A DNA stretch of 64,000 nt, taken from NCBI GenBank assembly GCA_965220065.1, contig OZ244804.1:4554431-4618430 (forward strand), given 5' to 3'. Source of the stretch: Candidatus Poribacteria bacterium. Lineage in GTDB: Bacteria; Poribacteria; WGA-4E; WGA-3G. The notes below the pieces were generated by a model. That model was not told the DNA's origin and ran no database searches. It was given only the letters and a program-made list of their open reading frames with translations. The position numbers and the translations under genes were made by a program. Shown piece after piece: positions 1 through 64,000 of the stretch (position 1 is its first letter; each line of letters begins with the position of its first letter).

Positions 1-2019
1 TACTGGATTATTACCAGAGTTTAACTGTTTCAGTTTTGTCAATCCTGAAAATGGGGAGAAATCAGATATCTGAGTGTTCCAAATAAATACCTCGATAAGA
101 TTTGTCAATCCTGCGAGTGGTGATAGATCCGATAGTGGATTATTTGAAATCCATAACTCTTCCAGATTTATAGCGTGCTCAATGCCCGTCAAATCTTTAA
201 TATCCCTGTTACTTGCTCTTATAATTGTTAATGTTGCCATCTCTTGAAGCGTAATCGGAACAGTCTCCTCTTTCCCAAGTGCGTCTGCGATTACTGCACG
301 CAGGTTCGGGTCGGAAATGTATACACCCGTACCGGGGATCCGCTCTGGACGCTCTTCAGTTGGCAGAAGAACCCTATCAGGGGTATCCAACACAGAAAGC
401 ACTCGGTCAAAATTAGATCTCCACGCATCCCGTTTCATAGTACTATCTTCCAACACCTGCAATCCTAAGTTTTGTAGACTCGCATTTTCACGAACTTTTT
501 CGAGGAACACCTCGGTCTCTAATCCGACAGCGGCAGCAGCGTGCGCCGCATCAAGAGGTCTCTGAAACGCCTCGTAGAACCGTTGAACGGGTTCAATCCC
601 ACCAAAGACACCGCCCGTTGCTTCAAGTGCCTGTCTATAACGGGCAGTATCTTCGCTTACCAAACGATCCATCGTCCCTTGGTTTGTATAGAGTTGCAAC
701 GCTCTGTCTTTATTAAAGGGTGGATTCGCGTTCCGTTGAATAACAGTCCGAACCGTATCTTGAAAATCTTTCATCCCTTCGGTGTGGCATCCAATACAGG
801 ACAATCCATTGCGGACGGTCGGATCACTCGCCGCCGGATTGGAAACGATGTTTATCGGTGCTTCATTAAGGCGATTACCGCTAGCATCTACCAACAGATA
901 TGCCTGCAATCCATTCGGCAAATTAAAGATAATTTCGCCACCGTCATGAGTGAAGGAGAGCGGATGTGTAAAGATGTTCTTTGTCCCAACGCTCCCAGCA
1001 AAGTCGTAACTTTTCCAATACGCGCCATATCGAGAGGTATGACGCTCCACAACACGGTTGTGATTCGACACGCCGGAATCGTTGAAACCTGCACGCCAAA
1101 CGCGTTTGCCTGCCGCATTTCGGAGATTGCTGACGACATCCACATCAAGTTCTGCCTCTAACTCCCGATCGGTTTCAGGAAGATTCAGAATGTCGTGATA
1201 GAGTGGGGGCAATGAGGCAGTCGCAAGAAACCAATCGACATGAACGAATGGCACCTCACAATCCATTGCTTCGCGCAGATTCGTTAATTTTTTATTCAGT
1301 CCTGTCTGTGTTGGGGCGTTGAATTCAATCTCATAAGGATATTCCGCCTCAATCAACGTCCACCGATTGGTTCCAATCTCCCATTCGTAGTCACGGAGGT
1401 CGATATGGAAAATCGTCTCTTCGGGATCAATGGGCTGTGGTTTGATAACCTCGCGTCCCCAAGAAAGACTGTTCACGAGTTTCGAGAGTGCCCGTTGATA
1501 GGCGTGGAGTGCCTCTGCACTTTCACCCGCGTTATAGAGATGTGTGAGTGTAAAATAGCGTGCGAAGGTGCGGTCGAACCGAGAAAGCGAGTTGACATGC
1601 TTCTCAATGGTATCGAGCATCTTCTTGGGCGTGATGAAGGAGATATCTGTCGCAGAGGTGCCTTCCCAACTCGGTGCGCCTGCTTGAATCCAATTACCAA
1701 TCGTCAGAATCGCCGCCGGTGGGAGTTGCGGTTGACCCAACGGCATCCGTTTTGCCGGATCCTTTACAAATAACCGCCTATAGAGTTCAGATTCAATCGG
1801 TTTCCTCGGAACGACTGTGCCTGTTTCGATGAGTGCCGTATGCTCAATGATGATTTCCTCAGTAAACGCCCCATGTTCTCCATGGCAGTTGAGGCAGTTT
1901 TGCTCAAAGATCGCATACGCCTGTTGTGCAAGATTCTGCTGTGCATCAACACTGTGAGAGTTGCCCAGAATGACGGTTAACAGAGAGATGAATGCGATAA
2001 AAATTTTCCAGTTTTTCAT
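1..2019 (-). CDS. N-terminal part of a giant secreted PSCyt-cytochrome / LRR / cohesin-dockerin / T9SS-CTD paralog (copy 1); C-terminal part lies beyond the window start.
   Basis: Reverse complement of 1997..2019 reads ATGAAAAACTGGAAAATTTTT (MKNWKIF), the same N-terminus as the 2661..6686 and 9601..13662 proteins. Plus-strand shadow ORF 541..1161 parallels shadow ORFs 5226..5825 and 12145..12753 of the two full copies at a constant offset. LRR-like sequence runs into position 1. Frame continuity was not verified base by base. Confidence 0.6.
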   Translation of the reverse strand, partial: MKNWKIFIAFISLLTVILGNSHSVDAQQNLAQQAYAIFEQNCLNCHGEHGAFTEEIIIEHTALIETGTVVPRKPIESELYRRLFVKDPAKRMPLGQPQLPPAAILTIGNWIQAGAPSWEGTSATDISFITPKKMLDTIEKHVNSLSRFDRTFARYFTLTHLYNAGESAEALHAYQRALSKLVNSLSWGREVIKPQPIDPEETIFHIDLRDYEWEIGTNRWTLIEAEYPYEIEFNAPTQTGLNKKLTNLREAMDCEVPFVHVDWFLATASLPPLYHDILNLPETDRELEAELDVDVVSNLRNAAGKRVWRAGFNDSGVSNHNRVVERHTSRYGAYWKSYDFAGSVGTKNIFTHPLSFTHDGGEIIFNLPNGLQAYLLVDASGNRLNEAPINIVSNPAASDPTVRNGLSCIGCHTEGMKDFQDTVRTVIQRNANPPFNKDRALQLYTNQGTMDRLVSEDTARYRQALEATGGVFGGIEPVQRFYEAFQRPLDAAHAAAAVGLETEVFLEKVRENASLQNLGLQVLEDSTMKRDAWRSNFDRVLSVLDTPDRVLLPTEERPERIPGTGVYISDPNLRAVIADALGKEETVPITLQEMATLTIIRASNRDIKDLTGIEHAINLEELWISNNPLSDLSPLAGLTNLIEVFIWNTQISDFSPFSGLTKLKQLNSGNNPV

Positions 2020-2149
2020 GTATTTTTCCTCCTTGTCCTAAGGCTTTGATTCGCAATCTTTAAAGATATCCGCAAGCCTTGCGAATTGAAATCTTCTGGA
2101 GAGCGATAGCACGTCATAAGTTTAAATTCACATGATAGTATGTTAAAAT

Positions 2150-2302
2150 AACCCAAGTTGCCAGTTGTAGCACAAACTTTCCAGTTTGTGTCTGTGGATG
2201 CGCAAACTGAAAGTTTACGCTACAAACATCAGCGAAGCCGCCACGATTTGCGAGGCAAACGCGGCACATAAGCCTAAAATCTTATAAGTAGCAACTTGGG
2301 TT
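2150..2302. promoter_or_regulatory. Structured upstream region of copy-1 gene. Outer 12-bp inverted repeat (aacccaagttgc / gcaacttgggtt) enclosing two oppositely oriented copies of the palindromic motif TGTAGCACAAACT-N4-AGTTTGTG.
   Basis: Motif at 2166..2190 (tgtagcacaaactttccagtttgtg). At 2200..2224 gcgcaaactgaaagtttacgctaca is its reverse-orientation copy. Outer repeat arms at 2150..2161 and 2291..2302. Confidence 0.5.
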
Positions 2303-2439
2303 AAAATATTAAGACACAATTTTTAGGCAAAACCTTACATCATGGAAAAAAAGGACTGGATCAGACGGGGATATACTCGTAAGGGAGGGCACTCTTCAAT
2401 AGAGAAATACTGAATTCAGGGCATTCACTTGAGAATATG

Positions 2440-2586
2440 TTACTCAAAAGCATTTGCGACAGCAACGAGATCGAGGACATTGACGATGCCGTCACCATTG
2501 ACAGCTGGTTCAACTTTGCCGAAAGCATTTGCGACGGCGACGAAATCCAAAATGTTCACTGCCCCATCGCTGTTAACATCGTCAAC
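2440..2586 (-). pseudogene. Orphan dockerin-pair coding fragment with no start codon, lying downstream of the T9SS-CTD gene 2661..6686.
   Basis: Reverse-complement translation gives VDDVNSDGAVNILDFVAVANAFGKVEPAVNGDGIVNVLDLVAVANAFE followed by a stop, preceded by an in-frame TGA and containing no Met. Plus-strand ORF 2437..2658 is its shadow. Matches the in-frame dockerin tails of genes 13699.. and 19309.. Confidence 0.65.
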
Positions 2587-2660
2587 TCAACCCATTCATC
2601 CGCGATGACTAGGAGATCCAATGAACATCAGCATCCTAGCCATCATAAGGTCATTTGATA

Positions 2661-5600
2661 CTATTTTACGATAACCATTCTCCGCGAATACGATAAACCC
2701 TCCGCCTGCAGTTGGTAGAAATAGACACCACTGGCAACGCGCTCACCGACAGCGTTTCTGCCATCCCAATAGGCGGCGCGACTCCGACCTGTATAATAGC
2801 CTTCATGCTGGTGTCCGAGATTCAGTTGGTGGACGATGGTCCCCCGCATGTCATAGATAGTGATTGTCACCTCACTGGGATTTGCCAAATGATACGGTAT
2901 CCATGTCTCTGGGTTGAACGGATTCGGATAGTTCGGGAGTAGTGCTGTCTCTGCAGGAATTAGTGATGCTAAGAGGCGTTGAAGGTTGGCGATACCTTCT
3001 TGGAAGGCAATGGAGCCGTCATCTTCAAGTTGTGCTTGTTTGATCCACGCTTGTATCATCGCAGGGTTCAATTCGTCCATGCTATCCATAGCAAGAATAG
3101 AAGGCGAAGCTGAAGCTGTTGATTTACCCATGTTCTGCGAGACAAGAATGAGATCCAAGATGTTAACAATTCCATCGCCATTTAGGTCAACATCTGAGTT
3201 GGCGGGGACGGTTTTTCCAAGGTGGCGAGCCACAAGCACCATATCCAGAATGCTCACCTGACCATCCCGATTCACATCTCCAGTAACCTGTTTCCCCTTT
3301 ACAGTAATGACGACCTCATGCGGTCCTGCCTCGATCAGTTTGCCGGTAATAGAAGCGAGTTGAAGGTTATCGAGTCGCAATTGCGTTTGTCCAGCAGTTT
3401 TTGCCGTAAATGTTACTGACAACAGAGCACCTGTGCCACTGACCCCGTCTTCGCTGAGCCTTGCTGAACTCAGCCCCTTAATCTTACCCGATCGATTCTC
3501 AATCGTTCCCCTCTGAAAGAAGGTCGCTCCGCCTTGTGTTTTCAGGAAATTGCCTTCGTTGACCTCAACGGCTTCAAGCACAGCGGAGTCATAAGCAATA
3601 TCAAATTGCCATCCCGCTAAATTGTAGATATCCTCTGCCCTAATTTCGAGCGTAAACGTATTCCCGGCATCGATGATAGGTTGGGAAAATACGTATCCGA
3701 CACGCGGGTTTAACACGGTATACTCTGCCTCTGGGTTAAATCCCCAAAAACCGTTACCCGTCGTTGCTGTTGCAACTAACAAGACATTTGCTCCCTCTTT
3801 GAGCGTAACAGGGACGAAATGTTGGTAATCCGATCCGCTTAAACCCCGTTTCTCATGAACCAAAGCACCGTTGAGCCAGGCTTTACCACCGTCGCTATTC
3901 CCTACACACAGCGTCACCTCTTGTTCCCGGGGTGCATACAAAACAACACATCCATAAATAACACCATGCCGAATAGGAGGCATTAACACCTCCTCGCTAA
4001 TTTCACCCCGCCCCGTAGGCGATATTTTGTCGGAATACCAGAGGTTATCTCCAACAGGATTCCCTTCGGTCGCGCCATGGGTTGAAACCTTTACTTCTGT
4101 CACCGAGCCACCACTCGCTTCTGCAAGGTAATCTATTCGACCTTCAGGATTAAAATTTATCCCCGGCAGTAGCACCCATAACCAGGGACCCTCTATTTTA
4201 GGTCCCCCCTGAGGGAAACCCGGATTTTGGTGCCAGATGATTTTTAGATCCTCTCGTAATCCATCTAAAGGCGAAAAGTCAGATATCATATTTTCGCCAA
4301 CGTGCAACCATGTCAACTGCTTTAATTGGGCAAGGGGCGACACGTCCGATATTTCGTTTTTTGGAAGTTCTAACCATTTCAGGTTGGTTAGTTTCGCTAA
4401 GGGCGATATATCCGATATACCATTGCCAGTAAGATCTAAACGCGTTAACCCCATCAATTTCGCCACAGGTGTGACATCCGATACCCTGGAAAAGCGAAGA
4501 TACAGTTGTTTCAAATTTCTTGCCCCCTCCAGGGTTGATACATCAGGCTCCCCCCCACAAATATCTATAGTTTCAAGCCCTACGAGTGGTGATAGATCAG
4601 ATAATGGATTCCCCCAAGAATCAAACCTTTCCAGATTCGATAAACCCACCAAAGGTGAGAGATTCGATATATTGTTATGGCTAACCTTCAGAAGTTGAAG
4701 ATTCTTTAATCCCGTCAGCGGCGATAAGTCACTTATTTCATTGCTACTAATATCTAAGAGATCCAGTTTTGTTAATCCCTCTATAGGGGATATGTCGGAT
4801 ATTTGGTTTCCCTGAATTTCTAACCGTTCCAGATTTGTTGCGAACTCAAGTCCCGCCAAATCGCTGATGTCCTTGTCTGCAGCAGTAAGCCGCTCCAACA
4901 TCATCATCTCTTCCACTGTAATTGGGGTGTTTGGTGTTTTTCCGATTTCTTCTTCAATGACCGCACGCAAATTCGGGTCGGGGATGTAAACAGATGCCCC
5001 AGGGATGCGTTCCGTCTGCGGATCAACTGAAATCACTACATCCGGGAAATCCAACGCAAACACAATTTCACTGAACTTCGATGTCCATGTATCCCTTTTC
5101 ATCGTGCCATTTTCTAAGACTAACACCCCTAAACTCTTCAAATTCGCGGAGGCACGAATCCTCTTCAGAAACGCCTCGGTCTCCAACCCAACGGCGGCAG
5201 CGGCATACGCCGCATCCACCGGTCTTTGAAATGCCTCGTGGAACCGTTGGACGGGTTCAATCCCACCAAACACATCGCCGGTCGCTTTCAGTGCTTGTTT
5301 GTAGCGATCGGTATCCTCCGCGAGGAGTCCCGCCATCGTCACTTTGTCTGTATAGAGTTGCAACGCCCGGTCTTTGTTAAAGGGTGGATTCGGGTTCTTC
5401 TGAACAACGCCACGCACCTGATCTTCAAAATCCTTCATCCCCTCGGTGTGGCAACCGATACAGGAGAGTCCGTTACGGACAGTCGGATCACTTGCAGCCG
5501 GATTGCGAACGATATTTATGGGTGCCTCATCAAGTCGTCTGCCGCCGGCATCCGAGAGATAGTATGCCTGCAAACCGTTGGGCAGGTTGAAGATAACCTC

Positions 5601-6686
5601 GCCGCCATCATGGGTGAAAGAGAGTGGATGTGTAAAGATGTTCTGTGTGCCGACACTCCCGGCGAAGTCGTAACTCTTCCAATACGCACCGTATCGAGAG
5701 GTATGGCGCTCAACGACGCGGTTGTGATTGGATACACCCGAATCGCTGAAACCTGCACGCCAGACGCGCTTTCCTGCTGCATTCCGAAGATTTTCAACAA
5801 CATTTACCTCAAGTCGTTCCTCTAATTCTCGATCGGTTTCTGGAAGGTCTAAGATGTCATGATAAAGTGGCGGCAAGGAGGCGGTCGCAAGAAACCAATC
5901 GACATGAATGAACGGCACCTCACACGCCATCGCTTCGCGTAGATTCCTCAGTTTTTCACGTAGACTCGTTTGTGTGGGTGCGTTGAATTCAATCTCGTAA
6001 GGATATTCCGCCTCAATCAATGTCCACCGATTGGTTCCGATTTCCCATTCGTAATCCCGGAGGTCAATATAAAAGATGGTTTCTTCCGGATCAATAGGCT
6101 TTGGGACGATAACGTTGCGTCCCCAGGAGAGACTGTTCACGAGTTTCGAGAGTGCTCGCTGATAGGCATGGAGTGCTTCCGCACTCTCACCCGCATTATA
6201 GAGATGTGTGAGTGTAAAATAGCGTGCGAAGGTGCGGTCGAACGGAGAAAGGGAGCTGACGTGCTTCTCAATGGTATCAAGCATCTTCTTGGGCGTGATG
6301 AAGGAGCCATCTGTCGCAGAGGTGTCCTCCCAATCCGGTGCCCCTGCTTGAATCCAATTTCCGATGGTTACAATCGCGGCACCGGACAGTCGAGGTTGAC
6401 CCAATGGCATCCGTTTGGCAGGATCATCTACAAGCAACCGCCGATAGAGTTCGGATTCAATCGCGGGTTTCCCCGGAACAACTGCGCCTGTTTCGATGAG
6501 TGCTGTGTGATCAATGATGATTTCTTCAGTAAATGCGCCGTGTTCGCCATGGCAATTAAGACAACTTTGCTCAAAAACCGCATACGTCTGTTGGGCGAGA
6601 TTTTGCTGTGCATTAACAGTGTGAGAGTTGCCCAAAATGAGGGTCAATAGGGAAACGAATGTGATAAAAATTTTCCAGTTTTTCAT
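2661..6686 (-). CDS. Giant secreted multidomain protein (copy 2). Signal peptide, c-type cytochrome domain with CLNCH plus a second CIGCH motif (Planctomycete-cytochrome-like), large uncharacterized domain, internalin-type LRRs, beta-sandwich region, type-I-like cohesin, dockerin pair, T9SS type-A C-terminal sorting domain.
   Basis: N-term MKNWKIFITFVSLLTLILGNSHTVNA. CXXCH motifs CLNCHGEHG and LSCIGCHTEG. LRR repeats ISDLSPLxGLxNL. Cohesin-like WQFDIAYDSAVLEAVEVNEGNF. Dockerin DVNRDGQVSILDMVLVARHLGK...DLNGDGIVNILDLILV. C-term LLPNYPNPFNPETWIPY...IYDMRGTIV...WDGRN..GERVASGVYFYQLQA....MVIVK matches the Por_Secre_tail consensus. RBS caaggaggaaaaacacATG. Confidence 0.8.
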   Translation of the reverse strand: MKNWKIFITFVSLLTLILGNSHTVNAQQNLAQQTYAVFEQSCLNCHGEHGAFTEEIIIDHTALIETGAVVPGKPAIESELYRRLLVDDPAKRMPLGQPRLSGAAIVTIGNWIQAGAPDWEDTSATDGSFITPKKMLDTIEKHVSSLSPFDRTFARYFTLTHLYNAGESAEALHAYQRALSKLVNSLSWGRNVIVPKPIDPEETIFYIDLRDYEWEIGTNRWTLIEAEYPYEIEFNAPTQTSLREKLRNLREAMACEVPFIHVDWFLATASLPPLYHDILDLPETDRELEERLEVNVVENLRNAAGKRVWRAGFSDSGVSNHNRVVERHTSRYGAYWKSYDFAGSVGTQNIFTHPLSFTHDGGEVIFNLPNGLQAYYLSDAGGRRLDEAPINIVRNPAASDPTVRNGLSCIGCHTEGMKDFEDQVRGVVQKNPNPPFNKDRALQLYTDKVTMAGLLAEDTDRYKQALKATGDVFGGIEPVQRFHEAFQRPVDAAYAAAAVGLETEAFLKRIRASANLKSLGVLVLENGTMKRDTWTSKFSEIVFALDFPDVVISVDPQTERIPGASVYIPDPNLRAVIEEEIGKTPNTPITVEEMMMLERLTAADKDISDLAGLEFATNLERLEIQGNQISDISPIEGLTKLDLLDISSNEISDLSPLTGLKNLQLLKVSHNNISNLSPLVGLSNLERFDSWGNPLSDLSPLVGLETIDICGGEPDVSTLEGARNLKQLYLRFSRVSDVTPVAKLMGLTRLDLTGNGISDISPLAKLTNLKWLELPKNEISDVSPLAQLKQLTWLHVGENMISDFSPLDGLREDLKIIWHQNPGFPQGGPKIEGPWLWVLLPGINFNPEGRIDYLAEASGGSVTEVKVSTHGATEGNPVGDNLWYSDKISPTGRGEISEEVLMPPIRHGVIYGCVVLYAPREQEVTLCVGNSDGGKAWLNGALVHEKRGLSGSDYQHFVPVTLKEGANVLLVATATTGNGFWGFNPEAEYTVLNPRVGYVFSQPIIDAGNTFTLEIRAEDIYNLAGWQFDIAYDSAVLEAVEVNEGNFLKTQGGATFFQRGTIENRSGKIKGLSSARLSEDGVSGTGALLSVTFTAKTAGQTQLRLDNLQLASITGKLIEAGPHEVVITVKGKQVTGDVNRDGQVSILDMVLVARHLGKTVPANSDVDLNGDGIVNILDLILVSQNMGKSTASASPSILAMDSMDELNPAMIQAWIKQAQLEDDGSIAFQEGIANLQRLLASLIPAETALLPNYPNPFNPETWIPYHLANPSEVTITIYDMRGTIVHQLNLGHQHEGYYTGRSRAAYWDGRNAVGERVASGVYFYQLQAEGLSYSRRMVIVK

Positions 6687-6839
6687 GTGTTTTTCCTCCT
6701 TGTACGACTAAGGGTTTGATTAATAAGTTATAGTAGATTTCTATGACTTTAGCTTTTTTCCAGAGGTATTCGCGACGATAACGAGATTCAGGACATTCAT
6801 AATCCATTACCGTATAACAGTTGGAGATGAAATCACCTT

Positions 6840-9056
6840 CTATTTCAGATAAATCTCACCGTCTAAATCAGAAAGGGTGTGATTCACACCAGTAACTCCA
6901 CTTGTGACAGCGGATGCCTGCTCCGGTAAACGAATCTTCTGTTGCTTTCCGCTACGGTTGTAGACTGCCCAACCGTTGGTGAACTCACGGATGAATACAC
7001 CCTCGCTGTCGTCGTAAAGTTGACCCTTCGTTTCATCACCTCCGATCGGACGACCCAAGGGAGCGTCATAGAACCGGTAGTAGTATTTGGAGTGGTGATC
7101 AACATTTTCAAGACGGGCATGTCCCTCTAACTGTGCTTCAGTGCGTCCAACGCTAAATAAAACATAACCATCAGAATGTGTGAGAGTGAGGGTGGTAGTA
7201 ACACGCATCATTTGCTTATTGAGTGGAGAATCTAATGGTTCAGTCGGTACTGCGAAAACTTCAAGAGCATTTATTTGAGGTTCGCGCAGGTTTTTCTCTG
7301 ACCATAACAAGGTACTTTCTATTTCTTGGAGTCCAGCATGAGTCAAATAACCATCCTCATTGTCCCACAAACTTCCTATGAAGGCACCATTGATGTACGG
7401 AGCAGAACACCGAGCTTTAGACTGGTTCGTGTTAACAATAATCAGAAAATCGTCGCCAACGGCTTCACGCATACGACGGAGCATAGAAATTCTCGCTTCC
7501 CACTCATCATAGGTATAATTTAGATGAGGATTTGTACTATTTTCGTTCCACCAATTCAGGAACATACCATCATAGATACCACTCTTGGCAATAGCAACGG
7601 CTTGTTGGACGAAATGATTTTGAGCACTGGGATACGTCCAGTCTATGAGAAGTTCACCCCAACCTACGTCTTGAATTCTATCTCCATTTTCATCCCTTAA
7701 CCAATATGGCCAATCCTCTGGATAAACTTCTGGTGGTGCCCCATAATAGTATATTGCCGCAAGCAGTAAATGATTTGGATTTAGTTTCTGTACCTCACTT
7801 CTTTCATTCTGAATATGCTCTCCTTCTGCTACAAGCAACTGAGATCCATCAGGTGTAAAGTGCCACTGGGCACTGCGGAATGACCCTACTACAAACAGAT
7901 CATGATAACTCAACATCTCTTTATGATACGACCATTCCCATATATTATCGGGTCTTGGATAGTTTAGTAGTTGATGATCCCACATTCCAAAAACAGAAGG
8001 ATATGTTCTGTTTTCAACGCGTTCTACGATGCTCGGTCTATCGGACAGTCTAAGTGAATTCTCCGATGTATTGGGGGTTGAGACCTTCTCAGAAACCTGT
8101 AAACCGGCACTATTGCTTTTACTGATGGTCGTAACTTGCCCAATCTGATTTCGCACGGAGGGTTTTGCGTCAGTCTCAAGGACGATAGGGGCATCAATAA
8201 TTTCAACGGTAGGTTCGGATTCAGCCTCGAAGCTGTAAGGTTTTTGAAAATGTGCGAGGTATTGGTTGCTAACACTGAGCATCAATAGGGTTACTAAAAC
8301 CACAGCTGTCCCAAAAGCCGCCCAGGGGAGCAACGGTTTCGTAGCCGAGGGTGGGGTCAGTTTCAGATCAGCGACTTGCTGCATGACGTTCTGGGTTAAA
8401 TTCGCCGATATCTGCACACTGCCCAGAACCTCTTGAACCAAGGCTTCTTCTTTCTCCCGTAAACGTTTACGTGCCCGACTCAGACGACTACTGATCGTCT
8501 TTACGGAAACGCCCAAGAACTTACTAATCTCCTTCATTGTCATTTCGCCGAGATAGAAAAGCGTCATGACGGTGCGTTCACTCTCCGGCAGTTTTTCAAG
8601 AAGTTTTTTCACGACTTCACGCCGGCGTTCCTCGGCTTCTGCCTCGCGGTGCTCCGACAAATAGTGAGTATAGGAGAGTTTTTCTACTTCATCCACGCGT
8701 GTATCCTCCAGCGATTGCATCGTAGATTTTTGTTTTCGCAGCCAATCCAGGCAACGCCGATTCGCCATGACATAGAGCCATCCGGCAAATTGATAGGGAT
8801 CTCTGAGGGTCGGGAGTTTTTTATAGACTTGGAGGAAGGTGTCTTGGGTAATCTCTTCAGCATAGTGAAAATCGCCAATCTTTCGCCATACAAGCGCATG
8901 AACGCTCTTCTGGTACTTGTCGACCAAGATGCTGAACGCTACATCATCACCTGATAAAATTCTCTGTATCAATTGAACATCGTCTTCTCTTTCCATCAGG
9001 ATTCTCCATGATTCATGAATAGATTTCGCAGCTTTGAACGTTCCCTTTTCTGGCAA
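6840..9056 (-). CDS. ECF sigma-70 factor fused in one polypeptide to a transmembrane helix and a large extracytoplasmic glycoside-hydrolase-like (GHL) TIM-barrel-type domain.
   Basis: N-terminal sigma-70 region 2 (HALVWRKIGDFHYAEEITQDTFLQVYKKL) and region 4 (ERTVMTLFYLGEMTMKEISKFLGVSVKTISSRLSRARKRL). Hydrophobic segment LLPWAAFGTAVVLVTLLMLSV. C-terminal approx 430 aa shared with genes 13699, 16242, 19309 and 21678 (YPSVF..YHDLF..NPNLLLL..YPEDWPYWLRD..IDWTYP..AVAIAKSGIYDGMFLNWW..DDFLIIVNT..YINGAF..REPQIN..THSDGYVLF..FIREFTNGWAVYNRSG..DLDGEIYLK). The xDFTHPxVQxxIIQQxxEVAKCGIFDGIxxDxW stretch resembles the active-site region of GHL10/DUF187-type hydrolases (inference). Confidence 0.8.
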   Translation of the reverse strand: MPEKGTFKAAKSIHESWRILMEREDDVQLIQRILSGDDVAFSILVDKYQKSVHALVWRKIGDFHYAEEITQDTFLQVYKKLPTLRDPYQFAGWLYVMANRRCLDWLRKQKSTMQSLEDTRVDEVEKLSYTHYLSEHREAEAEERRREVVKKLLEKLPESERTVMTLFYLGEMTMKEISKFLGVSVKTISSRLSRARKRLREKEEALVQEVLGSVQISANLTQNVMQQVADLKLTPPSATKPLLPWAAFGTAVVLVTLLMLSVSNQYLAHFQKPYSFEAESEPTVEIIDAPIVLETDAKPSVRNQIGQVTTISKSNSAGLQVSEKVSTPNTSENSLRLSDRPSIVERVENRTYPSVFGMWDHQLLNYPRPDNIWEWSYHKEMLSYHDLFVVGSFRSAQWHFTPDGSQLLVAEGEHIQNERSEVQKLNPNHLLLAAIYYYGAPPEVYPEDWPYWLRDENGDRIQDVGWGELLIDWTYPSAQNHFVQQAVAIAKSGIYDGMFLNWWNENSTNPHLNYTYDEWEARISMLRRMREAVGDDFLIIVNTNQSKARCSAPYINGAFIGSLWDNEDGYLTHAGLQEIESTLLWSEKNLREPQINALEVFAVPTEPLDSPLNKQMMRVTTTLTLTHSDGYVLFSVGRTEAQLEGHARLENVDHHSKYYYRFYDAPLGRPIGGDETKGQLYDDSEGVFIREFTNGWAVYNRSGKQQKIRLPEQASAVTSGVTGVNHTLSDLDGEIYLK

Positions 9057-9544
9057 TAATCAAAAAAGGCCACTCCGTATGATACACGCTTTCGTGACAG
9101 ACTGCCTCTGCCGAGAGGTTCCCGATCGAACGTAGTAAATACGCATCCGATACACTGTTTTCATTTTGAAGGATCGCGTTGCCAATATCTATAGGCAGAG
9201 GTCGTTTATGTGCCGCATTTGCAGTTGTAGCACGTAGAATTCAAAGACCGCACCATTTGATATGGGATCTTCCCTTCCCCTGTTGTTAAAGACGCAATTT
9301 TTTTATTAAAAGTCTGCACTAATTTAACGAATACCAATTCTGATTGATGACTTCTTTTAAAGAGCGTTTCCTGTTTTCGGAGCATGTCCGGTGCGGTTAG
9401 GGGATTTAGTCTGGGGAGAGACTGGATTTAGTCTGGGAATAGACTAAATCCGTTCCTTGTATTACATTCCGCACCTACCGGGCCTGAGTAGATAGTGTGG
9501 TTGAAGTAGCATTCGTAACTCTCAAACGAGCCGTTAAAGATAGA

Positions 9545-9581
9545 AGGGTGGAAGTCCTCTAACTTCCACCCTACTTTTTTG
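9545..9581. terminator. Rho-independent terminator-like hairpin, possibly bidirectional, downstream of gene 9601..13662.
   Basis: agggtggaagt-cctcta-acttccaccct is a perfect 11-bp stem, followed by ACTTTTTTG on the plus strand and preceded by a T-rich tract on the minus strand. Lies 20..56 bp past the stop of the minus-strand gene. Confidence 0.55.
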
Positions 9582-9600
9582 TAACCTTACCAATGCCTTT

Positions 9601-12600
9601 CTATTTCCGTATCAGCATCTTCCGCGTTGCCGTGAAATCACCCGCAGTGAGCGTGTAGAAGTAGAGACCACTCGCTACGGACTCACCTATGTCGTTTCTG
9701 CCATCCCAATAGGCGGCGCGACTCCGACCTGTATAATAGCCTTCATGCTGGTGTCCGAGATTCAGTTGGTGGACGATGGTCCCCCGCATGTCATAGATAG
9801 TGATTGTCACCTCACTGGAGTTTGCCAAGTGATACGGTATCCATGTCTCTGGATTGAACGGATTTGGATAGTTCGGAAGCAGTGCTGTCTCTTTTGGAAT
9901 CAACACCACTAAAAGGCTTTGAAGGAAAGCAATACCCTCTCGGAAGGCAATAGAACCGTCATCTTCAATTTGTGCCTGTTCGATCCATGCCTGTATCATC
10001 GCAGGGTTCAATTCGTCCATGCTATTCATAGCAAGAATAGAAGGCGAAGCTGAAGCTGTTGATTCACCCATGTGCTGAGAGACAAGAATGAGATCCAGGA
10101 CATTGATGACTCCATCACCATTTAGGTCAACTTCCGAGTTAGCAGACGCAGTTTTTCCGAAATTCCGAGCAACAAGCACCAAATCCAGAATGCTCACCTG
10201 ACCGTCCCGGTTCACATCTCCAGTCGTGAGTCGTCCCGCTACGGTAATGACGACCTCATGTGATTCTGCAGTGATGGAATTACCGGTAATAGAAGCGAGT
10301 TGAAAGTTATCGAGTCTCAATCGCGTGTGTCCTGCTGATTTTGCTGTAAATGTTACTGACAACAGGGCACCCGTGCCACTGACCCCGGTTTCACTGAGTC
10401 TTGCTGAACTGAGACCTGCAATCTTACCCGACCGATTCTGAATCGTTCCCCTTTGAAAGAAGGTCGCTCCGCCTTGTGTTTTCAGGAAATTCCCTTCGTT
10501 TACCTCAACGGCTTCAAGCATAGTGTGGTCAAAGGCAATATCAAATTGCCATCCCCCTAAATTGTGGATATTTTCTACGTTGAGGTCGAGAGTAAATGTA
10601 TCACCGAGATAGATGAGGGGTTTAGAGAAAGTGTATCCAATACGGGGATCTACGGATACCGAATACTCCGTGCCTTCTTCAAAACTGAAATAACCGCTCC
10701 AACCGCCATCAAATTCATAAACACCCACTAATAAAAAATTTACCCCTTGTTTCAGCGTGACGGGAAAAGCCCTTGGAACCCCGCGGAAAGTGCCATCCAC
10801 TTTCTGTCCATTGAGCCAGGCCTTGCCCACATTATCAGCCTCAGCAAATAAGAATATATCCTGCTCCCGGGGCGAAATCACACGAACTGAACCATAGGCA
10901 ATATGGTTGTTTATATCGCCTTTTCCCAGTCCAGTGGCGTTTGCCATGTCATTCATATTATTATCTGTCGAGGATATTTTGTGAGATTTCCATACACTGC
11001 TTCCAACAAGCGCGCCTTTGGTTGCACCATGGGTCGCAATTTTTAACTCCGTTACCTCACCGCTACTCATCTCTGCAAGAAAATCTGTATCCAGTGACCT
11101 ACCCTCTGTTGGTGTAATTACCCATAACCACGGTCCCTCTATTTTCGGACCTTCCTTTACTGAGGACCCTGGGTTGAATAAGTCAAAAATCTTTGTCGTC
11201 TCAGGCAAGTCATCTAAGGGTGAGAAGTCGGATATATTGTTGTTCTCAAGATCTATCCATTTAAGATTTGTTAACCCGGATAACGGGGATATATCAGATA
11301 TATTGCATTCTCTGAGATTCAGCCATTCGAGGGTGGTTAACCCTGCCAAAGGGGATATATCCGAAAGCCGTCCATTCGCGGCAACACTCAGATGCGTCAA
11401 ATTCGTCAAGTTCGCCAAGGTTGAAAGGTCTGTATCCGACACACCGCAGAAATTTAGATAGAGTTCTTTCAAATTTTTGGCATCCTTCAGCACAGATATA
11501 TCTGGATCTCCACCACATATATCTATATTCCAAAGGTTCGGAAGTTTCATCAGGGGTGATAGGTCAGATAAGAAATTGTTCCAAGACTTAAAATATTCCA
11601 GGTTTTTTAATTCTTCCAGAGGTGAAAGATCGGATATTTTGTTGTTACCTATGTTGATCTTCGCCAAGTTTGTCAATCCTGCCACAGGTGAGAGATCTGA
11701 AACCGAATTATGACCAATATCTAAGGCCCATAAGTTATGTAGTCCAGCAATCGGCGACAGGTCAGAAATGTGCTTGTTACCCTTAAGCCATAGATCTCGC
11801 ATATTTGTTGCAAACTCAAGTCCTGTTAAATCGCGGATGCCTTTGGCATCCGCAAGTGTCTCAAAAGTTTCCAAAGTTGCCATCTCGTCTGCTGTGATCG
11901 TGGCCCCCGGTGCTTTGCCGAGTACTTCTTCAATGACCGCCCGCAGGTTCGGATCAGGAATGTAGACAGATTCTCCAGGGATGCGTTCCGTCCGAGAATC
12001 AACTGACGCTCCACCACTTTTCGATGGGAAATCCAGCGCAAACACGATTTCACTAAACCGATCTGTCCATGTGTCCCGTTTCATTGTGTCGTTCTCTAAC
12101 ACCAATAAGCCTAAATTCTGTAAACTCGCGTTCGCACGAATCTTTTGGAGAAACGTCTCGGTTTCCAAACCGACAGCGGCGGCAGCATACGCCACATCAA
12201 GCGGTCTTTGGAATGCCTCATGGAACCGTTGGACCGGTTCAATCCCACCAAAGACACCCCCCGTTGCTTCAAGTGCCTTCCGATAACGGGCGGTATCCTC
12301 CGCCACAAGCGTATCCATCGTTCCCTTGTCTGTATAGAGTTGCAACGCTCTGTCCTTGTTAAAAGGTGGATTCGCGTTGCGTTGAATAACACCCCGAACC
12401 GTATCTTGAAAATCTTTCATCCCTTCGGTGTGGCATCCAATACAAGACAATCCGTTGCGGACGGTCGGGTCGCTCGCCGCCGGATTGGAAACAATGTTTA
12501 TCGGTGCCGCATCAAGTCGTCTACCGCCGGCATCCGCGAGGTAGTACGCCTGCAAACCGTTGGGCAGGTTGAAGATTATTTCACCCCCATCATGTGTGAA

Positions 12601-13662
12601 AGACAGCGGATGCGTAAAGATGTTCTGTGTCCCGACACTCCCCGCAAAGTCATAACTTTTCCAATACGCCCCGTATCGAGAATCATGACGTTCCACAACG
12701 CGATTGTGATTCGACACACCGGAATCGTTGAAACCCGCACGCCAAACACGTAATCCCGCTGCGTTGCGAATATTTTCGACCACATTCACCTCAAGCCGTG
12801 CCTCTAATTCCCTATCGGTTTCTGGAAGGTCTAAGATGTCATGATAGAGTGGCGGTAAGGAGGCAGTCGCAAGAAACCAATCCACATGAACCAATGGCAC
12901 CTCACAATCCATCGCTTCGCGCAGATTCATTAGTTTTTCACGGAGTGCTGTCTGCGTTGGCGCGTTGAATTCAATCTTGTATGGATATTCCGCCTCAATC
13001 AACGTCCACCGATTGGTTCCGATCTCCCATTCGTAGTTTCGGAGGTCGATATAGAAGATCGTTTCTTTCGGATCAATGGATCGTGGGTTAATAACCTTAC
13101 GCCCCCAAGAGAGACTGTTCACGAGTTTCGAGAGTGCCCGTTGATAGGCGCGGAGTGTCTCAGTCGTCTCACCGGCGTTATAGAGATGTGTCATCGTAAA
13201 ATAGCGGGCGAAGGCACGGTCAAACGGTGCGAGTGAGTTCACATGCTCCTCAATCGTGTCAAGCATCGCCTTGGGTGTAATGAAGGCGGTGTCTCGTTCT
13301 GGCATCTGCCAATCCGGTGCGCCCCTTTGAATCCAATTCCCAATCGTCAGAATTGCGGCGGGAGGCAGTTGGGGTTGACCCAACGGCATCCGTTTTGCCG
13401 GATCGTTTGTGAGGAGTCGCTTATAGAGTTCAGATTCTATCGGTTTCCTCGGAACGACTGTGCCTGTTTCGATGAGTGCCGTATGCTCAATGATGATTTC
13501 CTCAGTAAACGCCCCATGTTCTCCATGGCAGTTGAGGCAGTTTTGCTCAAAGATCGCATACGCCTGTTGTGCAAGATTCTGCTGTGCATCAACACTGTGA
13601 GAGTTGCCCAGAATGAGGGTCAACAGCGAAATAAATATAATAAAAATTTTCCAGTTTTTCAT
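9601..13662 (-). CDS. Giant secreted multidomain protein (copy 3), same architecture as 2661..6686: cytochrome c, LRR, cohesin, dockerin, T9SS CTD.
   Basis: N-term MKNWKIFIIFISLLTLILGNSHSVDA. CLNCHGEHG and CIGCH. LRRs. WQFDIAFDHTMLEAVEVNEGNF cohesin. DVNRDGQVSILDLVLVARNFGK...DLNGDGVINVLDLILV dockerin. LLPNYPNPFNPETWIPY... CTD ending MLIRK. Long stretches nucleotide-identical to copy 2 (e.g. approx 9700-9820 vs approx 2760-2880). Confidence 0.8.
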   Translation of the reverse strand: MKNWKIFIIFISLLTLILGNSHSVDAQQNLAQQAYAIFEQNCLNCHGEHGAFTEEIIIEHTALIETGTVVPRKPIESELYKRLLTNDPAKRMPLGQPQLPPAAILTIGNWIQRGAPDWQMPERDTAFITPKAMLDTIEEHVNSLAPFDRAFARYFTMTHLYNAGETTETLRAYQRALSKLVNSLSWGRKVINPRSIDPKETIFYIDLRNYEWEIGTNRWTLIEAEYPYKIEFNAPTQTALREKLMNLREAMDCEVPLVHVDWFLATASLPPLYHDILDLPETDRELEARLEVNVVENIRNAAGLRVWRAGFNDSGVSNHNRVVERHDSRYGAYWKSYDFAGSVGTQNIFTHPLSFTHDGGEIIFNLPNGLQAYYLADAGGRRLDAAPINIVSNPAASDPTVRNGLSCIGCHTEGMKDFQDTVRGVIQRNANPPFNKDRALQLYTDKGTMDTLVAEDTARYRKALEATGGVFGGIEPVQRFHEAFQRPLDVAYAAAAVGLETETFLQKIRANASLQNLGLLVLENDTMKRDTWTDRFSEIVFALDFPSKSGGASVDSRTERIPGESVYIPDPNLRAVIEEVLGKAPGATITADEMATLETFETLADAKGIRDLTGLEFATNMRDLWLKGNKHISDLSPIAGLHNLWALDIGHNSVSDLSPVAGLTNLAKINIGNNKISDLSPLEELKNLEYFKSWNNFLSDLSPLMKLPNLWNIDICGGDPDISVLKDAKNLKELYLNFCGVSDTDLSTLANLTNLTHLSVAANGRLSDISPLAGLTTLEWLNLRECNISDISPLSGLTNLKWIDLENNNISDFSPLDDLPETTKIFDLFNPGSSVKEGPKIEGPWLWVITPTEGRSLDTDFLAEMSSGEVTELKIATHGATKGALVGSSVWKSHKISSTDNNMNDMANATGLGKGDINNHIAYGSVRVISPREQDIFLFAEADNVGKAWLNGQKVDGTFRGVPRAFPVTLKQGVNFLLVGVYEFDGGWSGYFSFEEGTEYSVSVDPRIGYTFSKPLIYLGDTFTLDLNVENIHNLGGWQFDIAFDHTMLEAVEVNEGNFLKTQGGATFFQRGTIQNRSGKIAGLSSARLSETGVSGTGALLSVTFTAKSAGHTRLRLDNFQLASITGNSITAESHEVVITVAGRLTTGDVNRDGQVSILDLVLVARNFGKTASANSEVDLNGDGVINVLDLILVSQHMGESTASASPSILAMNSMDELNPAMIQAWIEQAQIEDDGSIAFREGIAFLQSLLVVLIPKETALLPNYPNPFNPETWIPYHLANSSEVTITIYDMRGTIVHQLNLGHQHEGYYTGRSRAAYWDGRNDIGESVASGLYFYTLTAGDFTATRKMLIRK

Positions 13663-13698
13663 GTATTTTCCTCTTGCGTTATTTTATTTCAGGATATG

Positions 13699-15954
13699 CT
13701 ACTCAAAAGCATTGGCGACGGCGACGAGATCCAGAACATTGACTGTTCCATCGCCATTGACATCTGGGGTATCCTTGCCAAAAGCATTTGCGACAGCAAC
13801 GAGGTCAAGGATATTGACAATCCCATCCGCATTGACATCCGTTGTGGGAGGGGTTTCTAAACCCGATTCCGATTTCAGATAGATTTCACCATCTAAATCA
13901 GGTAGAATGTGCAGGGTGTTGCGTAAACTACTTTCTACACCTGTTGCTTGTTCTATTAGGCGAATAACTTGGGGGGCACCACTGCGGTTATAGACCGCCC
14001 AGCCATTGGTGAACTCTCGGATAAACAACCCCTCTCGGTTCTCATAAAGCTGCGCTTTGGTTTCATCGCCACCAACCGGTTGACCGAGAGGAGCATCATA
14101 GAAGTCGTACCAGTACTTCGTGTTTTGGTGAGTGTGCCGCTTGCCCTGTGCATGAAGATCCGTATGACCTGGCCAAAATTCAAAAGGGTGGGCGGGATGG
14201 TCAAGGGCACCTCCCATGGTAAACATGACATAACCATCGGAATGCGTCAAACTCATCGTCGTCCATAGACGCATCCATTGTAGATTTCTCGAGCTATCCA
14301 GCAGTTCGTTCCTCACGCCCCTGCCTGCTAAACAGTTGATTTGAGGTTCTCGAAGGTTTTCTTCAGCCCACGACAGCGTGCTTTCAATTTCGGAAAGTCT
14401 TGCGTAGGTATAACCGCCCTCATAATCTTCATAAGTTTCCATGAAAACGCCATTGATATATTCCGCATGCCTCGGAATAGTTGTACCAATCGTGTTAGTC
14501 GTCGTTACCAGTATCAAGAAATCCTCACCAACAGCATCACGAATCCCTTGTATGATACGATCCTTTGCGGTATTGGCTTCTTCTACGGTTATATATCCTT
14601 CAAGTGCCTTCGCCCAATGATCTATGGCAATTCCGTCGAAAATCCCACACTTTGCAACTTCAATCGCCTGTTGGATAATCCACTCTTGCGCAGCAGGACG
14701 TGTGAAGTCTATTATATATTCATCCCATGTCGGAATTTCTAATATATTTCCCGATTCATCTCTGAGCCAATATGGCAAATCCTCTGGGTATTCGAGGCGA
14801 GACGCAGCATAGTAATGTATGCCTGTCAGGAGAATCAGATTTGGATTCTGAGCGCGCATCCGATCTATTATTTGCATGGAATCCTCAAGGTTTCCTGTTA
14901 ATTTCCAGCCGTCTGGTGTTGAATTCCAAGCCCACCCGAAACTTACAGCGCAGAAAAACAGATCGTGATATGCTATCCCCTCTTCCCTTGAAAGTTTTGG
15001 GAGGTTCACTATATCCCCACATGCTTGAAAAACCGACGGATGCGCCCTATTTTCAATACGAGGCAGTATAGGGGCTCTCTCTATATCGCAAGTAACTAGA
15101 CGGTGTGTCTTTAGTATCTGAAGGACTTCTGAATCTAATGATATACGTCCCAAAGTTAAGACTTCTATCCCGGCAAGCCCATAAATCGGTGTAAAGTCAA
15201 TGATTTTATTTCTGCTGAGATGCAATTCTTTCAGATTCACCAAGCCTTGTAGCGGTGATATATCTGCTATCTGATTACTTTCAAGTGCCAATCCTTTTAA
15301 GTTGACGAGTCCAGTGAGTGATGAAATATCTTCTATCTGATTTGCTTCAAGTTGCAATTCTTTCAGGTTCACCAAGCCTTGTAGCGGTGATATATCCGTC
15401 AGAAGATTGGCGTTCAGTTCAAGAACCTGTAGTCCCACAAGTCCCGCGAGTGGTGAAATATCTGCTATCTGGTTACGTCCCAATACCAAAACTTCCAGAT
15501 TTATCAAACCTGCAAAGGGCGTTATATCCGAAATTCGATTCTCATACAACTTTAAAACCCGTAAGTTCTCAAGCCCCACGAGCGGTGTTAAATCCGACAC
15601 TTGACTTTTAATAATAGACAAGGATTCTAAGTTCTCAAGTCCCGCAAGTGGCGTTAAATCTGAGACTTCACTTCTGTCAATAACCAAAACTTTAAGATTC
15701 ACGGCATGCTCAAGTCCTTTTAAACTCCTAATATCGGGTTCTATTTTTATTAAGAGAAGATTTTGTAATCTTGCCATGTCGCCAGGGTGTATCGGTATTG
15801 TGTCCGGAACTGCGAGTTCTTCACGGATAGCTTGCTGTAGATTCGGGTCAGGCATCCAGTCTTCTTTGTCTTGGGCGTGTGTGATGTCTCCGAGTGAGGT
15901 AATTAGTAGCAATCCGATCAACATAACTGTAGATATGAATCCATTGATTTTCAT
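13699..15954 (-). CDS. Secreted LRR + GHL-domain protein with C-terminal dockerin pair. True start is the MKINGF signal peptide; the ORF-track extension to 16350 is spurious.
   Basis: MKINGFISTVMLIGLLLITSLGDITHAQ signal peptide, matching the start of gene 19309..21546. Reverse complement of CAT at 15952..15954. LRRs VSDLTPLAGLENL. GHL domain. C-term DVNADGIVNILDLVAVANAFGKDTPDVNGDGTVNVLDLVAVANAFE. Only 36 bp from the upstream gene, so probably co-transcribed. Confidence 0.75.
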   Translation of the reverse strand: MKINGFISTVMLIGLLLITSLGDITHAQDKEDWMPDPNLQQAIREELAVPDTIPIHPGDMARLQNLLLIKIEPDIRSLKGLEHAVNLKVLVIDRSEVSDLTPLAGLENLESLSIIKSQVSDLTPLVGLENLRVLKLYENRISDITPFAGLINLEVLVLGRNQIADISPLAGLVGLQVLELNANLLTDISPLQGLVNLKELQLEANQIEDISSLTGLVNLKGLALESNQIADISPLQGLVNLKELHLSRNKIIDFTPIYGLAGIEVLTLGRISLDSEVLQILKTHRLVTCDIERAPILPRIENRAHPSVFQACGDIVNLPKLSREEGIAYHDLFFCAVSFGWAWNSTPDGWKLTGNLEDSMQIIDRMRAQNPNLILLTGIHYYAASRLEYPEDLPYWLRDESGNILEIPTWDEYIIDFTRPAAQEWIIQQAIEVAKCGIFDGIAIDHWAKALEGYITVEEANTAKDRIIQGIRDAVGEDFLILVTTTNTIGTTIPRHAEYINGVFMETYEDYEGGYTYARLSEIESTLSWAEENLREPQINCLAGRGVRNELLDSSRNLQWMRLWTTMSLTHSDGYVMFTMGGALDHPAHPFEFWPGHTDLHAQGKRHTHQNTKYWYDFYDAPLGQPVGGDETKAQLYENREGLFIREFTNGWAVYNRSGAPQVIRLIEQATGVESSLRNTLHILPDLDGEIYLKSESGLETPPTTDVNADGIVNILDLVAVANAFGKDTPDVNGDGTVNVLDLVAVANAFE

Positions 15955-16241
15955 AAGGCGTATTCTCCTTCTATTAGATAGTAGAAATTGGTTTGTTTTT
16001 CTGGTGTTAGAACTATTTGGGATGGCAACAAGGTCCAAAATGTTGACGCTTTCATCGCTATTGACATCTGCAGGCGATGTGCTTATTTTATAAAAATCTC
16101 GCCGTCTAAATCCGGGATGGTGTGTGATGTGCTGCTGATACGACTCGCAACACCTGTGGCTTGGATCGGCAACTGGATCTGCTATTCTTTGCCGCTGCGA
16201 TTGCAGACCACCCGTCCGAGTTATCATAAGGTCATTTGATA
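15955..16241 (-). pseudogene. Untranslated fossil of a GHL-domain 3' end plus one dockerin repeat, between the T9SS-CTD gene 16242..19211 and gene 13699..15954.
   Basis: Nucleotide homology to the 3' ends of genes 6840.., 13699.. and 21678.. (ttataaaaatctcgccgtctaaatccggg...). Translation gives a remnant like AVYNRSGKE*QIQLP...IPDLDGEIFIK with an internal stop, then FYKISTSPADVNSDESVNILDLVAI (decayed dockerin). Plus-strand ORF 15988..16239 is its shadow. Confidence 0.6.
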
Positions 16242-19211
16242 CTATTTTACGATAACCATTCTCCGCGAATACGATAAACCATCCGCCTGGAGTTGGTAGA
16301 AATAGACACCACTGGCGACGCGTTCGCCGACAGCATTTCTGCCATCCCAATAGGCGGCACGACCCTGACTCGTGTAGTAGCCTTCATGTTGATGTCCGAG
16401 ATTCAGTTGTCGGACAAGGGTACCCCGCATGTCATAGATAGTGATTGTCACCTCACTGGGGTTTGCCAAGTGATAAGGTATCCATGTCTCTGGATTGAAC
16501 GGATTCGGGTAGTTGGCAAGCAACTGCGTTTGTTCAACAACCGTCGTTATCGCAGCAGGCGCAGCAGCAACACCCATCTCTCCTACAGAATCAATCCCTA
16601 AGCCAAGGTCAGCAAGTTCACCTAACCCTGTAATGACATCTTCGATGTTCTCACCGTTGAGGTCGACACGCCGCAGTTTTTCTTTCTCCGCCCAATAGAG
16701 TTTACCGCCTACCCTATCCACGACAACTTGACCCGGAGACGCCAAACCTGTGATGAAATTCGGCTGAAAGTCGGAACCATTGAGGTTCATGCGTTGAAGT
16801 TTTCCCCATGCGTTGGTTAGGTAAAGTTTCCTGTTTACAGCATCAAGCACCATGCCGCGGGGCACACTCGTTAGTTTCTTGACTAATTGCACATTGGATC
16901 CATCAAGATTGGCACGCTGGATCTTTCCAGTTGTCTTACCGGTTTGCTCCGTCCAATAGAGTTGACGATTCGTTGTATCTAAGACGAGGTTCTGCGGAGA
17001 CTTCAAGTCTGTAACAAGGTTGGGTTGAAAGTTTGATCCATCGAGATTCATACGTTGGATTTTCCCCCAGGCGTTGGTCAAGTAGAGTTTTCCATTTGCC
17101 ATATCAAGTGCGATGTCGAGGGGTGTGCTTGTCAACTCTCTAACGATTTGGATGTTTCTGCCGTCAAGATTTGCGTTTTGGATTTTCCCGGTTCGCTGGC
17201 TTGTTTGTTCCGTCCAATAGAGTTTTCCACCTGCTGCATCCACGGCGAGACGGGTCGTCTTTTGCACACCTACCTTTAGGTTTTCCACTTTATCAGCACT
17301 GAGTCGTTGGAGTGTGCTTGTTTGGGCATCTACCCAATACAGGGGTAGGTATTTTCCGGGTGCGACCTGCGGAATAGTTTTCAGATAAATCTCGCCATCT
17401 AAATCTGCCAACGTATGCCGGCGTTGATTCTCCACACCGCTGTCCCAGCCAGAGACTTTCCGCGGAAGTTCTATCTCCTGTGCCGTGCCAGAGCGGTTAT
17501 ACACCGCCCACCCGTTGGTGAACTCACGGATGAATAAACCGTCAATCGTCTCGCCAGCGCGGTTGATGTAGCGTTGACCTTTCGTTTCATCACCGCCAAC
17601 CGGACGACCAAGTGGTGCCTCAAAGAAATTATCCCAATAGTGCTGCTTTGAGTGAACATGGCGCTCGCCCCGTGCGTGTAAATCTGCATGACCTGGCCAA
17701 AATTCAAAATGATGGACAGGATGGTCAAGGTGGCTACCCATCGTAAATAGGACATAGCCATCTGAATGTGTCAGACTTAGTGTTGTCCATAGGCGCATCC
17801 ATTGAATATTTCGGGGGCTATCAAGTAGTTCGCTCCGAACACCCCTACCTTCCAAACAGTTGATTTGCGGCTCTCGGAGATTTTTTTCTGCCCATAACAG
17901 CGTGCTTTCGAGACGAGCGAGTTCTGCGTGGGTATAACCCCTTTCATGATTTTCAATCGTTTCCATATAAAGTCCATTAATGTATTCTGTATGCTTTGAT
18001 GAAATCTTATCACCAGTAGTTGTTACCAATATCAAAAAATCATCACCAACAGCTTCACGGATACCTTCTATGATACGATCCTTTGCATTCGCAGCGGCTT
18101 CATAGGTTATAGGTCCTATTCCTTCATTAGTCCACTGATCCATGTGAATTCCATCAAAAATTCCACACTTTGCAACTTCGGTAACTTCTTGGATAATCTT
18201 TTCTTGTACAGCAGGATGTGCAAAGTCTATGACATATTGATCCCATGCTTGAAATTTAAATCTCTTTCCCGCAGCATCTCTGAGAAAATATGGCCAATCA
18301 TCTGGATAGTCGTCGAAACCTGCAACATAGTAATCTACACCTGTAAGGAGAATAATATTTGGATTCAGATCGCGTATCTGACGTGCTGATATCCCATCCT
18401 CCTCGGGGTCGCCTATGATTTTCCTACCGTTTGCTGTGTGTGTCCAAGTCCACCCAAATGTTTCACCGCACCTAAATAGGTCGTGATAGGCTATTCCCTC
18501 CACCCACGAGAGTCCTGGCAGGTTGATTATATCCCCACAGGCTTGAACAAATGCAGGATATGTTATATTTTCAAGACGAGAACCTATCGGTTCTCGTGCA
18601 ATTTCACAAACAACTGGACCGTCTACTGGATTCAGTCTCTGCAGGACTTCTGCGTCTAAAGGTATCCCTGATCTTGCCAGACCCAACCGTAATGTTTCTA
18701 TGCCGGTAAGCCCATAAATCGGTGTAAAATCGACGATCTGATTTTCTGCTAAGTCCAATATTTTGAGGTTTACCAACCCTTTAAGCGGCGAAATATCTGA
18801 AATCTGGTTATGTCCCAAGTTCAACTCTTCCAGATCTATCAACCCTGCGAGGGGTGTTATATCCGTAATCCTATTATAACCCAACCCTAAGCCGCGTAAA
18901 TTTTCGAGTCCCGCAAGCGGTGTTAAATCCGACACTTTCGTAAAATTGATGGCTAAGAATTTAAGATTGATGGCGTGTTCCAACCCTTTAAGACTCTGAA
19001 TTTTTTTAAGATCAGCCTTGAATTTACCATCAGCCACAAAGCGATAGAGGCGTTGCATATCCGCAATCGTCAGTGTTTCAATCCCCAACTTCTCCGATAT
19101 GGCGTGGCGGAGGGTCGGATCCGGCATCCAATCCGCTGCGTGCGCCAGCGAGCAGACGATGGAGAAAAAAATCAGTCCCACAAATACAAATCTATGAAGT
19201 TTCATTTTCAA
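16242..19211 (-). CDS. Secreted LRR + GHL-domain + YWTD (LDL-receptor class B) beta-propeller repeats + T9SS type-A C-terminal domain protein.
   Basis: Signal peptide MKMKLHRFVFVGLIFFSIVCSLAHA. LRRs ITDITPLAGLIDLEEL. GHL domain IDFAHPAVQEKIIQEVTEVAKCGIFDGIHMDQW. Repeated GGKLYWTEQT..GKIQRANLDGSN..LYLTNAWGKIQRMNLDGS units (YWTD-type). C-term LLANYPNPFNPETWIPY...YFYQLQADGLSYSRRMVIVK. Confidence 0.8.
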   Translation of the reverse strand: MKMKLHRFVFVGLIFFSIVCSLAHAADWMPDPTLRHAISEKLGIETLTIADMQRLYRFVADGKFKADLKKIQSLKGLEHAINLKFLAINFTKVSDLTPLAGLENLRGLGLGYNRITDITPLAGLIDLEELNLGHNQISDISPLKGLVNLKILDLAENQIVDFTPIYGLTGIETLRLGLARSGIPLDAEVLQRLNPVDGPVVCEIAREPIGSRLENITYPAFVQACGDIINLPGLSWVEGIAYHDLFRCGETFGWTWTHTANGRKIIGDPEEDGISARQIRDLNPNIILLTGVDYYVAGFDDYPDDWPYFLRDAAGKRFKFQAWDQYVIDFAHPAVQEKIIQEVTEVAKCGIFDGIHMDQWTNEGIGPITYEAAANAKDRIIEGIREAVGDDFLILVTTTGDKISSKHTEYINGLYMETIENHERGYTHAELARLESTLLWAEKNLREPQINCLEGRGVRSELLDSPRNIQWMRLWTTLSLTHSDGYVLFTMGSHLDHPVHHFEFWPGHADLHARGERHVHSKQHYWDNFFEAPLGRPVGGDETKGQRYINRAGETIDGLFIREFTNGWAVYNRSGTAQEIELPRKVSGWDSGVENQRRHTLADLDGEIYLKTIPQVAPGKYLPLYWVDAQTSTLQRLSADKVENLKVGVQKTTRLAVDAAGGKLYWTEQTSQRTGKIQNANLDGRNIQIVRELTSTPLDIALDMANGKLYLTNAWGKIQRMNLDGSNFQPNLVTDLKSPQNLVLDTTNRQLYWTEQTGKTTGKIQRANLDGSNVQLVKKLTSVPRGMVLDAVNRKLYLTNAWGKLQRMNLNGSDFQPNFITGLASPGQVVVDRVGGKLYWAEKEKLRRVDLNGENIEDVITGLGELADLGLGIDSVGEMGVAAAPAAITTVVEQTQLLANYPNPFNPETWIPYHLANPSEVTITIYDMRGTLVRQLNLGHQHEGYYTSQGRAAYWDGRNAVGERVASGVYFYQLQADGLSYSRRMVIVK

Positions 19212-19308
19212 CTTTGACTCCTACAATAAGGAAAAGAAGTCCTCCTAATAAGGGGACTTCTGTACTGACCGCTGACGGCTGATAGCCGTCAGCCATCAAC
19301 AGCCATCA

Positions 19309-21546
19309 TTAGAAACTATTCGCCACCAGCACAAGGTCTAAGACATTCACCGTGCCATCGCCGTTGACATCTGGGGTATCCTTGCCAAAAGCATTTGCGA
19401 CAGCAACGAGGTCAAGGATATTGACAATCCCATCCGCATTGACATCCGTTGTGGGAGGGGTTTCTAATCCCGATTCCGATTTCAGATAGATTTCACCATC
19501 TAAATCAGGTAGAATGTGCAGGGTGTTACGTAAACCACTTTCTACACCTGTTGCTTGTTCTGGTAGGCGAATAACTTGGGGGGCACCACTCCGATTGTAA
19601 ACCGCCCAACCGTTAGTGAACTCGCGAATGAACAGCCCCTCGCGATTCTCATAAAGCTGCGCTTTGGTTTCGTCGCCACCGATTGGGCGACCCAAAGGCG
19701 CATCCCAAAAATCGTACCAAAGCGTCCTAATATCGGGGTGACCCGAACTCACATTGACATACCCATCTGAATGCGTGAGGCTGAGCGTTGTAAACTGACG
19801 CACCGTGCGTTGGCTTGTTAGAGGTTTATGATCAACTTGACCCCATAAAAGCGTAAAAGTCGGTTCTCGCAAGTTCGATTCATACCACTTTATAATGTTC
19901 TCAAAATGATACAAAGTTTTATGTGTGTAGATTGGTTTTGGACCAGCTTCTATAAAAACACCGTTGATATACGGCGCAGACTGTGGAAGTTCTTCCGTTG
20001 AATTAACCATAATCAAAAAATCATCTGGGACATTCGCCCGGATCCCTTGAAGTATTTGGAGCCTTGCATTCAGTTCATCTTCTTTCGTTACGAGATGGCT
20101 GAGTTCACCCCGAAAATCACCCTCCAACTCCTTCCAGCGATCCAGCCAGATACCATCATATAGTCCACACTTTGCAATCGCAACAGTTTGTTGAATTATT
20201 ATTTCGATAACATCGGGATGTGTAAAATTGAGAAGGGGTTCCGAATACTTGTTACCGAGACGATCTACTTTCCATATACGACGTGCTATTGAACCGTCCT
20301 TATTTCGGAACCAATAAGGCGAGTCTTCAGGAATATTGAAGAAACCCCCATCGAAATATCCAATCGCAACAATAAATATCATATTCGGATTTTCACGGAT
20401 CGCCTCCCTATGGACGTGCGAGAGATGTGCTATCGTTTCACGCGATCCAGTCCGTACCGCACCACCAAATGGAGAATTAAAGGTACGTGGATGAACAAGT
20501 GGATGGAACGGCTCGAACATGAAAGAGAAATCGTAGTGGACCAACTGATTGAATGGATCCGGATCTTCTTCATAGTTGCTCCTTTTATGTGTCAGAAAAA
20601 CAGATGGATAGTCGCGATTCTTAATTCGTTCTGCCACAGTGGCGGTATCGGAAGGTCTTGGGTGTTCACAGATAAAATTTTCTTCTGCTGCCTCAAGATG
20701 CGATGCGTCTATACCTATAAATTGGTTCCCTAATGGAATCGGATTCGGATAGATAACAAGGGTTTTTAAATTCGTTAGACGCACAAGGGGCGTGAAATCT
20801 GAGATGGCGTTATTCTCTAAAATAAGTTCCTGTAGCCCTACCAATTCCGCAAGGGGTGAAACATCTGAAATCTGATCGCCCTGTAGACTTAACACTCTGA
20901 GGTTTTGTAAGTTTACCAGCGGTGTCAAATCCGAGATCAAACTACTCCCTAAACGAAGTTCCTGTAGCCCTATCAATCCCACAAGCGGTGTAATATCTGA
21001 AATCTGATTGTCATGTAATTTCAAGCATTGTAGGTTTACCAACCCAGAAAGGGGTGAAATATCCACAACTTCATTGCTTTTCATTCGTAAGTCTTGTAGC
21101 CCTATCAATCCTGCGAGCGGTGAAATGTCTACAATTTGATTGTTATGTAATTCCAAGCGTTGTAGGTTCACCAACCCAGAAAGGGGTGAAATATCCGTGA
21201 TGCGATTATAATTCAACTTCAAGACCTGTAAATTCTCAAGTCCCGCAAGGGGGGCTAAATCTGAGACTTCACTTCTAATAACAAACAAGCCCCGAAGGTT
21301 CACGGCATGTTCGAGCCCTTTCAAACGCTGAATATCGTGTTCTACTATTAGATGGTTTAATCCCGCCATATCTGTGGGATGTATCGGTATTGTGTCGGGA
21401 ATTCCTAAATTCTCACGGACCGCCCGCTCTAAGTAGGGATCCGGCATCCAGTCTTCTTTGTCTTGGGCGTGTGTGATATCTCCGAGTGTAACTATCAGTA
21501 GCAATCCAGTCAACATAACTGTAGATATGAATCCATTAATTTTCAT
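19309..21546 (-). CDS. Secreted LRR + GHL-domain protein with C-terminal dockerin pair (paralog of 13699..15954).
   Basis: MKINGFISTVMLTGLLLIVTLGDITHAQDKEDWMPDP. LRRs. Divergent GHL domain (LNFTHPDVIEIIIQQTVAIAKCGLYDGIWLDRW). Tail identical to gene 13699..: DVNADGIVNILDLVAVANAFGKDTPDVNGDGTVNVLDLVLVANSF. Confidence 0.75.
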   Translation of the reverse strand: MKINGFISTVMLTGLLLIVTLGDITHAQDKEDWMPDPYLERAVRENLGIPDTIPIHPTDMAGLNHLIVEHDIQRLKGLEHAVNLRGLFVIRSEVSDLAPLAGLENLQVLKLNYNRITDISPLSGLVNLQRLELHNNQIVDISPLAGLIGLQDLRMKSNEVVDISPLSGLVNLQCLKLHDNQISDITPLVGLIGLQELRLGSSLISDLTPLVNLQNLRVLSLQGDQISDVSPLAELVGLQELILENNAISDFTPLVRLTNLKTLVIYPNPIPLGNQFIGIDASHLEAAEENFICEHPRPSDTATVAERIKNRDYPSVFLTHKRSNYEEDPDPFNQLVHYDFSFMFEPFHPLVHPRTFNSPFGGAVRTGSRETIAHLSHVHREAIRENPNMIFIVAIGYFDGGFFNIPEDSPYWFRNKDGSIARRIWKVDRLGNKYSEPLLNFTHPDVIEIIIQQTVAIAKCGLYDGIWLDRWKELEGDFRGELSHLVTKEDELNARLQILQGIRANVPDDFLIMVNSTEELPQSAPYINGVFIEAGPKPIYTHKTLYHFENIIKWYESNLREPTFTLLWGQVDHKPLTSQRTVRQFTTLSLTHSDGYVNVSSGHPDIRTLWYDFWDAPLGRPIGGDETKAQLYENREGLFIREFTNGWAVYNRSGAPQVIRLPEQATGVESGLRNTLHILPDLDGEIYLKSESGLETPPTTDVNADGIVNILDLVAVANAFGKDTPDVNGDGTVNVLDLVLVANSF

Positions 21547-21593
21547 AGAGCGTATTCTTTTCCTATATTAGGTCGTAGAAATTCGTTTGTCTT

Positions 21594-21677
21594 TCTGGTG
21601 TTAGAAACGATTTGCGATAGCAACGCGATCAAAAATGTTGACGCTTTCATCGCTATTAACATCCGCAGGTGGTGTGC
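21594..21677 (-). pseudogene. Out-of-frame decayed dockerin repeat immediately 3' of the sigma-fusion gene 21678..24425.
   Basis: Frame +1 relative to the gene reads RDLYKISTPPADVNSDESVNIFDRVAIANRF then a stop. In the dockerin-tailed paralogs the same junction is in frame (DLDGEIYLKSESGLETPPTTDVNADG...). Plus-strand ORF 21598..21801 is its shadow. Confidence 0.55.
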
Positions 21678-24425
21678 TTATTTTATAAAGATCTCGCCAT
21701 CTAAATCCGGGACGACGTGTGATGTGCTGGTGATACGACTCGCGACACCGGTCACAGGTTCTGGAAGTTGGATCTTCTGTGCTTTCCCACTTCGGTTATA
21801 GACTGCCCAGCCATTGGTGAACTCCCGGATAAACACCCCCTCGCGATCCTCATAAAACTGCGCTTTGGTTTCATCGCCACCAACCGGTTGACCGAGAGGA
21901 GCGTCATAGAAGTCGTACCAGTACTTCGTGTTTTGGTGAGTGTGCCGCTTGCCCTGTGCATGCAGATCTGCATGACCTGGCCAAAATTCAAAAGGGTGGG
22001 GGGGATGGTAAAGGTGACCACCCATGGTAAATAGGACATAACCATCAGAATGCGTCAGGCTCAGTGTTGTCCATAGACGCATCCATTGTAGATTTCTCGG
22101 ACTATCCAGCAGTTCGCTCCGAACGCCCCTGCCTGCCAAACAGTTGATTTGCGGTTCTCGGAGATTTTCTTCAGCCCATAACAGCGTACTTTCGATGTGA
22201 GAGAGTCCTGCGTAGGTATAACCGCCCTCATAATCTTCGGTAGTTTGTATGAAAAGTCCATTAATATATTCCGCATGCCTCGGAATAGTCGTGTCGGTAG
22301 TCGTTATCAGAATCAAGAAATCATTACCTACGGCATCACGAATACCTTTTATGATACGATCCCGTGCGGCATGCTCTTCTTCCACGGTTTTATTATATCC
22401 TTCAAATTCGTGCCCTTTCGTCCAATGATTTATGGCAATTCCGTCAAAAATTCCACACTTTGCAACTTCAATTGCCTGTTGGATAACCATCTCTTGCACA
22501 GCAGGATGCGTGAAGTCCAGGAAAGAGTGATCCCATCCTTGAGATCTAAGTCTATTTCCCGATCCATCTCTGAGAATATATGGCGAATCCTCTGGATACG
22601 CATCGTCGTCTGCAGCATAGTATTCTATGCTTGTAAGGAGAATCAGATTTGGATTCTGAGCGCGCATCCGATCTGGCGCGCTCCTGGCCTCCTCAAGGTC
22701 CCCTATTAATCTCAGGTTTCCGTCCGGTGTTGGAGTCCAAGTCCACCCGAATGTTTCACCACAAAAAAACAGATCATGATAGGCTATTTTCTCCTCCCGC
22801 GAGAGTCTTGGCATATTGATTATATCCCCACATGCTTGAAAAACCGACGGAAGTACCCTGTTTTCTATACGAGGACGTATAGGTGCTCTCGCTATTTCAC
22901 AAATAACTGGAGGATCTACTGGTTTCAGTCTCTGAAGAATTTCTGGGTCTATCGGTATATCTCCCAGATCCAATCTTTCTAGCCCGACAAGCCCGTGAAG
23001 AGATGTAAAGTCAATGATCTGATTTCCTCTCAGAAGCAACACTTTGAGGTTTACAAACCCATCAAGGGGTGTAATATCTGAAATGTTGTTGTGAGATAGG
23101 TTTAAGTCTGTGAGGTTCACAAGTCCAGCGAGCGGTGTTAAGTCTGAAATGTTGTTGTGGGATAGGTTTAAGTCTGTGAGATTCACAAGTCCAGCGAGCG
23201 GTGTTAAGTCTGAAATGTTGCTGTCATAAAATTTCAAAACCCTGATATTCTGTAACCCGGCAAGGGGTGTTAAGTCTGAAATGTTTGCTCTAAGGATATC
23301 AAGGAATTCTAAGTTCACCGCGTGTTCGAGACCCTGAAGATTTGTGATGATGCCTTCGGCACGTATCTCTATATCTGTCAAACGCAACAGATCACGAGGG
23401 GTCATAGGGATATTGTCTGGAATCTCAAGACGTTCTCGAACAAACCACCGGAGATTCGGATCCGGCATCCATGTCTCAACAGTTTCGGGATGCACCGGTA
23501 ATCCAGTTGTTGAGACAGTTTCAGATCCCTGTGAGCCAGTACCAGTGTTTTTATCTAACGCTGTAGCCTGTCCCACTTGATTTCGCAGGGCGGGTTTCAC
23601 ATCAGTCTCAAGAACGACGGGTGCGTCAATGATTACAACGGTCGGTTCGGATTGTGCCTCGAAACTGTAGGGTTTCTGGAATCGGGCGAGGTATTGATTG
23701 CTCGTGCCAAGGAGTAATGCGAGCAGAAGAAAAGCCGTACCGAAAGCGATCCATGGAATAACCGGTTTTGGCGTTGTTTGCGGCATTGACTTTATGTCAG
23801 CGACCCGCTGCATAATGTTTTGGCTGACACTCACCGGTATCTGCACGCCACCGAGGACTTCTTGAACAAGGAGTGCTTCTTCCTCTTGTAACCGCTTGCG
23901 TGCCCGATACAACCGATTATGAACTGCGCTTGCAGAGACACCCAAGAACTTACTAATTTCTTTCACCGTCATTTCGCCAAGATAGAAAAGCGTCATGACG
24001 GTCCGCTCACTCTCCGGGAGTTTTTCGAGAAGTGTTTTGACGATAGCACGGCGACGCTCGGTGATTTCTGTCTGCTGTTGTTCCGATACGTGATGAGTAT
24101 AAGAGGATTTCTCTATTTCTTCCACGGGTGTGTCCTCCAACGATTGTATCGTAAGATTTTTCTGACGCATCCGATCAATACAAAGCCGATTTGCAATGAC
24201 ATACAGCCACCCAGCAAATTTATAGGGGTCCTTAAGCGTCGCGAGTCTTTTATATACCTGAAGGAACGTATCTTGTGTAATCTCCTCGGCATCGTGGAAA
24301 TCGCCGATCTTCCGCCACGCGAGGGCGTGGACACTTTTCTGGTGCCTGTGGACCAAGACATCAAACGCCGCTTCATCGCCTGATAATATTCTTTGTATGA
24401 GTTGAACATCGCTTTCTTTTTCCAC
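21678..24425 (-). CDS. Second ECF sigma-70 factor / transmembrane helix / LRR + GHL ectodomain fusion protein.
   Basis: Sigma region 2 (HALAWRKIGDFHDAEEITQDTFLQVYKRL) and region 4 (ERTVMTLFYLGEMTVKEISKFLGVSASAVHNRLYRARKRL). TM segment VIPWIAFGTAFLLLALLLGT. Linker FQKPYSFEAQSEPTVVIIDAPVVLETD shared with gene 6840... LRRs ISDLTPLAGLVNLTDL. GHL domain LDFTHPAVQEMVIQQAIEVAKCGIFDGIAINHW...FIREFTNGWAVYNRSG...DLDGEIFIK. Confidence 0.8.
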   Translation of the reverse strand: MEKESDVQLIQRILSGDEAAFDVLVHRHQKSVHALAWRKIGDFHDAEEITQDTFLQVYKRLATLKDPYKFAGWLYVIANRLCIDRMRQKNLTIQSLEDTPVEEIEKSSYTHHVSEQQQTEITERRRAIVKTLLEKLPESERTVMTLFYLGEMTVKEISKFLGVSASAVHNRLYRARKRLQEEEALLVQEVLGGVQIPVSVSQNIMQRVADIKSMPQTTPKPVIPWIAFGTAFLLLALLLGTSNQYLARFQKPYSFEAQSEPTVVIIDAPVVLETDVKPALRNQVGQATALDKNTGTGSQGSETVSTTGLPVHPETVETWMPDPNLRWFVRERLEIPDNIPMTPRDLLRLTDIEIRAEGIITNLQGLEHAVNLEFLDILRANISDLTPLAGLQNIRVLKFYDSNISDLTPLAGLVNLTDLNLSHNNISDLTPLAGLVNLTDLNLSHNNISDITPLDGFVNLKVLLLRGNQIIDFTSLHGLVGLERLDLGDIPIDPEILQRLKPVDPPVICEIARAPIRPRIENRVLPSVFQACGDIINMPRLSREEKIAYHDLFFCGETFGWTWTPTPDGNLRLIGDLEEARSAPDRMRAQNPNLILLTSIEYYAADDDAYPEDSPYILRDGSGNRLRSQGWDHSFLDFTHPAVQEMVIQQAIEVAKCGIFDGIAINHWTKGHEFEGYNKTVEEEHAARDRIIKGIRDAVGNDFLILITTTDTTIPRHAEYINGLFIQTTEDYEGGYTYAGLSHIESTLLWAEENLREPQINCLAGRGVRSELLDSPRNLQWMRLWTTLSLTHSDGYVLFTMGGHLYHPPHPFEFWPGHADLHAQGKRHTHQNTKYWYDFYDAPLGQPVGGDETKAQFYEDREGVFIREFTNGWAVYNRSGKAQKIQLPEPVTGVASRITSTSHVVPDLDGEIFIK

Positions 24426-24760
24426 GAGGGGTCCTCCTAATGAACAGTTGGGGTGTGTCCGTGTTCGCCAAAAGGCTTAATCAGATGCCGAGTCTTTTGA
24501 AATTGCACAGGGCGATACGGTTCATACCCTCTATTATTAAAGACGAAGTTTTGGGCAGGAAATTCGCATAATTTGAAAAAATAAGAGAAATCAGGATTTT
24601 TTAGAAGTCGTTCTGCGGATATCGGGTTCTGAACACGGGATAAAGTCCGATTGTGGAGGGAAAATACAGGGTGGATGTCCTTGAAAGGATTTTTCGAGAG
24701 ACAGGAGTGGTTACAGGGATGCTCCTTATGTGTCAATTTTAGAAAAATTTATGTGACCTC

Positions 24761-25001
24761 GTAGGTTGGGTTGAGCGGAATTGAGACAGACAACGTGGGT
24801 GCCCCAAGCACATTTCATCCGCCTATCCCATCACATCAATCAAGGAGATAGCGAAACCCAACGCCATCCCGCTCCCTATGTAGAATCTGAGAAGGAATAT
24901 GTTGGGTTTCACTGCGTTTTTGGAGCTATATGTGGGTCTGTCAGATTTGATGTATTTTCAAACCATGGCGTTTTATGCCAATCCCGTTCAACCCAACCTA
25001 C
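24761..25001. repeat. MITE-like element copy A: 18-bp terminal inverted repeats with a nested internal inverted repeat.
   Basis: Left arm gtaggttgggttgagcgg at 24761. Right arm ccgttcaacccaacctac at 24984..25001. Internal gcgaaacccaacgc ... gttgggtttcact pair. Same termini and inner arms as copy B at 26850..27078; the middle sequence diverges. Confidence 0.6.
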
Positions 25002-25188
25002 GTTCCTGATTATCGGTTATGGTGGGGTGTGGACAATTCTCATCCCTCTGAAATGCAATCCATACTCTATAGGATGGACGCACTGCCTCTTAAAGTCCCC
25101 TGATAAGGGGGTTTAGGGAGTTAAATCGCTAAACAACGGCTTTTTTTCGGAAATATATCGCCTTTTCACGCAATTTGCGCCCGTCCTA

Positions 25189-25947
25189 TTAGAAATAGGT
25201 CTCTAATTGCGCGCGTGCGTTTGCGACCCCGTCAATAATCGGTTGTGGTGTTTCCGCTTTCAACCCCAAATAGATGAGCATAATCTCCTCGGTGTAGCCG
25301 ACACGGTCTATCTCCTGACAGATAGCAGGAAAATCCATCTCTGGTGCCCAGAATGGCTCGCTGCCTGTCTGTGAATCCACACCACAGTTGAAATAGACGC
25401 TGATCAACCGCTCCGACAAGGTGCGTAAAGCGACGACTGGATCGTCTCCGGCGCGATGGAAATGAAACGGACTGTAGTAGAAACCGAAGTTTTCGGCGGA
25501 GATCGCATTGAGGATGTGTTGCGTGCGTTCCAGATTGTAAGCCATGCTCCCTTCGTGGGCGTAGAGCATAAGGGTTAGATTACGAGCCTGTGCCTCTTCG
25601 GTAACCGTTTGGAGATGATCAATAATCGTTTCAATCTCGCGGGCGGTGGCTTCTTCTTTGCCACCACTCGCGATGCTGACGAGTGGAATGGAAAGCCTTT
25701 GGGCAGTATCAAGAATTTCGATTAACGCCTCGAGTCCGTCTGGCGCGTCAACCGCCACAGTACTCAACATAGATTTAAAACGGAGCCCGGTCTCCTCTCG
25801 GAGTGCGGCGATCGTTTCGGCTTCCACAACCGAATAGTGAGTTTGGGCGAGTTCAATCGCGGATACGCCCTTTTGGGATAACCCACCTACAAATTCCGTC
25901 AATTGGTAAGGGGAAAATGGGAGGGTGCTTGCACAATAGGTTCTCAT
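25189..25947 (-). CDS. Sugar phosphate isomerase/epimerase (xylose-isomerase-like TIM barrel, AP endonuclease 2 fold).
   Basis: Family-typical length and composition (…YAHEGSMAYN…FYYSPFHFHRAGDD…). Start chosen at MRTYCAS (reverse complement ATG ending at 25947), which makes an ATGA 4-bp start/stop overlap with the upstream gene 25944..26720. The ORF-track start at 25977 is also possible. Confidence 0.6.
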   Translation of the reverse strand: MRTYCASTLPFSPYQLTEFVGGLSQKGVSAIELAQTHYSVVEAETIAALREETGLRFKSMLSTVAVDAPDGLEALIEILDTAQRLSIPLVSIASGGKEEATAREIETIIDHLQTVTEEAQARNLTLMLYAHEGSMAYNLERTQHILNAISAENFGFYYSPFHFHRAGDDPVVALRTLSERLISVYFNCGVDSQTGSEPFWAPEMDFPAICQEIDRVGYTEEIMLIYLGLKAETPQPIIDGVANARAQLETYF

Positions 25948-26720
25948 TTTCCCATCTCCTTCAGCGCACTCAGGCAACGTTCAACAGCCTCAAGTGGTGG
26001 GAAGGCATCACTTTCATATTCAACGATGTACCATTTCGTGCCACCGGTGGTTTCACAGACTCGGAAAATCTCGTCCCATGGCACACTGTCTTCGCCGATA
26101 ACCGGACGGAAACCGGCGTGTCTATCTACCTCACCCAGTGATTCGGTGTAGGGTTTGAGATGAACGGTGCCAGCGCGTCCCGGGTATCTCTCCAGAATGC
26201 CGACGAGATCCGCACCACCAGATAACGCATTGCCCATATCCAGTTGCATCACAACGCCTTCATTGGTGTTCCCAAAGAAAGTATCCCACGGGAGCTCGCC
26301 ATCGAGCGGCGAAAATTCGACGTGATGGTTGTGATAACCCGTTACCATACCGTGTGCGGCGAGTTTATCCGCGATTCCATTGAAAGTCTCTGCTAACTTC
26401 AACCAGTCTGCCCGCGATTGACGCAGTTCCCCCGGGATACCCGGAACGATAACATACGGGTTTTCCAGGACCTTGTTAAATTCGATTGTTTCATCAAGGG
26501 TATCCTCTTGGACGAGGTTGAAGGGGGTGTGCCAACCACAACAGATCAAGCCGAACTCGTCAAGCAAGCCTTTCAACTCCTGTGCGGAGTGTTGCGGTGG
26601 ACCCGCGAATTCAACACCTTCATATCCCATCTCGGCGACCGCTTTTATCGTGCCTCGGACATCTTCTGCCAACTCATTTCGGACGGAGAACAGTTCTAAA
26701 CCAATCGGTATTCTGGACAT
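25944..26720 (-). CDS. Sugar phosphate isomerase/epimerase (xylose-isomerase-like TIM barrel), second of a tandem pair.
   Basis: MSRIPIGLELFSVRNELAEDVRGTIKAVAEMGYEGVEFAG... is a typical family N-terminus. Start at 26720 with RBS gaaaggaaaattATG. The ORF-track extension to 26939 runs into the MITE copy-B inverted repeat (IPFNPTYDT is a translation of the repeat arm) and is rejected. Confidence 0.7.
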   Translation of the reverse strand: MSRIPIGLELFSVRNELAEDVRGTIKAVAEMGYEGVEFAGPPQHSAQELKGLLDEFGLICCGWHTPFNLVQEDTLDETIEFNKVLENPYVIVPGIPGELRQSRADWLKLAETFNGIADKLAAHGMVTGYHNHHVEFSPLDGELPWDTFFGNTNEGVVMQLDMGNALSGGADLVGILERYPGRAGTVHLKPYTESLGEVDRHAGFRPVIGEDSVPWDEIFRVCETTGGTKWYIVEYESDAFPPLEAVERCLSALKEMGK

Positions 26721-26849
26721 AATTTTCCTTTCTTTTCTACTGGAAATTTGTATCGTAAAGCCTACAATTAAGGCATACTTCGTGTGCCTACTACACAACA
26801 GTTGTCTGTAAGAAATCTTTGTATTCTTATCTGTGAAAACATAAGTGTC

Positions 26850-27078
26850 GTAGGTTGGGTTGAACGGAATCTTACTGAAAATCGCATAGAGAAGATAATT
26901 TTCCAGTTCATCAAGAAACCTGAAATCACCAAGGGACAAGTGAAACCCAACGCATTTTCACACCGATAGTGTTGGGTGTTGGGTTTCACTATCTCTATCT
27001 ACAGGGACAATTCATCGAAAATCGGCATTCTCCGTATAAACCGGAGGGTTTTGGTCTTTACCGCTCAACCCAACCTAC
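26850..27078. repeat. MITE-like element copy B, same orientation as copy A.
   Basis: gtaggttgggttgaacggaat at 26850. ccgctcaacccaacctac at 27061..27078. Internal agtgaaacccaacgc ... gttgggtttcact pair. Confidence 0.6.
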
Positions 27079-27095
27079 GGTCACATCTATATTTT

Positions 27096-27215
27096 GGACT
27101 TACGCAGGTTCCTCTTTTGTAGCACAAACTGTTAGTTTGTGTCAGAAGACCGGCTGCTTTTTTTCAAAATTCCCATCTAACAGAACATACCACGATCAAA
27201 ATTGCGTAAGTCCTG
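27096..27215. repeat. Small palindromic element bounded by 11-bp inverted repeats (ggacttacgca / tgcgtaagtcc) and carrying the TGTAGCACAAACT-N3-AGTTTGTG motif, abutting MITE copy B.
   Basis: ggacttacgcagg at 27096. Motif ttgtagcacaaactgttagtttgtgtc at 27118..27142. tgcgtaagtcc at 27203..27213. Related unit at 58242..58286. Confidence 0.5.
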
Positions 27216-27245
27216 TATATTGTTATTATCAAGCTCAAATCTTTG

Positions 27246-28685
27246 TTATCGTGCTGTGTAATTGGGCGCGAGTGGACATATCCGAGAAAGTGCCAACAGT
27301 GCGACGCGTGCCAACCCGTGAATCAGGTACGCCGCTCCCATTTGCGACTCATACCAGTCAATCCCGGATGCGCCGAAGGGGAGCGTCTCTGGAAAATAGA
27401 CCTCCAACACCGTTTCTGCCAATTCAATGCCGCCTTCCAGCCACACCGACTCACCCGTGATGTCGTAGAGATCCGCAAACAGCTCAAGCGTAAGACCGGC
27501 ATCGGATGCTGGAATCTTAAATCCTTCTGTGTGAACACGATCGATTGGGAATTTCTCTGCAAGATAAGTATTGCCAACCACGCGTGCCCATTCCATTAAC
27601 TTCTCATTCTGTGTCAATCGCCAGCCACCGAGACACAGCACCGCAGTGCCGCACACGGTTCCTGCACCGTAAACGCTGCCCCACGTTGACATGCGCTCAA
27701 AAATCCGATGCGTCTCACACTCGCAGAGACTGACGAATTCGCGGGTTTCAAGGTTGTGTGGTGCAGCGAGAAATCCGTCAATGTAGACCAAGCCGTAGTG
27801 CCGCATCTGGTCCGCCAATTCCGGTAGGAGCGATTCTAACAACGCGGCGGATTCAAGGAGACTCATCCCTAACGAGAACGTCTGTGTCGGAGCGTTCTTC
27901 TCAAAAAACCGTTCGTCCTCTTTCGGCGAGCGACTCTCAATACGCAAAAGTCCACGCGCATCCCGTTTCTCCCACCAATAGCTGGTATAGTTCTGAATCT
28001 GTTGGAGGGTTTCAGGACGTTGATCTTGCGTATACGCGAACGCCAAATCGAAGATGTAAAAACCTGAATGACGTGGAAAATCGCAGGCACGGGCACCGCG
28101 AGCGAGATGTGCTTTTGTGTCAATATTCGCATGGCGGATGTATTCAAGTCCGTTCCCTTCTGTCCAATGATAATCCAATCCGTCTGCGAAACTCTGTACA
28201 CAGGCAGGGTTAAAGATATTCAGTTTTTGCCAGATCCAGAGCGGAACCTTGCGCAGATGGTCGTGAATTGCAGTACCCCCTGCTGGGTTTCGTGAACATC
28301 CAACCCGTTCCTCAATGAGTTGCCAGAAGGCGTGTTCACCCCAAGGGAATAATCCTGTTGTCGTATTTGTGCAATTCTGGGCAAAGTGCTTCAGGTATCG
28401 ATCTACAGTTTCAGCATATTCCGGTTTCGATTGGCTTTCAGCGAGTGCGTTCATCGTGGCAAGTAATGGTTCATCATGAATCAAATTGGAGCCGAGATGT
28501 GCTCTGTCGCCGTCCCGTTGTCCCGGAATCTTGGTTGGTTTCTCCGTGAGCATATCGCCGGTTTGTGGATCCAGAATTGACGGGAACAGACCTTTGTATG
28601 GCTCACTGCTTTCGATAAGTTGGTCGATAGCATGGCATATTTTCGTTAGAATGACTTCTGGGTTCATCGCAAATAAGGCCTCCAC
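27246..28685 (-). CDS. Hypothetical 479-aa protein of unknown function, embedded among sugar isomerase/epimerase genes.
   Basis: Long uninterrupted ORF with no recognisable motif. The start could be the internal MNPEVIL at 28667. Confidence 0.5.
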   Translation of the reverse strand: MEALFAMNPEVILTKICHAIDQLIESSEPYKGLFPSILDPQTGDMLTEKPTKIPGQRDGDRAHLGSNLIHDEPLLATMNALAESQSKPEYAETVDRYLKHFAQNCTNTTTGLFPWGEHAFWQLIEERVGCSRNPAGGTAIHDHLRKVPLWIWQKLNIFNPACVQSFADGLDYHWTEGNGLEYIRHANIDTKAHLARGARACDFPRHSGFYIFDLAFAYTQDQRPETLQQIQNYTSYWWEKRDARGLLRIESRSPKEDERFFEKNAPTQTFSLGMSLLESAALLESLLPELADQMRHYGLVYIDGFLAAPHNLETREFVSLCECETHRIFERMSTWGSVYGAGTVCGTAVLCLGGWRLTQNEKLMEWARVVGNTYLAEKFPIDRVHTEGFKIPASDAGLTLELFADLYDITGESVWLEGGIELAETVLEVYFPETLPFGASGIDWYESQMGAAYLIHGLARVALLALSRICPLAPNYTAR

Positions 28686-28868
28686 CTCTGCTGAATGATG
28701 TAATCATAGCATAATCTTCTGAAAAATGTAATTTTTTTCAAATGAATGTGTTACCCCCTATGAGTCCTATTTTTTCTTGCTATCTGACGTTTTGTGTTGT
28801 ATAATCATCCTGTTTTTTTATTCTTCAGACTAAACCTACGACAAACCCTTATTTTACAGGAGAAACTT

Positions 28869-29669
28869 ATGCACGTTGGACTTATGGGAGGAACGATTCG
28901 GCGGGAAACGCTCAATGAAACGCTGGACGCTATTGTGGAACACGATGTCCACCATTTACAATATCATGTGCCTGCAGGACTGTCACTTGCGGAGGTTCGC
29001 AAGGGGATGGACGACCGACAGATCACAATCTCAGCACTTGGAGGCACCTACAACATGATTGATCCCGATGTTGAGAAACGGCATGCCGGATTGCAGATGT
29101 TGCGTTCTGTTGCGGAGCAGTGTGCGCCGATGGGTACATCCGTGATTACCATCTGTACCGGCTCGCGTAACCCGGACAGTATGTGGCGCGCACATCCTGA
29201 TAACAATACACCAGAGGCGTGGCGCGATCTCATTGAATCTACGAAGCAGGCACTGGAGGTTGCCGAGGAATACGAGGTGACACTCGCATTTGAACCTGAA
29301 GTCGCGAACGTGGTCGATTCTGCACAGAAGGCGCGTCGTTTTCTCGATGAGATGCAATCGCCGTATCTGAAAGTTTGTATGGACGGCGCGAATATCTTCC
29401 ACAAGGGTGAACTCCCGAAGATGCGTGAGATCCTTGATGAGGCGTTCGCATTGCTTAAGGACGATATTGCATTGGCGCACGCGAAGGACCTGGATCGCGA
29501 TGGAGAGGCGGGCCATCTCGCTGCTGGAACGGGATTGCTGGACTACGATCAGTATCTGGGTCTGTTAAAGGAGAGCGGTTATGACGGCGCGGTCGTATTG
29601 CACGGGCTGTCGGAAGAACAGGTGCCTTTCTGTACGGGATTTTTGCGAGAGAAGATCGCTGCACTGTAG
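28869..29669 (+). CDS. Sugar phosphate isomerase/epimerase (xylose-isomerase-like TIM barrel).
   Basis: MHVGLMGGTIRRETLNETLDAIVEHDV...VTLAFEPEV...HAKD is the typical metal-binding layout of this family. RBS aggagaaacttATG. The ORF-track start at 28794 lacks an RBS. Confidence 0.7.
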   Translation: MHVGLMGGTIRRETLNETLDAIVEHDVHHLQYHVPAGLSLAEVRKGMDDRQITISALGGTYNMIDPDVEKRHAGLQMLRSVAEQCAPMGTSVITICTGSRNPDSMWRAHPDNNTPEAWRDLIESTKQALEVAEEYEVTLAFEPEVANVVDSAQKARRFLDEMQSPYLKVCMDGANIFHKGELPKMREILDEAFALLKDDIALAHAKDLDRDGEAGHLAAGTGLLDYDQYLGLLKESGYDGAVVLHGLSEEQVPFCTGFLREKIAAL

Positions 29670-29699
29670 AAGTTATCAGATTTTTAACTGTTATCTAAA

Positions 29700-31248
29700 A
29701 CTTCGGTTCTAAAACCTCGCTCTTTAGAGCGGGGATACAGAACCGCCCTCTTGGAAAGGACTCAACCGTTGTTTGAAAAAGATATTTTTCCCTTGACAAA
29801 ACAGGATAAAAACTGCTATAATTAAGCGTATCAGGTTGGCAGACATGCTTAGCGTTACCGTTTGGTAACGTGTCTGCCTCCCACTAAGCAGGGGATAAAG
29901 CCTGATACCTGAGAGTCCATGCGAAACACGACCCATAAACTTTTTCACGATAAACAGTTGCGCCACTTGCACAACGACTTGAATATCATAGGCGTTGTTA
30001 GGAATCATTTCAATGCGCTTGCGCGCCGGTATTACCGCCGCTATGGTAAAGGTCTTTCGTATGCCAAAATGTCGAAACACCTGACGAAACTCAAGAAACT
30101 TGAGAAATACGCGTATTGGAATATCCCGTACTCGTGGGCATTGCAAAACATGCTCAAACGTTTGGCACAATCCTTTAGAGAAATGCGAACCCTTGGACGT
30201 GGACACCCGCAATTCAAGTCGTGTAAGAAACACAAGGGAATGACGTTTGACGGCACCCAAGCACCGCTTGAAAAAGTTTTGGAGAAACAAAAACAGAAAA
30301 GAAATCATCCGACGTATCGTATCCGCTTGAATGAGCGTTGGTATCGTTTCGCATTGCATCGTGAGATACAAGGCGAAATCACGCGCGTTCAAGTTACCAG
30401 AGACGCACTTGGAGATATGTATATCACCCTTACTGAAGATTACTCGGAAATCAAATATGAACCCAAGACAGGTAAAGCTGAAGGGTTCGATTTCGGTATC
30501 ACAGAAGATTTCCTGATAGGCAGTAACGGGAAAACCTACCCGTCTCTGATGTTTTACAAACTCAATGCCAAGCGGTTGGCAGCAGCACAAAAGGTGTATT
30601 CTCGGAAGGTCAAAGGGTCTAACAATCAGGAACGCGAACGCAAGAATGTTGCCCGTATCCACAAAAAGACGGCAAATCAACGAACCGACCACCATTGGAA
30701 ACTGGCGATAGACCTCTGCCGTGACTTTGATATTCTATTCTTTGAAGACCTGAATCTTGAAGGTATGAAACGGTTGTGGGGAAAACAGGTCTCTGATCTG
30801 GGATTTGGTGAGTTCCTGCGAAAACTCAAACACCAGTCTCAGAAGCGTATCCGTTGTGTGCTGAAGATTGGGCGGTGGACTCCCACGACAAAGTGCTGCT
30901 CTGTTTGTGACTATAAAAATGAAAATCTGACGTTAGCAGATAGAGACTGGACGTGTCCTGAATGTCATACCCATCTGGACCGCGACCATAACGCTGCTAT
31001 GAATATTCTTAAGGAAGGGATAGCTTCCTTTGGGTTAGGAGAAGTAAATCCTATTGTTCTGTTCAACAAAATCGTAGGTATCTCTGTCGCATCGTCCTAT
31101 CCGTTGCTGAATTCCACAAACGCTTCTGCGTAACGTATTGCAGAAGCCTCCTGCTTTAGCAGGAGGTCTATCACAACTCCAGTTAAGAATTAACCAGAAA
31201 CCACCGCGAAACATAGTGGAGCGGTGACCAGATTTAATCGTTTAAAAA
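29700..31248 (+). mobile_element. IS200/IS605-family element carrying only tnpB (IS1341-like, no tnpA), with structured left and right ends. The boundaries are approximate.
   Basis: Nested hairpins at 29820..29920 (ggcagaca...tgtctgcc enclosing gttaccg/tttggtaac; tatcaggt...acctgata). Two hairpins after the tnpB stop (cctcctgc-tttag-caggagg at approx 31153..31175 and caccgc-N14-gcggtg at approx 31203..31228), consistent with a right end / omega-RNA scaffold. The element abuts the stop of the convergent gene at 31249. Confidence 0.6.
29919..31133 (+). CDS. tnpB: TnpB (IS605 OrfB family RNA-guided endonuclease, Cas12 ancestor) with an intact RuvC triad and C-terminal zinc finger.
   Basis: RuvC-I GFDFGI (D). 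RuvC-II LFFEDLNLEG (E). RuvC-III DRDHNAAMNI (D). Zn finger CSVCDYK...CPECH. N-terminal YNHF/LSYAKMSKHLTKLKK region typical of the TnpB WED/REC portion. Antisense ORF 29724..30695 rejected as a shadow. Confidence 0.85.
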   Translation: MRNTTHKLFHDKQLRHLHNDLNIIGVVRNHFNALARRYYRRYGKGLSYAKMSKHLTKLKKLEKYAYWNIPYSWALQNMLKRLAQSFREMRTLGRGHPQFKSCKKHKGMTFDGTQAPLEKVLEKQKQKRNHPTYRIRLNERWYRFALHREIQGEITRVQVTRDALGDMYITLTEDYSEIKYEPKTGKAEGFDFGITEDFLIGSNGKTYPSLMFYKLNAKRLAAAQKVYSRKVKGSNNQERERKNVARIHKKTANQRTDHHWKLAIDLCRDFDILFFEDLNLEGMKRLWGKQVSDLGFGEFLRKLKHQSQKRIRCVLKIGRWTPTTKCCSVCDYKNENLTLADRDWTCPECHTHLDRDHNAAMNILKEGIASFGLGEVNPIVLFNKIVGISVASSYPLLNSTNASA

Positions 31249-32889
31249 TTAGATTTTCCCTGACATCCGTTCCGCCAATCGAGCGAGCGCCGGTGAAGTA
31301 TCCAATTTTTCAAGTTCCGCTTCAATCAGGGTAAAGTGTTGCGTCTCGGCGAGTGCGGCTTTAATGGCTTCGTCAAATTCACCTTCGGTTCGGACATAGT
31401 AGCCGCGTCCTGTCCCAAAGAGTGTTGGCATACAACTGTAGTTCCAACTTCCTATGTCGTTAAAGGAGCCATCGAGGAGGTGCCGTTCGGTGCCGTACCC
31501 GTGGTTATTGAGTACCAGAACAATTGGATTGAGTCCGTAACGAACGGTCGTTGAGAGTTCGGTGCCTGTCATTTGGAAGGCACCATCCCCGACGATAACG
31601 AGACACCGAGTGTCCGGCATACTCATTTGCGCCCCAACGGACGCTGGCACTGCAAACCCCATTGTGGTGTAGTAGGCAGGACTGATAAAGTTGGTATGTT
31701 GATGGATGCGCAACTCCGCCGCCCCGAAGAGGCTGTCGCCGACATCAGCGATAACTGTCAGTTCGTCGTTTATGAATTCGTTGAGGTGTTGGAACAATCG
31801 GGAAGTTGTTAAAGGTTTATCGGGTTCGACTTTGAACGGGTCCTTATCTGGAGATGCCCATCCCAAATTCGGCTTCCGCCGTCTTCGGAGTTTCGACGAA
31901 TTGAGACCGTCAATGAAATCGTCAAACATCACCTCTTCGTAGTTGTGGTAGCGGACTGTAATTTTTTCTGAGGTGGCGTAGATTGAGCGTGCTCGGTCGA
32001 GGTTTGCGGTATAAATCCCAAGGTTCACATCCGTCATAAATGCGCCGAGGATGATGACGCAATCCGACTCTTCAACGAATTGTCGGACCTCCTGTCTCCC
32101 CATTGCCCCCTCGTATATCCCCAAGTAAAGCGGATGGGATTCTGGCACCACTGACTTTCCAAGGAGTGTTGCCACCACTGGAATCCGTTTTTCTTCTATG
32201 AGTGTGAGTAATTTGTTCTGATAACCGAATCTGTGGAGTTCTACGCCCGCGAGAATGACAGGTCTTTTACTGTGGTTGATGAAATCAATGGCTTCTTCAA
32301 CAGCGACGTCCAATGTTTCTGGATCGCTGAGATGTCCGCCCGTTGTGGGACGTTGGTAAAGTGTGCCGCGGGCATCGACCATGTCACGTGGGAGTTCAAT
32401 GTATCCCGGACGTTTGTAGCGGTAGACGGCATCGAGTACCCGATCGATTTCATTGAAGGCAGTGAAAGGTTCGTCAAGTAGTGCCGTTGCGACGGTGATC
32501 TCGTCGTAAATCCGTTGTTGGGTATGGAAATCTCTGACTTTATGGTGAAGGAGTGCATCTTTTCCGTGTTCTCTGATACCGGGGGCACCACTGATAACAA
32601 CAACGGGGGATTTCTCGGCGTAGGCACCTGCGACAGCGTTCACCATTGATAACCCACCGACGCAATAGGTGACACACGCGGCACCCATGCCTTTTATCCG
32701 AGCGTAGGCATCCGCGGCGTAGCCTGCTGCGTCCTCACGGGTCATACCGATATGCTGAATTGAACTCTGCTCGATAAGGTCATAGAACCGCAGAACGTAA
32801 TCGCCGGGAACGCCGAAGATGTGTTCAATGTTATAGCCTTCCAGTTTTCTGAGTAGGTATTCGCCGATTGTTGGAGGTCTGTTGTGCAT
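31249..32889 (-). CDS. Thiamine-pyrophosphate-dependent alpha-keto acid decarboxylase (indolepyruvate/pyruvate decarboxylase family).
   Basis: TPP-binding motif GDGAFQMTGTELSTTVRYGLNPIVLVLNNHGY. N-terminal pyrimidine-binding domain GVPGDYVL. 546 aa, typical of IPDC/PDC. Confidence 0.75.
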   Translation of the reverse strand: MHNRPPTIGEYLLRKLEGYNIEHIFGVPGDYVLRFYDLIEQSSIQHIGMTREDAAGYAADAYARIKGMGAACVTYCVGGLSMVNAVAGAYAEKSPVVVISGAPGIREHGKDALLHHKVRDFHTQQRIYDEITVATALLDEPFTAFNEIDRVLDAVYRYKRPGYIELPRDMVDARGTLYQRPTTGGHLSDPETLDVAVEEAIDFINHSKRPVILAGVELHRFGYQNKLLTLIEEKRIPVVATLLGKSVVPESHPLYLGIYEGAMGRQEVRQFVEESDCVIILGAFMTDVNLGIYTANLDRARSIYATSEKITVRYHNYEEVMFDDFIDGLNSSKLRRRRKPNLGWASPDKDPFKVEPDKPLTTSRLFQHLNEFINDELTVIADVGDSLFGAAELRIHQHTNFISPAYYTTMGFAVPASVGAQMSMPDTRCLVIVGDGAFQMTGTELSTTVRYGLNPIVLVLNNHGYGTERHLLDGSFNDIGSWNYSCMPTLFGTGRGYYVRTEGEFDEAIKAALAETQHFTLIEAELEKLDTSPALARLAERMSGKI

Positions 32890-32916
32890 GGTGTCACCTC
32901 GTTGTGTGTTGATCTG

Positions 32917-33582
32917 CTAGAAGTTCTGGGTGGCAACAATGGCAGCATCTGGAACTTTCCGGATGTTTACCGTAACTTTCTCGCGTCTTGGGCTACCATC
33001 AGCATTTCTAAAACCTTTCTGGAATGAACCACCACATTGTCCTAGCGTTTCAGTATCAAAACAGACAAAGTGGATTTCCGATAAGATAAACTCTGTTTTA
33101 CGCCTTCTTGACATGGCCCCTCTGTTTATCCGGTTTACTTCATATTTGCTTATTCCCTCTTTCAGTTCATCATGCCACCTTTTAAAGGTTCTTTCTTCAT
33201 CGTTGTATTCTACTTCACCGATCGCGAGAATCACTCCGTAGTGACCATAATCGCTTATTGTATTTGCTATCGCTTCAGCATCATTTGTAATAACTGTATG
33301 GTTTGTTGTATTTGCCGCATGTGCCTTAAAGTCCCACGAAATTTCACGAAACGCGTCGAATTCTGTGTTGCGATATTTCTTCCCGGGCATATCAATTATG
33401 TCATCAAAATGAGTTTCGCATAAAAATTCAAAGTAGAAACCCATCCATTCCATCTGCCGCCACTGTGTTGAACCGCCCTCTTTCATTTCAAGGATGGAAC
33501 TTCTGCCATCCCAAACTTTCGGCATGTTTCGAGAGGCGGTTTGCAGTTTTTCAACTGTGTCAACTATCTTTTGATTTATCAT
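32917..33582 (-). CDS. Candidate type II restriction endonuclease partner of the adjacent methyltransferase. No recognisable catalytic motif.
   Basis: 221-aa ORF lying 7 bp downstream of the MTase on the same strand in an AT-rich block. Assignment rests on gene-neighbourhood logic only. Confidence 0.4.
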   Translation of the reverse strand: MINQKIVDTVEKLQTASRNMPKVWDGRSSILEMKEGGSTQWRQMEWMGFYFEFLCETHFDDIIDMPGKKYRNTEFDAFREISWDFKAHAANTTNHTVITNDAEAIANTISDYGHYGVILAIGEVEYNDEERTFKRWHDELKEGISKYEVNRINRGAMSRRRKTEFILSEIHFVCFDTETLGQCGGSFQKGFRNADGSPRREKVTVNIRKVPDAAIVATQNF

Positions 33583-33589
33583 AGTAAAA

Positions 33590-34405
33590 TTATGTTTCCT
33601 TACTGAATAAGTCCCATACAGGTTCTTCTTCCGTTTTCTGAATTAAGTATTTCCCTGACTCAATCCGGTCAAGTGCGAATTCATAATACGCTGGGACAAT
33701 CTCAAAGCCTATGTAATGTCGTTCCTTCATTTTGCTGACAACAGCAACCTGTCCAGAACCTAAAAATGGATCCAAAACAACATCACCTTTTTGACTAGAA
33801 TAGTCAAGAATTTTCTCAATCAGTTCAGCAGGTAATTTCGTTGGTGTTTTGACTGCTCCTTGCCAATACTCCCTTTTGATTTCCCAGACATCTTCCTTGT
33901 CTTTGTAGTGGGCAGACCCACCGCTTTCAGTTTTCGCATCCTTGCTAAATCGGCGATAAGGATAAAATTTTCGTTTTTTGTCATTTTTACACAAGAAAAG
34001 ACAGTGGTAGTGAGACGTTACGTACTTACGCTTGGTGACAACACCAAACTGATATTTCCAAATAAGGTGATTAACTGTAATGAGTTGACATTGATCGATT
34101 GCTATCAGAAGGTCTTTTAGATAGTTCCATCCTGAAAAGATGTACATACTACCAGAGTCTTTTAGCACTTTTGTTGCTGCTGAAAGCCAGTCAAGCGTAA
34201 AGGCAAGATAGTCGCTGCCTGCGATTTCATTGTAACCTTCAAGAACTCGACTCTCTGTTCGGTTGTAGTTGTGACGAGTCGCTTTGAAGTCAATGGCAAA
34301 AGGCGGATCTGTTATAACAAGGTCAACACATTCATCCGGCATTTCGGACATCAACTTAATACAGTCCCCTTGTTTGATGATATCAATGTATTCAGGATGT
34401 TTCAT
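33590..34405 (-). CDS. DNA methyltransferase, beta-class amino-MTase (probably N6-adenine), type II R-M system.
   Basis: Motif IV VITDPPF precedes motif I VLDPFLGSGQ (beta permutation). N-terminus MKHPEYIDIIKQGDCIKLMSEMPDECVDLV is the classic small-MTase start (DpnA/HinfI-like architecture). Visibly lower GC than its flanks. Confidence 0.85.
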   Translation of the reverse strand: MKHPEYIDIIKQGDCIKLMSEMPDECVDLVITDPPFAIDFKATRHNYNRTESRVLEGYNEIAGSDYLAFTLDWLSAATKVLKDSGSMYIFSGWNYLKDLLIAIDQCQLITVNHLIWKYQFGVVTKRKYVTSHYHCLFLCKNDKKRKFYPYRRFSKDAKTESGGSAHYKDKEDVWEIKREYWQGAVKTPTKLPAELIEKILDYSSQKGDVVLDPFLGSGQVAVVSKMKERHYIGFEIVPAYYEFALDRIESGKYLIQKTEEEPVWDLFSKET

Positions 34406-34540
34406 TCTCTTACCTTTTCTGAATTACGCACGTTGCAATTGATTTTCTGAACTTTCAGTTTCTATTCTCAAGTCACGTGCCGAGAGCACCTAATATTATA
34501 TCAAAGGATGTTGCCGCGCGTTCCAAAAATCATATCCAAG

Positions 34541-35506
34541 TTACGTTGCCATTAGGATTTCAAGGAATGCTGTCATGTACCCGATAGCGTACGCTCGACC
34601 GCGGTGTCCCCAATCTGTGTCATCAACAACGTGTGGCACATGATCAGTAATCATGAAGCCTGTAAAACCGACCTCTTTCAGCGTGCGCATTACCTCAAAC
34701 ATATCACAGTTGCCGTTGTTAACAAAGGATTCAGCGAATTTTGGGACATGCCCTTGGACATCTCGGAAATGGACGTAGAAAATCTTGTCGCGTTCTCCGA
34801 AATAACGGATCGCATCTGTGACCCCGGGTCCCATTTCGGACCAAGAACCGACACAGAAATCGAGTCCATGTATTGGACTGTCGGCGATTTCCATCCCGCG
34901 TTTGAAGCCTTCAAAGTTACGGAACAGACGTGGCACACCCGCAAGGGATTCCACAGGCGGATCGTCTGGATGAAGCGCGAGTTTAACGCCTGACTCTTCG
35001 GCAACGGGCAAAATGGCGTTCATGTAATATTCGTAATTTTCCCATATTTCGTCTTCAGTGAAAACACGACCATGCGTTAAGGGGGCGTCCTTGACCTGTT
35101 CCATATCGAAACTGGTAACAGCCGCACCGCCTCTACCGAGCGTGGTTCGGGAGGTCCGCCAGACTTCGTTGGGCATCCAGTGGTACCCGAATATTTCCAC
35201 ACCAGCCTTGCCGAGGTTGCGAATCGTTGTTGCCATGTTCTCGATTTGTTCGTCGCGTCCGGGCAGACCGAGCATCGCTTTGTCATAAAATGAGACAGGC
35301 ACGTTCTCAAGTGCCGCTAACCGTAACCCCGCATTTTCTATCTCTGTCCGGAGATGAAGGATGTCCATAAATTCCCAGCGTTCTGTGCCGGGGAGTTGTG
35401 GTGTGTTGAGCAGCACATCTTCAACCCCAAGTTGCTTGATGAATTTCAGCCGTTCTTCACTGAGTTCACTGAATTGACCTAAACCGAGACGCATTTTCTG
35501 TGCCAT
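34541..35506 (-). CDS. uxuA: D-mannonate dehydratase (UxuA family).
   Basis: VAEESGVKLALHPDDPPVESLAGVPRL...CVGSW...IFYVHFRDV...DHVPH closely matches E. coli UxuA motifs (VAEEVGVRMAVHPDDPP...CTGSYG...IYFTHLR...DHGH). Confidence 0.8.
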   Translation of the reverse strand: MAQKMRLGLGQFSELSEERLKFIKQLGVEDVLLNTPQLPGTERWEFMDILHLRTEIENAGLRLAALENVPVSFYDKAMLGLPGRDEQIENMATTIRNLGKAGVEIFGYHWMPNEVWRTSRTTLGRGGAAVTSFDMEQVKDAPLTHGRVFTEDEIWENYEYYMNAILPVAEESGVKLALHPDDPPVESLAGVPRLFRNFEGFKRGMEIADSPIHGLDFCVGSWSEMGPGVTDAIRYFGERDKIFYVHFRDVQGHVPKFAESFVNNGNCDMFEVMRTLKEVGFTGFMITDHVPHVVDDTDWGHRGRAYAIGYMTAFLEILMAT

Positions 35507-35594
35507 CGTTTTCTCCTATAGACATGTCAAGCCGAAGAAAGTGCTTTTTAAGGAAGACTTTTTAAGGAAGAATTGATTGATAAACCTATGCGGG

Positions 35595-36044
35595 TTAAAA
35601 ATTTTTGTCGCTATCCAGTAAGATGGTGACGGGACCGTCGTTAATGAGTTGGACATCCATCATCGCTTGAAAGGTGCCGCCTTGTGTTGGGACGTTTAGT
35701 TTCTCTAAAGCGGTGATGAACTGTTCATATAGCGCATTCGCGGCTTCGGGACGAGCGGCGTCGATAAAACTGGGGCGTCGTCCTTTACGGCAATCCCCGT
35801 AAAGCGTGAATTGCGAGACAACGAGTGCCGCCCCTCCTGTTTCAAGAAGCGAACAATTCATTTTACCCTCTGCGTCCTCAAAGATACGCAGATTCGCGAC
35901 CTTATTGGCGATATATTCTAATTCTGTTGTCGTATCATCATGGGCAACGCCGAGGAAAACGAGCACGCCTGCCCCGATTTCAGAAACCAGTTCGCCGCCT
36001 ACCTTAACACTCGCGGATTTGACGCGTTGAACAACTGCTCGCAT
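35595..36044 (-). CDS. dtd: D-aminoacyl-tRNA deacylase.
   Basis: [33 protein letters not shown]...[15 protein letters not shown]...NDGPVT is collinear with Dtd. 149 aa. Confidence 0.9.
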
Positions 36045-36256
36045 TTTTTTAATTTTTCCTTGCGGGTAAGTAACGGGGTTTAAGACCTTGACGTTTTCTG
36101 TGTTCGAGCCGTCCTCCTATCGCAAGCCTATATAGGCTTGCGGGACAATGTTACGGACGACTGATTAGTTCATATTGGACGGGGAGGCACTCTGATTGTG
36201 GGATACTGCTTGCATCTTTATTAATTTTCCCTCGATAATTCTTTCAATTTCTATCG

Positions 36257-37294
36257 CTAAAAGAGCAAATTTTCACCGTCAAATGTCTGTATATCCTCAC
36301 CGCCGAATGTTAGGTTAAACTGGAATCCTGGCTGGCTGTTAAATCCGAGTTGGAACGCAAGCGTATTCGATATTTCATAGCGGAATCCCATCCCGATGAG
36401 GTTCGTTACGTGTATACCGGCATACGGGAGTTCACGCGAAAAGTCGGCTATCAACCACATGCTATCTGAAACGGCGATCTCACCGCCGACTTGCCAATTG
36501 AGTGTAAAAAAGTCGGTCGTTTTGAGTGCCTTTGATGTCAAGAAGACGCCGACACCGGCGTGAAGTTTAAAGAGACTCCCGAATCTTTGTGTGCCAACGA
36601 GATAGGTGTTGATTCCGACAAACGGAAATCCATCGGCAGGGCTATGGTCGAGGAATTCGTTGTCTGAATTGAGACGGTCATCAGCAGTGAACCCGAATTG
36701 CGCGTCGCCACCCACAGAAATACTCGGTAAATTATCGTTTCGGTCGGGTTTGATGTTATATTTCAGTCCAATGCTACCGTCGAAGAGCGGTTGATCGTAG
36801 ACGCGACGATTGATGTTTGGATCGTCAGCCGTCTCAGTAGCAGTGTTGTAGAAATCGTGGACGACTTTCCGGACGCCACCTGTCGAGAATGTACCGCCGA
36901 GCACGAGATCGAGTTCGTCGCTTAAACCGTAAGCGAATTTGACAGGGATAAGGAAGGTCTCGATCTCCAGGCTTACGATGTGGGATTCCTCAAATCCGCC
37001 AATATCGACCCTCTGACTGAAATCCGGTAGCAAATCTACTTTGGAGTATTGAAAGAGTCCAAACGTCGTACTGGTGCCTCCCTTACCCATTGGTTCAGCG
37101 GTTTGGATGGTGCTGAGATGTGAAATGGGAGGGAGTTGTGCCCACAGGGGTGTTGTTATGCCTGTGAGAAGCAGTAAAGTACAAATAATATAAATAAAGG
37201 TTTGTGTGTTGTGTTGTCTCTTTTTCGGGGCATAACGGGTAAGCCCGAAATTTGCTTTGGAAAAGTTAGCGTGCATGGATTTATCCTTTAGCAT
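36257..37294 (-). CDS. Hypothetical outer-membrane beta-barrel protein.
   Basis: Signal-like segment TFIYIICTLLLLTGITTPLWAQ. Alternating amphipathic strands. C-terminal aromatic residue (…GENLLF). The start may be MHANFSK at 37276. Confidence 0.5.
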   Translation of the reverse strand: MLKDKSMHANFSKANFGLTRYAPKKRQHNTQTFIYIICTLLLLTGITTPLWAQLPPISHLSTIQTAEPMGKGGTSTTFGLFQYSKVDLLPDFSQRVDIGGFEESHIVSLEIETFLIPVKFAYGLSDELDLVLGGTFSTGGVRKVVHDFYNTATETADDPNINRRVYDQPLFDGSIGLKYNIKPDRNDNLPSISVGGDAQFGFTADDRLNSDNEFLDHSPADGFPFVGINTYLVGTQRFGSLFKLHAGVGVFLTSKALKTTDFFTLNWQVGGEIAVSDSMWLIADFSRELPYAGIHVTNLIGMGFRYEISNTLAFQLGFNSQPGFQFNLTFGGEDIQTFDGENLLF

Positions 37295-37332
37295 TGTGTT
37301 GTCATTCGAGATTCTTTGCGAGAGTCTTGTAG

Positions 37333-38481
37333 TTATCGCGATTTCGCCTCCACAAGCGCGCTTTCGTCGCGTCGTCCGTCAGGTCCGGGTGTATCGTCAT
37401 AGGCGGTGATGTAGTACTTCTTGAATTCTAATGATTGACCGACAAGAATGGGGTCTTCACCGGGGATAGTGAAAGTGCGCTCCTTGGGTCCGACTGCTGG
37501 GCGCGGGAGGAGTTTTCCAGCGGCGTCTCTGGTGTAGAGTTGATACCCAGCGAGATCGGGTTCGGTGTTCGGTGTCCATGAGATAACCGCATCGTATTTT
37601 GTATTAAAAAGGGAACGTGGTAAGTAACGGACCCGAACGTCTTTTGGAGGCGCAGGCGGCACATTTGGCACTGCGGCAGTAATCGTTGTGATTGCTTCTG
37701 CGCCGAATTCATCAACACCCGCAACGCGGTAAACCTTTCGGGTGCCATCGACTTGGAAATCGTGGTCGAAATAGTAGAGTCGATCTCGCTTCGGTTCGGC
37801 AATTAACTCGAAACGTAACGGTTTGTCATCTTGGGTGTCGAGTGCGGCATAAACGCGGAAGATAGAAAAGTCGTCAGGGAATTCATAGCCGTCCCAAAAG
37901 AGTTTGATGGTGAGGTCGGTCGGGTCACCGAGTGTTACATTCGGCGCCGGAGGTGGCACACTTGGGGTCGCCAAAGCAGTTTTCCAGATGCGGCGTGGGT
38001 CTTCATTCTCAGCAGGAGGATTGGCTGGGTCCGGCGTTTCAACACCGTTGGCGTCAACATAACTGATGCGGTATTCGTAGGCGAGGAGCCGTCCAGACGT
38101 ATCAAGTCGATCGTTTTCAAGATTTTGGGTGTCAATAAATTCGTTTGCGGGTGCATCGACAGATCCGACTTGCTGGAATTCTGCGTCTGCCCCACCTGTG
38201 GAACGTCTGTAGATGCGATATGCTTTGATGCCTTCCTGTCCTGTGTCGTCCCACGTGACCCGGACCTGCTTATCGCCTGCGAAAAGTATGAGACCATCAG
38301 GCGCACCAGATGTCCGTAAGTTCTCAGGGTCAAGTGGATTCGCAAAGTCTTCGCTACTTGTGCAAGCATTAAAGAAAACCAGTGCAGACAACATGGAAAA
38401 GCTCAGTAGAAAAATAATCTTACTGGTGGATCGTCTGCTGAAAAAGTCTGAACTATGATTTTTATGATTCATGTGATTCAC
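37333..38481 (-). CDS. Hypothetical lipoprotein with fibronectin-III-like repeats.
   Basis: Lipobox LSALVFFNAC. Repeated units containing W..P...DLAGY/IKAYRIYRR patterns typical of FN3-like modules. Confidence 0.5.
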   Translation of the reverse strand: MNHMNHKNHSSDFFSRRSTSKIIFLLSFSMLSALVFFNACTSSEDFANPLDPENLRTSGAPDGLILFAGDKQVRVTWDDTGQEGIKAYRIYRRSTGGADAEFQQVGSVDAPANEFIDTQNLENDRLDTSGRLLAYEYRISYVDANGVETPDPANPPAENEDPRRIWKTALATPSVPPPAPNVTLGDPTDLTIKLFWDGYEFPDDFSIFRVYAALDTQDDKPLRFELIAEPKRDRLYYFDHDFQVDGTRKVYRVAGVDEFGAEAITTITAAVPNVPPAPPKDVRVRYLPRSLFNTKYDAVISWTPNTEPDLAGYQLYTRDAAGKLLPRPAVGPKERTFTIPGEDPILVGQSLEFKKYYITAYDDTPGPDGRRDESALVEAKSR

Positions 38482-38539
38482 CCCTACGGGTTTGAAGAAT
38501 ACCTCTTTACTGATGGTTTCCGATGGAAACTAACGGCTA

Positions 38540-39067
38540 TTAAAAAAAGTGCCGAAGGCTTAGACCTGCGCGCCGAGTCTGGAAATCGTAGTGCGGATGT
38601 AACTGGAACGATGTCCTCGGAAGTAATAGGTTCGTATTTTCGGAGAAGCGATTTGGGAAACCTCTGAGGCGCGTTAACGGGATTTCCATATCAGTTGAAG
38701 ATACTGAATCCTCTACAAGTTCTGGTGTATCAAGTTGACTATAGATTGAGAAAAGCACAGCGAGTCCCACAAATCCGAAACCTACACGAGACATAATCGT
38801 GCTGGCATTCCGTCTGACAAGGAAAGCGTCTTTGTGGGTTTGGATGTCTGCTTGAATTGCGGCGTTGAGATAGGTATCGTAATGGTTCTGGGCAGAGGCT
38901 TTGAGAAAGCTGCTTCCAAACTGTAGACCCATGCCTGAAGCGAAAAGTACAAGGGGTAGAACGCGTGAGCGACGCGCAGCATCTGCGTGCTGACCCGTTA
39001 GGATAAAAATGAAGACACAACTGAACGCAAATGCGATGTATTTCTGAGTGATACTACGGCATTTCAT
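38540..39067 (-). CDS. Hypothetical small membrane/secreted protein.
   Basis: 175-aa ORF with N-terminal hydrophobic segment AFAFSCVFIFILTG and a second TM-like segment. No motif. Confidence 0.35.
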   Translation of the reverse strand: MKCRSITQKYIAFAFSCVFIFILTGQHADAARRSRVLPLVLFASGMGLQFGSSFLKASAQNHYDTYLNAAIQADIQTHKDAFLVRRNASTIMSRVGFGFVGLAVLFSIYSQLDTPELVEDSVSSTDMEIPLTRLRGFPNRFSENTNLLLPRTSFQLHPHYDFQTRRAGLSLRHFF

Positions 39068-39418
39068 GTCGAATTTATTCCTTTGTTGGGAGATCCATTT
39101 CCATAAAGTTTACCCTATTTTTTGTCGAAAGTCAATGCTTTTTGTTATGATACAGGTGTCGCGATTTGTGGGGTGTTCCTATTGGAACGGTGGGGCATTT
39201 CGTTCCCGGTTCTTAGTAACGGAAAATCTCTGTTTCCAGTTTACGTTAAAGTCGAACTGAATGCCCTGCAGGAATGACGAATTCTATTGACATACGATGA
39301 AATGCATAGTAAAATTAAAGAGAACCTTTTTGAAACTGAGATTGTCTTAATCATTAATAGATATAATAAACGGGCAGGCACGTATGTACGCTTTCCGAAA
39401 GTTCAACGGAGAAGAGTC

Positions 39419-40267
39419 ATGAAATCAAAAATCGTCAACAATCGAAGAAGCATCATGGCGAAGTTAGGGATCGGTTGTGTCGTATGTCTACTTCTCGGGT
39501 TTGGAATTTTGCTTTACGCGCAAGATAAGGCGAAAGTGGAGCTTATTGCCACAAAGCCGGAGATAAGTCCGGTCAAAAAACCAGAAATGGACTCGGCTAA
39601 AATACAAGCAATGATGAAAATGAAGGAGCAAGCCACTGTACAAGCCAATAGGTCCCGTGGACGTCAGAATCGAGGGGGAATTGATTTCGGAGAGAATGCG
39701 GCGTTCTACAAAGTGATTATTGACAACAATCTCTTTCGTCCCCTTGGGTGGACCCCACCGAATAATGAACCTGCCTATAGTTTAATCGGTACTGCCGTTG
39801 GTGCAGAGAGTGCCGTATCACAGGCAACGCTGCTCGAAAAAAGATCCAATCGGTATCACTTTGTGACGATAGGGACAAAACTCGGCGATATGACGGTAAA
39901 GGACATCCAAGCGAAGCAGGTAATCTTAGACAACGCTGGAAAACCGATTACACTGAAATCAGGTGAGTTACAGTTCCTGACCACCAGTCGGGGACGCGAG
40001 GCTGGTAAAGCTGCGCAAACCAGTGAAGGTCAGTCCGGGACGGAGGGAAGTAATTCGTCAAGAAACCAAGCGAATGCTAAGATGGACGCTGAAAAACGTA
40101 GACAAATGGAGATGGGAGAGCAGGCTGCAGCCTGGGGAATGAAACCGAATGAATTAGCAGAGAAAATCAGGAATGCGTCTCCAGAGGAACGGCGAGAGAT
40201 AATGCAAAAAATGCGAGCAGAACGTGGAGAACGCGGTGGTAGAAGGGGTCGGAATCGCGATCGGTAG
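39419..40267 (+). CDS. Hypothetical membrane-anchored protein with a Lys/Arg/Glu-rich C-terminus (possibly PilP/GspC-like; weak).
   Basis: RBS ggagaagagtcATG. TM segment LGIGCVVCLLLGFGILLYA. The ORF-track start at 39287 lacks an RBS. Followed by a terminator. Confidence 0.45.
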   Translation: MKSKIVNNRRSIMAKLGIGCVVCLLLGFGILLYAQDKAKVELIATKPEISPVKKPEMDSAKIQAMMKMKEQATVQANRSRGRQNRGGIDFGENAAFYKVIIDNNLFRPLGWTPPNNEPAYSLIGTAVGAESAVSQATLLEKRSNRYHFVTIGTKLGDMTVKDIQAKQVILDNAGKPITLKSGELQFLTTSRGREAGKAAQTSEGQSGTEGSNSSRNQANAKMDAEKRRQMEMGEQAAAWGMKPNELAEKIRNASPEERREIMQKMRAERGERGGRRGRNRDR

Positions 40268-40297
40268 TCTATTGCCTATGCATATTAATCTTGTTTC

Positions 40298-40330
40298 AAG
40301 GCGCGGTTTGTAACCGCGCCTTTCTTTGTT
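40298..40330 (+). terminator. Rho-independent terminator of gene 39419..40267.
   Basis: aaggcgcgg-tttgta-accgcgcctt stem-loop followed by tctttgttta. Confidence 0.7.
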
Positions 40331-40441
40331 TATAGTAAAACCGAAAAATAAATAGACATTCCTCCCTCCCCTGGTAGGCGAGGTTTCTAACCTCGCCGGT
40401 GCGGAGTGTCAATTAATTCTAAACTTTACTATAGTGAGAAA

Positions 40442-41260
40442 CTACGCTGCTTCTTCGGTATTCTCTGGCATGTTTTCGAGTCGAGAGAGCCAGTAGCCGA
40501 TATCAAACGAGTCGTCGCCAGTGAGGAAGCGCCATTGCTTGATACGGTTGACGATCTCAAGTCGTACATCGTTCCCATACCATCTGTGATTTCTCCCTAA
40601 AGCACCGTGGATACCCGGTGTGTCTATATCGTCTGTGTTCCAGAGTTGACACTGACGTACCGTCGGGTTAAGGCGGAGTTTGAACATGTAGCGCGTGCGG
40701 TCTGTAAGATTCGGTTGCGCACAGTGCCACATCCCGTGATGCACCACAATCAGAGTGCCAGCATTACAAGCGATGGGCATTTGTCCGAGGAAGTTTTGAT
40801 AGCGCGCGATGTCCGTTTCACAGACACGGCGATAGTGGCTTCCCGGTAAAATCATCGTCCCTCCCATTTCGCGCGGCGTATCGTGTGAGAAATAGAAGAA
40901 TTGGATGTCGAAATGCATCCGTAGATCGATAATCGCGTCGGCATGCCAAATTTGCCCTATGTTGTTTTGGGGACGGACGATGTGAACGGCGTGATGATCG
41001 TAGAGGGGATTCTCGCCTACTAAACTTTGGATAATACCTTGGACTTCCGGTAGTCGGAAGACTTTGCCAACCGCAGATTCATCGTCCCAGACTTCGTCTA
41101 AAACCGTACCGCCGCGTCCACGCACAATAATACCCTCTTCCATTTCGGCATGTGCGGCTTCGTTTAATTCTTGGGGAATTAGGTCGTCGAAACGAAGATA
41201 ACCGTCCGCTACGAAGTTCGCCATCTGTTCTGTGTTGAGCAAATGCTTTTTGTCAATCAT
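40442..41260 (-). CDS. Phytanoyl-CoA dioxygenase (PhyH) family Fe(II)/2-oxoglutarate oxygenase.
   Basis: EQMANFVADGYLRF start. HxD facial-triad context IWHADAIID. Distal His in TLIVVHHGMWHCAQPN. Confidence 0.65.
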   Translation of the reverse strand: MIDKKHLLNTEQMANFVADGYLRFDDLIPQELNEAAHAEMEEGIIVRGRGGTVLDEVWDDESAVGKVFRLPEVQGIIQSLVGENPLYDHHAVHIVRPQNNIGQIWHADAIIDLRMHFDIQFFYFSHDTPREMGGTMILPGSHYRRVCETDIARYQNFLGQMPIACNAGTLIVVHHGMWHCAQPNLTDRTRYMFKLRLNPTVRQCQLWNTDDIDTPGIHGALGRNHRWYGNDVRLEIVNRIKQWRFLTGDDSFDIGYWLSRLENMPENTEEAA

Positions 41261-41562
41261 TAGATTTTCTCCAATTTCTCCAGGATATATTCAAACCTGA
41301 GATATGAAGTATGATATTCCATGCCGGGATAGGCAGGGAATTGTTGTGGAAACTGAATCACGCGCCAGCCATCTTGCATCGCTTCCACAACCGAGTTATA
41401 GGGGGGTGCCTCGCTGTCCCCTGTCGTATAGCGTTTTTGACCCGTACCGTCGTACATTGCCCAAGCGACAACGCCACTGTTCAAGTCAGGCGTGTGCAAA
41501 TGCAACACGAGGAGTTGTTGTCTCAATTCAGACATATTTTTACTTGTTCCTTCTGCCATCAA
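41260..41562 (-). CDS. Hypothetical 100-aa protein, translationally coupled to the downstream PhyH gene.
   Basis: Its stop overlaps the start of 40442..41260. No motif. Confidence 0.4.
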   Translation of the reverse strand: MMAEGTSKNMSELRQQLLVLHLHTPDLNSGVVAWAMYDGTGQKRYTTGDSEAPPYNSVVEAMQDGWRVIQFPQQFPAYPGMEYHTSYLRFEYILEKLEKI

Positions 41563-41581
41563 AAACTTTATCTCTTGGAAT

Positions 41582-42373
41582 CTACCGAGTCGCTTGTGCT
41601 TTAATTTGACTCCAAGTTGTCACCAGTTTCCTGCCCGGTTGAACGTCTAACGTAACGACCATCCCATCTTCGATTAATTCGTTGATTTCTTTCTCACTGA
41701 GGGCTCTGTCATAAAGTACTACCTCGTCAATAACACCTGTCATCCAGTAGTTACCGATATCGCATCCACCGATAAAAAGAAAATTATCGTGGTTATCGGG
41801 TTTCGTTCCTGGCGATACTTCGGCATCTACTTGCCCATCAAGGTAGAATTTGAAGTCAGAACCGTCATAAGTGCCTGCGGTGTGGTGCCAATCACCATCC
41901 GTTGCAACGGTTTTCGCATCGAAGGATTTCCAGCCGGAGTTTGTTGTGAAAGAGTAATGGATAACCCCGGTGTTGATGTGACCGAAAAGCCCGTAGTTTC
42001 TACCGGTCGGATTGCGGTTTTCTTTCGAAGCGATGATTTGCCATGCCCCGGAGACTTTTGGGATATTTATCCATGCGGCAATTGTGAATTCGCTCAGATC
42101 GAGCGCGTCATCATCATCGACTGTTACCATATCTGACCCGCCGAATTCCATTGCACCATCAAACTTACCTTTAACCCATTTCGGCTTACCTTGTGCGATT
42201 TTTCCATCCAACCCGTTACCGGAGGAATCCTTAACGGCTTCCCCTTTGCCTTCATCCAGTAACCACACACCGACAAGCCCATCTGTATCGAGTGCCACGA
42301 CTGGGAGTGCCATGAAATGTATTAGCACCGAGAGACTCAGTGTTAGGAATGTTAGCACTTTGTACATCAGCAA
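41582..42373 (-). CDS. Secreted LamG-like (concanavalin-A-like lectin/glucanase, Laminin_G_3) domain protein.
   Basis: Signal peptide MLMYKVLTFLTLSLSVLIHFMALPVVA. LDG..D.....H.AGTYDGS..KFYLDG....IDEVVLYDRALSEKEI is characteristic of Laminin_G_3. Confidence 0.65.
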   Translation of the reverse strand: MLMYKVLTFLTLSLSVLIHFMALPVVALDTDGLVGVWLLDEGKGEAVKDSSGNGLDGKIAQGKPKWVKGKFDGAMEFGGSDMVTVDDDDALDLSEFTIAAWINIPKVSGAWQIIASKENRNPTGRNYGLFGHINTGVIHYSFTTNSGWKSFDAKTVATDGDWHHTAGTYDGSDFKFYLDGQVDAEVSPGTKPDNHDNFLFIGGCDIGNYWMTGVIDEVVLYDRALSEKEINELIEDGMVVTLDVQPGRKLVTTWSQIKAQATR

Positions 42374-42418
42374 TGCTCCTTGTTAAGAAACCTTGATTAT
42401 GGAATTCAGGACTATGGA

Positions 42419-43711
42419 TTAGACGACGGTTTCAGGAGGTATCGTTGCATCCTTTGGAACAATAACAATTCCATCCCGAATGTAGTATTCTTCACCATCC
42501 AGATTATCCACTCCATCTCGGTTGACGAGTACAGAATTATCACCAATACGCGCATTTTTGTCAATAATTGCATTCTGAATGAGGCAATTTTGCCCAATAC
42601 CGACGTTCGGGATGCCTGCCTGTGCGTTTTCCATCCGTATTTCATCGGACTCGTAATAGTCTGCGCCCATAAGGACAGACTGGTAAATCCGACTGCGATT
42701 GGAGATGATACTTCGGATCCCGACAATAGTTCTATCGATTTCAGAATCATCAATGATAGAGCCTTCAGCGAGGATTGAGGATCGAACGCTACTGCTGTTG
42801 ACTTTGGTGCTCGGCAGATGCCGCCGGTTGGTGTAGACGGGTGCCTGTTCGTCGTAGAAATTGAACGCAGGTGAAGTGTCGGTGAGCGCGATATTCGCCG
42901 AATAGAAGGAGCGAATGGTACCTATATCCTCCCAATAGCCATCAAAAAAGTAAGCAGAAACTGGAAGCGTCTGAATGCTCTTCGGGATAATATCCTTGCC
43001 GAAGTCAACGTTTGCGTCATCTTGAAGCACGTCTTGCAAGACTGTCCTGTTAAAGATGTAGATCCCCATTGAGGCGATGTATTCTCTGCCGTGGGGTTCA
43101 ATCCCTCGAGATGTAAAGACGTCGGGTTCAACACGGAGTCGATGGAGTTCCTCTTCGGTTTGGGGTTTTTCGACGAAATCAACGATACGTCCGTTCGCGT
43201 CTGCCTGAAGAATGCCCAGCCCACTCGTGTCCTCTTTTTTCACAGGAATTACAGACACAGTGATAGCGGCGTTAGATTCAGTGTGGACTTTGAGCATCTT
43301 GCGATAATCCATCCGATAGAGATGGTCACCGGCGAGAATCAGAACGTAATCGTCTGCGAAACGTGGATTGAGGATATAAGGTTGATTGTGTTTAACTGCG
43401 TCCGCGGTTCCTTGATACCACTCTTCGCCCATCAGTGTTTGTTGTGCTGCGAGGATTTGGACGAACCCACGGCGATATGTATCAAAGCGGTAGGTCTGCG
43501 CAATATGCCGATTCAAGGAGACAGAGTTAAACTGCGTCAGAACATAGATGCGTTCCAAGCCGGAATGGAAGCAGTTGCTAATCGGTATGTCCACGAGTCG
43601 AAATTTACCTGCGATCGGGACGCTCGGTTTCGCCCTGTCGCGTGTCAGCGGAAACAGGCGTGCGCCGCGACCGCCTCCAAGAATAACTGCAATTACGTTT
43701 CCGTTACTCAT
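42419..43711 (-). CDS. glgC: Glucose-1-phosphate adenylyltransferase.
   Basis: MSNGNVIAVILGGGRGARLFPLTRDRAKPSVPIAGKFRLVDIPISNCFHSGL is the canonical GlgC N-terminus. Start at 43711 with RBS gaggagagaacgtttATG; the longer ORF-track start is rejected. Confidence 0.9.
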   Translation of the reverse strand: MSNGNVIAVILGGGRGARLFPLTRDRAKPSVPIAGKFRLVDIPISNCFHSGLERIYVLTQFNSVSLNRHIAQTYRFDTYRRGFVQILAAQQTLMGEEWYQGTADAVKHNQPYILNPRFADDYVLILAGDHLYRMDYRKMLKVHTESNAAITVSVIPVKKEDTSGLGILQADANGRIVDFVEKPQTEEELHRLRVEPDVFTSRGIEPHGREYIASMGIYIFNRTVLQDVLQDDANVDFGKDIIPKSIQTLPVSAYFFDGYWEDIGTIRSFYSANIALTDTSPAFNFYDEQAPVYTNRRHLPSTKVNSSSVRSSILAEGSIIDDSEIDRTIVGIRSIISNRSRIYQSVLMGADYYESDEIRMENAQAGIPNVGIGQNCLIQNAIIDKNARIGDNSVLVNRDGVDNLDGEEYYIRDGIVIVPKDATIPPETVV

Positions 43712-43727
43712 AAACGTTCTCTCCTCA

Positions 43728-44315
43728 TTACAAACTTCCCTTGGTAGATAGGACACCCGTAATACGTTCATCAAGACGTGTCGCAATATGCAAAGCTTTC
43801 GCAACTGCCTTAAAGATGGCTTCAATGATGTGGTGTTGATTTGTGCCGTAGGGGACGTTGATATGCAAGGTTGTCCCGCTATGATTCACAAATCCATGGA
43901 AAAATTCTTCAGTGAGTTCAATATCAAAATCGCCAACTTTCCCGGAGACAAGCGGGGTCTCGTAGTAGAGATACGGACGTCCGCAAACATCCAAGTCTAC
44001 TTTGGCGAGGGATTCGTACATAGGGATGGTGAAACTGCCGAAACGTTGCATCCCAGTTTTGTCCAGCACTGCTTTTTGGAGGGCTTGCCCTAAACAGATA
44101 CCGACATCTTCGGTCGTGTGGTGTGCATCCACGTGTAAATCACCTTCTGCTTGGATTTCCAGATCGAAAAAGCCGTGTTTGGCAAAGAGTTCCAACATGT
44201 GATCCAGGAATCCAACGCCGGTGTTAATATCGGATGCTCCGGTTCCGTCGAGGTCAAGTCGGAGTCGGATACGGGTTTCTGCTGTTTCGCGGGCGATTTC
44301 TGCTGTTCTGTCCAT
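43728..44315 (-). CDS. hisB: Imidazoleglycerol-phosphate dehydratase.
   Basis: RETAETRIRLRLDLDGTG...GFLDHMLELFAKHG...HHTTEDVGICLGQA...HHIIEAIFKAVAKAL is collinear with IGPD. 195 aa. Confidence 0.9.
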   Translation of the reverse strand: MDRTAEIARETAETRIRLRLDLDGTGASDINTGVGFLDHMLELFAKHGFFDLEIQAEGDLHVDAHHTTEDVGICLGQALQKAVLDKTGMQRFGSFTIPMYESLAKVDLDVCGRPYLYYETPLVSGKVGDFDIELTEEFFHGFVNHSGTTLHINVPYGTNQHHIIEAIFKAVAKALHIATRLDERITGVLSTKGSL

Positions 44316-44584
44316 TTTTTAATTATTCCTTGCGGTTAAACAACGTGGATTAGGACTTTGCCGTGCTTTTTTGGGAGTCGCCCTCCATTTCGTTTCAAGC
44401 TGCGTCCTTTATATTATACACTTAAAAATCGTTTTGAGCAACGCGAAAGCAAACGCTACCCTGTAGGAGCGAGTGTTTTTGCTTGGGGTTTTTGCTTGGG
44501 CGTTTTTCAATTTCCCCCTCGCTCGCGACACTTGCCGATGGCTGATGGAAACTGATTGCTGACGACTGATAACTGATGGCTCTC

Positions 44585-47194
44585 TTACGCCCAGGTGATA
44601 AGCCCAAGTTCATGCGGAGATTGAAAGTCCTCGTGATAAGGTAAGGCGCGGACGGTGTAACCGTGTAATCCCGTCTGTTTCAAGGTGAGTGTCCCTTCAA
44701 AGAGATAGGTGCCACCTCCGAGGTCGGTTTGATACTCCATTGGGCTGACACTTCCATTGTGAATTTCGCCTGCTTCGTCTAACACACCGTGGTAAATTTG
44801 GACAGCGAGTTCGTGTGGAAACAGCACGTCGGTATGAACAACCGCCTGCACCGTTGTAGATTCACCGACCCCCAACTCAGGGTTTTGAATCACAGCAGTT
44901 GTCTCATCGGCGTGTCTCTCCTCAATCCGTAGGTCGCCCCAATGATCCTGAATATGTGTTTTCCAGCGAGTTAAGGCGATGCTGCGCTTTCCACCTGCTT
45001 CATTGAGATGCTGCCAGCGGCGATGTGCCGGAAAATACAACTGCTCTGCGTACTCCGCTACCATCCGCTTCGTATTGAAAATAGGAGCGAGGTTCTGCAT
45101 CGCAGTCTTCATCCGGGCAACCCATTCATACGGCACATCGTCAACAGGGTTACGCTGGTAGAAGAGGGGCACAATCTCTTTTTCAAGAAGCTCATAAATA
45201 GCGTTGGCGTGTGCTTTGTCGGTGGACTTTGAGTCCTCAGAAGTGTCACCAGCATCGATGGTCCAGCCACCACCTAAATGATTTGCCTCTGCCCACCATC
45301 CATCCGCAATACTGAGATTGAGGGCTCCGTTCGCTGCCGCTTTCATACCGCTTGTGCCGCTCGCTTCGTTAGGACGTAGCGGATTGTTGAGCCAAATGTC
45401 CACGCCTTCAACGAGATAGCGACCCACACAGATGTCGTAGTTCTCAATGAAAACGATTTTATGATAAAATCGTGATTCTGATGCGATACGGGAGATGCGC
45501 TGAATCAGCAATTTCCCCTCATAGTCATGTGGGTGTGCCTTGCCCGCAAAAATGAGTTGTACAGGGCGTTCTGGATGGTTGAGTATCTTGTCAAGACGGT
45601 CAACATCTTGGAAGAGTAAGGTCGCACGCTTATAGGTTGCAAACCGGCGAGCAAATCCGATAGTTAATGCCGCTGAATTGAGAATTTTAGTTGCGACCCT
45701 CTCGCTTTCCTGCGAACGTTTGCCATGCAAAGAAGTTGAGGCACTTCCGAGGGCGTGTTTCTGCTCTTGTCGCTGGCGTGCGAATGTAATAAGGCGTTCG
45801 CGTCGGCGTTCATGTGTTCGCCACAACTCAGGATCCGGGATCTGTGAAATCTGTGTCCAGACTGCTTGGTTTGTAAGTTCAACGATCCAGCGAGGACCCA
45901 GGTACCTGTCAAAGAGACTCTGCATATCACCGGAGACCCAAGAACGGGTATGGATGCCATTTGTTATCGCACTAATAGGGACTTCATGCACGGGCGTCCC
46001 GGGCCAGAGATCCTTCCACATCTCACGGGAAACATCACCGTGTAATTGGCTCACACCGTTGCTCATCGCTGAGAGTCGGAGCGCGAGGAGCGCGGGACTG
46101 AATTCGCTGTGCGTATTGATCGGATTTGTTCTGCCAAGACCCAGGAAAGTATCAGCAGAAACCCCGATTTCCCTATAGTAACCGCTGAAGTAGTGATTAA
46201 CCAACTCAGGCGGAAACCAGTCAATACCGGCAGGGACGGGTGTGTGTGTTGTGAAGATGTTTCCTGATTTCGTAGCTTCGCAGGCTTCTTCAAAACGGAT
46301 TCCTGTCTCCAGCATGAGTTGTCGGATGCGCTCAATTGTGAGGAACGCCGCATGACCTTCATTCATGTGGCAGACGGTCGGTTGTATACCAAGTGCAGTC
46401 AAAGCACGGTATCCACCGATACCTAACAGAATCTCCTGTTTGATACGGAGGCGTTCGTCACCGCCGTACAGGTAGTCTGTTATGTTTCGTAGTTCCTCAC
46501 TCTGGTTTTCGGGGATATTCGTGTCGAGCAGGTATAAGGGAACGCGTCCGACTTGTGCACACCAGACTTTGGCAAATGCTTTACCTTCTGGATACATAAC
46601 TTCCACAAAAAGTGGGGTGCCATCAGCACACTTTGCTGGCTGGATGGGCATATTGTAGAAGTCATTCGTTGGGTAATCAGCCATCTGCCAGCCATCTGCC
46701 GTGAGCGTCTGGCGGAAATACCCGTGCTGATAGAGTAGTCCGACTGCAACGAAAGGCAGACCTAAGTAACTTGTGGACTTCAAATGGTCGCCTGCTAAGA
46801 CCCCTAAGCCGCCGGAATAGAGCGGCATACACTCAGTCAACCCATATTCCATTGAGAAATAAGCGATGTTCAGGTTGTTGAGCGTCTCGTCGTTGTGATT
46901 TGTTTCAAACCATGACGCAGTCTTGTGGTATTCTTTAAATTTTTTGTGGATGACTTCAAGGCGGGCGAGAAATACACTGTCTTTTGCAGCGGCATCTAAC
47001 TGTTCTTGGGAAATTTGACCGAGCATCGCAACCGGATTGTGATATGTCTTTTCCCACAATTCGGTATCAAGGTGTCGAAATAAGCCCAGGGCTTCACGAT
47101 CCCAGGTCCACCACAGATTTAAGGCAAGTTCACGCAGGGGTTCAAGATTCGGCGGCAACATTGGCACCACTGTTAACTGACGAAGTGGCTTCAT
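44585..47194 (-). CDS. glgP: Alpha-glucan (glycogen/maltodextrin) phosphorylase, GT35, long form with DUF3417-type N-terminal extension.
   Basis: LWWTWDREALGLFRHLD N-terminal signature. PLP site SGTSGMKAAANGALNLSIADGWW. 869 aa. Confidence 0.85.
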   Translation of the reverse strand: MKPLRQLTVVPMLPPNLEPLRELALNLWWTWDREALGLFRHLDTELWEKTYHNPVAMLGQISQEQLDAAAKDSVFLARLEVIHKKFKEYHKTASWFETNHNDETLNNLNIAYFSMEYGLTECMPLYSGGLGVLAGDHLKSTSYLGLPFVAVGLLYQHGYFRQTLTADGWQMADYPTNDFYNMPIQPAKCADGTPLFVEVMYPEGKAFAKVWCAQVGRVPLYLLDTNIPENQSEELRNITDYLYGGDERLRIKQEILLGIGGYRALTALGIQPTVCHMNEGHAAFLTIERIRQLMLETGIRFEEACEATKSGNIFTTHTPVPAGIDWFPPELVNHYFSGYYREIGVSADTFLGLGRTNPINTHSEFSPALLALRLSAMSNGVSQLHGDVSREMWKDLWPGTPVHEVPISAITNGIHTRSWVSGDMQSLFDRYLGPRWIVELTNQAVWTQISQIPDPELWRTHERRRERLITFARQRQEQKHALGSASTSLHGKRSQESERVATKILNSAALTIGFARRFATYKRATLLFQDVDRLDKILNHPERPVQLIFAGKAHPHDYEGKLLIQRISRIASESRFYHKIVFIENYDICVGRYLVEGVDIWLNNPLRPNEASGTSGMKAAANGALNLSIADGWWAEANHLGGGWTIDAGDTSEDSKSTDKAHANAIYELLEKEIVPLFYQRNPVDDVPYEWVARMKTAMQNLAPIFNTKRMVAEYAEQLYFPAHRRWQHLNEAGGKRSIALTRWKTHIQDHWGDLRIEERHADETTAVIQNPELGVGESTTVQAVVHTDVLFPHELAVQIYHGVLDEAGEIHNGSVSPMEYQTDLGGGTYLFEGTLTLKQTGLHGYTVRALPYHEDFQSPHELGLITWA

Positions 47195-47217
47195 CTAATC
47201 CGTTCTCCTTCCGAAAT

Positions 47218-47454
47218 CTATACGACTTCTGCGTCTGATTGTTGTGTTTTTAAAGTGATGTAGGTGCCTTGTTTCCGTTGCTCGAAATCTAATTTTCCTT
47301 CGCGGGCGAGCCAACCGACACCCATTAAAACTGTCCGTTCGGTTTCGCCAATTTCGCGTGTTAATTTTGTAATAGTGGCTTCGGTGTTATCTTCAAGATA
47401 GTGCCATATAGCACCCGCAATACTTCCAATACTTTCTAACATTTCTACCTCCAT
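47218..47454 (-). CDS. Small winged-helix-like hypothetical protein.
   Basis: 78-aa ORF ending 24 bp upstream of glgP. Pattern SIAGAIWHYLEDN...ITKLTREIGETERTVLMGVGWLAREGKL is wHTH-like. Confidence 0.45.
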   Translation of the reverse strand: MEVEMLESIGSIAGAIWHYLEDNTEATITKLTREIGETERTVLMGVGWLAREGKLDFEQRKQGTYITLKTQQSDAEVV

Positions 47455-47734
47455 AAGGGATATATAACTTCAGATATTGATTCAACACACCTTAACCAAT
47501 GTCTTGCGCGACGTGTGTCGGAATCTCTGGGAAAAGCGAGGCGTTGTCGCACGAGCCTTCATATATATTATAGTTGCTTTTGAGGAGGTTGTCAAGAGCA
47601 AAGATTTGCGGAATTTGACATCCGTTCTGATGTCATGATATAATCTTTCGTAAAGAATGCGATTTTATACTTTTTCATCCTTTTGGGCTTTGCTTTCAAG
47701 CCTGGATAAAAAACGTTAGATGAGGTAAAAAAAT

Positions 47735-49483
47735 TTGAGTATTGTTGTTCATGTGACACACGAAGCCATCCAAAAAATGGGCGGCATCGGAGCAGTTTTA
47801 GAAGGGTTACTGACAACCCGTAGTTACAACGAAGCGGTTGAACGCACCTTTCTCGTCGGGCCTCTCTTTCCTGGTGCCGACTTGGGAGAATTGGATACCG
47901 TGCTGTATCGCGCAAGTGAAGGGATAACAGACACGCCCCACGCAAAAACTCTCAGTGAGATTGAGCAGATTTATCATGTAGAAATCGTTTACGGACAGCG
48001 AGAGTTTGTAGATAAAAATAAGAACGTTACGACCCTCACGGATGTCGTCTTGGTGAACGTATCAAATAGCAATGAAGCTCAGACGAGCGAATTTAAATGG
48101 CATCTCTATGAGCATTTTGCTATCGAATCAAGTCGGTACGAGAGTGAATGGGAATATGAAGAATACGTCCGTCTTGCCGAACCCGCGTATGATGCGTTGC
48201 GTGTCCTCATCGGTGGAAAGACAAAGACGCCGGTATTCATCATTTCGCATGAATTCATGGGGATGCCGCTTGCACTCAAAACACTAATTGAACGCAAGAA
48301 CAACGAAGACGCCGTGAACATGCGCACCGTCTTCTATGCCCATGAAGTGGCAACGATACGTCCCATTGTTGAGGGGCATCCCGGACATGATATACGCTTT
48401 TACAACGTATTGGAGCAGGCAAAAGCGAAAGGAGAATCGATCCGTGAGGTGTTCGACGATCCGTTTTGGTATTTCAAGCACGCCTTGATTGATAAAGCAC
48501 ATCTCTGTGATACAATCTTCGCAGTCGGGGATCTGGTTGTAGATGAGTTGCGGTTCTTGGCAAAGCCGTTTGAGGAGTTCCCAATTAACCTCGTCTACAA
48601 CGGTATTCCAGCGTTTAAGGTGAGCCTACAGGAAAAATTAACGTCAAAGGCACTGCTCCAAAAATACGCAAAAACACTTCTGGATTATCGTCCCGATTAC
48701 ATCTTCACACATGTAACGCGGCTCGTCAAAAGTAAAGGATTGTGGCGAGATTTACAGGTGCTTATGCACTTGGACGATCTACTCGCTTCCAATGATAGAA
48801 CAGCCGTGTTGTTTATTCTCTCCACAGAGATTGCGACAGGCCGTCCCCACGAAAGTATTCACGAGATGGAGGAGGCGTATGGCTGGCCCGTGCACCACAA
48901 AATCGGTTATCCTGATCTCGTTGGTGCGGAAATCGAACTGAACAACGGTGTCTCTGCCTTTAATCTACAGTCTAAGGCGATCAAGGTCGTTTTTGTCAAT
49001 CAGTTCGGATGGAGTCAAGCCGCTTGCGGGAAACGGATGCCGATAGAGATGGAATTTATGGACATTCGCAAGGGGAGTGATGCCGAATTCGGGCAGTCTA
49101 TTTACGAACCGTTCGGGATTGCGCAGGTAGAGCCGCTGAGTTTCGGCGCGATCTGCGTCGTCAGCAATGTATGTGGGTGTTGCGGGTTCATTCAACGTGC
49201 TACCGATGACCGTGATGTCCCAAATATTGTTATTGCGGACTATACGCAGTTGAATATTCCTCCGAAGTCGTTAGAAGATGTAATTCATATCGGGTTGGCG
49301 GAACGGAATGCGATTGAGATGGAGAATAGCAGAGACATCGCAGCGAAACTCTTGGGACGCTTACCTCGCAAACCCCGTGATGTAGAAGATATGCTTCGAG
49401 AAGGTTACGATATTGCTTCCCGCATGAGTTGGGAAGTCGTTGTTAAGGATTATTTCCTGCCTGGATTGGAAAAGGCACTTTAA
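47735..49483 (+). CDS. GT3-like (eukaryotic/archaeal-type) glycogen synthase glycosyltransferase. The GT3 assignment is inference.
   Basis: N-terminal HVTHEAIQKMGGIGAVLEGL resembles the GT3 nucleotide-sugar motif (EVANKVGGIYTV) and not the GlgA KTGGL motif. 582 aa. Sits inside the glycogen cluster. Confidence 0.6.
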   Translation: MSIVVHVTHEAIQKMGGIGAVLEGLLTTRSYNEAVERTFLVGPLFPGADLGELDTVLYRASEGITDTPHAKTLSEIEQIYHVEIVYGQREFVDKNKNVTTLTDVVLVNVSNSNEAQTSEFKWHLYEHFAIESSRYESEWEYEEYVRLAEPAYDALRVLIGGKTKTPVFIISHEFMGMPLALKTLIERKNNEDAVNMRTVFYAHEVATIRPIVEGHPGHDIRFYNVLEQAKAKGESIREVFDDPFWYFKHALIDKAHLCDTIFAVGDLVVDELRFLAKPFEEFPINLVYNGIPAFKVSLQEKLTSKALLQKYAKTLLDYRPDYIFTHVTRLVKSKGLWRDLQVLMHLDDLLASNDRTAVLFILSTEIATGRPHESIHEMEEAYGWPVHHKIGYPDLVGAEIELNNGVSAFNLQSKAIKVVFVNQFGWSQAACGKRMPIEMEFMDIRKGSDAEFGQSIYEPFGIAQVEPLSFGAICVVSNVCGCCGFIQRATDDRDVPNIVIADYTQLNIPPKSLEDVIHIGLAERNAIEMENSRDIAAKLLGRLPRKPRDVEDMLREGYDIASRMSWEVVVKDYFLPGLEKAL

Positions 49484-49496
49484 GGAGAAGAAGTCA

Positions 49497-50336
49497 ATGT
49501 CAAATCAAACTCCTGTGGACGCACCGGTGCTAATGACACCTGAGCAAAAATTTTTCTTCGATCTCCGCGGTTGGATTCTGTTACCGTCAGTATTATCTGA
49601 GCCAGAAATTGAAGAGATGAAAGCAGAGGTCTATGACGGTGCGAAACAGAGTTATCAAGGGGCACTCCAAACGCTCCTCGACCATCCCGCAATCGTAGGC
49701 ATCCTGAATGAGATTCTATCCGAAGATCCTTTTGTGATGGATGATTGCTATGGATTTCGGTGTGAAGGCTCGTTCACGACTGTGAGATCCCCGGGTTGGG
49801 GTGTGTCGGAACGTGGCGATAACGGTCTGCCGCACGTTGTGCGTCCACCGCAGCAGGCAAATGCGATGCGGTATCAGGTCGCTGGTGGGAAGATTTTCGC
49901 AGGGTTAACGCGCGTCGTCTGGGAATTGGAGGAGGTCAAGTCAGGACAAGGTGCTACCTCTTTTCTCAGTGGTTCACACAAAGCGCACTTCAATTACGGA
50001 GGTCCTGACCGGTATCGTCCGAATATTAGTGAGTCACCGTGGGAAGCGAATATGCGCGAGGTGATGGATGATTATAGTTGCCCACCCGGTTCTGTTGTCA
50101 TTTTTACTGAGAGCCTCGTCCATGCGGCGAATGATTGGACGAATCCATCGAACCCTCGATGTGCGGTCTTCAATTGTTATAACTCCATCTGGGCACAATG
50201 GCATCGACTTAACCTGAGCCACGAGATTATTGAAACGATGCCACCGAGGCGGCAGTCATTGTTCCGAGGCACATGGGCAATTGGTGGCGGTCCCGGTGGA
50301 AACCGTGCGTATTCGTTGGATAATAATACCACGTGA
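49497..50336 (+). CDS. Phytanoyl-CoA dioxygenase-like Fe(II)/2OG oxygenase (second copy in the window).
   Basis: RBS aaggagaagaagtcaATG. LMTPEQKFFFDLRGWILLPSVLS is the typical PhyH N-terminus. The longer ORF-track start is rejected. Confidence 0.6.
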   Translation: MSNQTPVDAPVLMTPEQKFFFDLRGWILLPSVLSEPEIEEMKAEVYDGAKQSYQGALQTLLDHPAIVGILNEILSEDPFVMDDCYGFRCEGSFTTVRSPGWGVSERGDNGLPHVVRPPQQANAMRYQVAGGKIFAGLTRVVWELEEVKSGQGATSFLSGSHKAHFNYGGPDRYRPNISESPWEANMREVMDDYSCPPGSVVIFTESLVHAANDWTNPSNPRCAVFNCYNSIWAQWHRLNLSHEIIETMPPRRQSLFRGTWAIGGGPGGNRAYSLDNNTT

Positions 50337-50372
50337 TGACAAGCGAATTGATGCGGAGGTGTCAGTGGGTTT

Positions 50373-52434
50373 CTAATCTTTTTCCCTAACCGCTAATACC
50401 TGTGCGCTTCGGGCGGGGACATACAGTTGGATGGATTGTGTATGTCCCTCTATGGCTACATCTTGCCATGGATAATGCCTACCCTCTACGGCACCATAGC
50501 CACCGTAAGCGGTATCGTCGGTATTGAGAATAAGGCGATAATCCTTTTTCTGAGGCACGGGGATACGCCAATCTGTGACCGATGCAGTCGGATGGAAGTT
50601 GAAGGCGAAGATAAGTCCACCCCGTTCATAGACGATCTGTTTCGCTGTCCTCGTGAATAAATAAAAGATAGATGTTTTCATCAGAAAGCAGATGGTAAGT
50701 TGCGTCGAGGTGTTGCATGGCGCGATCAAAAGCGTTGAGATGTTGGTAGCGGAGGGTATCATCATCGACGAGATGCCACTGCCTGCGCGCATACCAGTAA
50801 GAATTGTTGTTCCCCGCGCGCGGAAAGTCAATCCACTCAGGGTGTCCAAATTCATTCCCTATGAAGTTGAGGTACCCGTCGCCACCTAAACTAAAGGTCA
50901 GCAATCGGATGAGTTTGTGGAGTGCTGTGCCGCGAGCGATGCGATGGTTTGTTGTGGAGACGCTCATGTTCGTGTAAAGTTCAGTGTCCATGAGTTGCAT
51001 AGCAAGTGTCTTATCGCCAACGATGGCTTGGTCGTGACTCTCGACATAGGCGATGTGTTTCTCGCCGGTCCGGCGGTCACGCAACATGCCGTAAATCTCG
51101 CCGATGTGCCAATCTTCATCTTGTTTCTCTTTCAATAACTGGATCCAATAATCCGGGATGCCCATTGCGAGTCGGTAATCGAAACCGAGTCCGCCTTCCT
51201 CAATGGGACGCGCGAGACCAGGCATTCCACTCATATCTTCAGCAATTGAAATTGAGGTAGAGTTGACGGCGTGAAGGACCTCGTTTGCTAACATTAGATA
51301 GGCAATAGCGTCGAGTTCAACTCGATCATCGAAATAGTCCGCGTAACCATCGAAGTTCCGATTTAACCCGTGGTCGCTATAGAGCATGCTTGTGATGCCG
51401 TCAAATCTGAATCCGTCAAACCGATAGGTCTCCAGCCAATAACGAATATTGCTAAGAAGAAAGCGTTGCACTTCGTATTTGCTGTAATCAAAACAACGCG
51501 AATCCCATGCGATATGCTCACCTTTCTCACCAGCGTGAAAATAGTGGTATGCTGTGCCGTCAAAGCAATTCAATCCTTCATTCAGGTTTTTGACGGCATG
51601 GCTGTGTACCAGGTCCATGATAACCAAGATCCCCATACCGTGTGCGGTATCAATGAGTGCTTTGAGTTCTTCCGGTGTCCCGAAACGACTTGAGACGGCG
51701 AAGAAATTGCTTACGTGGTATCCGAAACTCGCATAATAGGGATGTTCCATGACCGCCATCAGTTGCACGGCGTTATAGCCCAAATTTGCAATTCGGGGTA
51801 GCACATTTTGCGTGAACTCATCGAACGTTCCCACCTTTTCCGCTTCCTGCGCCATACCGACGTGTGCCTCGTAGATCCGTAAGCCCTCGGTGCCAACATC
51901 CAAACGAGGGACGCGATGTTTCCACTGATATGGGAACGGTGATGCCCAATACTGTCCGGTGAAATCGGCGTCCCCTTCCTGAACAACACGTTGAATATAT
52001 GCTGGAATCCGATCGAGTCCACCGAGTTCTGATACAACATGCACCTTGACTCGGCTTCCGTGTGTAAGTCGATCGGCGTAGTCTCTATCGGGCAGGAAGA
52101 TATGCCATACACCACGATCATCGACAGACATCGGGTGTGCCCCGCGATCCCAGTCGTTAAAGTCGCCGATAAGAGCAAGGGTGTGTGCCTCGGGTGCCCA
52201 TTCGCGATACCAAACCCCGGTCTCACCGTCATTTTCCCCGCGATTGAGGCCGAAATATTGATGTCCCCGGCTGATCTCGCCTAAGATACCACCGGTTTTC
52301 TCAATCTCTGTCTTGAAACGTTGATAGTGTATGAACCGCTCGCGAAGTTGTGCTGTATACGGCTTTAGTAGAGGGTCTGCCTTGATGAGGGCGGTGCCAT
52401 CAACCGTTTTTGACATGGAATGTTGTTTCTTCAT
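50373..52434 (-). pseudogene. glgB: 1,4-alpha-glucan branching enzyme glgB interrupted by a single-base frameshift near 50640..50660. Either a pseudogene or a sequencing error.
   Basis: ORF 50626..52434 encodes the GlgB N-terminal/CBM48 and GH13 catalytic regions (RFDGFRFDGITSMLY; ...IHEDSETDRL then stop). ORF 50373..50855 in the +1 frame continues with the GlgB C-terminal beta-domain (LIFAFNFHP..YRIPVP..ILNTD..). The two frames align to a single GlgB; the junction is in gaaacagatcgtctatgaacgggg. Confidence 0.8.
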
Positions 52435-52739
52435 TCTTTAATTATACCTTGCGGTTCGGTCAGGGGTTTAGCATTTAACCTTCTTTTTTGTATATCCGCC
52501 TGCGTGTTTTTGCGAATCAACGCTGAATGCGCGTGTGGCATTCATCGGGGTGTTTCTGCGTATTGTTGCAGGCTAACGGTAATGGGTCCATAATTGGAGG
52601 AGCCTGTTGTGCTCGCGAATTCCTACTTAACCAGAAACCTGCGCGTAAGCGTAGCGGAGCGCAGTCCAAGAGCCTATCAATTAAGAATTTAGCACAAGAC
52701 GGCTTGCAATGCAAGTCGGATGTATGCTACTCTGTGGGC

Positions 52740-53804
52740 ATGCGAATTCCCTTCTATCCAACAACAATATATTTCATATTGATGGTGCTGCTGATATGGC
52801 ACACTTTAGAAGCTACGGCGGTTGAGGACCTGTTTGAAATTCGGGTGTTTGATGGTCACGTAGAAGTGATACGACCCTATAGGCTGGTTTCTGGGAAACG
52901 CTACCGACTTCAGGCGGTCTCCGCGGATAAGAAAGTGCTTACGGCACAGTGGTTCCTCGCCGGGAATTTAGGTGGCGTTACGACAGATAATCAACCAATG
53001 CTAACGGCTGTTTTTGTAGGGGAAGGAGATCTTATCTGTCGTGTGAACGGGGTGGAACAGCGTGTAAGGTTAAGCGTCATTCCAGCAACACGCACCATCG
53101 GAAGCCGTGGTGGAACACTCAAGAGTCCAGCAGGCGTGGAAATCATACTGCCCGAAGGCGCGCTCACAATCGAAAAACAAATTGGGATAGAAATTGTAGC
53201 ATCACCCGGGTTACCGCCAACAGCCCGGCAGTTCATCCGTGTCATTCAAATCTCACCCGCGCGACTTGTCCTGAAACGACCAACACAGCTTACGTTTCTC
53301 TTTCGAGAGGATGCGTTTCGAGATGCAAAACCACAACTCTATTTTTGGGAGGTGTTTGGGAAACGGTGGATACCCTTGCGAAGTCGCGTGAACGCTATTC
53401 AGGGGAGTGTGACCGCTTCTATTAACCACTTCGGTATTTATACATTGATGGTGCTTCCTCCCGCAGATTTGGAACGCACCGATCGGCTACAGATCCAGAA
53501 CGTCAAGCTTTCGCCGCGTGTATTTTTCGCACCCGATAGGAATCGACTGACGATAGTGTATCAACTCAATGCCCCGGATGTGGGACAAGCGTTTGTAACG
53601 ATGGATATCTTCGATCTTCGGGGGAGACGGGTCCGACGACTTCTTGAGGACGCTCCGCACTACATCGGTCCTCACGTTGCACAGTGGGATGGATTGGCAG
53701 ATGATGGGGTACTTGTCCGTAATGGACGCTATTTTCTTGTAATTCGTGCCAGGATAGGTTCACAGCGCACAGCATACCGGAAGTTAGTCGTGGTTTTTAA
53801 ATAG
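52740..53804 (+). CDS. Hypothetical secreted protein with a FlgD-Ig/T9SS-like C-terminal beta-sandwich.
   Basis: Start at MRIPFYPTTIYFILMVLLIW (the 52527 start lacks a signal). C-terminus ...IFDLRGRRVRRLL...WDGLADDGVLVRNGRYFLVIRA resembles FlgD-Ig-like sorting domains. Confidence 0.5.
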   Translation: MRIPFYPTTIYFILMVLLIWHTLEATAVEDLFEIRVFDGHVEVIRPYRLVSGKRYRLQAVSADKKVLTAQWFLAGNLGGVTTDNQPMLTAVFVGEGDLICRVNGVEQRVRLSVIPATRTIGSRGGTLKSPAGVEIILPEGALTIEKQIGIEIVASPGLPPTARQFIRVIQISPARLVLKRPTQLTFLFREDAFRDAKPQLYFWEVFGKRWIPLRSRVNAIQGSVTASINHFGIYTLMVLPPADLERTDRLQIQNVKLSPRVFFAPDRNRLTIVYQLNAPDVGQAFVTMDIFDLRGRRVRRLLEDAPHYIGPHVAQWDGLADDGVLVRNGRYFLVIRARIGSQRTAYRKLVVVFK

Positions 53805-53812
53805 TAATCCAT

Positions 53813-54649
53813 CTATTTCAATGAAAACAACTTTTCAATTTCCACCGACATATCCTTCCTATTGAGAGTTGAGAGCCTTTGAAACGCTGCGTCGGTAAGC
53901 TGCGCAAAAAGTTGATCGATTTCTGTATACAATTCGGATGTACCCTCTGTTATATCAGTGTCTGTAGGAGTATCAAGGTCAACCGTATACTCGGTTCCAT
54001 AAGTATCAGTGATATGGACGACCCCTCGTCTTCCGCCTTCTGGGAATACCAATGAACCATCCGCTTCTAAGATCCATTGATCTTCCCCTCTGGTTCCAGC
54101 AGACCCAATTCCAAAGCGCATTGTCGGAAGTTTTTGCCTCGGACGAAACGGTAAGTTTTTGACTTCTCGAATATATATCTCAACACTGTTTTTGGTGAGA
54201 CGTTTTGTGAGCGTGTCAAGATGCGAGATTATTGACGCTCTGCTACTGGGGGGCAAATCTGCTAACTTGGTTTTCGCTATCAGTGCAAGGATACCGAAGT
54301 GTCGTATATATGGCTCTACATCAGTGTCAGTCGTAAGAGAACCATGACCGATGAACAGCACCGGATTGTCCCGATATAAGGTCATACTATGTGCTTTGAG
54401 TTCAAGCCGCTCGCGTTCAGGTAACGCGTATCCTGTTTGGTCTAAAGTCTTGAGTTCTATCGAATGAATAAGTTCTGAAAAGGATTTTTGCTCCGCTGCC
54501 GTGAGCCTTCCTGAATACTTGTAGAGAGGTGCGAAAAGTTCTCGGGTTTTTGCATAGTTGGCTTGGCGTTGGGTGTACCAGTAGAAAACCCCCGCACATA
54601 AAAGTGCAATGCCAAGTATACCTATAAAAAAGATCCGTTTTCTGCTCAT
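53813..54649 (-). CDS. Hypothetical membrane-anchored protein.
   Basis: N-terminal TM IFFIGILGIALLCAGVFYWY. No motif. Convergent with gene 52740..53804. Confidence 0.45.
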   Translation of the reverse strand: MSRKRIFFIGILGIALLCAGVFYWYTQRQANYAKTRELFAPLYKYSGRLTAAEQKSFSELIHSIELKTLDQTGYALPERERLELKAHSMTLYRDNPVLFIGHGSLTTDTDVEPYIRHFGILALIAKTKLADLPPSSRASIISHLDTLTKRLTKNSVEIYIREVKNLPFRPRQKLPTMRFGIGSAGTRGEDQWILEADGSLVFPEGGRRGVVHITDTYGTEYTVDLDTPTDTDITEGTSELYTEIDQLFAQLTDAAFQRLSTLNRKDMSVEIEKLFSLK

Positions 54650-54921
54650 ATGTTTATTTTTTCCTCATATAATAACCTAAATTGCCACTTTTGTAGCATA
54701 GTCTGTTGGATTGGGTTTCCCGTGAATCCGCAAACCAACAAGTTGCGCTACGAAACCCCCACGGATAATGAACGACCTTGAATAAAAAGCGAGGTCTGCC
54801 TATCTAAAGTCTCATGCGTGGGAGTTTGAGTCATAATAGTATATTTCGTCTAAAAATTCAAACTTATTTCTTATTTAACATAATGGATGGACACCACAAG
54901 TATATCGTTCCTCAAAGTCAT

Positions 54922-54988
54922 AGAAAAAAAGAACTCTCTTTGGTACAGGTTCTGAATACTCCATTATACCTTAGAGAGTTCTCTTTTC
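54922..54988 (-). terminator. Possible terminator of gene 55112..56218: a 13-bp-stem hairpin followed on the minus strand by a T7 run.
   Basis: aagaactctct ... agagagttctt inverted repeat with an unusually long 27-nt loop. gaaaaaaag on the plus strand equals a T-run after the hairpin on the minus strand. Confidence 0.3.
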
Positions 54989-55111
54989 GTTTCCACAGTG
55001 TTTTATTTTATACCGGATTTATCTGAGTTTATTGCGTGCCAAATGCCGGACGTACATTCGACACGCTAACATCTCTGTTTGAAACTGCCGCGTCCGTTTT
55101 CTGAGATGACA

Positions 55112-56218
55112 TCAGTTGTTTGACTCTTCCCAACGTGCATATCTCTGAAGCGTTCGGATGTCAATATCTAACGATTCAGCCGCCTCACGGAGCGAGCCGT
55201 ATTGCTCTACACGCTTTCGGGCAACTGCGCTTAAAATCTGATGTTGGTTCATGTTTCTTATGTTGAGAAACTCCCCTTTTCCGCTCATCCCGGGTATGCC
55301 TGGAACCTGCAAACCACCGCAAGGTGCCGAAGACTGCGTCGAGAGTTCATGCATCATTGTGTGTTGAGTTTCCGGATGCAGTGTTTCCCATATTGCGTTT
55401 TGTGTCTCCGGCGGCAGTGTCTGCCATATAGAGGTAAGAGTTGCGATAAACTCTGGATAGATATCCGGAAAATCTTTGGTTTCCAGTTTGTCGGTTGTTG
55501 CGAGTGCGACAGCCGCTTGAATGGTGCTCCTCAACTGACGAATGTTCCCGGGCCACGCCGCCTGCTCAAGACGAGTCAGTGCCTCCGGCGTAATCCCTGT
55601 AATATTTTTCCTATATTCAGCACTGAACTCATTAATAAAAGTTGCGACTAAGGGCGCGATGTCCTCTGGACGCTCGCGTAGCGGTGGGAGGTGAAACATC
55701 ATTCCCTTGAGACGGTAATAGAGATCCTCTCTGAACTCCTTTTCCGCAACGGCATTCTCAATGTCTCGATTCGTTGCGGTGATGATATGAACATCTACCG
55801 CCAACTGTTCGTTCCCACCGAGGCGTGTGAATGTGGCTGTATCCAAGACGCGGAGTAGCATTTTCTGTGCGTCCAAAGACATTTCAGGGACTTCATCGAG
55901 AAAGAGGATACCCCCATTTGCCATTTCAAACGCCCCTCGCCGCTGTCGGATTGCGCTTGTGAACGCTCCGGCTTCGTGTCCGAAGAGTTCACTTTGCAAG
56001 AGTTCAGCGGAGAAGCGTCCACAGTTGATGGCAATAAACGGTTTATCTCGTCGGGGACTGGTTTCGTGAATGTATCTTGCGATGCCTTCCTTACCGACAC
56101 CAGTTTCGCCAGTAATGAAGAATGGAATGTTTGATTTTACTATCTCCTGAGTTGTTTTGTAAATCGTCTGCATCTGTGCCGATGGCAGTTGTATGAAGAT
56201 TGACTGCCGGTTCATCAT
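55112..56218 (-). CDS. Sigma-54-interaction-domain AAA+ transcriptional activator lacking an N-terminal sensor/receiver domain, with a variant GAFTSA motif and C-terminal Fis-type HTH.
   Basis: Walker A GETGVGKE. GHEAGAFTSA in place of the GAFTGA signature. Walker B GGILFLDEV. R-finger region. HTH SLREAAESLDIDIRTLQRYA. Confidence 0.8.
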   Translation of the reverse strand: MMNRQSIFIQLPSAQMQTIYKTTQEIVKSNIPFFITGETGVGKEGIARYIHETSPRRDKPFIAINCGRFSAELLQSELFGHEAGAFTSAIRQRRGAFEMANGGILFLDEVPEMSLDAQKMLLRVLDTATFTRLGGNEQLAVDVHIITATNRDIENAVAEKEFREDLYYRLKGMMFHLPPLRERPEDIAPLVATFINEFSAEYRKNITGITPEALTRLEQAAWPGNIRQLRSTIQAAVALATTDKLETKDFPDIYPEFIATLTSIWQTLPPETQNAIWETLHPETQHTMMHELSTQSSAPCGGLQVPGIPGMSGKGEFLNIRNMNQHQILSAVARKRVEQYGSLREAAESLDIDIRTLQRYARWEESNN

Positions 56219-56533
56219 GTGCTCCTTAAAGTATATTGTAAATTAGGACGAAGAATATATTTAAGTTTGGGCAGTTTTAGTCCCTAAAAGCGAATCGCAG
56301 CACAGTGCGTCATTACCATGTGCAATCCTTATTTGGCTCATAGGGAAAATAACTGCGCGGTCCAAAACCGGTTTTCCATAGCACATTGTGGTTTTTTTTC
56401 GTTAACGCCAGATTCAATTTTTAGTTTACCTCATATCCGTGATTTTGTAGTAGATAGGAACAGCGAGTGTTTTAGACGCGCATATATTGTCTGTATTCTA
56501 AAGGAAACTTGTATGTTATTTTCCAAACTGACT

Positions 56534-57628
56534 TTAGTCGTTCGGTTCCTTCCATTGTGCGTATCTCTGTAGCGTTCGGATGTCAATATCTAACGATTTA
56601 GCTGCCTCGCGTAGGGACGGATACTCCTTAATGCGCCTCTGGGCAACTGCGCGTAGGATTTGATTCTGGTTCATATCCCTTATATTGAGAAATTCTCCTT
56701 CTTCAACCATGTGTGGAATATGAAAGTTACGCCAAGATTCTGTCGCCTGTCTTGGAAGTTCGTGCCCAATTGTGTGTTGTATCTCTAAAGGGAGTGTTTC
56801 CCATATCGCTTGGCGCGTCTCCAACGGGAGTGCTTGCCATATAGAGATGAGTGCTTGGGCAAGTTCTGAATACAGATCCAAAAAATCTTTAGGTTCAAGT
56901 TGGTCGGTTGTTGTGAGTGCGACAGCCGCTTGAATGGTGCTCCTCAACTGACGGATGTTCCCGGGCCATGCCGCCTGCTCAAGACGAGTCAGTGCTTCTG
57001 GCGTAATCCCAGTAATGTTTTTTTCGTATTCAGTACTGAATTCACTAATAAAGGTTGCGACTAAAGGTGCGATGTCCTCTGGACGCTCGCGTAGCGGTGG
57101 GATATGAAACATCATCCCTTTGAGACGATAGTAGAGATCCTCTCTGAACTCCTTTTCCGCAACGGCTTTCTCAATGTCTCGATTCGTCGCGGCGATGATG
57201 TGGACATCCACCGTTAACTGTTCATTCCCACCGAGGCGTGTGAATGTGGCTGTATCCAAGACGCGGAGTAGCATTTTCTGTGCGTCCAAAGACATTTCAG
57301 GGACTTCATCGAGAAAGAGGATGCCCCCATTTGCCATTTCAAACGCACCTTGTCGCTGTCGGATTGCGCTTGTGAACGCTCCGGCTTCGTGTCCAAAGAG
57401 TTCGCTTTGCAGGAGTTCAGCGGAAAATCGTCCACAGTTGATGGCAATGAACGGTTTATCTCGTCGGGGACTGGTTTCGTGAATGTATCTTGCGATGCCT
57501 TCCTTACCGACACCGGTTTCGCCAGTAATGAAAAACGGGATATTTGATTGGACAACTTGCTGAATTGTTTTATAAATCGTCTGCATCGGTGCCGATGGCA
57601 GTTGGATAAATACCGATTGTTGTTGCAT
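56534..57628 (-). CDS. Tandem paralog of the sigma-54-type AAA+ activator (same architecture, GAFTSA).
   Basis: AAA core nearly identical to 55112..56218 (GETGVGKE, GAFTSA, GGILFLDEV). Divergent linker. HTH SLREAAKSLDIDIRTLQRYA. Confidence 0.8.
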   Translation of the reverse strand: MQQQSVFIQLPSAPMQTIYKTIQQVVQSNIPFFITGETGVGKEGIARYIHETSPRRDKPFIAINCGRFSAELLQSELFGHEAGAFTSAIRQRQGAFEMANGGILFLDEVPEMSLDAQKMLLRVLDTATFTRLGGNEQLTVDVHIIAATNRDIEKAVAEKEFREDLYYRLKGMMFHIPPLRERPEDIAPLVATFISEFSTEYEKNITGITPEALTRLEQAAWPGNIRQLRSTIQAAVALTTTDQLEPKDFLDLYSELAQALISIWQALPLETRQAIWETLPLEIQHTIGHELPRQATESWRNFHIPHMVEEGEFLNIRDMNQNQILRAVAQRRIKEYPSLREAAKSLDIDIRTLQRYAQWKEPND

Positions 57629-58241
57629 AGTGGCTCCTTTAACCCAGAAGCAATCGTTCTTAATTTATTAAGCAAATTTCGTGCCAATTCTTTTGATAAA
57701 ATACGGTGTTCTATGCTAAAATTCTAAACATATTATTCATCAGGATACCTCCACGAACACAGGTAGGGATTGGGTTTGTAAAAGAAAACAGATCTGTCCG
57801 ATTTTCCTTTAAGAAACTCTGTAGTTGCGCGAATATGAGCCATTTGGAAGCCTTTTTTTGTCATTGAGGCACAAAAATTGAGGGATTCGGTGCAGAAATT
57901 GTTTAGTTCTCAATTTCTTCAAAAGATGTCATGTTATAGCGTAAAAGGCGCACAATTTCCTATTAAAACTCTGATTACCCACTTAAACTGATAAAGCGGA
58001 TTGCGTTGTTGGAAACCATATCAGGACGACTCTATTTTTCAATGTAAACTATTAATTTTTATTGTCTCATTATAGATTAATGGTAAGAAAGTGGGAATAA
58101 ATCAAGATGAACGCAATGTCATCCAATCGAGTACAGCAGGTTTTGCAGGATATGACACATTTTATGCATTGAAAAATACTATTTTTGTGTATTAATGATA
58201 GAGAGTAGCATGCAACAGGTCCTGTTCCTTTCATTTAAGTA

Positions 58242-58286
58242 GGGCTTACGCACTGTAGCATAAACTGTCAGTTTGCGTAAGTCCTG
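58242..58286. repeat. Palindromic promoter-region unit: cttacgca / tgcgtaag arms flanking GTAGCATAAACTGTCAGTTTGCG, about 90 bp upstream of gene 58376.
   Basis: gggcttacgcactgtagcataaactgtcagtttgcgtaagtcctg. Same core as 2166..2190, 2200..2224 (reverse) and 27118..27142. Related arms at 27096 and 27203. Confidence 0.5.
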
Positions 58287-58375
58287 TTAAGATAGTATTT
58301 TAGAAATGATAACGGAACGTCTACATCCCATTCGGTAAATCTGGTGATTGCTTAGGGGGGAATGGATAAATATCT

Positions 58376-58993
58376 ATGGTAGATCAGCGGATGTCTCAGA
58401 ACGAATTCGCAGCGTACATCGCTCAGAGGGTCAGGACAGGTTATTCGCGATCTCGGACACCACAATTGATCGCACTGAGCGGACCTGATTGTGCAGGAAA
58501 GTCGACGCTCGCTGTTGATGTGCGGGAGCAGTCGAATCGTCTCGGTTTAGATATAACCTTGCTCTCAATAGATGCGTTTCTAATTCCACACTCTCTCAGG
58601 ACATCGAATGCGTCTGAATCTATTGCGTACTTTGAGAATGCTTTCGATTACGCTGCGCTTGTGCAGACACTTGAAACCACCAAGAGCAGGTCATCTGCAG
58701 TTTCTTCAAACCCGCCGGAGATTGTTCTCGTTGAAGGTGTGTTCCTACTACGCAGTGAGTTTTGTCATTTATGGGACCTTACGATCTGGATAGACGTGGA
58801 TACTTCTGTAATTATGAATCGGGCAGTTAAGCGTGATAAGGAGTACTTTGGTGATGAAGAGACCGTGCGGCATGTTTACCAGAATCGGTGCCTTCCTGCA
58901 CAGGATTACCATATACGTCGAGATTTACCGAAGCAAAAGGCTGACGTCACCGCCACATTCGAGAAAGAGTTGTGGACTGTACACGCTTTATGA
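58376..58993 (+). CDS. P-loop nucleoside/nucleotide kinase (uridine kinase / phosphoribulokinase-like family).
   Basis: Walker A LSGPDCAGKSTLA. 205 aa. Family fold pattern. Confidence 0.6.
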   Translation: MVDQRMSQNEFAAYIAQRVRTGYSRSRTPQLIALSGPDCAGKSTLAVDVREQSNRLGLDITLLSIDAFLIPHSLRTSNASESIAYFENAFDYAALVQTLETTKSRSSAVSSNPPEIVLVEGVFLLRSEFCHLWDLTIWIDVDTSVIMNRAVKRDKEYFGDEETVRHVYQNRCLPAQDYHIRRDLPKQKADVTATFEKELWTVHAL

Positions 58994-59013
58994 GTGAAAG
59001 AGGATTGAGACAA

Positions 59014-60273
59014 TCAGAAATAGACACGAAATGAAGAAGAGAAAAGATTTGGATAACTGCCAAATTCCGATTGAAATTGCGTAGAATCGCCGTTCTTCGG
59101 TCGTTTTCCGATGCTGATGAAACCGCCGACGGAGAGATGAATATCCTCTGCGATGTTATAGGTAATCTGGGGTGCGATCCAGGTCGATGGGTCAGATAGA
59201 TTGAATAGAATTTGCCCACTAAAACTAATGAGCGGTGTCAGTTGATGGGTGAATCCGGGCGCAAGGTAGTGGACACCCAGCAAGTAAACACCGCCGCGGG
59301 TGTACGCCGGTTTATCTAAATTGGTAAGTAAATTTTCAGGTTTCTTCGTACCTGCTCCGTTGAAATGATATTCGATGAATGTGTAAGTCTCTCCACCGAA
59401 ACTATAGTCGAAACCAACAGAGGTACGTAGGTAATTATTCAAGGCATTGGAGTCGTTGTTAAATGGTTCGGTGAATACATAAGCCGTTTCCAGCCAAAAT
59501 CCGGCACCCCCTATACCGCGTGCTATATCGAAACCGACGAGTACATCTCTTTGAAATTCCAATAATAGAATTGAAAAGTCTGTTTCTACGGCATTCAATT
59601 GCGTTCGGAGGAAGACAGCACTTTTATCAAAATTAAATTTGTTGCCGAAAATGTATCCTGTATCTATTTCTCCCATGACGCCTATTGGGATACGGACCCG
59701 AATTGTATCTACACCCACCCGGTCTTCAGTATCAAGTTGATCGTAGGTGTAAGGAGCAATAATGTCGGTTGGGTTTATGATCCGTGCACTACCCCACGCG
59801 ATTGCGTCTCGACCGATGGAGAAATCGGCGAAATCTGTGCTAAACTGAACAGAAGCGCGATCAAGATTGTGGTAGATGCCGACACTGCCCACAGACGCAT
59901 CCTTTCTGGGGTAGATCGGTGAGTCCAGATCTGCAACTCGGTAGCGGGACGAAGCGATACCAACGGCAATCGGAGATTGGAAAAAGAGCAAAGGGTCTTG
60001 AACCCGTGGTGTAAAGTCGTAGGCGAAGTCAAATGAAAGTGAATCTGTGGCTGTATAAGAGAGGTTGAGACGGAGTCGGTTGACCACGACTCCCATCATT
60101 GATGTGTCTGGAAGCGGCGAATTGAATGCCGTGGAGAAGTTTTTGTAGTAACCACCGGCTTGGAATTCGGCATGGATGATGCCTACAAATGGTGTTGTCA
60201 TCAAATAGGTGATGAGCACGAGAACTTTTCTCATCAGGAACCTCTTAACCGACAACCGGTAACTGATAACCAT
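59014..60273 (-). CDS. Hypothetical outer-membrane beta-barrel protein, translationally coupled to the upstream ABC ATPase.
   Basis: Start ATG overlaps the TAA of gene 60273..60965 by 1 nt. Signal-like VLVLITYLMTTPFVGIIHA. C-terminal ...SFRVYF aromatic terminus. Alternative start MRKVLVL at 60234. Confidence 0.5.
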   Translation of the reverse strand: MVISYRLSVKRFLMRKVLVLITYLMTTPFVGIIHAEFQAGGYYKNFSTAFNSPLPDTSMMGVVVNRLRLNLSYTATDSLSFDFAYDFTPRVQDPLLFFQSPIAVGIASSRYRVADLDSPIYPRKDASVGSVGIYHNLDRASVQFSTDFADFSIGRDAIAWGSARIINPTDIIAPYTYDQLDTEDRVGVDTIRVRIPIGVMGEIDTGYIFGNKFNFDKSAVFLRTQLNAVETDFSILLLEFQRDVLVGFDIARGIGGAGFWLETAYVFTEPFNNDSNALNNYLRTSVGFDYSFGGETYTFIEYHFNGAGTKKPENLLTNLDKPAYTRGGVYLLGVHYLAPGFTHQLTPLISFSGQILFNLSDPSTWIAPQITYNIAEDIHLSVGGFISIGKRPKNGDSTQFQSEFGSYPNLFSSSFRVYF

Positions 60274-60965
60274 TACTTCGTTTCATCGCTGTCTATTTGT
60301 CCGTCGCGAAGCGTAATCAGACGTTGGGCACTCTCCATCACCATCGGATCATGGGTTGAGAATATGAACGTCATACCGGTTTCGGCGTTAAGGCGATGCA
60401 TCATTTCGAGTAGGTCGGCACCTGTTTTCGAGTCGAGGTTCGCGGTCGGCTCATCGGCAAGGATGATTGTAGGTTCAGAGACCATAGCCCGCGCGATAGC
60501 AACACGTTGCTGCTGCCCACCTGAAAGTTGCGTCGGTTTCCGGTTGGCAACACCCTCTAATCCGACTGCCTTGAGCATTGCGATAACCCGATCGTGCCGT
60601 TCTGTTTTCGGGACACCTGCCAAGAGCATTATATACTCAACGTTTTCTTCGACTGACAGGACAGGAATCAGGTTGTAAGCCTGAAAGATGAACCCGATAT
60701 TATCCCGTCGAAAGTCGGAGAGTTCGTTGCCGCTCATCTCTGATAGCACCTTGCTGGCAAGCCACACTTTTCCTGCTGTGGGACTGTCCAACCCAGAGAT
60801 GATGTTGAGAAAGGTCGTTTTGCCCGAACCAGAGGGACCTACCACTGCCGTGAATTCTCCCGATTGGATGGTTAAATCGATCCCGTTAAGAGCGTTGACG
60901 GGGATTCCATCTGCCGCATACACCTTTGTTACACCTTCTGTGACGATAACATCTGTCTTCTGCAT
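60273..60965 (-). CDS. ABC transporter ATP-binding protein (LolD/MacB-type).
   Basis: Walker A GPSGSGKTT. Signature LSGGQQQRVAIARA. Walker B ILADEPT. 230 aa. Confidence 0.9.
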   Translation of the reverse strand: MQKTDVIVTEGVTKVYAADGIPVNALNGIDLTIQSGEFTAVVGPSGSGKTTFLNIISGLDSPTAGKVWLASKVLSEMSGNELSDFRRDNIGFIFQAYNLIPVLSVEENVEYIMLLAGVPKTERHDRVIAMLKAVGLEGVANRKPTQLSGGQQQRVAIARAMVSEPTIILADEPTANLDSKTGADLLEMMHRLNAETGMTFIFSTHDPMVMESAQRLITLRDGQIDSDETK

Positions 60966-61160
60966 TTTTTAATTATTCCTTGCGGTTCGGTCAGGTGGGT
61001 TTGATACATAAAGTGTCTTTCCGTATATCCGTTCTCCATTTCATTACGAACTATGTGCTCTGGTTTACCCAAGACAGCGGTTTCCTGCAACAACGGCGCA
61101 GGCGAATTTGATAAACGTGCTTCAAAGTTCAAACGCATGTTATTACTCCACAAGGTAAAA

Positions 61161-62390
61161 TTAAAAGCTTCGGCGCATTGCGTCTACAGGCGCCATTTTC
61201 GCTACGTACCGAGCCGGATACAGCCCAGCAATGATGGTAGAAATAAAAACCCATATAGGATAAATGATGAACTGTTGAATCTCCAGTACCGGATAGATGA
61301 ACTCCTGCATCGTCACGCCCATCATTTCGATGCCGGTATAATCAATACCGATATGTGCGAGTACTGCTGTCAGAACGAAACCGAGTATTGCTCCCAGCCC
61401 AATACTCACGATCGCCAAGGCACCCGCCTCAAATAGGATAACCCGCGCCATCCCGAAAGGACGGGTTCCGACAGCGCGTAACACGCCAAACTCGAACATC
61501 CGTTCATACAACGACATGAAAAGCGTATTGATAATTCCAAAGATAACCACTCCGAACAGTATAACGCCCATGATGTATTTAGTATATTTCGTCATTTCTA
61601 ACACGACGGTCAGTTGTGACATCAGTTCTGTCCAGCTTAATGCTTCGTTACCGTGCTCGGAATAGGTATCCCAAAAGGATAGTGTCGTATCCTGAGAGTA
61701 GGCGATGGAAGTGAATTTAATCGCGATTTCATGGACATCATTGCCGATAGCAAGCATCTCTTGCGATTTTTCGATCCGGACGAATGCCATGCCGCTGTTC
61801 ATCGCTTCGTCGGCAAAGTGATAGATACCCGAAATGCGGAACATCTCTTGGGAAAGTTCTCCAGTCCCAGCCTGTGCTACCGTCACGACCACGCGGTCCC
61901 CAAGCCCGATTTCTAAGATTTCGGCGAGTTTTGCACCGATGACAATATCGCGGCTATTATCGCCTTCAAAATAGACGCCTTCCGTTATCGCATCATCAAT
62001 CAGGGACAAGAATTTCTCTGTCGGCGGATGAACACCGACGAGGTGAATCGCGCTGACATTCGCTGGAGACGTAATCATACCCGAAACGAGCACTCTTTGC
62101 GTAAAATGCTGGACGATGGTTTCTTCAGCAAGACTCGCGGTCACCGCATCGAGTGCCTGAATCGTCATAGAGGCTTCCTGTTCGTCTCGGAATCCTTCAC
62201 GATGAATCTGCGCATCGCCGAGGAAAGAAGCGGTTGCTGTCCGAATCATCGTCTCTTCCATTCCTATCATGAAGGCATCAATAAAAATAAGAGCAGTCAG
62301 ACCGATACCGATCGCTGTCGCGGCGATAATCGTGCGACGTTTATTCCGAAAGATATTCCGCCAAGCTAATTTTGCTAAAATCAGGAACAT
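61161..62390 (-). CDS. ABC transporter permease, FtsX-like (LolC/LolE/MacB family).
   Basis: 409 aa. N-terminal TM, then large periplasmic domain, then 3 C-terminal TM helices, with the FtsX-type motif around RYVAKMAPVDAMR. Confidence 0.8.
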   Translation of the reverse strand: MFLILAKLAWRNIFRNKRRTIIAATAIGIGLTALIFIDAFMIGMEETMIRTATASFLGDAQIHREGFRDEQEASMTIQALDAVTASLAEETIVQHFTQRVLVSGMITSPANVSAIHLVGVHPPTEKFLSLIDDAITEGVYFEGDNSRDIVIGAKLAEILEIGLGDRVVVTVAQAGTGELSQEMFRISGIYHFADEAMNSGMAFVRIEKSQEMLAIGNDVHEIAIKFTSIAYSQDTTLSFWDTYSEHGNEALSWTELMSQLTVVLEMTKYTKYIMGVILFGVVIFGIINTLFMSLYERMFEFGVLRAVGTRPFGMARVILFEAGALAIVSIGLGAILGFVLTAVLAHIGIDYTGIEMMGVTMQEFIYPVLEIQQFIIYPIWVFISTIIAGLYPARYVAKMAPVDAMRRSF

Positions 62391-62540
62391 TTTTCTAATT
62401 TTCCTTGCGATTCGATCAGGTCAATTAAAGGTTGAGAGTGTTTTCCCGTAGATCCGCTTTCCACTTCGTTCCAAGCTGCGCGCTTTTGAAAAAGGGTTGT
62501 GATATACCTAATGCCTTTTTGCTGACTGCTGAAAGCCGTA

Positions 62541-63755
62541 CTAATGTGTCCGCATCGCTTTTGCAGGCATAATTCGAGCGGCTTTTATCGCAGGAAATAG
62601 ACTGACGACCGCCGCTGATAACATAACGGTGATCGCTGGAATCATCAGACATCGGACGTTGACTTCAGCATATAACGTCTTGAATTTCATACCACCGTAA
62701 CTAATTTCCTCGGGATATGTAATGCCGTATATAGATAGCAAATAATTGACGAAGACGCCGAGCAGGACACCAACACAGATGCTGCCAAGTGCTATAACCA
62801 CCACTTCGCAGATGACGAGCCAAAAGATTTGCGTTGGTTTCGTCCCGACTGCCTTCAATACACCGTATTCACGCGTTCGTTCGAGTACCGACATGAGCAC
62901 CGTATTCAGTACCCCAATAGCCACAATGAGCATAATCACCCAGCGTGCGATCGCATCTCCCTGTTGATCGGCTTTCATAGCGCGATAAAAGGATTTGGCG
63001 ATCACTTGCCACGGAGCGACATCAAGGGTCGGATCGTTGAGACTCGCTTCGATGGCGTTCCTAACTTTGTCCACCTGATTGATATTTGAGACAATTACAA
63101 CGATTTCGTGGGCACGTCCCTGAAGTACAAACAATTCCTGAGCATCTTCAATGTGTAAATAACATGCCGTTCGATCTGTTGAATCGTCGCCACTCTCTGT
63201 GATCCCAACAATTGTATACACGTCATTCGCAAGTGAACCATCGGCACCCTGTGAAAAAATCACAATCGCACTCCCGACCTCCGCTGAAAGAATCTTCGCC
63301 AAACCTTTCCCAATAACCGCTTCATGCGAAGCGATTTCCGCGAATACCTTGCCGTCAATTACTTTGTTATCAAATCGAGTCGCTTGGATCTCTCGTGCTA
63401 CGTCGATGCCAACGATTTGTACAGCCGTGCTCTTTTCACCAACTGAACCGAGTCCAGCGGCGTACACTCGCGGTGTCCACGCCGCAACGCCCGCAGTACT
63501 CTGAATCGTCTCACCGATAGTGGCATAGCCATCGATCGTCTCGTAGAGCGACGGCTTCTCAAGGTACCCAGCGCGGTGCACCTGAATATGCCCCGTGCGA
63601 TTTCGTGTGAACATTTCGATAATACCGCCATACGCTCCATCAGACAATCCGATGGTTAACGACAGGAGCGTAAAACCGACAATCATTGCGAGGGCAGTGA
63701 GAATTGTCCGCCGCTTTTGGCGGAAGATGTTACGAAACGCAATTTTAAATATCAT
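62541..63755 (-). CDS. ABC transporter permease, FtsX-like (second permease of a LolCDE-like set).
   Basis: 404 aa. Same topology as 61161..62390. AARIMPAKAMR C-terminal motif. Confidence 0.8.
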   Translation of the reverse strand: MIFKIAFRNIFRQKRRTILTALAMIVGFTLLSLTIGLSDGAYGGIIEMFTRNRTGHIQVHRAGYLEKPSLYETIDGYATIGETIQSTAGVAAWTPRVYAAGLGSVGEKSTAVQIVGIDVAREIQATRFDNKVIDGKVFAEIASHEAVIGKGLAKILSAEVGSAIVIFSQGADGSLANDVYTIVGITESGDDSTDRTACYLHIEDAQELFVLQGRAHEIVVIVSNINQVDKVRNAIEASLNDPTLDVAPWQVIAKSFYRAMKADQQGDAIARWVIMLIVAIGVLNTVLMSVLERTREYGVLKAVGTKPTQIFWLVICEVVVIALGSICVGVLLGVFVNYLLSIYGITYPEEISYGGMKFKTLYAEVNVRCLMIPAITVMLSAAVVSLFPAIKAARIMPAKAMRTH

Positions 63756-64000
63756 GAGTTAGTGTGCATAGTAGTAGGCACACGCCGTGTGCCGTAACTC
63801 GCTTGCTGTATAATCTATCTTCTTCTCTGAAGGTTGCGACGGGTGAAGATTTTGTCGTCAACATCTGAATCAAACGTAGCGTTTGTCCATCGAACGACCG
63901 TCTTGTGTCCCTCTTTGTTTTGGGGGATCATTTCCATCACAGAAGGAACGGTTTTGCCACTGAAGGTTCTAATTTCTTTGAGATTCATAACCCGCATCAG

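Follow-up and report, generated by a model that had tools for sequence, protein, structure and literature searches.

The window analysed here, a 64,000-nucleotide stretch of contig OZ244804.1 from a Candidatus Poribacteria bacterium, contains a tnpB gene within an inserted element that lies beside a convergent gene for a TPP-dependent enzyme. Hairpins stand near both ends of the element, a consensus promoter and a structured leader precede tnpB, and a second structured RNA is predicted to overlap the 3' end of the gene and to run to the right boundary, beyond which the host DNA would supply a guide. The coordinates of these features are collected in Table 1.

Table 1. Features of the tnpB element and its immediate flanks, numbered from the first base of the window.
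Feature	Position	Strand	Evidence or detail
Target site TTAT in host DNA, putative TAM	29691-29694	+	Empty alleles; 93-97% conserved across 76 copies
Inserted element, IS200/IS605-type, tnpB only, without target-site duplication	29695-31174 (1480 bp)	+	Occupied versus empty alleles; sharp conservation edges
Left-end subterminal imperfect hairpin	29704-29745	+	Repeat I1; both stems covary; arm resembles right-end arm
Sigma-70-type promoter	29793-29822	+	TTGACA, 18-nt spacer with extended-10 TG, TATAAT; 12/12 consensus
Structured 5' leader of tnpB	29828-29913	+	Covariation on alignment A3
Leader P1	29828-29835 with 29901-29908	+	
Leader P2	29838-29845 with 29871-29878	+	
Leader pseudoknot, P2 internal loop to P3 loop	29846-29852 with 29884-29890	+	7 bp
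Leader P2a hairpin	29853-29859 with 29864-29870	+	
Leader P3	29880-29882 with 29892-29894	+	
Second copy of P1 3' strand	29908-29913	+	5-10 nt before ATG
tnpB, 404 aa	29919-31133	+	RuvC D191, E276, D356; zinc finger C327, C330, C346, C349
Putative omega-RNA scaffold, over tnpB 3' end and right end	30984-31174	+	Alignment A2; drop in synonymous diversity
Scaffold stems	31011-31030, 31050-31078, 31089-31107, 31122-31147, 31147-31166	+	Covariation
Right-end subterminal hairpin	31147-31166	+	6/7 pairs covary; also last stem of the putative scaffold
Putative guide AACTCCAGTTAAGAAT in host DNA	31175-31190	+	Junctions; follows TTAT directly in empty alleles

The limits of the element are defined by comparison among its copies and with empty sites. 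When 300 nt upstream and downstream were aligned across 76-77 copies, conservation set in abruptly at TTATC (29691-29695), the element starting immediately 3' of the tetranucleotide, and ended abruptly at ...GGTCTATCAC (31174). The search for empty sites, in which exact matches to the protein of the adjacent TPP-enzyme gene were looked up, led to six contigs. The element is present in one of them, L083 (5.39 Mb), whereas four others (L081, L082, L084 and L085) have the same flanking genes and lack it. At the junction, marked here by a slash, these empty alleles read ...AACTGTTAT/AACTCCAG... (...GATTTTTAACTGTTAT/AACTCCAGTTAAGAATTAACC... over a longer stretch), and the window reads ...AACTGTTAT followed by the element, from C29695 to C31174, and then AACTCCAG...; in short, TTAT/AACTCC in the empty allele corresponds to TTAT(C...CAC)AACTCC in the occupied one. 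This comparison allows no other placement, so the insert comprises exactly 29695-31174, lies 3' of TTAT and caused no duplication. Such duplication-free insertion 3' of TTAT is a hallmark of IS200/IS605 transposition. One empty contig and the occupied L083 derive from the same sample, ERZ24894577, and this co-occurrence of occupied and empty alleles of the window copy documents recent mobility. Among the genome-collection copies (L001-L080), an orthologous insertion is absent. The initial annotation had wedged the element exactly against the stop codon of the TPP-decarboxylase gene; this placement has to be corrected, given that 74 nt of host DNA separate the end of the element at 31174 from that stop at 31249. 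The flanks, to which it had looked for a TAM and a target, provide TTAT at the insertion site, which by its position would act as the TAM, and an empty allele as the natural target.

The 404-aa reading frame contains the Pfam domains OrfB_IS605 and Cas12f1-like_TNB (E=4e-13 and 3e-16, respectively). A phmmer search against PDB sequences matched it over residues 18-375 to ISDra2 TnpB from Deinococcus radiodurans (8exa/8bf8/8h1j; E=4e-45), a protein of similar size (408 aa) and with the same domains. D191 (GFDFGI), E276 (FFEDLN) and D356 (LDRDHN) align onto the catalytic D191/E278/D361 of ISDra2, as do the cysteines of the zinc finger (C327-x2-C330...C346-x2-C349) onto its CxxC..CxxC motif, and both the D/E/D triad and the four cysteines are 100% conserved in the 67 intact copies. 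The earlier description of a solo TnpB that retains its RuvC triad and zinc finger is upheld by this alignment, in which no residue is lost. Its domains, its homology to a characterised TnpB, its intact residues and the overlapping 3' RNA identify the product as TnpB, and the intact triad and finger, together with the putative 3' omega-RNA and the lack of a tnpA (both considered below), make it a candidate active RNA-guided nuclease.

Homologues of this protein are numerous (1697 at E<=1e-3); the best 120 of the 1697 are 80-92% identical to it, and the few named ones among these belong to Candidatus Poribacteria. A scan of a genome collection recovered 80 loci. Every one of them came from a MAG or SAG of Poribacteria, and single chromosomes carried up to 7-10 copies. 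Metagenomes added 17 loci, all of them close relatives, even though the scan used protein alignment and was aimed at distant ones. Judged from these searches, the family is multi-copy and specific to Candidatus Poribacteria. The reading frame is intact in about 90% of the copies, mostly at 403-404 aa, and a few copies carry premature stops. Copies at different sites of one chromosome can be 99.2-99.3% identical in nucleotide sequence (L024/L059 and L053/L070), against a median identity between copies of 77%, a difference which indicates that the family is old and has transposed recently.

The conservation of the family could also be read as domestication, in which case the element would be fixed, would no longer move and would serve its host as a TldR-like RNA-guided regulator or as a defence nuclease. 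Such a role would fit the observation that tnpA adjoins no copy, and also the many within-genome copies that are 72-85% identical yet intact, which shows long-term purifying selection. We nevertheless regard domestication as highly improbable: the RuvC triad is intact in 67 of 67 copies, unlike that of TldR; some co-occurring strains carry the window copy and others lack it, and its junctions are precise and of the IS605 type; and the 99% identical copies occupy different sites of one genome. Moreover, the DNA past the right end, where the guide would lie, is mere flanking sequence and differs at every locus, which, with the intact triad, also led us to reject TldR as a class. The element is instead an ordinary TnpB transposon, intact and recently mobile, from a sponge-symbiont bacterium.

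Both ends carry subterminal hairpins and not terminal inverted repeats, in keeping with the IS200/IS605 family. The left hairpin consists of an outer stem (CGGTTCT/AGAACCG) and an inner one (CCTCGCTC-TTTA-GAGCGGGG), which both covary among copies; the right one (CCTCCTGC-TTTA-GCAGGAGG) is directly followed by the invariant tail TCTATCAC at 31167-31174. Left and right arms are 77% identical within an element and 54% identical between elements, and three or four hairpin types are visible among the copies. Matched hairpins of this kind are what a hairpin-recognising Y1 transposase would require. An assignment to the IS607 family was rejected, as hairpin ends and TTAT-specific, duplication-free insertion are of the IS605 type and a serine recombinase was not seen. 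The region at 29820-29920, initially described as resembling a left end, does hold nested inverted repeats, but the left end itself lies at 29695 and its hairpin at 29704-29745. Similarly, both stem-loops that had been noticed after the tnpB stop codon exist, the first (31147-31166) within the element and the second (caccgc/gcggtg, 31204-31226) in host DNA, where the empty alleles have it too. This second hairpin belongs to a small dispersed repeat that L024, L043 and L080 carry as well and whose stem covaries.

The absence of tnpA, remarked upon in the initial annotation, was borne out by a tblastn search with IS200 and IS608 TnpA queries, which produced no match in the window or in the neighbourhood of some 100 copies, and by Pfam, which found no Y1_Tnp domain in ten small open reading frames of the window. 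The same queries did detect a tnpA on contig L089 (Pfam Y1_Tnp, E=4e-38), where the Y1_Tnp gene occurs together with TnpB elements of families 1 and 2. Upstream of that gene lies a GCATGG-rich repeat unlike the left end of the window element; this was the one tnpA seen, and none with matching ends was identified. Mobilisation in trans by a TnpA is plausible. The element would then move as single-stranded DNA: a Y1 (HUH) TnpA would recognise the matching hairpins at 29704-29745 and 31147-31166, make its left cut behind TTAT and its right cut behind ...TCTATCAC, and insert the element 3' of a TTAT without duplication. IS1341-type elements, including archaeal ones whose overlapping sense transcripts are omega-RNAs, likewise combine a solo tnpB with subterminal hairpins, and they too occur in many copies, which a transposase is presumed to mobilise in trans. 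The present element differs from them in belonging to a Poribacteria-specific family and in that an empty allele documents the mobility of a single copy.

A conserved structure was found where an omega-RNA scaffold and right end had been expected, 3' of tnpB. The last 260 nt of 80 copies share a consensus of five stems, from about 31011 to 31166, whose 42 pairs are 97.3% paired in alignment A2, 20 of them with changes on both sides; none of 500 shuffles reached this level of pairing, and slid controls were 36-58% paired. The stem at 31050-31078 keeps conserved G.U pairs, which indicates an RNA of the sense strand. The synonymous-codon diversity of tnpB is approximately halved over the stretch between codon ~356 (nt ~30984) and the stop codon, and the start of the scaffold is placed near nt ~30984 on account of this drop, an approximate 5' limit; covariation is uninformative on the closing long-range pairing because the bases concerned are invariant. 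The five stems with their compensatory changes fall within the final ~190 nt of the element, the pattern that an omega-RNA scaffold would show. Among the 4227 families of Rfam 15, nothing matches the 3' RNA alone, and this includes IS605-orfB-I (RF03065) and HEARO (RF02033), RNAs tied to orfB/tnpB or IscB, which the leader does not match either. Separately, a 10-nt complementarity between 30707-30716 and 31163-31172 (repeat I21) lies far upstream of the scaffold and partly in a window-specific hairpin arm.

In ISDra2, too, the scaffold covers the 3' part of tnpB together with the right end, and the element inserts 3' of a short T-rich motif that later serves as the TAM, a role that TTAT would take here. 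The target and TAM of ISDra2 is TTGAT; the window element differs from it in this motif and in having no adjacent tnpA. Since the scaffold ends at the transposon boundary, the flanking AACTCCAGTTAAGAAT would, by analogy with ISDra2, be the guide, and both this role and the length of 16 nt are taken from the biology of ISDra2-type TnpB. TTAT followed by AACTCCAGTTAAGAAT in the empty allele would, on the same analogy, be a natural guide target. No consensus promoter for an omega-RNA was found within the element, which suggests that the omega-RNA is processed from the tnpB mRNA; such processing is reported for ISDra2 (PMC10278001).

In the working model that these features suggest, the consensus promoter would start a tnpB mRNA at the pseudoknotted leader. 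The final ~190 nt of the element in this transcript would fold as the scaffold, and the transcript would read on into flanking DNA, here AACTCCAGTTAAGAAT, as guide. TnpB with this RNA would cut element-free copies of the locus, in which TTAT is followed by the guide match, and recombinational repair from an occupied copy would restore the element. The reading proposed at the outset, a solo TnpB with an intact triad and finger, a 3' omega-RNA and possible nuclease activity, gains support from the empty sites, the multi-copy relatives and the covariation. We consider it very probable that 29695-31174 is a complete, non-autonomous element of the IS200/IS605 family, tnpB-only and IS1341-like, which would move, be expressed and cut in this manner. 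The element therefore offers a compact candidate for a programmable nuclease whose exact ends, TTAT motif and ~190-nt covariation-supported scaffold are now defined. It also offers dozens of natural variants and a putative guide with its natural target, the empty allele, which coexists in one community with the occupied one.

TnpB elements are very common, and this one is of a well-known kind; what stands out is the conserved, pseudoknotted leader in front of tnpB. It begins 5 nt past the promoter, ends at the start codon and measures about 85 nt. The -35 and -10 boxes are conserved across copies and stand in front of every leader copy examined. The leader region folds with a dG of -41.7 kcal/mol (z -4.2), a value matched by 0 of 200 shuffles, and the alignment reveals more than the minimum-free-energy fold does, namely a three-way junction in which a pseudoknot covaries and the 3' strand of P1 occurs twice. 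In alignment A3, pairing across the 33 pairs of the leader reaches 93.7%, and both sides have changed in 26 of them; none of 500 shuffles did as well, and slid controls reached 25-41%. Double changes affect 7/7 pairs of the pseudoknot, a helix that is hypervariable yet almost always complementary (for instance, TGCTTAG/CTAAGCA, TGTAAAG/CTTTACA and TACAACG/CGTTGTA). About 20 unpaired nucleotides are conserved, divergent copies included.

Two further ideas about the leader were tested and rejected. The pseudoknot helix is not an "address" for the flanks, the best matches to a copy's own flanks (3.0 and 3.1 nt) being equal to those of swapped controls. Pairing of the leader 5' strand with tnpB 30512-30521 (repeat I22) shows no covariation across copies. 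No prior description of the leader was found in the searchable literature or in Rfam: the leader alone has no match in Rfam 15, and Rfam searches with the region, the whole window and 20 related loci returned only chance-level miRNA or lncRNA matches. A motif called "Poribacteria-1" was reportedly named by Weinberg et al. in 2017; if it is contained in Rfam 15, it has no match to the leader.

A covariance model of the leader, used to search the window and related loci, gave one match in the window and one before every family-1 tnpB. The leader also precedes a second family of TnpB, with about 27% protein identity (L089, L051, L098 and L140), and a third TnpB-like gene (L009). In addition, it stands before genes for small proteins with signal peptides, coiled coils or transmembrane segments, namely two in L019 and the P0163 gene in eight contigs (L113-L120; 71.5 bits). 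Neither hairpins nor ends of a transposon accompany these small membrane-protein genes. All of these leader copies preserve the pseudoknot, the doubled P1 strand and the promoter, and to judge from the matches, the leader is a portable module carried by TnpB genes of three families and by one family of small membrane-protein genes. It is absent in front of the P0183 gene, a homologue of the small-protein gene that lies on circular, plasmid-like contigs, and in front of the P0154 gene. A leader shared by selfish nuclease genes and host-like genes provides a handle on the control of TnpB expression in an uncultivated symbiont.

This distribution bears on whether 29828-29913 is an RNA at all, or instead a left-end structure of single-stranded DNA used by the transposase. 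The region does lie inside the left end, and families 1 and 2 have the whole left end in common, leader region included, along with the type of right-end hairpin, while their right tails differ. The excess of G.U (in DNA, G.T) over A.C pairs, 112 versus 36, fits a structure of the top strand, and IS200/IS605 transposases act on that strand too. Against a DNA substrate, the region has a 12/12 promoter 5 nt ahead of it and stops at the start codon, the promoter and leader precede membrane-protein genes without transposon ends (L019 and L113-L120) as a unit, and the real subterminal hairpin is found elsewhere, at 29704-29745. A single-stranded-DNA role is thus very unlikely, and from this layout we conclude that the region is in all probability an RNA 5' leader and not a substrate of the transposase.

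A pseudoknotted RNA at the 5' side of a tnpB element might also recall an IStron, that is, an IS605-type element combined with a group I intron, of which the 5' structure would be a part. TnpB-bearing IStrons are known (bioRxiv 10.1101/2023.11.20.567912). For the present element, the probability of this arrangement is close to nil, and we rejected the class: even at a threshold of E<=10 there is no match to Intron_gpI or to another Rfam family, and the structured region comprises only ~85 nt directly behind its own promoter and also occurs before non-transposon genes.

The RNA leader may have a regulatory role, and its doubled P1 strand suggests how. In every family, covariation links the 5' strand to each of the two tandem 3' strands, and the mean energy of the distal pairing (-6.0 kcal/mol) is better than that of mismatched controls (-3.7 kcal/mol). 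The leader could accordingly be imagined as a ligand- or protein-responsive switch, in which the choice of P1 register (29901-29908, or 29908-29913 beside the start codon) determines how tnpB and the other leader-bearing genes are translated. Such a function would be in keeping with a three-way junction, its arms fastened by a helix between a loop and an internal loop that covaries in all seven pairs, and with the unpaired nucleotides conserved even in divergent copies. On the other hand, the proximal P1 as a rule has a clear advantage in stability (mean -8.5 kcal/mol), and the two registers lie within 2 kcal/mol of each other in only 25% of copies; TnpB and small membrane proteins have no common ligand or gene-function logic, no Rfam riboswitch matches, and a passive 5' stabiliser or translation module accounts for the same data. 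We consider a switch possible yet doubtful, a stabiliser and a protein-binding site being further candidates. With the same reserve, we tentatively suggest that the leader may represent an undescribed class of Poribacteria-specific cis-regulatory RNA, portable and register-switching, that serves at least three TnpB families as well as small membrane or coiled-coil proteins. If true, a cellular signal would be linked to production of a transposon-borne RNA-guided nuclease.

A structured leader within the left end, between promoter and start codon, is shared with the tnpA 5' UTR of IS200, which is a simple stem-loop hiding the ribosome-binding site. The leader of the window differs from that hairpin in its three-way junction, pseudoknot and doubled P1 strand, and in its presence on genes outside transposons; we know of no 5' leader module of this kind in ISDra2. 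A pattern scan of viral contigs gave 26 matches, approximately the number expected by chance, of which only L140 is a real leader; on this viral-classified contig, it stands in front of a TnpB.

The promoter and leader (the structured 5' RNA of tnpB) of the TnpB element also occur, as the same module, before genes for small proteins that lie outside any transposon, namely on L019 and on L113-L120 (the coordinates of all features are given in the table below). The products of these genes measure 113-131 aa and combine signal-peptide, coiled-coil and transmembrane features, and their family has 846 homologues in Poribacteria. Among members P0121-P0240, lengths differ mostly by steps of seven residues (117, 124, 131, 138, 146, 153 and 160 aa), which suggests that heptad repeats are gained and lost. 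Within tnpB itself, we found a second dip in synonymous-codon diversity at codons ~176-205, around the catalytic D191; leader pairing was tested as its cause and rejected.

The TTAT target is present in leader promoters, and element insertions can therefore nest. On L029, a family-1 element (the TnpB family of the window) has inserted directly after TATAATTAT, separating the -10 box from the leader of another leader-bearing unit, and the arrangement on L044 looks similar. Elsewhere, ~1.35 kb of inserted DNA splits a family-1 tnpB near codon 50. An isolated left-end hairpin region, with 85-89% identity to other left ends and no adjoining tnpB, could represent a remnant or a miniature derivative.

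L089 encodes a Y1_Tnp transposase (E=4e-38), which may belong to an autonomous IS605-type element. This contig is plasmid-like and also bears elements of family-1 and of family-2, the second TnpB family. The apparent start of another tnpB lies 3' of the transposase gene, GCATGG-rich tandem repeats lie 5' of it, and a ParA-like gene adjoins.

On its right side, the TnpB element is flanked by host DNA that is a dispersed intergenic repeat. This repeat has a hairpin with a covarying stem (ACCGCG.../...GCGGT versus CTGCGCG.../...GCGCAG) and a conserved loop, GAAACATAGTGGA; the repeat may act as a terminator, be REP-like or give rise to a small RNA. A short intergenic stretch of the window, with 75-77% identity to several unrelated Poribacteria loci (L073, L077 and L041), may be a further dispersed repeat.

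The 271-aa DNA methylase (N6_N4_Mtase) and the adjoining 221-aa ORF, which has no Pfam match, look like a restriction-modification pair. Both are carried by the window, by L083 (an allele with the element) and by L084 and L085 (alleles without it), whereas L081 and L082, also without it, have a 174-aa ORF instead; this is a second strain-level polymorphism, directly beside the TnpB insertion. Finally, a 2.6-kb stretch poor in ORFs, which contains 66/132-nt tandem repeats and gave no Pfam, Rfam or tRNA matches, is probably a decayed repeat-protein gene; its neighbours are very large paralogous genes.

Locations of the features described
Feature	Location	Strand
Promoter + leader, small-protein genes	L019:2243-2345; L019:1572-1678	-
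Promoter + leader, small-protein genes	L113-L120, e.g. L113:1900-2006	
Synonymous dip in tnpB	window 30444-30533	
Nested family-1 insertion	L029:4254-4354 and left flank	
Similar arrangement	L044:4262-4353	
Insertion in tnpB	L063:1652-3001	
Lone left-end hairpin	L008:509-573	-
Y1_Tnp gene and apparent tnpB start	L089:5874-6269 and downstream	
Right-flank repeat	window 31187-31248	
Further copies	window 52627-52661; L024:5396-5457; L043:4542-4586; L080:2700-2737	
Short intergenic stretch	window 27096-27219	
Methylase gene + 221-aa ORF	window 32917-34405	
ORF-poor stretch	window 13600-16200	
Tandem repeats within it	window 15221-15471
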